Source: Albugo candida (lineage: Eukaryota). Taken from it: a stretch of DNA of 64,000 bases. The translations under genes were made by a program, and so were the position numbers. Position 1 is the stretch's first letter, and the number at the start of each line of letters is the position of its first letter. This document shows, piece after piece, positions 1 through 64,000 of this stretch. The stretch covers positions 62,001 through 126,000 of the forward strand of contig JBDOQK010000071.1 of NCBI GenBank assembly GCA_040437565.1. Direction: 5' to 3'. Under the pieces are notes generated by a model, which made no database searches, was not told the origin of the DNA, and saw only the letters and a program-made list of their open reading frames with translations.

Positions 1-399
1 TCCAAAAGTAGAAGAGAATGTCGATTATATAATTTGATAAATCCAAACAGTGCGATAAGAACACTCGACAAAGAATTCTAAGGCTATCACTCAAAGTATT
101 AGATCGGGTCTATAACTTATAATAAAGTGAAAACCATCGAATAGATTTGAAATAAAAGGAGCATTTTGCAGCACGTTCACATCATCTTTTTCAATACGAT
201 CGAAAATCAATATAAAAATCGCAACGATCTCATTTTCAATGATATAACATTCCACACAGAAAATAAACGTGTTGTCGTCTAAAGCGCTCCTTCCGCTCAC
301 TTTGAAAATCGACAATTCCATACACAAACCTGTCCTTCAAGCGGGTAAAGTAAACTGGAAACACGCTTCTCGTTCGCAGCTATTCCATTCGCTGATGAA

Positions 400-1175
400 A
401 TGTCAGCAATCCCAACTATACCACAAATAGTGTGTCCCACACTCTTCCTCCCAACGAGAGAAATGCGTTCGATGAAACTCTCAATGACGCCGCTGCGCCA
501 TTTAAGCAAACACACTCGTGGAATTTCAACTGTAAAGCTACCCGATCTCCCATATGACTACTCGGCACTGGAACCTGTCATTTCTGGCCAAATAATGGAG
601 CTGCATCACGCGAAACACCACCAAACGTACGTGAATGGATACAACCAAGCTTTGGAGCAGTACCATGACGCAGAAGAGAAAAAAGAGTATGGGAAAATGA
701 TTGCACTACAACCTGCCCTCAAATTCAACGGAGGAGGACATATCAATCACTCCATTTTTTGGACCAATTTGACTCCAAAAACTCATGCGACAGAGCCCAC
801 GGGCGCGCTTAACGATGCGATCGCAAGTGAATTTGGATCGTTGGAAGCGCTTCAGAGTCAATTCAACGCTAAAACTGTCGCTATCCAAGGGTCAGGATGG
901 GGATGGCTTGGATTTTGCAAGCAGCAGAAGCGTCTTGTTATTACAACGCTTCCCAATCAAGATCCATTGGCTACCACGGGTCTAATTCCTCTGCTCGGGT
1001 GCGTTTTCTTTGATTGAATTTTTATGGATTCTGATTGTATTGCTGCAGAATTGATGTCTGGGAACATGCATACTACTTGCAGTATAAAAATGTCCGTGCG
1101 GATTACTTGAAATCCATTTGGCAAATTATCAATTGGAAAAATGTTGCAGAACGCTTCCAAGTTGCAAAGGCTTGA
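400..1175 (+). CDS. SOD2: Mitochondrial Mn/Fe superoxide dismutase, 2 exons (intron 999..1048)
   Basis: Motifs [35 protein letters not shown] and QGSGWGW. Splicing a 50-nt GT-AG intron restores [17 protein letters not shown]. The true start may be a downstream ATG (463/472/484); the N-terminus is transit-peptide-like. Confidence 0.95.
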
Positions 1176-1590
1176 AAAAACGTATTCTGTGAGAAATAAT
1201 GAAAAATGAGAAGAATTGCTCTCTGAATGTGGCTCTTTTTTTCTGTGCATCTCATAAAACGATACAAGGGCAAAGGTACGCTCGGAATGCCTCTATAGAC
1301 GTGAGATCTCCTTTCTCCGATGGATTTGACTGCGGGCACGTCATTTCCATACAAAAAGTAAGTCAAAGTAGGACTGCAACTCAGTTATTCGCAAATCGAT
1401 GACATTTGTCACTGAATCCGTTCCAAAAAGTATATGAGTCGATACGACTGCTTTTATTTCATCAAAACGCCCAAATTCCAATCGGTAGCCCAGCGACAAA
1501 CTCCTACTGAGCGAATTGTCTTTTGTGGAGAAAGAAGAAATCTGCAGAGGCGTCGACCCAAATGTAAGGAATCACTAAAAAGCATCACAT

Positions 1591-2461
1591 TTAATTATCG
1601 CCCAATAATTGTCGTAAAGCTTCCTGTTCTTCGAATGATTCCGCCGCTAAAATACGCCGATTATCGACAATTTTGATAATTTCTCCCGTCTTTGTGAATT
1701 GTATTATCAGATACACATATTCATTCTTCTTCATCGTCTGATTCACTTCAGCAAACACATACGCGTGTCCCAAAGGTCCTTTGATGTTATATTTGATACT
1801 ATGATCCAAATGTCAGCTCCAATACATTTCTATCATTTTCAAGTGTACCGAAGTCGTGGATTGCCGTCTTTATCTTTGAGGTCTACATGCTCGATACGAT
1901 TCCGACGACCTTCGCGATGCCCTCCATGATCGTGACCGTACCCGTGCACTGGCAAGCCAATACGGCTGGTAACCTATCCATTCATACGCAGTCAGACACA
2001 TCGCCGACTGAGATTTCTATCGTACGTCTGTGTTATTGGAAACGAACTCCAAAGTCTCACTAAATAAGCCGTTGGGACTCATTCGGCTAAATGTGTAAAA
2101 TGTCAGAAGAGATGGAAATTGGTGCTACAATTTACTTTGGTAATAGCTCTCGAATGACGAAATAGACGCCAACAGCGCCCAATCCAATGAAACCACACCA
2201 TAAACTGCCTTTGAATGTCGCAGTGACTTTTTGGTATGGCGTTAACACGAGTGCATCAGAGGAGGATTCACGCTAGCCATTGAGAATAGAAAGAAAGACG
2301 ATATTGTAGCGATTGGAGTGGTCACAGACCTTATTTTCGTGTTGAGGAGGAGCAGACGTTACAAAGGAACGATGTCTTTGTGTGTATACCGGTGAGAATC
2401 GTTGAGATCCATTGAGAACGTGACGAAAGGATCGATAAAGTTGCGGTGCGCGTACAGCCAT
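1591..2461 (-). CDS. TIM21: Mitochondrial inner-membrane translocase subunit Tim21-like, multi-exon
   Basis: Arg/Ser-rich presequence MAVRAPQLYRSFRH. Internal exon GLPVHGYGHDHGGHREGRRNRIEH. Last exon IKYNIKGPLGHAYVFAEV..EYVYLII resembles the Tim21 IMS domain. Confidence 0.75.
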
Positions 2462-3701
2462 TCGAGGTCGAGAAGTACAGTAATGGATCGAATAGAAGGT
2501 GAGTTGCGTGTAGTGGAATCTTTGCGATTCGTTGAGTTGTTTGCAGACGTGTCCGATAAATGACAATTGATTGATGGTTTTCGATAGCGCCTTTGACGAA
2601 TTACATGAATGACTTCTCTATCTGTGAATTGAGATGTACGCATACGTTATAAGAGGAAGAAGTAAGGTGAAAGCGGTACGAATTCGTGAAAACTGTCACC
2701 TTCCGTGACGAAGCATTTGTTATCAGTCGTTGCGTAGTATCTCGTTTTTATCTATGTCAAAAGTATCACTCTGTCGACTTTCCTCCTCTTATCGACGCAA
2801 TGGCTCGACTCCAACACTTTAGCTCTCAACCATTAGCACAATAGGACTAGCAATTGATTTACACAATGTGTATGGAGCTTTATGGCGAACGCATATCTTC
2901 CACTCCTCTTACATATCGCGTAAATCAATTCATCATACGAATTTCAATGGTACTTTAGTCAACGCGTTGATAACATTTATATTCGATGCACTTGCTATTG
3001 CCTCATNNNNNNNNNNNNNNNNNNNNNNNNNNNNNNNNNNNNNNNNNNNNNNNNNNNNNNNNNNNNNNNNNNNNNNNNNNNNNNNNNNNNNNNNNNNNNN
3101 NNNNNNATCTCGTTTTTATCTATGTCAAAAGTATCACTCTGTCGACTTTCCTCCTCTTATCGACGCAATGGCTCGACTCCAACACTTTAGCTCTCAACCA
3201 TTAGCACAATAGGACTAGCAATTGATTTACACAATGTGTATGGAGCTTTATGGCGAACGCATATCTTCCACTCCTCTTACATATCGCGTAAATCAATTCA
3301 TCATACGAATTTCAATGGTACTTTAGTCAACGCGTTGATAACATTTATATTCGATGCACTTGCTATTGCCTCATACATTATACGGTGCAAAGACGCGGAA
3401 AGTCATCAATTGGCTCGTTATGCAAAGACACGGCAATTTGTCTGACGCGTCTCTGTGTGTATTACTGTATCTCACTTTATACAGTCACATGGAATAGCGT
3501 CTGATTGGCAATAATTCTATTGGGTGTATCGGTCGATTGTCGCAATTTCAGTCAATTTTCGATACAAATTGCCTTCAAATCGAATGAGAAGAAAAAATCG
3601 TTTCTAAAAAAGATCGATAATCAATTGAGATAATGCCGTCGATAACGGATCCAATGTCGGATTCTTTCTCAACGTGCAGCGAGTCCGATGGAATGGATGG
3701 A

Positions 3702-4391
3702 TCAGAATATTTCCAATAGGATAAGCTCTACGACATGATCCTCATCAAGCTCACGGTCGAGATACAAGGCGAATTCGCCGGATTGCATGATGAACACATC
3801 TCCAGGCCACATCTCATCGGAATGAATTCTTTGTAACGAGTCGGGTGCCAAAATGACTCGAGGAGACTCCGTAGAGTGTTTCATCTGTAGCTTGCAAGGA
3901 TCGAGAACGACAAGAACCGTTTTTGTGCTGAGTACAAACTGAATGGAATCCGTGCTTTCGATTCTCATTCGATACACGCGACAATGCTCATCTTCTTCTA
4001 AAAACGTCATCGCTGGATGTGCCAAATGCTGAAGTAAAGTGTTTGGTAGTCGGATCGTTGCATTTTGCAATTCGATTTCCAAAATGTAAATGTCGTTGTC
4101 CTTTGCTGTAACTTGATGAATAAGACGATCTTCCCAGTGATTTCTGCAAAAAACTTGCTTGTGGTGCTTTTCGAGTGCTCTAGGCGATTGTCCGATAGGC
4201 TGTTCTATCGCCAATACGTCCGACATGCAAATGTAGACTCCATACTTAATATGCTGATGCCAAAGACAAGAAGTGTTGGCGGGGATCTTTGCATCCACAA
4301 TTCGAATAACAGCGTCGCAGTATCGTTCTCTATGCAAAGGCTCTTTCTCAACCGGAACAAAGTCCATACGCATCCATTTTGTTTCGACCAT
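3702..4391 (-). CDS. Intronless cupin-fold-like protein (possibly two cupin-like repeats), function unknown
   Basis: EPLHRERY..IRIVDAKIPANTSCLWHQH..GVYI resembles cupin motif 1 (HxH). A second degenerate repeat reads EDEHCRVYRMRI. First in-frame ATG is at 4391. Confidence 0.6.
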   Translation of the reverse strand: MVETKWMRMDFVPVEKEPLHRERYCDAVIRIVDAKIPANTSCLWHQHIKYGVYICMSDVLAIEQPIGQSPRALEKHHKQVFCRNHWEDRLIHQVTAKDNDIYILEIELQNATIRLPNTLLQHLAHPAMTFLEEDEHCRVYRMRIESTDSIQFVLSTKTVLVVLDPCKLQMKHSTESPRVILAPDSLQRIHSDEMWPGDVFIMQSGEFALYLDRELDEDHVVELILLEIF

Positions 4392-4463
4392 AATAGAGGA
4401 CGGTCGACACCGACGCGTCACAATTCATTTTGAAGCCATTGAGAATATCTGTTTCCTGCAGCG

Positions 4464-6851
4464 ATGGCCGAAGCGCATCAAGCAACCGGCGTCTTTGAAG
4501 AGCACAAACGTGGCATCGATCTGATGTACTCGGAGGAAGGCATACGCGTCTCGTTTGTAATTCCTCCCTTGAGTGAGATCCGTAAGATATCGCTTCGCTC
4601 TTTCTTTCGTCTACAGAATGCCGTCAAAAGGGGCGTCTATCCAGCACCTCCATACGTGACATTCATAAGTATGGCGATAGTGATCATGATTGTATCGCGT
4701 TCATCGTCAAATTCATGGTGGCGTACGAGTTGGCTAGCACAGCTTGTTTGGGATATCGGCAATGTACTCATTCCGTTCTCCTCTCGGATTCCTCGAGCTT
4801 TGTATGTGGCGTATCTAGCTGCATGGGCTTCTTTCTTGGGATTCCTGATTCTGATGTGGCTTCAACGACTTTTTCTCCGTTGTTTATTGAGTTATCATGG
4901 CTGGCTGTATCTTGCTCCGAAAGAATCGAATCGAACAGTCATTTTTTGGGCCGCTTTGTTGAAGATGTTTAGCGGGAGAAATCCTTCAACGTTTTCCTTC
5001 CAAGGTGCGCTGCCACGACTTCCGGTTCCTCGACTGGAAGATACGATCAATCGGTATGTTGCTTCCATCCATCCGCTTGTTACAGAAGAAGAACACGACG
5101 AGATAAAGGCGATGGGGCAAGCATTTCTTCATAACGAGGGTCCCAAACTGCAATTATATCTCAAGTGTAAGAGCTGGTGGGCCAAAAACTACGTGACAGA
5201 TTGGTGGGAGCGATATGTGTATCTAAAGGGGCGAACGTCGTTGATGATTAAAAGCAATTACTATGCGCTTCCCGGTCGAAATCTTCAGATCAAACTCGCA
5301 AGTAGTAGATTAGCGCATGCAGCATCACTGATATATCGAACTATGTGCTTCAAACAGTTGTTAGATCGAGAACAACTCCCTCCTCTTCTGATTCGGGATC
5401 TTGTTCCTTTGTGTATGGCTCAATATCATCGGATATTTTCCACCACTCGGATTCCTGGTCGTGAAGAAGACGTATTGAGAAAATTTTCCAGCTCGAAACA
5501 CTTGGCTGTTCTTTGCAAAGGTCAATGGTTTATCATGCCTCTCTTTGGCAAGGGCAAAGCCGGAAAGTTGCTTTCTGCATTCGAACTGCAACGGCAATTG
5601 GAATCCATTGAAAGTATGGCTAAGATGGGTGAGGTAATTGGTCATTCAGGACAAGAAACCGAAGAAAACTCCATTGCTGCCTTAACTGCTGACGGGCGGA
5701 TCGCTTGGGCTGAAAATCGTGAAAAGTATTTCTCGGAAGGAATCAATAAGAAATCCTTAGAAGCGATTGAATCTTCAGTATTTGTCGTGGTACTGGAAGA
5801 CTTGACGATGAACGACTGGACCAGTATGGGTAAAGATTTGTTGCACGGCAATGGAGGAAATCGATGGTTCGATAAGAGTTTCCAGTTGATCGTTTACTCA
5901 AACGGAGTTGCAGGCTTTAACGCTGAACATTCTTGGGCAGACGCACCCGTTATGGCTCATGTTTGGGAATACGTCAATACAATGCAAGTCATTGCATCTC
6001 CTTTTGATGCCAAACGAAACCTTAGAATCACTTCAGAACGTGAACGGACTTCCGTTCTTCCAGTGTGTGTGAGATTACGATGGTCTATTGACGACGCATT
6101 GCGATCAGCCGTTCAAAGCGCGCTGAGAGATGCACGAATTGCCATTTCTGATCTTGATCTGAAGGTCATTGTGCATGAGGCTTTCGGCAAAGGTCTGATC
6201 AAAAAGTTCAATGTATCGCCTGATGCATTCATCCAAATGGCACTGCAATTGGCATATTACCGTCAATCGAGCACATTCACGCAGACCTATGAGTCGAGTA
6301 TGACGCGATTATTTCAAGAAGGTCGTACTGAGACTGTCCGTCCTGTGACAGATGCGTCCAAGGCTTTTGTCTTGTCGATGGAGGATTTATCGACCGCACG
6401 TGAGCGCAAACTTGAGCTGCTTCAAGAGGCTTGTGCGAAACATCAGACGGCTTATCGGGATGCTATGTGCGGTAAAGGCATCGATCGACATTTGTTCACT
6501 TTGTATTGTGTGTCTGTGGGTTTCCAAATCGAATCTCAGTTTCTCAAAAACGCACTTAGTCGACCATGGCGATTATCGACGAGTCAACAGCCACAATGTC
6601 AAACAAAGTACTGGGCCCAAGCTGTCGACGCGCTGAAAGGATCGAGTCAGTCGATCGAAGATTATCAATCTCCGGGCGGGGGCTTTGGTCCCGTTGCAGA
6701 AGATGGGTACGGAGTTTCGTATATGATTCCGAACGAAACATCGATTTTCTTCCATATTTCGAGCATTAAATCATGTGAAGGCACCAGTTCCGAAGCATTC
6801 GCACGACATTTGATCACAGCATTTGCAGATATACGAAACCTTTTGCAGTAG
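4464..6851 (+). CDS. CPT1: Carnitine O-palmitoyltransferase 1 (CPT1-type, N-terminal TM segments)
   Basis: Starts MAEAHQA, followed by two hydrophobic segments. Motifs LPRLPVPRLEDT, NYVTDWWE, NRWFDKS, catalytic EHSWADAP, TYESSMTRLFQEGRTETVR, GKGIDRHL, LSTSQ and GGGFGPVAEDGYGVSY. Confidence 0.95.
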   Translation: MAEAHQATGVFEEHKRGIDLMYSEEGIRVSFVIPPLSEIRKISLRSFFRLQNAVKRGVYPAPPYVTFISMAIVIMIVSRSSSNSWWRTSWLAQLVWDIGNVLIPFSSRIPRALYVAYLAAWASFLGFLILMWLQRLFLRCLLSYHGWLYLAPKESNRTVIFWAALLKMFSGRNPSTFSFQGALPRLPVPRLEDTINRYVASIHPLVTEEEHDEIKAMGQAFLHNEGPKLQLYLKCKSWWAKNYVTDWWERYVYLKGRTSLMIKSNYYALPGRNLQIKLASSRLAHAASLIYRTMCFKQLLDREQLPPLLIRDLVPLCMAQYHRIFSTTRIPGREEDVLRKFSSSKHLAVLCKGQWFIMPLFGKGKAGKLLSAFELQRQLESIESMAKMGEVIGHSGQETEENSIAALTADGRIAWAENREKYFSEGINKKSLEAIESSVFVVVLEDLTMNDWTSMGKDLLHGNGGNRWFDKSFQLIVYSNGVAGFNAEHSWADAPVMAHVWEYVNTMQVIASPFDAKRNLRITSERERTSVLPVCVRLRWSIDDALRSAVQSALRDARIAISDLDLKVIVHEAFGKGLIKKFNVSPDAFIQMALQLAYYRQSSTFTQTYESSMTRLFQEGRTETVRPVTDASKAFVLSMEDLSTARERKLELLQEACAKHQTAYRDAMCGKGIDRHLFTLYCVSVGFQIESQFLKNALSRPWRLSTSQQPQCQTKYWAQAVDALKGSSQSIEDYQSPGGGFGPVAEDGYGVSYMIPNETSIFFHISSIKSCEGTSSEAFARHLITAFADIRNLLQ

Positions 6852-7347
6852 CGGCGCAAATGCGGCAATACGATGTGAGCAAAGCAAAGAGAATTGAAAA
6901 GTGAGAGTTTGTTGAACTTCAACTTGTTGAGCAGAGTGAATGTAGCATCTTGACTGTTAAAATATAAAAATAAATGTATAGCGTGAAATCAGTTTTGTGA
7001 ATTGTAGCACTTGAGAAAAAGTAAGTCGACAACGCGTACAATTAAATTTGCTGAAAGATTGTATGTTGCGCAACAAGTTGAAGTTTAATTGTCGAGCAGA
7101 GTGAAGGTGCTCGAATCGTAGAAGTAAGCAAAAGATTGACCAGAGTGATTGTAATCGTCCCGAGTTGAAGTTTAAATTTTCAAAAGTGAATTCGTCGTGA
7201 AGACGAAGCTTATCAATGAGAGTGAATGTCATATTATAAAGTGAAGCGCTAATAACAAATTTATACACTCTCTTACTTGAGCAAAAATGTATTAAATTGC
7301 GAGTTAAGGGTTCCCAGAGGGAATAAGTCCTTATGACAAGGTGATAT

Positions 7348-8536
7348 TCAAACATCTGGAAGTGACTGTACGGCCATTGCCAAAGCTCCTTCATAATTCT
7401 TGTTCCCGCCAACGAAGCCAGCATTGTGTACAAATATACAATTTGGAATATTGCTCTTTGCGCTCAATTCTTCACCACGTAATCCTCGCCAAGATTCATT
7501 CAGACCTTTTCGTAATGTAAAAGCTCCGGGACCGGTATTAACTGCTTGTACACGCACCGTATTTTCGGTAGATTCGTGATAGACGCAAAATAGGATTTGT
7601 TGAGCGGGACTTGTATTGTGTGCTTCTTCCACTTCAAACAAGTGCGATTTCCAGGGGCAGTATTGAGGAAAGTATAGTATACGACCAGAAGGATGGATTT
7701 GGTGTCTCTCTTGAAACGCTGCCTCGACAAAAGAACGCGCCGGTAACCAGACGTGAATGCAATGAAGAACCGTTTCAATGAATTCTGTGACGGTCAGGTA
7801 CATGGCATCTTGGAAACGAGCATTGACGTAGTCCACTTCATCACAACGAGGATCATTCCAGCTCGCATTGAGATAACTCACACGACTCGACAAAGTTGTT
7901 GACACCTGATAATTGAGCGGTTGGGACGTCTCAGCCACTCCTACGCCATTATCGATCCCGTCAATATGTTCAATGAACGAGGTATACACTTTTTCGTATA
8001 CCATATCAACTTTTTCGGAAGATAGTACAGCCGGAAGCGGATTAGTAGACCCTGTCGTTGGCTGGATTGATAGTTGAGATAAAAGTTGAATGATATCGCG
8101 TCCATAATGCCTGTTCATAAGAGCTATTGTAAAAGGCACACATGAATTTGCCACTGTAAAGCGCTTACTTATAGACGAGCCCAGCACTTGATAACTTGAT
8201 CTTGTGATTTTCATTGAAAGTAGAGTTAAATCCTTTTTGATGATGGTCAAACCGGTTCGTATTTGGCTCGTAGACCCCCCCGACGTCAGCGACCGCGTCA
8301 CAGATCTCTGTCCCAAGTTTCGAAGGTTCTCGAGTGCGTAAGATGTCATGATTCTTATACTTTGGGAGTAGTTTAAGTAAAGATACCGCAAGTGCCTCAT
8401 CGCAATGAAAGGTTCCATGGTGAGTACCGATATATCGTTTACCTTCTTGCACAGATGAAGATATCACGGTGTTCCGAAATGCCGCACAGATGGACGAAGT
8501 TGCCACTAGAGTGGCTGCAGTAGTAGGTCGAGCCAT
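7348..8536 (-). CDS. MYG1: MYG1 family exonuclease (UPF0160), 2 exons (intron 8111..8168)
   Basis: Motifs [54 protein letters not shown] and [10 protein letters not shown]. Confidence 0.95.
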
Positions 8537-8957
8537 GAACGATTGGCTAAAAGATGATTAGTAATTTGTGCACACACAACAGGGGTGAAATGTTCTTTCT
8601 TAGGTAGAGTAGGGCGACACATAAAATGATCCAATCATTTGCATTGTACAAAATGTAGCCCTGGTCCTACCCTAACACATCAGCTACGAACGGCCTTCAA
8701 GCAAGTCAAGTATACGGAGCGCACTTAGGCAACATAAAAGATAGAGCTTTGCTCAGCGCTGTTGTATAGTCAACTCAATCCCAATTGAATTCTTTTGTTG
8801 ACGCAAGTAGCCAACATACTCTAATATAACGGCAATACTTGCGCTTCAGCAAAGCGAGTAACAGCACACAGGGACCAGTTACACGTTCAGTAGTGTCACG
8901 TCTTGGATCAACACAACTTACTCGACTGAGACGCATTTACAAAGTTCCGCATTCAAA

Positions 8958-11837
8958 ATGACGAGTATGGGAACTTTGAACGGTTTTCGCACCGTCGCGG
9001 CGCGTCAGAGTATAGAGATTCGTCACCGACAGGAAAATGCACGTGGTCGTGGAGGCAGTCAAGATGGGTCTACACGAAGTGAATCATCAATAGCAGACAT
9101 GCGTATTGCCACACGAAATTCGGCACCACCTGTTGCGCACATAACGAGCGATTTTGAAAAACGTAATGAGCTACCCGATCCGGGAATGATCACAATTGTG
9201 GGTCATGTTGCTAGTAAAATGGGCGTACTTTCAAAACGTACTTCCGGAACGATGGTATCGTGTTGGAAAGAACGATTTTTCGTATTATCAGAAGGATACT
9301 TATCGTACTATAAAAAAGGAAACTATAGTTTCTTTAACCCTGATCGCGATCAGATGGCTTACTTGAAGGGTGGTGTACACCTATTTCCAGACTCAATCGT
9401 ACGGAAATGTCAAGTGGATGATCGAGTCAATTGTTTCGAGGTCATCACACCCAGAAGGAAATTTGTAGTACAAGCGGCCTCTATTAAGGAAGCAGATGTT
9501 TGGATCAAATGTATCACTGCGCATATTGAAGCATCCGTTATTCAACCCGTAAGCAGCATAAAATCATCCAATCATATTCCTACCTGCATGAGTACGACGA
9601 GTGAAGGTCATTCCGACAAAAGTAAAGAAGCTTCAAGTTCAACATTGTCGGAAGGTGATGAAAGTCAACGCAAAGCAGTGGACCCCAAGGAAGCAATCAT
9701 CAAGCATTTGCTGGAAGAAAATAAACAACTCCGCAACATGCTCGCAGCCAAGAACAAGCTCATGGACGAGCTCGATCTCAGCGGTCTGTGGAATTCGCAC
9801 GAAGTTGCCCCTACAGAAGGAGGGGCTACTATTGAGACAAATACAAAAACTCTTGAAGTGCATGAGGGCACCCATGAAGATGGTACCGGTTATCGTACCG
9901 GTAGCCGAAAACCAACCGCGCCACAAAATATTTTGGATTTTCGCGATCTCCGAAAAAAACAAATTCAGCTTTTCGATGCGGCCGAAGTCGGAAAGCACAG
10001 AACCGTTATATTCCTATTGGACAACGATGTGATCGATGTGAACAGTATCGGTATCAATCAAACGACAGCATTGCACGTAGCGGCACAAAAAAATCACGCA
10101 CGTGTTGTGAAGGAATTACTGATACGAGGAGCTGATCACACCGCACGGAATGGTGATGGACATACTCCACTTCATCTCGCAGCTCAGAATGGGAATTTAT
10201 TGTGCGTTTGCGAGTTACTAGAAGCTGGAGCGAATCCAAACACGACCGATGGTGTTGGAAACGGAGCGATTCACTTTGCAGCGGAAATAGCCGATATCAA
10301 CATCACGAGAAAGCTTATTGCAGCAGGAGCTCATATAAACGTACCCAATTCAAATGGAGCCCATCCAGTTCATTTATCGCCGATTGGACATCCGATTCGT
10401 GTGCTATTGGGGAGTGGAAAGAACGCGGCGATGGAAACCGATTCCAAAGCGTTGGAAGCAGCGAGTGGTCGACGGGAATTAAATGATACGCAGACGTATC
10501 ATGTGGCATTCAAAAATCGATATCAAAAGAATTTGGCGCTTGGACCGCGAGATTTCGAGTTCGTAAAAGTGCTTGGAAGAGGAGCCTTTGCCAAAGTGTA
10601 CATGGTGCGTGGACGTGGAGCGAATCAAGACAAATGGTACGCATTAAAAGCGTACAACAAACAAGCAATCATGCAGAAGAATCAAGCACAATACATCTAC
10701 ACGGAGAAGAAAGCACTCCAAGCGTGTTCGGATCATCCTTACATTGTGTCCTTGTACTATGCTTTCCAATCGCGAGATCGATTGTTTCTAGTTATGGAGT
10801 ATTGCGGTGGAGGCGATTTGTTATCCGTATTGACTCGAAGAAGAGTGTTTAGCGAACCGGAAGCAGCATTTTACATTGGGGAAATTGCGCTCGCATTGAC
10901 TCATTTACATTCGAAAAACATTGTCTTCCGTGACTTAAAGCCGGAGAATGTCGTCATGGATCTGGATGGACACTGTTTACTGACGGATTTCGGTATTTCC
11001 AAGAATGGAATCAAAGACCAAACGTCTGCAAATACATTTTGTGGCTCGCCAATGTATCTTGCTCCCGAAATGCTTCTTCGATCCGGGTACGTCATTCTCT
11101 CTTTTTTGATGAATGATTCTGATATTTTCGGATGAAAAGGCACGGATTTGCGTTGGATTGGTACTCTGTGGGCGCCTTACTCTTTGAGCTATTGACCGGT
11201 CTTCCTCCATTTTACGCCAACAACAAGAAGCAATTATTTCAAAATATCTTACGTGGCAACTTGGTTTTTCCCGATTATTTATCCGATAACGCACGCAATC
11301 TGATCCAACGACTGCTTCATCGCGATCCAAACAAGCGTTTAGGCTCCGGTCCATCTGGCGATCAAGAGATTTTTGTACGTCTCACATGATCACATATCCT
11401 TATGACTCAACTTGTATGCGTAGAATCATCCATTCTTTGACGGTTTGGACTGGAAATTACTTCGAAAACGCAAATTACAACCTCCATTCCGTCCCGTTGT
11501 GGATAAAAATATGGTTTCTGTGCCAGACACATCGAATTTCCCACGAGCATTTACTGACCAAGACATCACTGATGCTGAAAGAGGATTAGAGGACACCATG
11601 CGCAATCGAAAGGAGCAGGAAGACACGCCGGAAAATGAACGAAAACGAATGATGCGACATCGAGCAAGTCAATTGTTCCGAAATTTTGATTTTGCGCCGG
11701 AATTGGATTTGGATCGCGAAGCAAAAGAATTGGAAAAGGTGATGATGTTGAGTGGAGATGATGGTAAGGAGAAGGAAGAGACGCAAGTGGATGTGGAAGT
11801 GGAAGTAGAGCCATCAGAAGATGTGCTTTCATTGTGA
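8958..11837 (+). CDS. AGC-family Ser/Thr kinase with N-terminal PH domain and ankyrin repeats; introns 11087..11139 and 11375..11423
   Basis: PH domain (WKERFFVL..YYK..W). Ankyrin TALH/TPLHLAA repeats. Kinase motifs GRGAFAKV, FRDLKPEN, DFG, TFCGSPMYLAPE and DWYSVG. AGC tail PPFRP..TSNF..FRNFDF. Confidence 0.92.
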
Positions 11838-12100
11838 AAGTGTGAGAGGCGTTTTATTGTATAAAGGAAATAATTGATTGGGTAGAAATGAGATGGAATA
11901 GCCAATGAGGAAGGGGGATTCACGTGGGTAGTAGAGCATTGATGATTGGATAGAAATGAGATAAATTGCCAATAAGATGCGGGGAGGTGTGAGTAGGTCC
12001 GACGTACGTAAGACGGTATGATTGGATGAAAGTGGGAATCATTATCCAATTATGTGCTGGTAGATACGGCGTACTTTGGAAAGATTCTGTGAAGGAAACG

Positions 12101-24422: not shown

Positions 24423-26176
24423 TTACGGCAAAATGCGTTCCTCTGACGTCTCTAATTCCAATTCATCCATTTGCATCGACTTACGGAATTTCGCACAGAA
24501 AAATCCTATCGTATCATCAACCGAAGGATCAAATCTCTGAACGAGCGCAATTCCCTCATCGCAAAGTTCTTGTCCTTTCAATCCCATTGACCCAAAGCGC
24601 ATTTCTNNNNNNNNNNNNNNNNNNNNNNNNNNNNNNNNNNNNNNNNNNNNNNNNNNNNNNNNNNNNNNNNNNNNNNNNNNNNNNNNNNNNNNNNNNNNNN
24701 NNNNNNTACGGCAAAATGCGTTCCTCTGACGTCTCTAATTCCAATTCATCCATTTGCATCGACTTACGGAATTTCGCACAGAAAAATCCTATCGTATCAT
24801 CAACCGAAGGATCAAATCTCTGAACGAGCGCAATTCCCTCATCGCAAAGTTCTTGTCCTTTCAATCCCATTGACCCAAAGCGCATTTCTGAATCATTCTC
24901 AAACGGCTGAATCAATTTCATAAACGGATACGTCTTGAGCACATACGCGACCATATTTTCATTCTCTTGTGGATGGAGGGTGCAGGTCGAATACACAAGA
25001 ATTCCATTCGGCTTTAACAGGCGAACCGCACACCACATGAGATTCCTTTGGAGGTGCACAAACTGCGCGAGGGCTTTCGTATTGCGCGGATGAAGCAGTC
25101 GAGGTCGAAGTCCAAGCGCGGAGCATGGAGGATCTAACAAGATTTTATCAAATGATTCCGGGTAAAAGCCTCGAAATTGATTTTTATCAATCTCCATCAA
25201 TGCTTCGATCGTCGGTCTCGGACGATTTTGAAGAGCTTTTGAGCGAAGTAATTGCGTTGAATCTTTATGGATTGCAAGTATACGATCTTCCAATGCTAAT
25301 TCCTGCACAAGTCGCCTCAACGCCTCTACTTTTTGTCGCGATCGATCCACTGCGACAATGAAACCTTTGGTCATCAAATTTGCGATATGGGTGGTCTTCC
25401 CTCCCGGTGCAGCACACATATCGAGTATATACTCACCATTTTCAGGATGGACGACATGTGCGACCAAAGCGGATGGAAATTGTTGGAGGTAAAAAATTTT
25501 ACTTTCAAGCGAATTTAACGGTGGCGCGTTATGACAAACCCGTCGAATATCACTCACCGCCAGCCCACGATCTGCTCGTAAAATCTCCAAACGAGACATT
25601 CGGGTGCGCCCGACCCCAATAAATAGTTTTCGACCCCGATGCTCCTTCAGCTCGCTACCTCTCAAACTTTTATGATCCAAATCAACGAGAATGTTGATAC
25701 TGACGTCAGTCGAGCATCCTGCTGTGATGCACATGACTCCTCGAGCAAAAATATCGCTACCGCGGAGAACAGCTTCTCCACAAAGGCGATCGACGATGAC
25801 ACAGGCTTTTTTGTCATCGTACTTAAGCGAAGATTCACGGTCGAGTGAGGGAATTTGGACGATATCGTGGAAGTAAGGGTGTTTATGGGCGCGTAGCTGC
25901 GGGTGTAATGCGCGTAATGCGGTTGAGAGTGTTTGAAGTGCATTTTGTTGGCTGTTTTGCGATGTGTGGATGCGAATTGTGGTTTTTATTGGACTATGGA
26001 TGAAGAAGAGAAATTTGGAACAAAGACTAGGTTTAAAGCTGCGAAAATTGCACGTACGGATACGCCAACGCTTTTTTTATGGATTCCCACTTTAACGAAC
26101 CGTAGGCGGACTCTAGTACCTGCTCTACGTCTGGTGGAAATGTCACTTGAAAATCGTCGAAATGAATGACGTCCAT
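24423..26176 (-). CDS. NSUN6: NSUN6-like tRNA (cytosine-C5) methyltransferase with PUA domain; one 5' intron; 3' end duplicated across gap 24607..24706
   Basis: MDVIHF..ALAYP|PIKTTIRI, VDRLCGEAVLRGSDIFARGV, LDMCAAPGGKTTH, DPPCSALG and VYSTCT. The stop (RILP*) is read in the duplicated copy at 24423. Confidence 0.9.
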
Positions 26177-26256
26177 CGAGTTGTGTACGTTACATTAGGA
26201 CGTTAACATATAATAAGGCTACTGCCTTGATGATGCTACACTTGAACGTTTACTTC

Positions 26257-27595
26257 CTACTTGCGCATGCAAAGACTCCCGATGATTGCGGCGGCTATAA
26301 CGGTGCCCAACCCGATTGAATAGACGCTTCTACTCCATTCCATAATCCTGTTGACTCGTTCTTTGACAGGAAGCCTCCGTGGAAGTCCATTCTTCTCATC
26401 AATCAGGCTTTCTATCTCGTCCAGCTTTTGAGGACCAGAGCCCACACACGAGATGTAAAATCGACTAATCCCATTTCTGAAGCTCGCCTTTCGCATCATA
26501 TCACCGAGCTTACGCACTTTGGGTTGTAATGCCGTTGAATCCATGCGGAAATTGAGACTTGAAGAAGCTTGGAAAGGAATCTTTGTATGACCTGAGTATA
26601 CCAATTGGAGTAATTCCACGAGTTCCTCAAGATACTCGCGTGTGGTATACACGACCGCATTTGGTCCAGCGTCGAAAGTATACGCAGCGCGAAGTCGACC
26701 ATCCTCTGAGATATTATTGTATGAGTGGATAAGGGCAATTATATGCTGAGAGGTCGCGTTCATATAAAAGATCGGAGGTTGGGTATCGAGACATATCGCG
26801 TGAAACTGATTACTGTCTTGCATCATGATTTTTCCGAATTGATTGAAATCTTTTTTCAAAAACGCACTTTCCATCATGCTCATCCTTTCGGGCACAACTA
26901 ATGAATTGCATCAGATTTGTATGTTTCATTCATACGTTCGACTTACTTTGCGATGTTCGAAACGGAAGTAACGCACTGGTTCGTTTAGACATTTGCATTC
27001 CAAACGTACTGCTTGTTTCCTTTTCTCTCTCATTGACCACACAAATAACCGCACACAGCTCGGGCCAAGACGACGCATCGGCAACAGGAACAGCTTTCGA
27101 AGATTCAGAGTTTGTCCCTTTGTCCCACCGTACCAAACCTCCAAATAGACTGCGACACGCACTGCCAGAACCTTGTCTAGCGATGATACTTAATTTGTCG
27201 AGGTGTACACGAAGGTCCAGTAATTGGGCTAACGTGTACACTAAAGACGCGTATCCCGCAGCAGAGGAAGCCAATCCGGCTCCAGTAGGAAACGAGTTTT
27301 CTGTAACGATGTGGAAATGCATTTTATGCCACTTTGGATCGTCTGAGAGAGCTTTGACCAGCTCAATGACCGCAATGGCACGGGACGGTAGCTGGGATAG
27401 CTCCTGACCATTCAGCCACATTCGTGTATCAGAGAAACTCTCATCGGCTGCAATGGTGGTTTTTGCGTATAATAGTGTAGGATCGAGGGTCACACTAATA
27501 GAGCTATTGAGAGGAGTGTTGAGCACGGGGTTTTCTTTCCCCCAATACTTAATTACAGCGATGTTTGTGGGTGAAGCACATGTGACTACTTTCAT
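26257..27595 (-). CDS. MVD: Diphosphomevalonate decarboxylase, 2 exons (intron 26898..26946)
   Basis: Motifs PTNIAVIKYWGK, NSSISVTL, NSFPTGAGLASSAAG, ARQGSGSACRS, DSNQFHA and AYTFDAGPNAV. Confidence 0.96.
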
Positions 27596-27697
27596 ACTTT
27601 TTTATATTTAAATGCACCAATTAAAAGATGGTATTTATACATTCTCGATTCTGATTGATCGGTTTACGACGTGGTAATACTGGTTGCTGCGTTTCTG

Positions 27698-28078
27698 TTA
27701 CATTTTTTTGCGTGCACTCGGATTCGAATTAACAGCGTTCGGGCTTAAATTTGCAAAGTGCGACCGGTGGCTTGTGAACTCTTGAGCTTCCTCAGGGCGA
27801 TATCGATCCGTAACGGGTGTTTCACGACGATGTTTATCAAAATTGAGTTCAGGATTGTACATAAGCGCGTGCACGTTATAATAGGCCAAAAGACCGAATG
27901 CTAGTGTGACACAACAAATAAGTGGATAAATTTCAGGATCGCGCACTGGGATCATCTTGAACTTGCGTTGCGCGCCACCGAACTGAGGCTTTGGATCGCC
28001 GATAAACATTGGGATTTTTGCCTGAATCTCATTGGGTTTTGGCGAAGCTGCACGGAGGAACTGGAGGTATTTGGTCAT
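27698..28078 (-). CDS. NDUFA4/B12D (MLRQ)-like mitochondrial membrane protein
   Basis: PEIYPLICCVTLAFG..ALMYNPELNFDKHRR matches the B12D/NDUFA4 pattern (PE.YPL, one TM, NP.v). Confidence 0.75.
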   Translation of the reverse strand: MTKYLQFLRAASPKPNEIQAKIPMFIGDPKPQFGGAQRKFKMIPVRDPEIYPLICCVTLAFGLLAYYNVHALMYNPELNFDKHRRETPVTDRYRPEEAQEFTSHRSHFANLSPNAVNSNPSARKKM

Positions 28079-28261
28079 TTTGCGTTATGAGGAGGAAAGT
28101 GTTGCTGTGCATAATGTGACATCTGNNNNNNNNNNNNNNNNNNNNNNNNNNNNNNNNNNNNNNNNNNNNNNNNNNNNNNNNNNNNNNNNNNNNNNNNNNN
28201 NNNNNNNNNNNNNNNNNNNNNNNNNGTTTACGACGTGGTAATACTGGTTGCTGCGTTTCTG

Positions 28262-28642
28262 TTACATTTTTTTGCGTGCACTCGGATTCGAATTAACAGC
28301 GTTCGGGCTTAAATTTGCAAAGTGCGACCGGTGGCTTGTGAACTCTTGAGCTTCCTCAGGGCGATATCGATCCGTAACGGGTGTTTCACGACGATGTTTA
28401 TCAAAATTGAGTTCAGGATTGTACATAAGCGCGTGCACGTTATAATAGGCCAAAAGACCGAATGCTAGTGTGACACAACAAATAAGTGGATAAATTTCAG
28501 GATCGCGCACTGGGATCATCTTGAACTTGCGTTGCGCGCCACCGAACTGAGGCTTTGGATCGCCGATAAACATTGGGATTTTTGCCTGAATCTCATTGGG
28601 TTTTGGCGAAGCTGCACGGAGGAACTGGAGGTATTTGGTCAT
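28262..28642 (-). other. Identical second copy of the NDUFA4/B12D-like ORF, most likely an assembly overlap artefact
   Basis: ~27661..28125 is repeated at ~28225..28689 on the other side of a 100-N gap. The proteins are identical. Confidence 0.8.
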
Positions 28643-29055
28643 TTTGCGTTATGAGGAGGAAAGTGTTGCTGTGCATAATGTGACATCTGGCGTGAAAAGA
28701 TCGTGACGCGACATGCGAAACGACCAGTATTATAAGACGCATGAAACTCGTTCGCGTGTGTTCGTTCGTGTTCTCGAAGTGGGGGCCTCAAAGGAGGGGT
28801 CGGTGGTGTTTCGATATATGAATCGTGGAGCTACGGTTTCGTGAATTGAGCTGAATTAACGGCGAAGAAAGCGATTGAGTCAGGAAATTCAAAGATTGGG
28901 TGTAAGCAAACGTGATCGATAGATTTGTATATAGCGTTTTGTCTGGTGGGTAGAAGCAATTCGATTGGTGAAAATACGCTCCTGTGTGACCAAACTCGGT
29001 GTATTGGGCATGTAATCCTTGTTAAGTACGCAGTACACTATATGAATGCTGCACC

Positions 29056-29914
29056 TTACTTGTCGAGAACAATTCCTTCGTACTTTGTTTGAAACCAATT
29101 GATGGCATCGTCTTTACGAAGACGGTGAGGTGCACCAATACGTGACTGTTGAATCTTTCGATGTGACACTCGTGCACCAGGTCGCGAAAGCACCACGAAG
29201 AAATCCATTCCGTAAATACCAGTCGATGGATCGTACTTAATACCGAGATCTATGTGCTCCTGAATACCGAACCCAAAGTTTCCAGTATCGGAGAAATTTT
29301 TCCGCTTCAACTCGTATTCCTTGACTTTCAGACCTCGATCTAAAATTTCAGATGCCATTTCGCCCCGGACGGTTACATGACATGAAATTTTTTCATTCCT
29401 TCGAATTCCAAAGGAGCGGACCGTGTATCGTGCTGCGACAGTACACAAAAGTATTAGTCAGAATGGATCACAGCAAGCTAATAATAAATAGGGTCATAGG
29501 GTAACAGCGTCGGCCTTTTTGAAGCCTACGCGATCGGGGATCCTTGAACCCGGAAAGGTAGCGTTTATTTAGACCACATCTCCCTAAAGCAGATGGATGC
29601 TTCAGAGAGCGATTGTACATCGCGTGGTCTCGGGTAAGTAGCCCGTTAAGGCACTTTCTCGCCGGGTTCCCACCGTATGCTTTTGGGACCTGGAACCCAT
29701 CGGCTTACCCTTGGAATAGACCGGTTTCTGTCCGGTCAATTGCTCCAAAACTCGAGCGGCACGTGTGAGCTTATCGCCCGATTCACCCACGCAACAGTTG
29801 ATCACTAACTTGTCGACTTTGATTTCTCGCATTGCATTGTTGCTCTTTTTGTCTCCGGCCTGAACCACACACATTAATGCGGTATGAAATGACGAAGGTT
29901 GCGGAACGTACCAT
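29056..29914 (-). CDS. RPL11: 60S ribosomal protein L11 (uL5), 3 exons (introns 29860..29911 and 29433..29708)
   Basis: [95 protein letters not shown]. Confidence 0.97.
29433..29708 (-). ncRNA. Candidate structured RNA element filling RPL11 intron 2
   Basis: 276-nt intron (most others here are ~50-65 nt) with several nested inverted repeats, e.g. AGACCAC/GTGGTCT, GGGTTCC/GGAACCC, GCGAT/ATCGC and GCGTAGGC/GGCCGACGC. Confidence 0.5.
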
Positions 29915-30549
29915 TTTTGTGTGCTACTACGCGTCAAGGATTCCCAAAATGGTTTGTTTGTTTGTTTTGGTTGGTGGATAGCGAGGGGCTTTTATTAGGA
30001 AATATGGAGTAGATTACGGAAGGTGTTCCCAACGTGGAAGAAAGCATTTTGTGCGTAAAAAACGAGCATTTATTGAAGTTAAATGAGAAGAACTGAAAAG
30101 CCGGGATTAACGATGAGGAAATGACTATTCTCGCGTATCTATTTCAGTTGCTTTTGGGCAACTTTGTGAACAGCAACTCTGTAGTGATACATTCTGTCAA
30201 CATCAATGTGTCTGAAGATAATGAATCGCGATCGTGAAGTAAATAATGTATTCACATTTAATTATAAATGTGTCGATACGAGCCTTGTACAAACGTGCTA
30301 TCATTTTGATCTTACTTTACTTAGATTCGCATACACACCATACAATACACAAAATCCAAAAACCGGTAAAGTTTGCAACTGAGCAAGTTATTTGAAATCA
30401 CTCGGATTGGCTAGCGTAGAAAACAATCTCTTGTATTGGCTATTAATGACAAACAATTCATTGACACGTGTTAGTTTGCTGCTCCTTTGCTCAATAAACG
30501 CTCTGTGCCGTTCATTATCCGAATTCTGTCTCAATCGTGACATTGGACA

Positions 30550-33500
30550 ATGAAACGTACTACTACTCATAGTCGGGGATGGCTCACCTCACCCACTCGT
30601 GCCATCTCCGCCTTTCTTTTCCTACTTCATAGTTGCTCTCAACAATGTGTGGTACACGCCAAAGTAGCCGGCCTTGATTTCGGCGGCGAGTACTTCAAAG
30701 TCGCGCTTGTTAAACCAGGCACACCCTTTGAAATCGTGACCAATGTCCACAGTAAGCGAAAGACGGAAACAATGGTTGCATTCGATGGCGAAGAACGTAT
30801 CTATGGAGCTGATGCCGATACGATTGGTGTCCGTCGTCCTCACACCGGATACGCTCAAATTCGCCGTTTTCTAGGATCGAGTTTGGATCATCCTGGAGTT
30901 CTGTCCCTAGTTACACAAGAATACTTTCCGTATACCTTAAAATTGAATGAGAAACGGGGGACGATTCATTTAGAGCATGAAAATGAGCAATTGTATCACG
31001 CCGAAGAAGTTGTGGCTATGGTCTTTTCACATGTGCGCCAAATCACGGATGTGTTCGCAGAGAGCGACGTCAAAGACTACGTCATTACCGTGCCCGATTA
31101 CTACACTCAGGCGCAACGACAAGCAGTATTGGATGCTGCTGAAATCTCTGGTTTGCGTGTGCTCTCTTTAATCAATGAGAATACTGCGGCTGCCCTACAA
31201 TTGTGTATCCACACCAGTATGGAACCCAACGAACGCAAACGTGTGATGTTTTATAATCTAGGGTCAACCTCATTACAAGTAAGCATCGCGGAATTTTACA
31301 GTTATGTGGTTCCAGTGGGCTCATCGTCGAATAAAACGGTAATTGGATTTTCAGTCCTTTCGAAGGCGTGGGATGAACATCTCGGAAGCAGCAAGATTGA
31401 CCTTCGTCTAGCCGAATATCTCGCACGTGTCTTCAATGAACAAGTTCTTCATAATAAACAAGATGTCCGAACACTTCCCAAAGTTATGGCCAAATTGCGT
31501 GCACAAGCCAAAAAAACAAAAATCGTACTTAGTGCGAATGAAGAGATTCCAGTCGTGATGCAATCGTTACTTGATGACTACGATTTGAGAACGGTTGTGA
31601 CTCGTACTTTATTGGAAGAAATCAGTAAAGATCTCTTAGATCAAGTTCTCGGTCCAGTAGAGGAAGCACTCCGAAAAGCAAACTTAACACGTGGCGATAT
31701 CCAAGACGTCGAACTTATCGGTGGTGGTGTGCGCATGCCTAAAGTACAGAGTCTGCTAAAAGAGTTCTTCAATGTACAAGAGCTTGGAGCGCATCTGAAT
31801 GGAGACGAAGCTATGGCACTTGGTGCTGCATTCCGCGCCGCCAACTTGAGCAATTCCTTCCGAGTGCGACCAATTCATATGACTGATATCTCAACTTACG
31901 CTATTGGCGCTCGTTTGGCTGATATACATCTTGAAGATGAAAAAGAGTCGACTTGGGCCAAGCACGCGCCGCTGTTTACTACTGCACACCGATTGGGCGC
32001 ACGTAAAGCCGTGAGCTTGACACATGCGCGCGATATGACCTGTACATTCCATTATAACGAGCCGTCGAGCTTGCCGAAGGGAGTTTCTACTCACATTGGA
32101 AAGTTCTCAATCACTGGAATTAAGGACTTTTACACGCAACATTTGGAGAAAAATTTAGGTGAACCGAAGGTTACGCTAACGTTTTCATTGGATTCGAGCG
32201 GAATTGTGTCAATTATAAAGGCGGAAGCTACTTTAGAGGAGGAGTACGAGGTGGAAGTCGAAGTTCCCGTCGAGAACAAGGAAAAGACGCAAAGCGCAAC
32301 TACAGATGCTGACGCCGACGCTGTAAAAGAAAAAATCGATTCTACTGAAGAAAAGACTGGAGACGCTGACAAAACCGAGGAAAAGGATGCAAACGTTGAA
32401 GAAAAAGTTAAAAAGGAGGAAGAAAAAGTGGAAGAAAAAGTGGAGAAAGTGATGCAAAAGCGAAAGCGAACACTCCGTTCGGCGCTTTCGGTCAAGCTTG
32501 TCGAAGAAAGATTGGGTGAAAATAACGCTATTATGAGTATTCTACCAATGAGCTCCTCGGACAAAAGTGACTCGATCAAACTATTGCGCGAAATGGAAGC
32601 CGCTGATAATAAACGCAAAGCCAATTTGGATGCAAAAAATCGTCTTGAAGCTTTTGTCTACAGTGCGCGTGATTCATTGGAAAGTGACCAAGACGCCATT
32701 AGTCAAGTTACGCTTCCCGAGCAAGTAAATGCGATTTTGATCAAATTGGAAGCCGCTGAGGAATGGCTGTACGAAGACGGCGATAAAGCGGAGGCTTCCG
32801 AGTATCAAGCCAAGCTTTCAGAGATCGAGACGGAATTGGATGCGATCTTATTCCGANNNNNNNNNNNNNNNNNNNNNNNNNNNNNNNNNNNNNNNNNNNN
32901 NNNNNNNNNNNNNNNNNNNNNNNNNNNNNNNNNNNNNNNNNNNNNNNNNNNNNNNNAAAAATCGTCTTGAAGCTTTTGTCTACAGTGCGCGTGATTCATT
33001 GGAAAGTGACCAAGACGCCATTAGTCAAGTTACGCTTCCCGAGCAAGTAAATGCGATTTTGATCAAATTGGAAGCCGCTGAGGAATGGCTGTACGAAGAC
33101 GGCGATAAAGCGGAGGCTTCCGAGTATCAAGCCAAGCTTTCAGAGATCGAGACGGAATTGGATGCGATCTTATTCCGAGTATCGGAAAAAACCGATTTTC
33201 CAAGCATTATTGAGGATGCAAAAAAACTTGCGCTCAGTATGAAAGCCAAACTGAGTGATTGGGCGGAAACGCGACCGTGGATTACCGAACAAGAGCAAAG
33301 TGACGCTCGTGCGCGTGTGGAAGAATTGGAGACGTATCTGGAGGAAGCCGTGACAAAGCAAAAGGATCATCCCCCACATGAACCGCCTCTTGTCACGTCA
33401 GCCAATGTAAAGAAGCAAATGCAGCAAGTCAAACGGCTTATTGATCGACTTGCAAAGAAACCAAAGCCAAAGCCTGTGAAGGATGTCAATGCGACCGAGA

Positions 33501-33691
33501 CTGCGAGCAAGGAAGGGGAAGCCGGTGAGACCGAGGTCAAGACTGAGACTGAGACTGAGACTGAGACTGGGACTGAGGCCGGAACTGAGACTGAGGCCGG
33601 AGCTGAGAAGGAAGCCGGAACTGAGAATGAGGCCGAGAGCGAGAGCGAGAGCAAAACTGAAGGAACTGTGGACGGCCATGAGGATTTGTGA
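30550..33691 (+). CDS. HYOU1: ER Hsp70-family nucleotide-exchange factor HYOU1/GRP170/Lhs1; interrupted by assembly gap 32857..32956
   Basis: Signal peptide, then GLDFGGEYFKVALVKPG, SKRKT, LINENTAAAL, ELIGGGVRMPKVQ, HLNGDEAMALGAAF, AKNRLEAFVY and EEWLYEDG. C-terminal HEDL. Confidence 0.95.
33526..33661 (+). repeat. Coding low-complexity (ACTGAG)n-type repeat giving an acidic TE/AE tract in HYOU1
   Basis: gactgagactgagactgagactgagact.. encodes KTETETETETGTEAGTETEAG. Confidence 0.85.
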
Positions 33692-34100
33692 GTTAATTTG
33701 CAATAAACACACTTTGCCTGGCTAATTTCGTAAAGTTACTTTTTTCGAGCTTGTTATTGCGAGATTTTGTTGTGGAAGTGTAAATAAGCGTATAAAGGAG
33801 ATGGTGTGTAAATAGTATAAGTAGACGTGTTAGATTTGTAGAGAATGGGTTGCAAGTTGATTGGTCAAGAAGCATTGTGACGTGGGTGGGGTGATAGATT
33901 ATGAGAGGCCTCCTCTTTGTTTNNNNNNNNNNNNNNNNNNNNNNNNNNNNNNNNNNNNNNNNNNNNNNNNNNNNNNNNNNNNNNNNNNNNNNNNNNNNNN
34001 NNNNNNNNNNNNNNNNNNNNNNGAGGCCTCCTCTTTGTTTTGATATTTGACGGATAAGTCAATTGTCTCAATTCCAAATTCTGGTCCGAAGCGAATTATA

Positions 34101-34808
34101 ATGTCGGAAACAGAAATCGCGCAATTCGAATCGGAAGCGGCTGAATTTCATACCACCACACAAACGTCACATGAGGCTTCTAATGTGGAAACGAGTTCGG
34201 CTGTAGACGCTGAGATTGAAGACATGAAACGTCGCGTGAAGGAAATGGAGGAAGAAGCCGCGAAACTGAGTGAAATGCAATCGCAAGTCGAAAGTCAAAT
34301 GGGAAAAAATACCGCATCCTCTCTCAATGAACTCAATGCGAGTGCTTCGGGAGCTTCCAGCCACGCGATTGGATCCAATTCCAATACTTCCACCAATCCG
34401 AATGGAGGAAACAACACCGCGTTGGATGATTCGTCCGTTTACGTGGGTCAAGTGGATTATGGGAGTACACCGGAAGAGTTACAAGCGCTGTTCCAATCTT
34501 GTGGTACAATCAATCGTGTCACGATTTTGTGTGACAAATTCACGGGACAACCGAAAGGGTACGCTTATATTGAATTCGCCAGTAAAGACGCCGTGGAGAG
34601 TGCTTTATTATTAAATGATACAATGTTTCGAGGACGACAACTCAAAGTAACACCAAAACGACAAAACGTGCGTGGATTTAACTATACACGTGGTGGTCGT
34701 GGATCTATGCGCGGTCGTATGAACGGTAGAGGCCGAGGCGGTCGTGGTCGGTCCATGGGACGAATTGGTTTTCGTGGAAGAGGGCGAGGTTTCCACCCTT
34801 ATTACTAA
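34101..34808 (+). CDS. PABPN1: Nuclear poly(A)-binding protein 2
   Basis: Coiled coil [55 protein letters not shown] tail ending FHPYY. Confidence 0.95.
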
Positions 34809-35391
34809 ATGAGAAGTGTATAAGGTGAAGGTAGTAAATGCTAGCTCAAACTTGAACNNNNNNNNNNNNNNNNNNNNNNNNNNNNNNNNNNNNNNNNNNN
34901 NNNNNNNNNNNNNNNNNNNNNNNNNNNNNNNNNNNNNNNNNNNNNNNNNNNNNNNNNGGTGAAGGTAGTAAATGCTAGCTCAAACTTGAACTTGAAAAAA
35001 AAAAGCACATGAAAAAAAAATCAGTGACATTTTCCATAGACAAAAAAACATATCAGTCACATTGCATCCAGCAACAAACGTGCTAAAAGAAAATCACATG
35101 CATCCTTAGATTCATAGAGCCCAAGTGGGGACTTAATGCAAGCTCTGCTTCCTTCCTTTTCACTATCATGCCCAACTTTAAGGTGTACATCGCACCTTAA
35201 CCCTTCCATCCGTCGAGCGACGACAAAGAGGTACCACATTGCGGGTACCTCCACCGGTTTTGCAATCTGTCCCTAAACGTCTCAAGTCTTTAAAAAGGTC
35301 ACACAATCAGAACGCGTTGCGTCCCAATTCAACTCTACCAATTCGCACTCTATAGACTTTGATTCATTTTCGATACTAAAAACAAAATAAA

Positions 35392-36711
35392 ATGACTGCA
35401 AATGACAATTCAACTCCTCTCAGCCTTTCGCCTCCGACTTTTATTCCATCGACGCGTCAGATCCCAATCGTATGTCCGGGTCATTCTCGTCCCCTTGCAG
35501 AGCTTCAGTACAGCTCCATCACAACCGATGGCGTCTTCTTGATCTCTGNNNNNNNNNNNNNNNNNNNNNNNNNNNNNNNNNNNNNNNNNNNNNNNNNNNN
35601 NNNNNNNNNNNNNNNNNNNNNNNNNNNNNNNNNNNNNNNNNNNNNNNNGACAATTCAACTCCTCTCAGCCTTTCGCCTCCGACTTTTATTCCATCGACGC
35701 GTCAGATCCCAATCGTATGTCCGGGTCATTCTCGTCCCCTTGCAGAGCTTCAGTACAGCTCCATCACAACCGATGGCGTCTTCTTGATCTCTGCTTGTCA
35801 TGACAAACTTCCAATGTTGCGACATGGACACACAGGCGATTGGATTGGTACATTCCAAGGTCATAAAGGTGCTGTGTGGAGTGCACAATTGAATAATGAC
35901 GCGACATTAGCAGCAACCGGTTCTGCCGATTTTAGTGTAAAGTTGTGGGACGCTATTTCAGGCGATCTGATCGCGACATTGGAGCATCGACATGTGGTCA
36001 AAAGCGTCGCATTCACACCGGATGGGAGTCGTCTCATCACTGGAGGACATGAGCGCATTCTTCGTGTTTTCGATCTTGGTCCCATCATCGCTCAGCGTGA
36101 GGCGATTCATCCAATTGCCACGTGTGAGCTTCATACGAAAGAAATCATTCGTAAAGTCGTCACTATATCCGATACAATTGTGGTCACAGGTCAAGTGGAT
36201 GGAACCATAAGTGTGTGGAATGTGGAGACTAAAGAATTGCAAAAATCCTTCAAAGTCGACGGTCAGGATACAGGTGGAATAATGGATATGGAGAGTTCCC
36301 GGAATGGTGAGATTTTAACGGTGGCTGCAGGGAATAAGGTTGGTGTATTGATTTCGTCATTGTCGTTGACTGATGGTGTTGATTCAGGTCGCATTCTTCG
36401 ATATCGCGAGAGATTACGCGTTGAATGCTTCGTTTGTGATGCCGATATCATTCAAAGAAGAAGGTGGGGCGTCGTTGCATCCCACGGAATCCAAGTTCAT
36501 CGCTGGCGGATCGGATACGTGGGTGCGTGTATTTGAGTATCAGACAGGTGAGATGATAGAATGCCATAAAGGACACCACGGACCGATTCGATGTCTTCGA
36601 TATGCACCTTTGGGCGATACTTTTGCCACTGGATCGGAAGACGGAACCATTCGAATATGGCAGACAGGATCCAGTGTTAAGACTGCTGCTTCTTCAGTAA
36701 ATGCTGTCTGA
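35392..36711 (+). CDS. STRAP: STRAP/UNRIP WD40 protein; gap duplication at 35549..35648; intron ~36339..36387
   Basis: Motifs [54 protein letters not shown] and [12 protein letters not shown]. Confidence 0.93.
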
Positions 36712-36822
36712 CTCGTGCGATTGATAGAGTCACAAGTATAAACAGCAATTGAATACCGTAATCTCCATTCGTTTTTATGATGCTTGAGCGTGGTCGATGG
36801 TTCCATAATCGTACGCTATTAG

Positions 36823-39320
36823 TCAGAGTTTCTCCGTTGAGGCTGAGCCAATTGTTGGATGCATTTCCATCACTTGAAAGACAGACGACAGGATGCGATA
36901 TTCTGACGGTGAGAATGCTAGAGTTTGAGCTTCATTGGACGGTAGTATACGGTCAGGATCCTGTAATTGAGGAAGTCTACCACGTACAGCCAAAGTCGTC
37001 AGTAGAGTCATGCAATCTGAAAAGTCTCGAAGTAGTTGATTCGCTCGGAAACACGTCTTCCCCACATTGTTTGATTCTTGCAGTGGGTCTTTGATGATTA
37101 AGCACGGACTTTGCACATTGATCAGTGGGGATGTCTTCTGTCCAACGAATGGAGAATGTTGTGAATTGCGTTGTTTTGTGAGCATATTGGTAGCTGATAC
37201 TTCCGAGCGCTCCACACACGGACTCCACGTCAACTTGTCGCTTGCTCCGTCCAACACACGAATTTCATCCAGTTGGAGTCGATATTCTGTTCCATAATAG
37301 TAGAGAAAGTCCATCAATAGCTTTCCGAGAATGTATGGCTTTACTGTTGTGGTCTCAGTGTTCTTTGCAACGTTCTTCGGCTTCTTTGTAGCATTTGCGA
37401 ATGTGGAACTCGTTACAATTCGATTTGCAATCATTTTTCCTTTCATTTGTTGCTCGATAACTTTGGTGCATTTGCTTGTTGGGAATTCGATATCGACAGA
37501 CTTTTTCGTAGGAGCTTCTGAATGAAGTTTGTCCGTGTGCTTTCGTACGATTTGTGTGATCATCAGAAACAGTCCGTACGATGATAATCCGCCCATGTAC
37601 GGATCATTCAGATCTCGTTTGGCCAAAAAGTATTTCAACACGATGTTGAGTTGCCCAAGCCCATAGAAATGATCAGTAAGGCAATTGACAAGAACAGCAG
37701 TTGCAACTCCATCGTGCGGTGACAAATTCGGATCGTCGAATGTGATGTCAAAGTGCACGCTCAACGTTTGCTTCAATTCCTGATCGACGTTATCGACTGT
37801 CTTTCTTGTGAGAACGACTTTGAGAAGTGGAAATTTCGCATGCGTAATAGCGCTAAATGCATCCACCACAAACGCTGAGGAATCGACCAAACCTAAACGT
37901 TCTGATGCAATGGTCGACAAATAGTCGGCAAGTCGTTGTACACAATGTTGGCTGGATACTTGATTATCGGCCACATGGTAAACGACTAAATCGACATCAC
38001 TGAAATTTCCATACATTCCTGTCACGTACGATCCATAAGGCTCGATATGAGGCTTCACAGTGTCGAGAGATGATACTGCGTTTTTGTCTGTGCATTCACG
38101 CTTCCGATCTTCCCAACAGCTGCGAATCATATGTCGCATATGTTCGATCGCACAAGGAATAGTTTCTCGCATTCGTGTTGCTGCAATACTGCTTTCTATC
38201 GCGAAAAGCTCAATCTCTTGATGTAGAACACTCTGTAATTGTCTTGTTTGCGTTTCGTATAATTCATGTACTTGCTGTTGTCTCCATTCGATCTCATGTC
38301 GCTCTTGTATTTGACGTCTGCGCTCCTGTTCGGTGACAGCAATGACATGCTGTTGGAATTGTTTCCTTTCTTCCCATTCTTTCTCCAGAGTCACTGTCCC
38401 CGAAATCGGACATGTCACTGCTAAATGTTGAGCGAGCTGTCCCCTCGAGCAAATCTCTGTGCATCCCAAAACTGCATTTGGGCAAACGACGTCATACGAC
38501 TGTAAATCGAGCGTTCTTTTTTCGCTCCTTTGTAGAAGACTGTCGAGTACATCCGGAACTTGACGGAATAAACACAGCTTTAAATGGTCTTCCAAATTTT
38601 TCCTCAAACAGATGAAATTACATCCAATCCAGCTATTGGGGCACACAATCTCATAGTCTTCTGGAATCTGTAGCATCGCCATCATACTTTGGAACCAAGG
38701 AGTATCAATTGTTCGATCTAAGAATAATTGGCGTTGTAGTAATTGCTTTTCGTTTTCGATTGTCGCAACAGCCCATTCTCTTCGTCTTTTGATCTCAGCT
38801 TCTTCCTCTTCCTTCATTTGCTTCAATACTTCCAAACGACGAGCTCGTTCCTTTTCGGCCACATCAATTGCCCACTGTGTCCAATACAATCGATCTTTCT
38901 GCTCATTTAGCCGTTCTATCAGCTCATCGTCCTCCGAATGATTATTTTCAATTGTATTGGCGGAAGAGTTTGCTGCTTTTGGAGTAAATGGCTTTGCTTC
39001 GGCGCGCAACTTCTGATTTTCAGTACTAATTTTCAGAGGTAAGGTACTGGCGGTATTAATTGTTTGAGTGTTTTTACAGCTATTTGCATCGATTTTGCAC
39101 GTTTCCATCAAAGTGACAATCATTCCCTTCGTACCGGTTTTCTTCTTTTTCGGGCGCCGTTTTCGCGGACCCGAATGCTTAGGTTTCTTGGCATGTAGCG
39201 CCTTCATGGACATCATTTCTTCAACGAACGATAGTGTCCTCGCTGCTTTGAGCAGTCGATCGTACTCATTTCGTTTGCTTTCGTTTTCTTTGCCGCGTAA
39301 GCGACCAACACTCTTGATTG
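36823..39320 (-). CDS. TRF4/PAPD5-like non-canonical poly(A) polymerase with PAM2 motif and two TRAF-type Zn fingers; 5' exons unresolved
   Basis: Pol-beta motif YGSYVTG..SDVDL and third Asp HFDITF. GGLSSYGL and PAP-associated IKDPLQESNNVGK. CPN..GC..HL..C occurs twice. The frame stays open upstream of 39216 to an acceptor near 39320. Confidence 0.8.
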
Positions 39321-39564
39321 CTTATGCAACAGCAAGAAAAAAGGAAAGTGAAAATGATGGGCGTTCTGCTTGGATGTTCAGTACAAATTGCGAATGATCC
39401 TTGAATGTAGTGTCACTTGCGAATACTAGCGTCAGCGAGTACGTTTACGCTATATCCGAGAATGTTGTTTCCGTTTTGCCTGAAATAAATTGTTTGTGTG
39501 AAGATTTCCCTTTTTGCCAGACACAATCCCTCTCCTAATACGGTGGTCACACTATAGTAGTAGT

Positions 39565-39832
39565 TTATGTACACGTTTCCTATCCAATCTTCATCCTACA
39601 CACTAGATTCGTGTATCTGCCTCCATCGTATTTTTTCAACTTGGCCACAAGTCTCTCGTGTACACCTTTCCTATCGTCACAGACCATCACTCTTCGCACA
39701 AAAGATCGTTTCCGCATCTCGTTGACAAACACTCTTCGCCAAAGGTTTCCCTTTCATCAAAAGACCATCACTCTTATCACAAAGAATCCCTTCCGCGTCT
39801 CATAAACAAACACTCTTTAAGACCATCACTCA
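39565..39832. repeat. Imperfect tandem repeat (~80-90 bp period) in the divergent PAP/XPD promoter
   Basis: AGACCATCACTC at 39681, 39762 and 39820. ACAAACACTCTT occurs twice. GTACAC.TTTCCTATC at ~39569 and ~39660. Confidence 0.7.
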
Positions 39833-39844
39833 ATCCGCCCAAAC

Positions 39845-39860
39845 GCTCATTTTCCAATTT
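39845..39860 (+). promoter_or_regulatory. Oomycete INR+FPR core promoter element upstream of XPD
   Basis: GCTCATTTTCCAATTT matches the Phytophthora-type consensus GCTCATTYYNCAWTTT and ends 16 nt before ATG 39877. Confidence 0.8.
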
Positions 39861-39876
39861 GCAACGTCCCGCAACA

Positions 39877-42800
39877 ATGAAAGTCGACATCGACGGATTA
39901 CAAGTTCTCTTCCCGTACGATCGCATGTACGCGGAGCAGCTACAGTACATGCGAGAGCTCAAGCGCGCATTGGACGCCCACGGACACTGTATGTTGGAAA
40001 TGCCGACCGGAACCGGGAAAACGATCTCTTTACTGGCGCTGGTGCTCGCATATAAACATGCACATCCGTCCACTTGCGGGAAGCTGGTGTACTGCACGCG
40101 AACGGTTCCGGAAATGGCAAAATGTGTGGAAGAACTAAAACATTTGATGGAGTATCGCAAACGAATTCTCAGTGTTGAAGCCACACAAATTACAGCAGTG
40201 TGTCTGAGTTCGAGACGAAATATGTGTATTCATGAAAAAGTGCTGGAAAACTCGGCGGATGGAGAGACTGTCGATAGTCAATGTAGGAAGATGACGGCGT
40301 CCTGGGTACGTGCGCGTGTTGAACAAGGATCGAATGAGCAACTTGTATCGAATGGCGGGATTGAGCTATGCTCNNNNNNNNNNNNNNNNNNNNNNNNNNN
40401 NNNNNNNNNNNNNNNNNNNNNNNNNNNNNNNNNNNNNNNNNNNNNNNNNNNNNNNNNNNNNNNNNNNNNNNNNGAGTATCGCAAACGAATTCTCAGTGTT
40501 GAAGCCACACAAATTACAGCAGTGTGTCTGAGTTCGAGACGAAATATGTGTATTCATGAAAAAGTGCTGGAAAACTCGGCGGATGGAGAGACTGTCGATA
40601 GTCAATGTAGGAAGATGACGGCGTCCTGGGTACGTGCGCGTGTTGAACAAGGATCGAATGAGCAACTTGTATCGAATGGCGGGATTGAGCTATGCTCTTT
40701 TTACGAGCAGTATGAAGCGCGTAAACAAGATCAGCAACTACTACCGTCGGGTGTGTACTCTTTGGACGATCTGAAACGACTGGGAAAGGAGAAAGGATGG
40801 TGTCCGTATTTTCTCACTCGTCATGTTGTTAATTTCGCTGATGTCATTGTGTACAACTATCAGTATATGTTGGATCCAAAGGTTTCNNNNNNNNNNNNNN
40901 NNNNNNNNNNNNNNNNNNNNNNNNNNNNNNNNNNNNNNNNNNNNNNNNNNNNNNNNNNNNNNNNNNNNNNNNNNNNNNNNNNNNNNGAGCAGTATGAAGC
41001 GCGTAAACAAGATCAGCAACTACTACCGTCGGGTGTGTACTCTTTGGACGATCTGAAACGACTGGGAAAGGAGAAAGGATGGTGTCCGTATTTTCTCACT
41101 CGTCATGTTGTTAATTTCGCTGATGTCATTGTGTACAACTATCAGTATATGTTGGATCCAAAGGTTTCGCAGTTGGTTAGTCGCGCGTTTGAAAAAGAAA
41201 GTATCATTGTTTTCGACGAAGCACACAATATCGATAACGTTTGTATCGAAGCATTGAGTGTGGATTTGAACCGACGATCACTTGATCGAGCCTCTCGGAA
41301 TTTGGGAAGTATCAGCACGCACGTACAGCGATTAAAGCAAGCAGATCGATCTCGATTAGATGCAGAGTATCGTCGGCTTGTGGAGGGGCTTCGTGCCAGC
41401 AATAACATTTTGGCTCCAACGTACGAGAATCGCGCAACAGGACAGGCTATTGACACTACAAATGACATATTGACGTCCAATCCAGTGCTGCCGGATGACG
41501 TTCTGGAGGAAGCGATCCCTGGAAATATTCGACAGGCTGAGCATTTTATTGCCTTCATGCGTCGACTGATCGAATATCTTCGTACTCGACTGCGTGTGAG
41601 GAATGTTGAATCAGAAACTCCACAAGCTTTTCTCCATCATCTTAATCAAGTCATTTCAATGGAAACAAAACCGATGAAGTTTTGTTACACGCGTTTGAAC
41701 TCTTTACTGCGAACACTGGAAATCACAAAATTGGAAGAGTTTCAGGCGCTGACCGATGTTGCGAATTTTGCCACTTTACTCGCTACGTATGCTGATGGAT
41801 TTATGCTGATTGTGGATCCACTCGATAATGCGTCAGGTGCACACGATCCAGTGTTACATTTAGCATGTCTAGATGCTTCTCTCGCGATCCGTCCAGTGCT
41901 GGAAAGATTCTCAAGCGTCATCATCACCTCTGGAACGTTATCTCCAATCGATCTGTATCCGCGATTACTCAACTTTAGTCCCGTTATCCGCGAATCGCTT
42001 CCAATGTCAGTCTATCGTTCATGTATCTGTCCGCTTACGATCACTCGTGGCAGCGATCAGATGCCTGTGAGTACAAAATTCGATCTGCGTGATGACCTTT
42101 CCGTCGTCCGAAATTATGGAACTTTATTATTAGAGATGGCAGCACATTGTCCCGACGGAATGGTTTGTTTTTTCCCTTCGTATTTGTATATGGAAAAGAT
42201 CATTGGACAATGGGATCAATTGGGAGTACTCAAACGCGTTTTACAATTCAAATTATTGTTTATTGAGACAACGGACATTGTGGAGACGACTTTGGCACTG
42301 AATAATTATAAAAAGGCATGTGATTGTGGACGTGGCGCTATCTTCTTCTCTGTGGCACGAGGCAAAGTGGCGGAAGGGATCGATTTCGACCGGCATTATG
42401 GTCGTTGTGTTATACTGTTTGGTATACCCTTTCAGTATACACTCTCCCACAAACTTCGTGCTCGATTGGAATACCTTCGGTATACACATCAAATTCGAGA
42501 AGCGGATTTCCTCACATTCGACGCACTTCGACAGGCTGCACAATGTGCTGGTCGAGTTTTACGAAGCAAGACTGACTACGGACTGATTTTGTTTGCTGAT
42601 TCACGTTACAACAGAGCCGACAAGCGATCCAAATTACCACCTTGGATCAAGCAGTTTATGGTTGAATCGCATTTGAATCTATCGGTTGATATGGCAGTTC
42701 ATTTAGCAAAGCGATATCTCGCATTAATGGCTCAACCAGTGGACGAGAAAACGAATGTGAACTCGATACTATTGGATGAAAAAAGAGCGGCTGAGTGGCT

Positions 42801-42891
42801 TGTGATGAATTCGATACGACCAAGTGAAGTCAAGCATACTGGCAATGGAATCGCTCTGCAACCCGACATGAATGCCGTCATCGCGTCGTAA
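39877..42891 (+). CDS. ERCC2: TFIIH helicase XPD/Rad3; two gap duplications (40374..40473, 40887..40986)
   Basis: Motifs MKVDIDGLQVLFPY, LEMPTGTGKT, YCTRTVPE, Fe-S cysteines, DEAHNIDNVCIE, ITSGTLSP, ARGKVAEGIDF and QAAQCAGRVLR. Confidence 0.97.
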   Translation: MKVDIDGLQVLFPYDRMYAEQLQYMRELKRALDAHGHCMLEMPTGTGKTISLLALVLAYKHAHPSTCGKLVYCTRTVPEMAKCVEELKHLMEYRKRILSVEATQITAVCLSSRRNMCIHEKVLENSADGETVDSQCRKMTASWVRARVEQGSNEQLVSNGGIELCXXXXXXXXXXXXXXXXXXXXXXXXXXXXXXXXXXEYRKRILSVEATQITAVCLSSRRNMCIHEKVLENSADGETVDSQCRKMTASWVRARVEQGSNEQLVSNGGIELCSFYEQYEARKQDQQLLPSGVYSLDDLKRLGKEKGWCPYFLTRHVVNFADVIVYNYQYMLDPKVXXXXXXXXXXXXXXXXXXXXXXXXXXXXXXXXXXEQYEARKQDQQLLPSGVYSLDDLKRLGKEKGWCPYFLTRHVVNFADVIVYNYQYMLDPKVSQLVSRAFEKESIIVFDEAHNIDNVCIEALSVDLNRRSLDRASRNLGSISTHVQRLKQADRSRLDAEYRRLVEGLRASNNILAPTYENRATGQAIDTTNDILTSNPVLPDDVLEEAIPGNIRQAEHFIAFMRRLIEYLRTRLRVRNVESETPQAFLHHLNQVISMETKPMKFCYTRLNSLLRTLEITKLEEFQALTDVANFATLLATYADGFMLIVDPLDNASGAHDPVLHLACLDASLAIRPVLERFSSVIITSGTLSPIDLYPRLLNFSPVIRESLPMSVYRSCICPLTITRGSDQMPVSTKFDLRDDLSVVRNYGTLLLEMAAHCPDGMVCFFPSYLYMEKIIGQWDQLGVLKRVLQFKLLFIETTDIVETTLALNNYKKACDCGRGAIFFSVARGKVAEGIDFDRHYGRCVILFGIPFQYTLSHKLRARLEYLRYTHQIREADFLTFDALRQAAQCAGRVLRSKTDYGLILFADSRYNRADKRSKLPPWIKQFMVESHLNLSVDMAVHLAKRYLALMAQPVDEKTNVNSILLDEKRAAEWLVMNSIRPSEVKHTGNGIALQPDMNAVIAS

Positions 42892-43214
42892 AGCTAAAAG
42901 GCGAAGGGATTCCATGATTGGCTGGAACGGGAGGAAGCATTGTTTGTGATTGGTTGAAATGGGGATGAACAAGAGCGAGTACGATTGTAGATAGTGTTGC
43001 TGTAATGTTGCTCGTAGAATTCTTTGATAGTTTCTGGAGCTTTCTGGAATGATTCTCACCGTGTGTGAAGAGCGTATTTAAAGATATCATTACCGTAATA
43101 AACCGTAAGTATTGGAATACATACCACTTGATCGATTGGTTCACAAAGAACATTCAAACAACTCGTGACGAAAAATAAGTTACAGCGAATTCTAACAAAA
43201 CAAAGCAAGGAACA

Positions 43215-45200
43215 ATGTTACGACTAAGTACCTCATCGGCTGTGTATGCATCCGCAGCGTCTAAGCGATTTTTGACAAGCACTCGTCAGGCGCAGAATGT
43301 AGCAGGGTCTGGTGCGGTTATTGGTATTGATCTTGGAACCACCAATTCATGTGTGGCGACTATGGAAGGAAAAACTCCGCGTGTGATTGAAAACTCGGAA
43401 GGTGCTCGAACCACGCCTTCGGTTGTTGCCATTTTGGATGGCGGTGAACGATTGGTTGGAATGCCCGCCAAACGTCAAGCAGTAACCAATCCAGAGAGCA
43501 CATTCTATGCTGTCAAACGTCTAATTGGTCGGAAATACAATGATGGTGAGACTAATAAAGTGAAAGAAGTCGTAAGTTATAAAATCGTACCCGGTCCAAA
43601 TGGGAAAGACGCTTGGGTCGAGACAAAGGGACAAAAGTACTCTCCCTCTCAAATTGGGTCAATGGTACTTGCTAAAATGAAGGAAACAGCAGACAGTTTT
43701 CTGGGTCAATCAGTGTCCCAAGCTGTCATTACCGTCCCAGCTTATTTTAACGACTCTCAACGACAAGCCACCAAGGATGCTGGAAAAATCGCAGGCTTGG
43801 ATGTGTTACGTATCATCAACGAACCCACCGCCGCTGCGTTAGCGTATGGAATGGACAAAGCGGATGGTAAAGTAATTGCAGTATTTGATTTGGGAGGTGG
43901 GACATTTGATGTATCAATTTTGGAAATCTCTGGCGGTGTTTTTGAAGTCAAATCAACCAATGGAGACACATTATTGGGAGGCGAAGATTTCGACGAAGAG
44001 CTTTTGCGTCATCTCGTGTCCAAATTTAAACAAGAATCTGGAATTGATGTTTCTAAGGACACTCTGGCCATGCAGCGACTTCGAGAAGCAGCAGAAAAAG
44101 CTAAACGTGAGCTCGATGGATTGGCACAAACCGATATCAGTCTTCCTTTCATCACTGCTGATGCAAGCGGACCCAAACATCTCAATATGAAAATTACTCG
44201 CGCAACATTTGAGAATTTGGTATCGAAACTTATTGAGCGAACAATTACTCCGTGCCGAAAATGTGTCACTGACGCTGGATTGGCCAAAAAAGATATCAAT
44301 GAAGTGATATTAGTGGGTGGAATGTCTCGAATGCCTAAAGTACAACAAGCAGTGGAAGACTTTTTTGGTAAAAAACCTTCCAAAGGTGTTAACCCCGATG
44401 AAGTCGTGGCTATGGGGGCTGCTATTCAGGGCGGTGTGTTACGTGGTGATGTGAAAGATATTTTGTTGCTTGATGTGACTCCATTGTCGCTCGGAATTGA
44501 AACGTTAGGCGGTGTGTTCACTAAACTGATACCGCGAAACACAACCATTCCTACAAAAAAGTCACAAGTATTCTCTACGGCCGCGGATTCACAGACTCAA
44601 GTTGGTATCAAAGTGTTACAGGGCGAACGAGAAATGGCTGCAGATAACAAATCGCTCGGAAACTTTGATTTGGTAGGAATTCCACCTGCACCGCGTGGTG
44701 TACCTCAAATTGAAGTGTCGTTCGATATCGATGCGAATGGTATCGTGAATGTTGCAGCAAGAGACAAAGCCACCGGAAAAGAGCAAAACATTGTCATACA
44801 ATCGAGTGGCGGGTTGTCCGAAGCGGATATTGAGCGAATGGTTCAAGAAGCCGAGATGAATGCGACAGCCGACCAACAGAGGAAGGAGCTGATTGAGCTG
44901 AAGAATGACGCTGACGGTGTCATCTACTCAACGGAAAAGACGCTCAAGGAGTATGAAGACAAAATTGAAGCCACATTAGTGGAACAAGTGAAAACTGACT
45001 TGGCTGATTTACGGAGTAAAGCTGAAGGCGATTCAGTCGATGAGATTAAAGCCGCACTTGAAAAAGTTCAACAAAGCTCACTCAAAATTGGTGAGGCTGT
45101 GTACAAAGCTCAGCAAGGAAAGGAAACATCGGAAAAGGATAGTGAAACGAGTGATGAGTCCACGGTACATGATGCCGAATTTAAGGACAAGAAAGAGTAA
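43215..45200 (+). CDS. HSPA9: Mitochondrial Hsp70 (mortalin/Ssc1)
   Basis: Presequence, [52 protein letters not shown] and VIQSSGGLS. No cytosolic EEVD or ER retention tail. Confidence 0.96.
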
Positions 45201-45444
45201 GCGGTTCAATATACGCGGCTATACTTTTTATACAAGATTATACAAAATGTTTCTAACAGTTACACTATTGTGTTGATTTNNNNNNNNNNNNNNNNNNNNN
45301 NNNNNNNNNNNNNNNNNNNNNNNNNNNNNNNNNNNNNNNNNNNNNNNNNNNNNNNNNNNNNNNNNNNNNNNNNNNNNNNACAAAATGTTTCTAACAGTTA
45401 CACTATTGTGTTGATTTGCTTGACTATTATGATGCGCAGATACC

Positions 45445-46725
45445 TCAAACTCGGTTCTTGGAAATTCCAGCAAGACAAATACCGGGTGTGAGCTTTGACT
45501 TTGGGCCGGAGCTCGGTTTGAATGCTTTTCGATCCTTCAGACCAGCAGGGATATCTTTTGAGGCAAAGCTGACCGGATTCCTTCGTAACGGAAGAATTGC
45601 ACGACTGACTGCTTTTTCGTCGTATGTGTCGGGTTGACTTTCCGGGAATTTGGCAAATGCTCTGATACATACATTTAGTTCANNNNNNNNNNNNNNNNNN
45701 NNNNNNNNNNNNNNNNNNNNNNNNNNNNNNNNNNNNNNNNNNNNNNNNNNNNNNNNNNNNNNNNNNNNNNNNNNNNNNNNNNGGAATTTGGCAAATGCTC
45801 TGATACATACATTTAGTTCAATCATACGTGAAATCAGGATAGATTAGTAGTACCCGAGTTTGCCTTGTTTCGGATTATCTGTGGGTCGCCATGCTCGAAA
45901 CTGATTGGCTTTTGTGATTGCGCGATCTTTCGGGTTCAAAAGTTCACTTGCGTCTGGGGCTTTAATGAGACACTGATCGTCCCAGCTGAACACTTTTGAA
46001 GCTGATGCGTGCTCATGTGCGTCAAAGCAATCGACAGCGGCTGATGCAGCCTTGAATGCCTTTTTGTCCTTGACGATCTTCTGATGTCGTTCGACGTCTT
46101 TTTTTGCATGACGATACTCAGAACCATAATCGGCGGGCCATGCTTCTTGATTGACTCCACCGATCAAGGTCCCAGCGTACCCGAATGTCCCACGTTTGCT
46201 TGGGGCGGTGAAAATGTTCCTTTTCTGAAAGAAAGTGATAGTTTGAATATAAATCACCCTTTACCCATACAGTTCACTACCTCTGCTTCCGGTTTCTTGC
46301 TCGAACATCGCGCATTTGTCGGAGAAGATATGGTCTCGTAGTTTTGGAACGTTCCAAACTGATCCCCTGCACCAGTACTGAATAGAAGACTGTTACACGT
46401 ATTCAAGTGTACATTACAGCAACATCACGTACTGTTTCTTCGCTGGACTTGAGTATACAAACCCGTTCGGTTTGAGAAACTTTTGGGTATTCGCATTGCG
46501 CACTTTAGCTTCCACTTTATACACTTCACTATACGTCCCTTCGAGTCGGTGAAAGGGATCGAAACCGGTTTGAGCTTTACTCGTGCTCGTTACGAATGGC
46601 TTCTGCGCTGATTCAGTGGATCGTTGAGGTGCTTTTGCACGCTTATTGTACGGATCACCAACAGAGATAAAAGAAGGGTCGCTGAACCCTCCATCGCGTG
46701 ATATTTTGACTTCTTTCTCGGTCAT
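45445..46725 (-). CDS. CFAP96/C4orf47 (UPF0602)-like flagellar/centrosomal protein, 4 exons
   Basis: FSDPSFISVGDPY, YSSPAKK|TGAGDQFGTF, RNIFTAPSKRGTFGY and AFKPSSGPKS resemble the UPF0602 family (recognised from memory). Confidence 0.65.
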
Positions 46726-46948
46726 CGCTATGATACAATACGATCAAAACATCACGTAGGAAGCTAAACTTAGGATCATGGATCGAGATGTCATTGGTCG
46801 GTACAAATAGACTTTGTGCGAGTAATTGAAAATAATATTTTGTGAAAACGCCAAACTGGGAAGCCACCAATGATGGGGTCACATTATATACGGGTTTGAA
46901 TTCTTACATACAATACTTCCCATTAAAAGTATACATCTGGGCAGTTCA

Positions 46949-47932
46949 ATGGCTCACGAATTTGAAACACCGTGGGTTGAAAAGTATCGGCCGACCTCAT
47001 TAGATGACGTAGTTGCGAATCAAGAGACTATCACGTGTTTGAAAGCAATGGCTCGCGATGGCAACATGACCAACATCATTCTTTCAGGACCTCCGGGAAC
47101 AGGAAAGACCACGAGTATACTCTGTTTAGCCCGCGCGTTACTTGGCCCCGCACTTAAGCAAGCTGTCTTGGAGTTAAATGCGTCCGATGATCGAGGTATT
47201 GATACCGTCCGAACCAAAATCAAGTTATTTGCGCAACAAAAAGTTAATTTACCACCTGGAAGGCACAAACTTGTCATTTTGGACGAAGCTGACAGCATTA
47301 CAGGTGCCGCTCAACAAGCTTTGCGACGAACAATGGAAATCTATTCCAGTACGACTAGGTTCGCCCTGGCGTGTAATAATTCCACAAAGATTATCGAGCC
47401 TATCCAGAGTCGGTGCGCCATTCTTCGATTCACACGATTAAAAAATGAATTGATACTGGAACGACTTTTATTTATCTGCCAGAACGAACATCTCACGTAT
47501 CAAGAAGACGGACTTGCTGGCATTATATTCACCGCAGAAGGCGATATGCGAAATGCAATCAACAATCTACAGGCTACTCATGCCGGTTTCGGTGCCATCA
47601 CAGACGCCAATGTATTCAAAGCGTGTGACCAACCGCACCCCGGAATTATCAAGAAAATGTTGGAGGAGTGTATCCAATCGAAATTATCAGCAGCAGAAAC
47701 GCACTTATTCGGACTCATTCGCGCCGGATACTCAACTTTTGACTTGATTGAGACTATATTCCGAGTATGTAAATCATTGGAGATGGATGAACATCTGCAG
47801 CTGGAATTTATCAAACAAATCGGAGTCACGCACATGTGCATAGCAGATGGGTTGAGTTCTCTATTACAGATACACGCGCTTATAGCACGGCTGTGCTCCA
47901 ATGCTGGTAAAATAAATGCGCCAACATCGTAA
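46949..47932 (+). CDS. RFC2: Replication factor C small subunit (human RFC2/yeast Rfc4 type)
   Basis: Motifs [50 protein letters not shown] and GDMR. Confidence 0.94.
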
Positions 47933-47966
47933 CCACCCGCTGTATTTACTTAATCGGAAGGACGGG

Positions 47967-48524
47967 CTATTGCTCTCTGCTTTCGGTATTACCATCTGGG
48001 TTTGTAACTTTAAGTGACGAAAGTGAGCTAGTTGCTTCATCATTGGTCTAAAGTAAACACAGTCACACTCATCCTAACTTGCCGTAAGTGTATGTTGTAC
48101 CTGATCCATTAAATCGCCAATTGATTTCTCAAGTTCATCGATACGCGTACCCATGTCGTCGAGTATTTTTTCCAATCAAAAAAAAGTTTGCGTTAAGGAT
48201 ACAGTCAAATGTGAAAATTGCAACAAATGAAAGGAAATTGTCAACATAAAGGGATATTTCGTCCAATGATTGCCTCCGACATCTGAGAAAACCGATTTTG
48301 CTATCGAATACAAATTACAACGCGAAGGAAAGGGAGTATACGACGCATAAACCATTTGTTCCAATAGCGTTTGCACAAAGACAGTCAGATCCTGGGCTTC
48401 ACCCGACGGTACTGTTTGTGCTGGTGCCGGTGGTGAAGACACTTCTTTCCTGTTTGTGTCAGCGGAATTCTATGCAAAATAAGTGAGAAACGAAGCTGCA
48501 CGTGACAAAAGACTGCTTCACCAT
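47967..48524 (-). CDS. HSBP1: Heat shock factor binding protein 1, 5 exons including one AT-AC intron
   Basis: Spliced product M|[59 protein letters not shown]..EQ*. Confidence 0.92.
48163..48257 (-). other. U12-type (minor spliceosome) AT-AC intron, 95 nt
   Basis: 5' end ATATCCCTTT, branch site TATCCTTAAC (48201..48192) and 3' end AC. Its removal gives IIGRIDDMG. Confidence 0.9.
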
Positions 48525-48602
48525 GGCTTAAATACGTTTTGCGAATTTTGTTTTTATCACACTAATTAAAATACGATTCACTTTTAATAAAAGACCCTCC
48601 AA

Positions 48603-48803
48603 ATGGCTGGCAAAGAAGCAAATAAAATGTATCTTCGACCGCGAATTCGGCGCGTGGTACCATTGATGGATGTTGGAATGGCTATCATACTTGGAACGGT
48701 ATCCGGTATTTACATCTTCAACGACACATTCAAGCGTTTTCAAGACTCCGAGACAGATGCATCCGACCTGCAAGAACATGAGGATAAATCACGACCATTT
48801 TGA
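48603..48803 (+). CDS. Small single-TM protein (PIGBOS1-like pattern); start may be 48627
   Basis: Basic N-terminus, hydrophobic MAIILGTVSGIYIFNDTF and a charged tail. Divergent from HSBP1. Confidence 0.55.
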   Translation: MAGKEANKMYLRPRIRRVVPLMDVGMAIILGTVSGIYIFNDTFKRFQDSETDASDLQEHEDKSRPF

Positions 48804-48988
48804 TGCATTTATAAGATTTAATAGCTTATAGAGGTTACATGACTCCTAATATACTTCTTCCGCAAGTAGCGTAATTTACACAACTTTTNNNNNNNNNNNN
48901 NNNNNNNNNNNNNNNNNNNNNNNNNNNNNNNNNNNNNNNNNNNNNNNNNNNNNNNNNNNNNNNNNNNNNNNNNNNNNNNNNNNNNNNN

Positions 48989-50642
48989 GGCGACGTCGCA
49001 CAAATTCTAGGAATCAAATCAGAGTCTAATGCGGCACTAGGTTCGTTCCGCCGTGCTGTTGCTTACATAGACCAAATTCCCTTTTCTTGTAGAAAAAGTT
49101 GCCACGCCCGTTAGTGGCAACAAGCCTCCATTGAAAAAGCTGACCGGAATGCAACGTGAGGTTCTCGGACTCATGGAAAGCAGCTACCGCGGCCATCATG
49201 CTTTCTATCCGAGTATTCCAAAGCAAAGCCTTCAGCAGAAGTGGAAAGCCCATAAGTCAATCCCTGCAATCAAGTGGAAGAAACTATCCTTCCAAAATCC
49301 TGCACGCAAAGACTTGCCGGGCGAAAATTGCCCGGAATCATCTAATGAGCGTGGTCCACTTATCTTACAACATTGGGTAAAGGCACACAATTCCGGGATG
49401 GAGTACACATTTGCCCGATTTAATGTAACTTGTGTGACCACCACTTACACCAACGAGGAGTATGTCAATTGTATCGAAAAGTACACTGATCCACTGATGA
49501 AGCCATGGACAAGATCACAAACTGATCTCTTATTTCAATTGTGTCAGCAGTACGACTTGCGCTGGTTTGTCATCGCAGACCGATGGTTTACATACACACA
49601 ACATGATGATGTTGCACCAAGCACTTGGACTTTAGAGGATCTTAAATATCGATATTATGAACTTACTCGAGTGCTTGCAACTTATCGCGAACAACAAAAT
49701 ATCGCCGACAAAGCGATCAAATTGGATCCTCAGTGCAATGAAGCGGCTTTGAGCGAGTGTCCGAAGAACGGATCAGCCCCTACCGCTGCGATTCCGTCCG
49801 AAGAATCTCGACCCGTCCAGGGCAGCGTGTCGTTATCAATCGATCCTCAATTCTCGTTCAATCTTTTGTATGAGAAACAGCGCAAGAGCCAATTGGAAAG
49901 AGCATTCCGGCGCTCTATTGAAGAAGAAAAAGAGATCCAAGCACTCAATGAAGAATTGCGTGATCTTGAACAGCAACTCAAGAAAACAGCTGGCAAAATG
50001 GACGCAAAAAAGAAAAAGGTATCGTATCGGACTTCTTTCTTCTTCCAAACGCAATCGCACACTTTTTCTATGATAGGAATTGGCCGTCGCCAGCTTGAGT
50101 GCGCGTGAATTCCCAGTCGGCGTTTTTCTGCGAAGCATTTGTGTGACAAATTGTCCAATCAAAGGAAAGATGCTCAAAAAAATGCAAGCGGTCCTAAGAG
50201 AGCTCGGTATTCCGGCCCGCCCAATGCCGACGCAGAATGTTTGTGAGATGTTTGATACACTTCGTGAAGATATCGTGGGGCTTTTATCACTCCGAAAGCA
50301 TCTTGAAATGAAGCAAAAAGAACTCTCAACGCTCCAAAACCGGTATCGTAGCCTTACCGGCGAAACGTATGAACCTGTAGGAATCCATCCGTTAAAGCAA
50401 GCAGGTATGTTGATCGTTCATTTTTTGGTACAAGCGCTTATATTTCTTGAACAGATCTGGAAACTACCATATTACAGGGTGGATTGGGCGAAGTGGAAGC
50501 GTCACAAGTGTCGGTGAACGATACGCCAACGACATTCGCTGGGAAAGCAATGAAACAAGCTGGAAAAACGGCGCGGAATGCTTCTAAACGGCGAAATTCA
50601 GCAGCGATTGGAAGCGGATTTAAGCGGAACAAGAAAGCGTGA
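48989..50642 (+). CDS. DMAP1: DMAP1/Swc4 (NuA4/SWR1 subunit), multi-exon; start codon probably lies in gap 48889..48988
   Basis: (M)GDVAQILG, GMQREVLGL, FQNPARKD, LQHWVK, FARFN, SANT WTRSQTDLLFQLCQQYDLRWFVIADR, EDLKYRYY and PMPTQNVC. Confidence 0.88.
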
Positions 50643-50835
50643 GGGGACTTAACCGAGAGGTTTATTTCCGTAAAAGTCAGGTGTGAAAATGCCGAGTAGA
50701 TTCGGTCGGTAACCAGCTGTCATGATCGTGGTCCATGACTCAACGAGGGAAGCCATGTCAGAAGAAGGGATGAGGATGTTTAATTAATACTCAGGTCATT
50801 TCGCGCTATTGCGGTAAATCGTCCGTGATAAGCTA

Positions 50836-53490
50836 ATGCCTTTGAGCAAATGGAAATTAATAGCTTGCGTCTATGTTATCACGTTACGTTTTGTAAACAG
50901 CGATGTAACCGCTGAAGATACCGAATCCTCTGAACTGGGAAGCAAAACGTACACTAATAAGGGTCGAACGAGTGAAAAACGCATTGAAAATAGGAATGCA
51001 GATCCACCGATGTGTACGTTCGCGTATTCGTCCGAGCCAATCGCAGAAGCCATCACTGATGCAGCTTTGCCCACTATTGAAGGCAAGGGTGAGAAATCAA
51101 ACGTTAAGGTAGAAGCGAGCAGAACAAAATCGAACCCACTACCGAAAGGAGCAGTTCAAGACGAGAGAAACGTTTCGATCGAGTCTAGAGTGCGTTTTTT
51201 GGAAAAAAACGAGAAGCTTTCCGGGAGTCTATTACCGTTCGCACTGAACGCGTCTGTATCAAATGTGAAAGGTCACAAATTTCCCAAGGTGGAACCGGAT
51301 ACCCTTCAGAATGAAAAAGAGGACGGCTATCAAGAATTTGAAAGCTTGAAAAAGGAAATCATTGATATTAAAAAAATAGACACAAGTAATGGAACAAGAG
51401 ACACTGACGGAAGCAATGCAAAGGAAGAAGAAGACGAGGGAACGGAGTATGTACCGTCTGAGCACGTAACCATTGGAAAATTCGCATGCAATGAGACGTT
51501 TTACAAAGCATGGAATCTAATGCGACTTCGCTGCGGAGGAGATGATCTCAACGTAATAAAAGCAGTGCAAAGTACACAGTGCGCGGTGTATAGTGGGAAG
51601 CAGATTAACTTACAAAAATCGGGCGCTTTAGGTACCAAAGTATGTTTATCAACGTGCAAGATCCCAGCTTGTATACGCAACCGTTGGGACTATACAGTCA
51701 GCAATGGACTCGAATCCCCCGTATACCAAAACGTAAATTACCTCGAACTATTGCGTCTTGCTAAAATCTCGGTCACTTCCACACAACGCCAAGAAAACGT
51801 GTCCCTACAAACATCATACCGTCCTCAATGGACTATCATCGAAAATTTAAATATCTCCAGCGTCACGACATGTAATTATAATATCACGAAGCAATGTGCA
51901 TGTAATTTGAAGAATTCTTCCGACGACAAGGAATCAGAGTCTTTGCAAGAAAAACTTCTTGAGCCTCCTGAAGACAAAGGTTTTGAGAACTGGAACCACT
52001 GGTCAGATGGACTAGAGAAAACCACGATGGATAAAGCTGGGATCGCATCGGCCAAAGTAGGTCAAACAGCCGCAGCGGTTTCTGTGGCACTTAGTGGAGC
52101 TATGACCGTTGTCACCGGCATGTTAGGAACAACGTCAACAACGCTTGCGACAACCGTGACTGCAGGGGCCGGCGTCGGGCTTACTGTTGCAGCAATGGAT
52201 CTATGTCAGTTTAGTGTGATGATCAATCAACTCAATCTGCAAGCTCGTCCTCGCTTTTTAGAGAAAATGGGAGAGAAAATGTCATTTTCCACCTTTACAT
52301 TTCTTCCTTTTGGAGAAGTCAAACGCTCTTCGAATGATGGTCATGGACGCCGATTGTCAGAATCAGATCGGTTATTATTGGGATCAGAGTCCGATACAGG
52401 TGTCGTGGGTGCAATGAAAGGAATGGAACGGTACGCGCGGGTTATCGGCATACAAGTGGATATGCTGTTTTATGTAACTTTGGGTGGAATCGCTGTTATT
52501 TGTTGTGTACCGTGGGCGGTTTACCTTATTTTGGTACTACTTGTGAGCCCATGCGTCCGCAACCCATCAGAATTTCGCAGTCAATGGCTTGATAAAACGA
52601 TTGGTATATTCATCCTAATCATCATGCTTACACAATACGTGATTGGAGCCACAGCTACGTTCCAGATTTGCCTTTGTATTCAGCGAAGCCACATGAACGA
52701 TCCTCGTTTTGCGGTTGCATTGATAACACTTTTGGTTTGTTCGTTGGGAACGTTAGCTTTCGGTTATCACGTACTGACTGCGCACCAAGACGAACTGAAA
52801 GACGTTGGGACACAGGAACATTTATCAAAATCTGTTTATGTTCGATATGGTCCACTTTACGAAGAGTATCGGTTCGAAAGTCGATATTTCTTCGCACCCA
52901 AGCTCTTATTGGCTCTTTTGAGTGGCATGACGACTGGGACGATTTTCATACACGGGTGGGTTCAACTCGTCATATTGATCGCCTTACACGGGCTATTTTT
53001 TATTCTATTGGAATGGAAGCACCCGTACCCGTCACACTTGATACAGAAAACCACATCATTTGTGATCTTTATCAAGATGTCCGTGCTTGGATTATCGTTT
53101 TTTCTATTATCAACCACGTTCGAATCAATGAAACTACCGTTTGATCTACGACAAAGTATCGCGCTTACGATTTTGGGGCTACAAGTTCTCGTGTTATGTT
53201 CTCTGTTATTTCGGCAAATGTTTGTTTTCTATCGAACGTGGAGGATACGACGTGATGGTCCAAAATCAAAGAGACAAACCTCGGCATACAGCACGCAACA
53301 AGAAGAAAGGGAACTCGAGTATGCATACGATCCGTATACCTTGAGAGAAATCGAAATGGGTAGAGAGAAGTGGATGGACCGACCGGTGGACCATCGAATC
53401 AACACACTCACTCCCTCTGTGCAGGTTCCTCGCATGAGGGAGCAGCCTAAAGTCAGAGCTGAACCTATAAAAGAGTGGAGACGCACATAG
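50836..53490 (+). CDS. Signal peptide + Cys-containing ectodomain + multi-TM domain of fungal TRP/FLC-like type
   Basis: DLCQFSVMINQLNL, YGPLYEEYRFESRYFF and KHPY motifs, with ~8 hydrophobic segments. Confidence 0.65.
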   Translation: MPLSKWKLIACVYVITLRFVNSDVTAEDTESSELGSKTYTNKGRTSEKRIENRNADPPMCTFAYSSEPIAEAITDAALPTIEGKGEKSNVKVEASRTKSNPLPKGAVQDERNVSIESRVRFLEKNEKLSGSLLPFALNASVSNVKGHKFPKVEPDTLQNEKEDGYQEFESLKKEIIDIKKIDTSNGTRDTDGSNAKEEEDEGTEYVPSEHVTIGKFACNETFYKAWNLMRLRCGGDDLNVIKAVQSTQCAVYSGKQINLQKSGALGTKVCLSTCKIPACIRNRWDYTVSNGLESPVYQNVNYLELLRLAKISVTSTQRQENVSLQTSYRPQWTIIENLNISSVTTCNYNITKQCACNLKNSSDDKESESLQEKLLEPPEDKGFENWNHWSDGLEKTTMDKAGIASAKVGQTAAAVSVALSGAMTVVTGMLGTTSTTLATTVTAGAGVGLTVAAMDLCQFSVMINQLNLQARPRFLEKMGEKMSFSTFTFLPFGEVKRSSNDGHGRRLSESDRLLLGSESDTGVVGAMKGMERYARVIGIQVDMLFYVTLGGIAVICCVPWAVYLILVLLVSPCVRNPSEFRSQWLDKTIGIFILIIMLTQYVIGATATFQICLCIQRSHMNDPRFAVALITLLVCSLGTLAFGYHVLTAHQDELKDVGTQEHLSKSVYVRYGPLYEEYRFESRYFFAPKLLLALLSGMTTGTIFIHGWVQLVILIALHGLFFILLEWKHPYPSHLIQKTTSFVIFIKMSVLGLSFFLLSTTFESMKLPFDLRQSIALTILGLQVLVLCSLLFRQMFVFYRTWRIRRDGPKSKRQTSAYSTQQEERELEYAYDPYTLREIEMGREKWMDRPVDHRINTLTPSVQVPRMREQPKVRAEPIKEWRRT

Positions 53491-53598
53491 ATCCAATAAC
53501 AATCAACTCATTAAATAGATTTTTGTGTCTGATGAATCGATTTTTCTCATTTGAATTTATAACTGCACCTTGATTACCGCAAAGATTTTATCCAATGG

Positions 53599-55233
53599 TC
53601 AGCACGTAAGAAACATGATAACTTCAAGTGCAATTCCCACCAAAAAGGCAAACCAAAGGAATGTGGAAAATGACACACCGACTGCACCACATAATGCGTG
53701 CACAAAAACGTATGATGTAACACCAAACTTGATCGTGACACACCAAATCATATAAATTACCAAGAGATTTGCTAGAATCGCGTCGCAAGTTGCCTTCGTC
53801 CCGATATCATCTAATAGAAAAGTAAATAGATGTAAAATTGTCACCCACCATACGACGTACCTGGCACATCCTGTACAGAGGCTTCTAAAAACACTTTTCG
53901 TAGTGCCAAACGATTCAGTTCTCTCGACTTTGCTTTATCCGATACAAACTCTGGTAAAAATCGGACAAGTGTCTAAAACGCTTAGTCAGTCACCAAGTTT
54001 CTCCAGTTAATGCACTACCTTTCCAGGCAACGCGAAGAAAAGTCCAGGCGACCATAGCTCGTAAGCCCCAAACACAATCGCAGGAACAACATTCTTGTCG
54101 ATTTCCTCACGCAAGTAAAACGGTCCTTTTTTGAAATCTTGTAGCTAACCGCAACATTAATTTCAGCGGTGTAGACTACCCTAAGCATCGTACCAATCCG
54201 TTCATGGACCGTGTGCCTTCTGGGGACATACAAACTGAGTTGCCTTCAACGTGGACGAGTTGTGCTAAAGTGCGCAAACTTTGCACTGCGCTTTTCCTAG
54301 AAAGAGAATGATGATCGATTCAGTACCGTTGTATGATTAGTACCGATTGGATCGATCGATTGCCACAAACTGGAGGAACCAACGGGCAACCCACCCCAAA
54401 AACGGGATCATAAACAAGCTTTTCTTGGCCGCAAACTATGTATAGTCGAGTATATCTCAGTATAGGAGCACCGTTGAGCGTAGACTGATTACCTTGAACG
54501 CCACGGGGGACACTTTATTCACCAAAATGCCATCCAAATTTGACGAATGACTAAGTTAACGAGACTTACAAAATTGCAAATAAATAAGGCACGCGCACCT
54601 AAACATGCAAATTACTGGAGTTTTCAAGTGCTGTAACACGGTTCGTCCCTCTACAGAAGCAGTGACACCAGAAGAGAGATACATCATCGTAGCCATTCCC
54701 CACTAACCCATCTTTTAGAACGTAACTATAATTCCACGGCGAGGTATACGTACGGATGCGATGTCTGCGGGCAGATAGTTTCTTGGAATTCCCCATTTTC
54801 GCAGTGTTGGTATCACAAAGCGCAAAGGGATCAGCAGAAATAGTGCTGCAAACCAGGCAATGAATACATTTAAAAAGGTTATAAGACGTAACAGCATATA
54901 AAGTTGCTCGGGTGTGGATCGACTTGGTGGAACTATGTCGAGTTGCAATCCCGTGTGAAGTTGATCTAATCGCTTGATGAGGGTGTTGATATCTTTTGAA
55001 TTGGACTCGGTGTCGAGTTGATGTAAATGAAGTTGTTCCTGTAGGTCAATTCGAAGAAATTCACATTTCTGATACCAAATGCGTTTGATCTGGTTACGCT
55101 TTGATAGTGGTAAAGTATCTTTTCGACTATGAAGTTTTATCAGTGCTTTTGGAATTTGATGCTCCAATTCAGTGATACGTTTTTCAAAGTCGATGGTACC
55201 CAAAATGGTGACAATAGATTTCGTGTCTTCCAT
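53599..55233 (-). CDS. 1-acyl-sn-glycerol-3-phosphate acyltransferase (PlsC/LPAT family), many short introns
   Basis: Spliced exons give FSHSSNLDAFL (HxxxxD), FVAAKKSLFMIPFFGW, AIDRS and FPEGTRS. C-terminal TM segments. Confidence 0.85.
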
Positions 55234-55837
55234 TTAATTGTACGATGCGAGTGTGTTTGGGGTTATTTTCACCAATAGGCATCCAATATTAAGGGTATTG
55301 CTCTATTTTACGTTTAACCAGGTCTTTCAAAATTGCGTATATGACCAAAGCTTGACTACGATTTGATTGTGAATGTATATCCACATACTTATCAGTAGTG
55401 AACAGAAAGCAAGTACGGATATTACACGACAAAACGAGATTCAATCGATCTATCATGCAATTTTATACTTTCTATTCGCATTTCTCACGTGCGTGATAAA
55501 TTTACTGAAGTGATCGACAAGTTTTGAAAGCGAACGGGTCCTTCTTACGTTTTGCGACGAGAGCTAATGACTTCAAATAGTACCTGTGATTACTAATTAG
55601 CAAATTTGAATGCTTTGAGTTGCATATAGTACTCTTTTGGGACGAGCATTTTCTTCAGCTTGAAGAGCCAGTTTATTTACATTTTTGTATGCATGCTTTC
55701 CACGTTCGGTCGAGGATTTAAAAAAAGACAATCAAGACGAAAAGCGACAGCTTCGATTGTATGGCGCAATTCATTTTACATTTTCAAAATATTTAATTGC
55801 AACTCGATTGGATACCAATTCAAACACGTAAGACTTG

Positions 55838-56143
55838 CTACATTCGCGAAAAGGTACGATACACAAAGACTGCCAGCGCGATACAAATCACGCAAACTTG
55901 GAACCAAATGAAGAAACCCGTTCCTTGTACCGCTTTCCCACCGTCGTGACATTTCGCACATTGCTCTTCGGGTTGCTGCAATTCGGAATCGCTTTGAGAC
56001 AACTTTCCGTCGCACTTTTTGCAGGTAGAGCGATTGTTCAGATTTTTCTTTTTCTCTCTCGACGTACCCTCCCGCTCTCTCTGTTCTTGCAGCAAACGCG
56101 GTCCACGTACGTAGGACAAGTATAATAGGAGTAAGAAGTTCAT
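55838..56143 (-). CDS. Hypothetical small protein (two CxxC motifs, C-terminal TM)
   Basis: ATG-started 101-aa ORF with CKKC and CAKC, a hydrophobic tail, and CCAAT/TATA-like sequence upstream. No family recognised. Confidence 0.35.
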   Translation of the reverse strand: MNFLLLLYLSYVRGPRLLQEQREREGTSREKKKNLNNRSTCKKCDGKLSQSDSELQQPEEQCAKCHDGGKAVQGTGFFIWFQVCVICIALAVFVYRTFSRM

Positions 56144-56508
56144 TTCGAGTTAGTGGAGTGGGTTATATAAACGACGTTTTATAGCGATGATCTGAAGGAG
56201 CCAATCAGAGATTTGGATCGGAAAAAAGCTCAATACAATTCGTTGCATGTTGCAGGCACATTTATTATCAGAGAAATAGAACAACTCATTATTCAATTAC
56301 GAGTTATGCTGCAACAAACGCCTTCACATACTTTTGCGTTAATGTCCATAACGGCTTCTCTGTTGCAATATTTCACTCTATCAAGCGAACCCTCTCGCAT
56401 GTGACAGCAAAACGCACAAAGGACCCAACGTGAGTAACCAAAATTTGACTGACGATCCGGAAACAATGTATACCCGTCATATATAGTGAGGACACCCAGC
56501 CAGCGCGG

Positions 56509-57984
56509 TCAATTGATCCGTCGTTTGGCTCGAAACGAATCCGCACATAGCGAGAAACTGATCACACCAGGAATCAGATGAATATCGATCATATTACAGT
56601 CCCCACCAGTAGCAATCATTTTCGTGACCGGATCCACAGTACAAAACTGATGGCAGAAACGATTGGGTGAAATTGACGAGGAAATCATTGAGCTTGATGG
56701 GACGTTCCATCGACGTAAACAAGCATCATTGCCCACGGAGAGAAGAGTATCTTCCAAGAATGAAATTGCATGCACGTGTTGATCCACTGGTTCATGATGT
56801 ACCGATAGGAATGAAGGAAGGTGCCATAGAGTCCAAAAACCGCGATCGCCTACTCCTCCACCACAAGCGAGCCAACGAGAAGAAGCATCGATTGCCAGAG
56901 TGCGCACGAACCCATTTCCGTAGTTTGGAGATAGAATTCGTACAGGTTTTTCGCTTCTCCGATCCCAAATGCCAACCGTTCCGTCCTCAGACGCAGTGAT
57001 AAGTTGTTCCGCATTGTGCGCATAACTGATATCGTGTAAGTATGCTTCGTGACCTTTGTAAGTCCGTACCGGTTTCTCTGCTGTCGTGTCCCACTCGTAC
57101 GCAATCGTGTCACCTCCAGCGACCCAAAGTGAGTCTGGGGCCAAAGTGGACCACTCCATTGCATTTATTTCATAATAAGGAAGGACCCCTCCACGTTCCG
57201 TTGTGGTACGTGGTATGTGCCAAGTGGTCGGCAANNNNNNNNNNNNNNNNNNNNNNNNNNNNNNNNNNNNNNNNNNNNNNNNNNNNNNNNNNNNNNNNNN
57301 NNNNNNNNNNNNNNNNNNNNNNNNNNNNNNNNNNGCAATCGTGTCACCTCCAGCGACCCAAAGTGAGTCTGGGGCCAAAGTGGACCACTCCATTGCATTT
57401 ATTTCATAATAAGGAAGGACCCCTCCACGTTCCGTTGTGGTACGTGGTATGTGCCAAGTGGTCGGCAAGAGCGTATCAGAGTCAGTTTGGGGCGTTCCTA
57501 CGAGTTTGATCATGTCACGCCATTTCCACACGCAAATTTCGTGATCCGATCCACTGCATACTCGGATTATGATGCGTCTGTGTATAGTAAAGGAAAAAAA
57601 GAGTACCTGATGACGAGTGGATTCTCACAATTGGAAATGAAAGAGACTGTGTAGATGCGTGATCGGTGTGCGCGTAATGACAATACTGGATCCAAATGGT
57701 GTATTTCAGAAGGTCGTTCCTCCCAGCATTCACTCTAAAAGACAATATTTTGATTTCAGAACAGCTGACGTCGAAAGGAAAGGAGAGATGTGTACAAGCT
57801 TTAGTATGTACACATGCAAGTAACCAGTGCTCGTCGCCGCTATTAATACACGTGCGTCCGGGGATAAAAGTTTGGATGCATGAACAGGGATGAAAATGGC
57901 GTCATACACGATTCCGATCTCTTCGCGCCGCCGTTGTCGCAGGGACTCACGGTACGATTCTTCGTGGTACGACCATGGCGTCAT
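56509..57984 (-). CDS. THOC6: THO complex subunit 6-like WD40 protein, multi-exon; gap duplication at 57235..57334
   Basis: Motifs EINAM, AGGD, YKGHEAYLH, TASEDGTVGIWDRR and WLACGGG. Confidence 0.8.
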
Positions 57985-58246
57985 AATATCCGTTAGATGG
58001 ACCATGAAAGTAACCAATCAAACGCGATAAAGGATAATACAGAGCATGATAATTTTATTTATAACCAATCAAACGAGCGCTTTGTATGGTAACAGACACA
58101 ATGCCATTTAACGAACGCAGAGCGGTTTGGCACACATGCACGCTTATAAACCAATCAGCTTCGATACAGCTATCATACTTCTCACTCCCAACTCATTCAA
58201 AAGTTAAATTAACTTCTCACTACACATTCATTCTCCTTTTGCGCAG

Positions 58247-60419
58247 TCACATTGCAAGCTGTTTGATTCGCACTGTGTTTACCTCCTGAACGAGCGTCAA
58301 ACACTCTTGCCGTATTCCCTCATAATCAACTTCTCTACTCTTATTGTCCAAATCTAAGTACAACCACATTAAATAAATGCTCGTCTATAATAACAGACAA
58401 CATACATTCTCGAAGATGAAAGATCGTTTGCTCCTGATGACGCAGTTTTTGCTCCAATGCGCCTAACGCCTTTGCAGTGTCGTTATTGGTGCTCTCTTCC
58501 TTCAGCGCTTCAAATTGACGCAATAACGCGTGCACCTGTGGCTTAATGCCGTCGCGACGTCGAAGATACTGCTGTTTGGTGTGCTGTAAACACTGTTTAG
58601 TTTGCTGATGCGTCTCTTTCATATCATCCAATTTCTCGAAAGCATTCATGTCCGACGTCATCGTGTCCATCTTCTCGTGCAAATGAGTAAGCTCTAATGC
58701 AATTTTGGAATCCAACGCATTTATTTTGTCCAATTCTTGCCGACGTTTATCCAGCTCAGAAGTAAGACGCTGTTTGGTGCTTACGGAAGATTCCAATTGA
58801 CGTTCTTTGAACGTGACGTCGTTCTTCAATTCTTCCAAATTGCTTGCGTTTGCATTCGACAGAACTTTCTCTTCGTTACTGAGACTATTGGATATATGTT
58901 CAAGTAATTTGACAATCAGATTTTGTGACTCAGATTGTGCGCTCAGATCTGATTCTTTCTTTGCATCGAAAGCGTCCATAAAACTTGTCATTTCTTTGTC
59001 TCGTTGGAAGAGCATCTCATACTTTTGTGATGGATCACCGTTTCCAGTCCGCTCTTGAAGATCTGCTTCCATCTCGTTACACGACTTTGCAAGCTCTTGA
59101 TTTTCCTGTGAGGCGTTTTGAACCTCTACTTCCAAAGCCTCCAATCGAGTCTTATCCTGCTTCACTTTGAGTAAGAGCATCGCTCGCGCTTCATTGGGAT
59201 CCATCGATACNNNNNNNNNNNNNNNNNNNNNNNNNNNNNNNNNNNNNNNNNNNNNNNNNNNNNNNNNNNNNNNNNNNNNNNNNNNNNNNNNNNNNNNNNN
59301 NNNNNNNNNNGATGGATCACCGTTTCCAGTCCGCTCTTGAAGATCTGCTTCCATCTCGTTACACGACTTTGCAAGCTCTTGATTTTCCTGTGAGGCGTTT
59401 TGAACCTCTACTTCCAAAGCCTCCAATCGAGTCTTATCCTGCTTCACTTTGAGTAAGAGCATCGCTCGCGCTTCATTGGGATCCATCGATACAGTCTTCG
59501 CCTCTTCGTCCAATTCCTTCCTTTCAATTTCAAGCTTCCGCAACTGATTCTCTAACTTCTCAAAGTCGTCTCTATACGTATCATTTCCCAGTTCTGATTC
59601 CTTTTTCTGGACAACACTCATCAGCTGTTCGAGCTCTTTGGTCCTTAGTTCGATACCGGTCTCAGTCTCGCGATGTTCTGCGAGCAATTCTTTGTATCGT
59701 GCGAGCTTCTGAGGTGCCAACTGATTGATTTTCTCTTCATGTTGTGCTTGGATACCACGAGTTTCTTGTTCCATTCGACGACCCATTTGCTCTTGCTCTT
59801 GTCGATGTAGGAAAATACGATCGATTTCTTCGGCTTCTTTCTTATTTCGGAGGGATAGTTGCTCTTTCACGTTGTACACGTCTGCTGGATCAGTTCCGCT
59901 GCGTAATTTATCCATGGCAAGGTTACAATCGGCGAGTTGGCCTTCAAGCTCGCGAACGGATCCAGATAGAATCTCATACTTGCGCTCGAGTTGCGCAAAT
60001 TGAACTTTATCTTTCGCATCTTGCTCTTTTTCAGTGTGGAGACGTTCAATTTCAGTGGTGATATCAGCAATTTTGGTGTGTAGTATGCCCATAAAGTAGG
60101 ATGCGTCTTGAACCTGTCGGCGAGGACCCGCTGTACCAATACGAATCCCCATCATACCTTGCTGCGTTACTGGTCGATCTGATACATTGACTTCTGTGTT
60201 CAGACTTAATCCGAAACCTGCTGTTTGCCCTGATGTAGATGGTACAGCCATACCCGTTCCGAGTCGGCCGGTTAGCGGGCGATTGGAACCACTTGCGGTT
60301 GGTACACGTTGACCTGTGCTAAGACGGGCAAGTGGAGCATTCTGTCGTGTTCCGGGTCGACCAAGATTAGCTCCTGTTTCTGGACGAATACCACTACCTG
60401 TGCCAGGTCGATCGGACAT
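58247..60419 (-). CDS. IFT74: Intraflagellar transport protein 74/72; one 3' intron; gap duplication at 59211..59310
   Basis: RPGT repeats, DRPVTQQGMMG, RQVQDASYF, LEGQLADCNL and long coiled coils. Last exon reads KSREVDY. Confidence 0.93.
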
Positions 60420-60960
60420 TTGGAATGAGACTCGAGCAACCTTTCAAGATATAGCACTTGGCAAGATGCGATTGGTTGAAAGCGCATGATAAGAGGCATT
60501 GGTTGGATAATTTTCGACGTACGAGAGATTCATTTGATTTGTAGAAGATGGTACATACTATAAAGGAAGTGATTAAATAATTTNNNNNNNNNNNNNNNNN
60601 NNNNNNNNNNNNNNNNNNNNNNNNNNNNNNNNNNNNNNNNNNNNNNNNNNNNNNNNNNNNNNNNNNNNNNNNNNNNNNNNNNNATTTTTGAAATGAACAG
60701 GTCCCTCCCAAAGGGAGGATCAAGAAATTGGATCAAGCCGCCATGATAGGGGTCAAGTCCACGGTAATCTTTAGTAAAAGGCGAAAGATTAATTCGTGTT
60801 GAATTTAACCCGACGGAGATACTCTAATCTCCGTACTTTGGCAAACTACATAGTGGGTTACATCCCACACGGACAAAGCGCACTCACCGTGAGCACGCCC
60901 CACACAGTACCACACATCTACCGCCCTGTAATAGACAATAAACAATGCTCCCCTTTCATA

Positions 60961-62177
60961 ATGACAGAAACGTCAGAAACATACAATTGGCGCCTTCAAA
61001 CCGAAAATGACGTTCGATTACAGCAAATAAGTCAGTCAGTCAACATCCTCCTCCAAAAACTCAATGAAATCGGCACGTCTGGCGACATTACTTTGCCCAA
61101 AAAAGCTCCATTACGGCACTACCAGCAACCTGTGAACGACCAAAATATCAGCGATGAACGACATCATATCAACTACACAAGCTCTTCGAGCGAAGTCGAA
61201 GCGCATGAAATCGATCCGATGGATTATCTCAGCGATTTTGAGCCTGACGAGAGCGGGAAGAAGCATATTGCATCAGTAAATGAGGATGAAGACATGGAGC
61301 CCAAACACGATGCAATTGACACCGATAATCACTTGGAAAACGCTCAAGACGTCTCCGAAGCGGTAATAGATGCAGCTCGCACCCGTTATGCTTGAAATCA
61401 CATCCTCTTCCCGTAGGAAAAGGAATATGACGATGAAGAATGCCGAGTGTGTCATTTCGACGGGAACGAGTCTCAAATGCTTTTATGTGACAGCTGCGAT
61501 CAAGGTACCTCAATAGCGTGGTAATCCGTCACACACTAACTTCATTCTTAGCGTATCATTTGTATTGCTTACATCCTCCTCTCGATCAAATTCCTGATGG
61601 CGATTGGTTCTGTCCCAAATGCATCCAAGAAGCTCATCCTGGTCATCCACGAGTGCGTGTGTCTATAGAAGAAGACAGGCAGCCAGAGGAGATGCTTGTG
61701 GCCCCAAAGGAAGACAGGCAGCCAGAACAGATGCGTGTAGCCATGGAGGAAGAAAGGAAGCCACAAGAGATGCGTGTAGCCATGGAGGAAGACAGGAAGC
61801 CACAAGAGATGCGTGTGGACTCATCCCTCCCCACAGAGAACGCCGATAAAATCATACCACCGACGTCATTACTCGCTCCGACTGCAGATCAATTAGCGAA
61901 AGCGATTGAGAACGATATGGAAACATGCAATAATGTGCTCATTCACGCTTGTTCGTGTGAGCTAAACAACTGCGATCACGACGAGTTCGCTTCTGTATGC
62001 GTGTCAATGAAACTCTTTATGCAAAGTGCGTCATGGGCCTCACACAATTCGGATTGGATGAAATTGCAAATTGCCAATGCAACTGCAGCATTATTTGCAT
62101 ATCACTCGTTACATTGCGAAAATGCGGCGTGTCACGTACCGCTCTGTGCCGAATTACGTGAGGAAGAGTTCGTATAA
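60961..62177 (+). CDS. PHD-finger + TAZ-like zinc-finger protein, 3 exons
   Basis: CRVCHFDGNESQMLLCDSCDQ|AYHLYCLHPPLDQIPDGDWFCPKC. C-terminal LIHACSC..C..C..MK..YHSLHCENAACHVPLC. Confidence 0.8.
61654..61820 (+). repeat. Coding 39-bp tandem repeat (~4 copies)
   Basis: RVSIEEDRQPEEM/LVAPKEDRQPEQM/RVAMEEERKPQEM/RVAMEEDRKPQEM. Confidence 0.9.
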
Positions 62178-62493
62178 GTCACATACAAAACCTGTGATCT
62201 TTTATTATATATTTGTGACTTGAAGCTATTAATTATTGCGGGACGTCGACGGGTAAACCGCTACTTCAAACCCGCGGGTCAATACCCAAACCCATCACTG
62301 TCGGAACTTTAATGAGAATTATCGGATGCTCAAAATGGAGTCGTAGTGTCGCCAATACACTTGCAATTCGAACCAAAAAGGAATGCATCCATTGATCGTT
62401 GCGTTCCGTTTGTGTCGTACTCGAACCACTTTGAATACCTTTGCATTTTCGCGTCAAAAGCGAATAAATCTGATGGCATCGATGACATTTGCT

Positions 62494-64000
62494 CTACAGC
62501 ACAGTTTGTGAGATTGCTTCCTTCCTTCCATGCGACGAATGTGGTGAAGAGCGTTTCGCATCAAACGGAATCAATTGACGATGAGATGAACTTTCCACTT
62601 GACTCGCTTCGCTCTCCTTCCAATTTCTTCTGTGCGATACGTTTTCTCCACCGCATTCACTTTTTTGCATTCCAATGTCATTTCTATTGTTTGTCCGACT
62701 CGATACTGTACGTCGATCGCTTGTCGCTGTTGTCGCTATTGACTGAAGGTCTTCATCGATACCAAATGACGGGGTTTTGACTCCGATTGCGTGCAAGCTC
62801 ACGAGTTTATCTCTTCTCTTCTGAACACGTCCGACACCTAATGCGACGAGAAGAACAAGTGCTAAGGAACCAGTGATCGCAGTGATGAAAATCCACGATC
62901 GCCATAAGCGATGATTCGGATCATTGTCGTGTTCTCGGATTACCGATCCAATGACGCTGGAAGAAGCCACAAAGGCGAATGCTTGTGAGTCTGCGAGAAG
63001 GATGCTATGGCCATAAATGATCGCTTCGACGAGAATGTCTCCAGCATCATTCACAAACGCGATATTGTCGGGCTTGTCATCTCGAAAGGATGATAAACTT
63101 GCCGCTTTAGTCTCTGCTGTACGAGCGGCACGAAGTAATTGCGTGTAGGCGACTTGAACCATTTCAACGTTGTTCTTCCGATCGCGTTTTGTTCCCGACT
63201 CGACTGTGACCGGATAGAATTCTTCATCACTTCCACGGATACGAACACTCAAATCTAAATCATGTTGAAGTTGAGTTTGAGCGTGGAGTGAGCCTGGAGG
63301 ATCCGTCCATGCGATCGTCACACGAAGGTCGATATTTTTCGGAGCCATAAATGCAATGCTCACACTTTGCTGATGTGCGACGCGAGGTTCACTACCTTCC
63401 GTGCTGTTGGGTAGGAAATACACTGGCAGCGTTGTGACGTTTCTCATTGCCTCTTCGTGACGCATTATCGATGTGTTGATGAACGCAAACGTCGCGATGT
63501 TGGACAGCTTTGGTTTTCCATAGCCTTGATATACGTCGGGGAAGGATAAAGGCCACGATTTCCGTTCGGTGCCAGCACATGTAAAGGTCCCGGTGTGTGG
63601 TAAAGGTGCCATTCGAAGCGCTAATGACTCGCTACTGTGAATGATGAGTGCTTTCAGCAGTGCTGATGGGATCTTGTCCATTTTGTAAGCATAATCTCTT
63701 TGTCCATTCTTCCACCATCCGTCTCGTAACCATTCATACAAAAGCACCGCCATTCCAGTGACAGCAGGTGTCGCTTGAGACGTTCCCTGTAAAGAGCAGA
63801 TTTCCTTGCTTTTCTTGACAGAACCGCTGGGTTCAGATTGACTTGAAGTAACGAGCATTCCGGGGGCGACAACGTCAGGCTTTAGTCGTCCATCGGTTGT
63901 CGGTCCAGCAGAAGAAAAGTAGGCAACTGTGCGTTCATTGAAGAGACTCGGGCAATGGAAATTGTGGAATGTGTCGGCAGTGTTCAAAGACGCGCCAACG
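62494..64000 (-). CDS. Subtilisin-like serine protease (S8, KP-43/TagC-like) with C-terminal TM; 5' part lies beyond the window
   Basis: Motifs FSSAGPTTDGRLKPDVVAPG, catalytic GTSQATP, SALLKALIIHS, QGYG, IAWTDPPG and NNVEMV. Confidence 0.92.
   Translation of the reverse strand, partial: VGASLNTADTFHNFHCPSLFNERTVAYFSSAGPTTDGRLKPDVVAPGMLVTSSQSEPSGSVKKSKEICSLQGTSQATPAVTGMAVLLYEWLRDGWWKNGQRDYAYKMDKIPSALLKALIIHSSESLALRMAPLPHTGTFTCAGTERKSWPLSFPDVYQGYGKPKLSNIATFAFINTSIMRHEEAMRNVTTLPVYFLPNSTEGSEPRVAHQQSVSIAFMAPKNIDLRVTIAWTDPPGSLHAQTQLQHDLDLSVRIRGSDEEFYPVTVESGTKRDRKNNVEMVQVAYTQLLRAARTAETKAASLSSFRDDKPDNIAFVNDAGDILVEAIIYGHSILLADSQAFAFVASSSVIGSVIREHDNDPNHRLWRSWIFITAITGSLALVLLVALGVGRVQKRRDKLVSLHAIGVKTPSFGIDEDLQSIATTATSDRRTVSSRTNNRNDIGMQKSECGGENVSHRRNWKESEASQVESSSHRQLIPFDAKRSSPHSSHGRKEAISQTVL

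Follow-up and report, generated by a model that had tools for sequence, protein, structure and literature searches.

The window (the whole 64,000-nt stretch of Albugo candida DNA analysed here) carries on its minus strand the gene for ribosomal protein uL5 (RPL11), with a coding sequence of 176 codons; the coordinates of its features are collected in Table 1. The translated exon 3 is 90% identical to the named 60S L11/uL5 protein of Peronospora, 88% to that of Phytophthora, 87% to that of Pythium and 84% to that of Aphanomyces, and the protein matches carry the Pfam domains PF00281 and PF00673. Divergent from uL5, on the plus strand, runs an 809-codon Hsp70-family ORF (30541–32970), which reaches 34 X residues at window positions of about 32860–32970, where the N bases of an assembly gap lie.

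Table 1. Features of the uL5/RPL11 gene and of its second intron (window coordinates; nt, position counted from the first nucleotide of intron 2)
Feature	Position	Strand	Description and basis
uL5/RPL11 gene	29056–29936	−	Spliced contig taken as RNA-derived; sequence; homologues named L11/uL5
Start codon ATG	29914–29912	−	
Intron 1	29860–29911	−	52 nt; directly 3′ of the ATG
Exon 2	29709–29859	−	
Intron 2	29433–29708	−	276 nt, GT..AG, phase 1; sequence and contig joints
5′ leader, nt 1–29	29680–29708	−	Holds the 5′ splice site GUAAGC
Predicted closed multibranch core domain, nt 30–214	29495–29679	−	Fold, RNALfold, GC profile
Putative conserved block 1, nt 30–77	29632–29679	−	Similarity to P0124
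Predicted three-way junction, nt 79–138	29571–29630	−	Closing helix AGACCAC/GUGGUCU and two hairpins
Putative conserved block 2, nt 126–185	29524–29583	−	Collinear with P0124, same frame
Predicted last hairpin, nt 177–201	29508–29532	−	GCGUAGGCUU-CAAAA-AGGCCGACGC; minimum free energy (MFE) fold
3′ tail, nt 215–276	29433–29494	−	AU-rich, ordinary; 3′ splice site
Exon 3	29056–29432	−	Stop TAA at 29058–29056

To define the boundaries of intron 2 we used contigs of two runs, X1 and X5, whose spliced contigs were presumed to be RNA-derived. Contigs of both runs join 29432 directly to 29709, skipping 276 nt bounded by CT..AC on the plus strand and hence by GT..AG on the gene strand, so that intron 2 is exactly 29433–29708, precisely where the original prediction had placed it. 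The X5 contig, with blocks at 28988–29432, 29709–29858 and 29911–29936, also joins across the 52-nt intron 1, while the X1 contigs cover neither intron 1 nor the gene flanks. The intron is inserted between a Lys codon and Ala-Arg-Tyr-Thr, in phase 1, and at 276 versus 52 nt it is 5.3 times as long as intron 1; the original prediction had put the excess over normal length at roughly fivefold. Typical intron lengths in one oomycete are given as 50–100 nt in PMC5010894.

The X1 contigs, which are incapable of revealing a separate intron 2 product, do contain an unspliced form: one contig of 335 nt runs from 30 nt of exon 2 through the whole of intron 2 into 29 nt of exon 3. Its depth is 29.5 against 1,986 for the spliced intron 2 joint in the same run, and the unspliced RNA therefore stands at about 1.5% of the spliced level. 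Reading through from exon 2 meets an in-frame UGA at intron nt 105–107 (29604–29602), 35 codons into the intron. Two further observations concern the exons. At 29199–29278, within conserved exon 3, short high-depth X1 and X5 contigs carry 10–11 differences over 80 nt, and these divergent contigs are presumably uL5 mRNA of another organism present in the same samples. The end of exon 2 (29708–29717, UUCCAAGGG) is 90% complementary over 10 nt to nt 19–28 of exon 3 (29405–29414, CCUUUGGAA), and the two pair in the fold once exon flanks are added; since both stretches are coding, this complementarity may be due to chance.

The predicted fold divides intron 2 into a leader, a core and a tail. The MFE fold of the whole intron has 82 base pairs, of which 10 are G-U, and within it nt 30–214 are predicted to form a closed multibranch domain of 64 base pairs (7 G-U) with a GC content of 0.53, in line with the multibranch RNA that had been proposed for this intron. 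GC content runs at 0.50–0.59 in the folded part versus 0.34–0.47 in the flanks. The leader and the tail, which holds a branch-site-like CUGACUAAU at 29461–29453, add up to 91 nt, near the length of a normal intron, and the core loops out the other 185 nt; the layout looks like a module borne by a normal short intron. In block 1 of the core lie the purine-rich GGCGAGAAAG, GCCUUAA as a junction strand, and the CGGG-CUACUUA-CCCG hairpin. The three-way junction that follows bears GCGAT-GTACA-ATCGC and TCTCTGAAGC..GCTTTAGGGA as its hairpin arms, and block 2 takes in the 3′ strands of two helices, that of the junction and the long-range one, together with the start of the last hairpin.

Most of the individual stems named in the original prediction recur in this fold. 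The long-range helix GAACCCGG/CCGGGUUC, which joins nt 40–47 to nt 156–163, the CGGG..CCCG stem at nt 64–78 and all three arms of the junction, including the AGACCAC/GTGGTCT helix with its two named hairpins, are present in the MFE fold with pair probabilities of 0.66–1.0. The GCGTAGGCTT..AGGCCGACGC stem is found both in the sequence and in the MFE fold. The GAAAG/CTTTC stem does pair, but in a shifted register. For the first hairpin, GGGTTCC..GGAACCC, the sequence does contain the 7-bp inverted repeat, yet the equilibrium probability of the hairpin is near 0 because GGAACCC pairs downstream instead: the partner of GGAACCCGG is the downstream CCGGGTTC, with a probability of 0.77–1.0. The GGGUUCC..GGAACCC hairpin, at nt 11–45, could nevertheless be the first to form during transcription.

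Next, we compared the stability of the intron with that of shuffled sequences. On the sense strand, 200 dinucleotide shuffles of intron 2 give −74.7 ± 4.6 kcal/mol; the intron itself folds at −91.2 (z −3.59) and is equalled by none of them, as had been anticipated for a structured element; on the antisense strand z is −1.24, with 24 of 200 shuffles as good, and the antisense mirror of the same structure is weaker by 9.7 kcal/mol. For sub-regions, whose bounds were picked after the fold was known and which were each compared with 300 shuffles, z reaches −5.67 for the core (nt 30–214, 0/300 shuffles as good), −6.02 for nt 36–165, −5.42 for the three-way junction (nt 79–138, 0/300) and −3.02 for the last hairpin region (nt 175–203). 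Neither end of the intron shows anything similar, nt 1–50 having no special stability (z −0.68) and nt 206–276 being unstructured (z +0.24). The excess stability of intron 2 is confined entirely to nt 30–214.

The rest of the window provides a second yardstick. Among 2,338 GC-corrected folds of 200 nt (1,169 window positions on both strands), the top two places go to the windows lying over the core, whose residual z-scores are −2.86 and −2.85, and the next locus stands at −2.79. An RNALfold z-score scan of both strands (128 kb; span 200, structures at z ≤ −3) returns the core as a 186-nt hit at 29494–29679 with z −5.37, second among 365 hits and first among those longer than 100 nt, while the best antisense score over the core is −3.87. 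In the same scan the number of window loci is 4 at z ≤ −5, nine at −4.5 and 26 at −4, so that a score of −5 by itself is not rare. The core fold is thus top-tier, strand-biased and unusually complex, and a score of such size is not unique in the genome. The other loci at z ≤ −5 are 20114–20180, 27171–27268 on the plus strand and 49227–49384. Two of these three are symmetric palindromes: the loci at 20114 and 49238 score on both strands and are accordingly palindromic hairpins. The third contains an 81-nt plus-strand hairpin (27180–27260) situated 2 kb from the uL5 gene.

We also examined whether the core corresponds to a known class of RNA. A search with the Rfam 15 covariance models (4,227 families), among them those for snoRNAs, snRNAs, 5S rRNA, RNase P/MRP, riboswitches and ribozymes, gave no match at E ≤ 10, either for 28900–30100 or for intron 2 alone; the same library finds a full-length U5 spliceosomal snRNA elsewhere in the window (60703–60818, minus strand, RF00020, 85.7 bits). 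ARAGORN found no tRNA-like gene. The C box (RUGAUGA) is missing from both strands of intron 2 even when one mismatch is allowed; CUGA, the D box, occurs at nt 104 and nt 248, and no C/D candidate could be formed in the absence of a C box. The sense strand contains a single ACA, at nt 93 inside a hairpin loop, and no terminal one. An H-like AAAUAA is present at nt 139, beyond which there are two small hairpins without a pseudouridylation pocket, the 3′ side of the candidate pocket measuring 3 nt. A box C/D snoRNA is rejected on the missing C box, and an H/ACA snoRNA on the missing terminal ACA and pocket. The scans uphold the earlier remark that the intron has no clean box C and no terminal ACA, and the proposal of an undescribed element stands in the sense that intron 2 matches no Rfam family and has neither C/D nor H/ACA boxes.

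These results bear on the possibility that intron 2 hosts a stable non-coding RNA, a non-canonical snoRNA-like or orphan species that would be released after splicing and act in trans, its paired ends resisting trimming. Ribosomal-protein introns are classic hosts of small RNAs, and the core is GC-rich relative to its flanks, pairs its own ends with each other at a distance from both splice sites, and contains blocks that appear conserved (see below). Many Phytophthora ribosomal-protein genes carry 5′ introns, and about half have guide RNAs predicted by SnoGPS, according to PMC4696810. With intron-hosted C/D and H/ACA snoRNAs, including those predicted in Phytophthora infestans (PMC4696810), the core shares a ribosomal-protein host, an internal, GC-rich and self-closed module and a snoRNA-like size, but it differs from them in having no C box, terminal ACA, pocket or Rfam match. 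This counts against a hosted RNA, as does the absence of a tRNA-like gene. The known stabilisation of intron-derived RNAs requires such boxes. We consider a hosted RNA a possible but rather doubtful explanation and rank it second.

A different possibility is that the core is a functionless relic, either of an insertion such as a decayed SINE, MITE or introner-like element or of neutral expansion in an old intron, with a structure that reflects chance or origin and is shared by descent. Introner-like elements are described as longer than regular introns and as stable in their predicted structures (PMC3609843), folds at z ≤ −5 arise at four loci per 64 kb, and no function-specific motif was found in the core. 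The resemblance of intron 2 to introner-like elements and transposon-derived introns (PMC3609843; PMC11282704) lies in that same combination of greater length and stable predicted structure. It ends at copy number and age. In a blastn search of the 64-kb window intron 2 finds only itself, as does a covariance model of the core built from the single self-aligned sequence, and no copy of the core occurs in 95 fetched loci comprising 297,504 bases (80 metagenome loci by blastn and nhmmer, 92 loci by the covariance model). A dispersed repeat, which would have spoken against the original prediction, was accordingly not seen in the window or in the fetched loci. DNA contigs of 10.7 and 60 kb from two runs traverse intron 2 unbroken, with a single base difference (29595) that falls within a hairpin loop.

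The site of the intron is also old, because an intron occupies the same site in the same phase in 10 of 80 distant eukaryotic uL5 loci from metagenomes (70 are without it); other oomycetes use the site as well, and a recently gained intron position is thereby ruled out. Nine of the ten introns at this site are 34–38 nt long; the tenth runs to 281 nt and has an AT-rich, unrelated sequence. Several of the fetched records that are assigned to bacteria or bacterial MAGs, including Microbacterium, Pararhizobium, Rickettsiales and an Alphaproteobacteria MAG, contain a eukaryote-type uL5 gene 67–77% identical to the query, which is likely to reflect eukaryotic contamination of those assemblies. Together with the ancient, shared site and the lack of other copies in the window and the 95 loci, the unbroken DNA contigs and the nature of the fold, which is no simple palindrome and is weaker in antisense, argue against a relic, as does the apparent retention of the blocks next to a saturated leader that is described below. 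We regard a relic as unlikely and place it third.

We next asked whether the core is shared with other oomycetes. Scans of metagenome, genome and viral contigs yielded no oomycete DNA and no uL5 with more than 79% identity in the matched segment (full-length, at most 77%), and conservation was read from translated gene-caller ORFs of relatives. In three of these proteins (P0001 from Peronospora destructor, P0002 and P0003) 38, 40 and 30 intron-derived codons, respectively, precede Ala-Arg-Tyr-Thr, and the corresponding introns are therefore at least 90–120 nt long; the extensions resemble neither any intron frame of the window nor each other. Between Lys and Ala-Arg-Tyr, a deposited uL5 model of Phytophthora cactorum includes 13 additional residues (DYGVLTCTCVLFT), whose resemblance to a translated branch-site and polypyrimidine sequence suggests a mis-set intron 2 acceptor.

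Nine ORFs from outside the window continue past exon 2, which in all of them is of oomycete type, into the intron. The longest reach is that of P0124, whose oomycete source has an exon 2 of the Phytophthora/Pythium type; this ORF extends 86 codons (258 nt) into the orthologous intron and is abundant in GC-type codons. Seven codons, ALTGYLP, are identical in P0124 and in the read-through frame of the window, at an offset of one codon. In the window they read GCC UUA ACG GGC UAC UUA CCC (intron nt 57–77) and coincide with the hairpin CGGG-CUACUUA-CCCG. Block 1 as a whole matches P0124 by BLASTP with 8 of 16 residues identical (E 3e-4), a score that none of 5,000 shuffles reached. Block 2 follows collinearly in the form G.V..N.T.FPG and then RVG (G.V..N.T.FPG......RVG), displaced first by two codons and then by one. 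The local alignment score with P0124, 47, is reached by 0.08% of 5,000 shuffles and by none of 3,690 control frames translated from elsewhere in the window, two of which reach 45. Taken alone, block 2 gives P 0.088 in the unbanded comparison, a score of 27 with P 0.009 when banded to within three codons of the anchor diagonal, and no match by BLASTP. The original prediction had looked to orthologous introns for conservation, and the collinear blocks provide indirect evidence of it at the level of translated ORFs, although the second of them is weak when taken alone. Searches with the intron part of P0124 returned only P0124 itself, and a representative search with P0124 returned only exon 2 matches and low-complexity plant and algal tails.

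The sequence around the blocks behaves differently. Over the 17 codons from the splice site to block 1, only Gly-Lys, which corresponds to GUAAG, is common to the window and P0124, and in the relatives the 5′ leader is not conserved beyond GUAAG; because the leader cannot be aligned, neutral sites are saturated. A Pro-stop terminates five of the nine ORFs (P0123 and P0130, with identical intron parts, P0127, P0128 and P0203), and the end of P0128, GEK...P-stop, parallels GEKVP-stop in the other frame of the window, which is GGCGAGAAAGUGCCUUAA. These ends would fit a shared CCNUAA placed just before block 1 (CCUUAA in the window). Since three stops fall between the blocks in the window frame, and since in P0123/P0130, P0127 and P0128 the blocks lie beyond the stops, the constraint is not on protein. 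Judging from one long ORF (P0124) and short fragments, a wide span of oomycetes probably descends from an ancestor whose intron 2 was long and already bore a core homologous to that of the window. The core domain is probably conserved at the RNA level, and we infer that conservation acts on RNA function. The blocks could instead be signals at the level of DNA, for instance a site for a transcription factor within the intron or an enhancer of a highly expressed gene, with the RNA fold incidental: they are short, and Phytophthora ribosomal-protein genes have common promoter motifs (PMC4696810). The very stable and strand-biased fold that spans both blocks makes this highly improbable.

We favour the view that the core is a cis-acting splicing or feedback element of the uL5 pre-mRNA, to which we assign a probability of roughly 0.35 and which we rank ahead of a hosted RNA and of a relic. 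Under this proposal, intron 2 would be an old, ordinary short intron bearing a discrete RNA domain of ~185 nt that folds independently, being closed by a long-range helix and made up otherwise of a small hairpin, a tight three-way junction and a hairpin at the end. At least one distant oomycete appears to have retained this domain. It would act in cis to set or regulate the efficiency of intron 2 removal. RNA that remained unspliced could not make uL5, given the stop 35 codons into the intron, and since a retained intron 2 brings in this stop, a factor that stabilised a splicing-incompetent fold would lower uL5 output, in the manner of the feedback loops of other ribosomal-protein genes. Both the cis function and the feedback on uL5 production are what we infer from these features.

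Autoregulatory structures are found in the pre-mRNAs of ribosomal-protein genes such as yeast RPL30, RPS14B, RPL22B and RPS9, and conserved intronic elements of this kind occur in nematodes and humans. The uL5 gene of A. candida has in common with them a stable structure in an intron of its own pre-mRNA, an unspliced form that is non-productive owing to the early UGA, and apparent conservation across species. It differs from them in that intron 2 shows no resemblance to a uL5 rRNA site in the 5S comparisons described below, and that pairing to the splice site does not exceed chance. The 5′ splice site does pair with nt 231–236 at a probability of 0.9 in the intron-only fold; the pairing alters when exon flanks are included, and complementarity does not exceed that of shuffles. 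Specifically, there are 8 sites complementary to the 5′ splice site versus a shuffle mean of 7.3 (P 0.5), and the best duplex has −13.7 kcal/mol versus −12.5 in shuffles (P 0.26). Sequestration of the 5′ splice site by the U1-like CUUACCC of block 1 is likewise not above chance when judged by duplex energy.

A further role in splicing is known from the long structured introns of yeast, in which the branch site is drawn close to the 5′ splice site by pairing within the intron. As in those introns, the core loops out its 185 nt and leaves only the leader and the tail. The predicted fold, however, leaves a path of 24 steps between the 5′ splice site and the branch site versus a median of 20 for random interiors (P 0.69), and since this is no better than shuffled interiors, path shortening leaves both the excess stability and the conserved blocks unaccounted for.

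uL5 is the protein that joins the 5S RNP to the large ribosomal subunit, and the original prediction had raised the idea that the element senses uL5 or the 5S RNP. The analysis gave no support to either link: the Rfam 5S model has no match in the intron, and the two fetched 5S genes, which are bacterial and come from the MAG behind one of the misfiled uL5 records (L086), have no similarity to intron 2 (P 0.89). In its boldest form the cis-acting reading would make the core an oomycete-wide intronic RNA to which free uL5, alone or in an unassembled 5S RNP, binds and thereby holds intron 2 unspliceable, perhaps by setting the U1-like CUACUUACCC hairpin against the 5′ splice site, such that surplus uL5 would shut off its own mRNA. 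Among eukaryotes such an element would be without precedent as a feedback riboregulator of uL5, and we consider it quite improbable in this full form. To our knowledge, neither autoregulation of uL5 nor a eukaryotic regulatory RNA for uL5 has been described. Literature searches agree as far as they go: at the level of titles and abstracts, the matches listed include no structured uL5/RPL11 intron in oomycetes, and among the matches listed for RPL11, intron and autoregulation there is no uL5 autoregulation.

We know of almost no annotated structured non-coding RNAs in oomycete genomes beyond the universal ones. The lack of a match to any known family, combined with the apparent sharing of the core with a distant oomycete, points to an undescribed regulatory or hosted RNA. 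Should the core prove neutral, it would show that folds with z of about −5 arise several times per 64 kb in this genome, a useful calibration for fold scans; were it a hosted RNA, a new class of RNAs derived from introns and devoid of snoRNA boxes could be defined. If the domain is conserved, a discrete and easily deleted module of 185 nt in a single-copy essential gene would offer a clean entry point, and such a module could reveal how oomycetes balance their supply of ribosomal proteins.

Follow-up and report, generated by a model that had tools for sequence, protein, structure and literature searches.

The HSBP1 gene and its surroundings

The window, by which we mean the whole 64-kb stretch of Albugo candida DNA analysed here (G+C 41–45%; 43%), carries on its minus strand a gene for HSBP1, the spliced model of which has five exons and encodes a protein of 101 amino acids (Table 1). 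The identity of the gene, already proposed in the original prediction, was borne out by a match of the exon-4 piece to the Pfam HSBP1 family (PF06825; 34.6 bits against a cutoff of 28.6, E=1.7e-8, profile positions 30–50) and by collinearity with the HSBP1 annotated in Albugo laibachii Nc14 (F0WJR0, 94 aa), the closest of the named homologues, which was found with the read-through ORF as the query. The spliced protein matched F0WJR0 with a phmmer E-value of 3e-47 within the fetched set, and 82 of the 94 aligned residues (87%) were identical in an alignment that is unbroken at the junction created by the removal of intron 3. This intron begins with AT and ends with AC; when it is kept in the mRNA, the sequence gives an in-frame stop after five codons, so expression of HSBP1 depends on the AT-AC splice. 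At the gene's start, the initiator ATG abuts intron 1 (ATG/GTGAAG...), and the protein receives nothing from exon 1 beyond this codon.

HSBP1 is convergent with an RFC2-like gene, the two stop codons lying 34 nt apart, and the best named matches of the RFC2 protein are from oomycetes (Lagenidium, 77%; Globisporangium and Pythium, 72–74%). One contig of 1337 nt spans the HSBP1 exons and continues into the RFC2 region, so that either the 3' UTRs of the two genes overlap or the assembler merged two mRNAs. HSBP1 regulates the heat-shock response, and two ORFs of the Hsp70 family are found no more than 18 kb away from it; the one at a distance of 3 kb gave a full-length HSP70 match (E=6e-264). This proximity is probably a coincidence. 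Undetermined bases (N) total 1800 in the window, and one run of them lies just upstream of the 5' end of HSBP1, so the promoter region is incomplete.

Table 1. Features of the HSBP1 locus and of other parts of the window (X15, X16, X18 and X20 are sequencing runs; a slash separates the two positions joined in a contig)
Feature	Positions	Strand	Description	Evidence
HSBP1 exon 1	48522-48592	-	5' UTR (at least to 48592) and ATG at 48524-48522	Contig of X15 (48522-48592); X20 has the same joint, to 48469
HSBP1 intron 1	48470-48521	-	52 nt, GT-AG, phase 0, GTGAAG...CATAG	Joint 48469/48522 in X15 and X20
HSBP1 exon 2	48353-48469	-	117 nt, N-terminal region with the beginning of the HSBP1 domain	PF06825 profile positions 1-14, E=0.024; contig joints
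HSBP1 intron 2	48301-48352	-	52 nt, GT-AG, phase 0	Joint 48300/48353 in four of four runs
HSBP1 exon 3	48258-48300	-	43 nt, last base is first base of an Ile codon	Sequence; contig joints
HSBP1 intron 3 (AT-AC)	48163-48257	-	95 nt, phase 1, U12-type by its signals	Joint 48162/48258 in X15, X16 and X18; loose end in X20
Donor of intron 3	48248-48257	-	ATATCCCTTT	Sequence
Branch region of intron 3	48192-48202	-	GTATCCTTAAC	Sequence
Branch motif	48192-48199	-	TCCTTAAC; the branch A would be 48194 or 48193	Sequence
GT-type U12 donor motif	48195-48202	-	GTATCCTT, overlaps the branch motif	Sequence
T8 run	48178-48185	-	15-22 nt upstream of the acceptor	Sequence
Acceptor of intron 3	48163-48164	-	AC, end of ...AATAC (TAC at 48165-48163)	Sequence
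HSBP1 exon 4	48101-48162	-	62 nt, conserved core of HSBP1 domain	PF06825 match; contig joints
First AG past the donor	48128-48129	-	34 nt inside exon 4	Sequence
HSBP1 intron 4	48048-48100	-	53 nt, GT-AG, phase 0	Joint 48047/48101 in X15 and X16
HSBP1 exon 5, coding part	47967-48047	-	Stop codon 47969-47967; 3' UTR extends into the convergent RFC2 gene	Sequence; 1337-nt contig of X16 passes 47850
RFC2-like gene	46874-47932	+	Convergent with HSBP1	Oomycete matches
Hsp70-family ORF	43179-45200	+		
Hsp70-family ORF	30541-32970	+		
RRM ORF	34044-34808	+	PABPN1-like	PDB matches
U5 snRNA gene	60703-60818	-	Full length	Rfam RF00020
N run	about 48870-48990		Just upstream of HSBP1 5' end	

Splice joints in transcript-like contigs

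Splice use was read from contigs of four sequencing runs, each from a different study. Six of the listed runs, of which these four were examined, carry 0.18–0.35 of the words of the stretch, against 0.93–1.00 in 14 DNA-like runs; the RNA type of the runs is a guess, no listed run being recorded as RNA. The original prediction had pointed to the junction 48258/48162 as the one to look for in transcripts, and it is present as an exact joint in the contigs of three of the four runs (three studies), with 95 nt skipped, GT..AT at the borders as written on the plus strand and no positional ambiguity. The contig of the fourth run (X20) stops at 48258 with a fitting overhang of 11 loose letters, which are the start of exon 4. 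Introns 1, 2 and 4 are likewise missing from the same contigs, with CT..AC at the borders on the plus strand, which reads GT..AG on the strand of the gene. One X15 contig (48274-48382) keeps intron 2 and would represent unspliced pre-mRNA or contaminating DNA. The contigs document the joint and not the efficiency of splicing.

Given the guessed run type, the joined form might be DNA, either a processed retrocopy or a strain without the segment, or an artefact of contig assembly, and not a product of splicing. We consider this extremely improbable, as the joints are identical in four runs from four studies, the runs hold the fraction of words that exons-only material would, and the independent HSBP1 of A. 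laibachii has the same joined junction. The precise loss of all four introns at their GT-AG or AT-AC borders, in four studies, argues that the contigs derive from spliced RNA.

Sequence signals of the AT-AC intron

On rereading the minus strand, the position, length and description of the intron given in the original prediction proved to be exact, as were the signals it had listed (donor core ATATCC, branch motif and AC end) and the two deviations that it had pointed out, a C at position +7 of the donor and a long distance from branch to acceptor. Exon 3 ends with ...GGACGAA at 48258 and the intron opens with ATATCCCTTT, which agrees with the U12 donor consensus /RTATCCTTT at positions +1 to +6 (ATATCC), +8 and +9, and has C in place of T at +7. 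The branch region GTATCCTTAAC includes the motif TCCTTAAC, which matches the consensus UCCUUAACU at eight of eight positions and places the two candidate branch adenosines, 48194 and 48193, 31 and 30 nt, respectively, from the last base of the intron. Both consensus sequences, together with AG/GURAGU for U2-type donors, are those given in PMC2846911. The same source describes, on the basis of a personal communication, a strict prediction heuristic that demands RTATCCTT and allows only C-to-T changes at +5 and +6; the HSBP1 donor fails this heuristic owing to the C at +7.

Downstream of the intron, exon 4 opens with TCGACGAC at 48162, and the last A of exon 3 and the TC of exon 4 form an Ile codon, so that the protein reads ...IIGR-I-DDMG... 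across the junction. As the intron contains no AG and the first AG past the donor lies well inside exon 4, no GT-AG or GC-AG intron could restore the conserved HSBP1 core, in agreement with the earlier statement that no GT-AG splice does so. Beyond 7 nt 3' of the branch motif, no AC or AG precedes the terminal AC. Just one other AC is found 3' of the motif, and its end is only 7 nt away from the second adenosine (48193), which leaves the acceptor used as the first AC or AG with a workable spacing. Between branch motif and acceptor lie a run of eight T, followed by the purine-rich GATTGGAAAAAATAC, and a yUnAy-like TTGAT 17 nt from the acceptor; a pyrimidine tract directly at the acceptor is absent. 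A hairpin between the U8 run and an A6 run, which would have cut the effective distance from branch to acceptor to about 12 nt, was considered and found to be unsupported (MFE −1.9 kcal/mol, z = −0.26, 60 of 200 shuffled sequences folding as well). The sequence GTATCCTT, which overlaps the branch motif, is a perfect U12 donor motif of the GT type; its use as a donor was seen in none of the contigs. The three GT-AG introns of HSBP1 are 52–53 nt long and in phase 0, while the AT-AC intron has 95 nt and is in phase 1.

The combination of these signals is rare in the window. The motif TCCTTAAC occurs once in the 64 kb on both strands, namely in the AT-AC intron, and the pattern ATATCC followed after 30–60 nt by TCCTTAAC gave one match on both strands against an expectation of 0.02; among 100 dinucleotide shuffles of the window, two contained such a match. 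None of the other donor-like motifs (11394+, 24369+, 9299-, 45554-) has TCCTTAAC within 400 nt, and one of them has a one-mismatch version of the motif 367 nt away. The HSBP1 intron is the only minor-intron candidate found in the window.

Components of the minor spliceosome

From its signals, the AT-AC intron would be expected to depend on the minor spliceosome with its U11, U12, U4atac and U6atac snRNAs. When the 64-kb window was searched with Rfam, a U5 snRNA was the only match at the gathering threshold; at E≤10 it was joined by a single chance match to a miRNA. The U5 gene is full length (RF00020, 85.7 bits, E=2.5e-13), and U5 is common to both spliceosomes. An ORF with an RNA recognition motif (RRM) was considered as a candidate U11/U12 protein and rejected: it has a single RRM and a tail rich in RG, is PABPN1-like, and its best PDB matches are to poly(A)-binding protein 2 (E=1e-32 to 1e-41). 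Elsewhere in the group, minor snRNAs are reported for Phytophthora, Hyaloperonospora and other gyristan stramenopiles (PMC2396436; PMC11347168), and minor snRNAs and U12 introns for oomycetes (PMC2396436, PMC2846911, PMC10639083, PMC5608401), with minor introns reported in both Phytophthora and Saprolegnia (PMC10639083). The U6atac of oomycetes is described in PMC2396436 as having an unusual 'CC variant' in the region presumed to base-pair with the 5' splice site.

The junction in HSBP1 models of other oomycetes

The comparison set held 116 HSBP1 relatives, 16 of them named oomycete models, and was read at the level of protein models. The junction is correct in five of the 16 (A. laibachii, P. 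capsici, Aphanomyces astaci, Peronospora belbahrii and Peronosclerospora sorghi). Another seven models (two of P. fragariae, and one each of P. citrophthora, P. cactorum, P. cinnamomi, P. nicotianae and Pythium oligandrum) read through after ...IIGR into N-I-L, and in four (P. cactorum, P. ramorum, P. sojae and P. idaei) the junction is skipped or distorted. In line with the expectation that gene finders restricted to GT-AG introns would mis-annotate the gene, 11 of the 16 models, from Phytophthora species and Pythium oligandrum, are therefore wrong exactly at this junction, by read-through, truncation or a substitute splice (P0038, P0041, P0060, P0071, P0084, P0088, P0089, P0096, P0104, P0106 and P0114 in the set).

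The tripeptide N-I-L is what A/ATATCCTN encodes, that is a consensus U12 donor in the same phase, which suggests that the AT-AC donor is conserved at this position in the read-through models; it would also fit a consensus T at +7 in the Phytophthora and Pythium introns, where the A. candida intron has C. Neither N-I-L nor S-I-L was found at the junction of any non-oomycete relative among the 116 members of the set. Seven models have Leu in place of Ile before DEMG, as expected if the last C of the intron is read together with TC, bearing in mind that this Leu could also be encoded by TTR rather than CTN. The P. citrophthora model reads the entire intron in frame, implying a length of 87 nt, and 12 codons before the junction it contains F-L-N, which is compatible with TTCCTTAAC. 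This suggests a branch site about 38–39 nt from the acceptor implied by the model, and thus a long spacing shared with the Albugo intron. Orthologous DNA was sought by scanning metagenomes with a degenerate pattern for the end of exon 3 and the donor, which hit at least 118 loci; by tblastn, none of the 118 listed was HSBP1, the pattern being too loose. Taken at face value, the same codon and phase in the Phytophthora and Pythium genes would make the AT-AC intron older than the split between Albuginales and Peronosporales/Pythiales.

Probable assignment of the intron to the minor spliceosome

Taken together, these data argue that the segment 48257-48163 on the minus strand is very probably a U12-type AT-AC intron in HSBP1 that is conserved across oomycetes. 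The U11/U12 di-snRNP would recognise the 5' splice site ATATCC... and the branch site TCCTTAAC jointly, adenosine 48194 or 48193 would attack this 5' splice site, and whichever AC or AG comes first at a sufficient distance past the branch would serve as the 3' splice site, here at the unusually large distance of 30–31 nt. The phase of the intron fits this assignment, minor introns being biased away from phase 0 according to PMC10639083. The spacing does so less well: the optimum distance between branch and acceptor in U12 introns is 11–13 nt (PMC3584512; PMC6717393), and classifiers search for the branch only as far as −40 (PMC2846911; PMC6717393). The distance in HSBP1 is within this search range and far from the optimum, a short spacing being a typical and not a defining property.

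The intron might alternatively be a U2-type 'type II' AT-AC intron removed by the major spliceosome, its U12-like motifs being relics in a lineage that is losing, or is without, the minor spliceosome. The genome of Albugo is reduced, which counts towards such a history, as do the U2-like spacing of 30–31 nt between branch motif and acceptor, the T8 run and TTGAT that lie between them, and the departure from the U12 consensus at +7. U12 introns are moreover described as having no pyrimidine tract (PMC3584512), and AT-AC termini alone do not settle the type of an intron (PMC3584512; PMC1557818). Nevertheless, we regard a U2-type intron as unlikely. Positions +4 to +6 of the donor (GAA/AUAUCC) read TCC, which, judged by eye, is unlike the RAGU of the U2 consensus GURAGU. 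The survival of an ATATCC donor and of a branch motif perfect at all eight positions would be unexpected in the absence of selection, since in length the introns of Albugo and Phytophthora are otherwise unrelated (95 nt versus the 87 nt implied by the protein model). The donor is conserved across genera, as far as protein models indicate, and minor snRNAs are reported in oomycetes (PMC2396436; PMC10639083; PMC11347168).

A different possibility retains the U12 type and the spacing rule, and places the branch not at TCCTTAAC but at a weaker, unrecognised site nearer the acceptor. It would accommodate the 11–13-nt optimum, which is well documented (PMC3584512; PMC6717393), but it too is improbable. 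Downstream of 48192 the intron contains no sequence within one mismatch of TCCTTAAC, the segment 10–20 nt from the acceptor (TTTGATTGGAA) is without the CCTT core, and the F-L-N of P. citrophthora, at the protein level, fits TTCCTTAAC at the similarly long distance given above. If TCCTTAAC is the branch site of a U12-type intron, as we prefer, oomycete minor introns may function with a branch 30–40 nt from the 3' splice site, the tight 11–13-nt rule having been lost in the lineage. We put this forward as a tentative and rather doubtful generalisation from two cases, the A. candida intron, where the spacing was seen in the DNA, and that of P. citrophthora HSBP1, where it follows from a protein model. 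Were it true, classifiers that are limited to 40 nt and favour short spacing would under-count oomycete minor introns, and this under-counting could explain the 'very few' minor introns reported for Phytophthora.

Judging by this intron, minor-type signals still serve in the splicing of at least one essential-looking gene of an obligate plant parasite whose genome is small. The range of minor splicing would thereby widen from Phytophthora, Hyaloperonospora and Saprolegnia to Albugo, an early-branching lineage. The intron also provides a correction to annotation, as the faulty public oomycete HSBP1 models go wrong at a junction where an AT-AC intron had not been allowed, and the long spacing between branch and acceptor, apparently common to Albugo and Phytophthora, makes the gene a natural case for studying the choice of 3' splice sites by the minor spliceosome.

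Comparison with known minor introns

U12-type introns of Phytophthora were reportedly described by Russell et al. in 2006. Two AT-AC introns and one GT-AG intron of the U12 type are supported by ESTs in each of P. sojae and P. infestans, according to Bartschat & Samuelsson 2010 (PMC2846911). In the literature searched, we found no paper that deals with minor splicing in Albugo or reports HSBP1 to contain a U12 intron; published intron lists may include the HSBP1 intron, the Phytophthora ortholog of which may already be among the published Phytophthora U12 introns. The Phytophthora introns share with the intron described here the oomycete lineage, the AT-AC subtype and the consensus of donor and branch, and the read-through models indicate that Phytophthora HSBP1 would also have an intron that agrees in codon and phase and begins with a donor of the ATATCCT type. 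What sets the present intron apart is its Albugo host, the C at +7 and the branch motif 30–31 nt from the acceptor.

The U12-type AT-AC introns of animals and plants (PMC3584512; SpliceRack, PMC1557818) likewise have an ATATCC core, the branch motif TCCTTAAC, an AC end and a non-zero phase, and reside in genes whose other introns are of the U2 type. The HSBP1 intron differs from them in its spacing (30–31 nt where the optimum is 11–13), in the C at +7, in the T8 run past the branch and in being very short (95 nt). U2-type AT-AC introns such as those of human SCN4A and SCN5A (PMC1557818) resemble it in their AT-AC termini and in a branch region far from the acceptor; their donor, however, is U2-like apart from +1 and they have no U12 branch motif, whereas the HSBP1 intron has U12-type signals at both sites. 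Finally, Blastocystis and Saprolegnia (PMC5608401; PMC10639083) are stramenopiles that have also kept minor introns, 196 of 253 being AT-AC in Blastocystis; their genomes contain dozens to hundreds of such introns and Phytophthora reportedly very few, compared with the one candidate in 64 kb found here.
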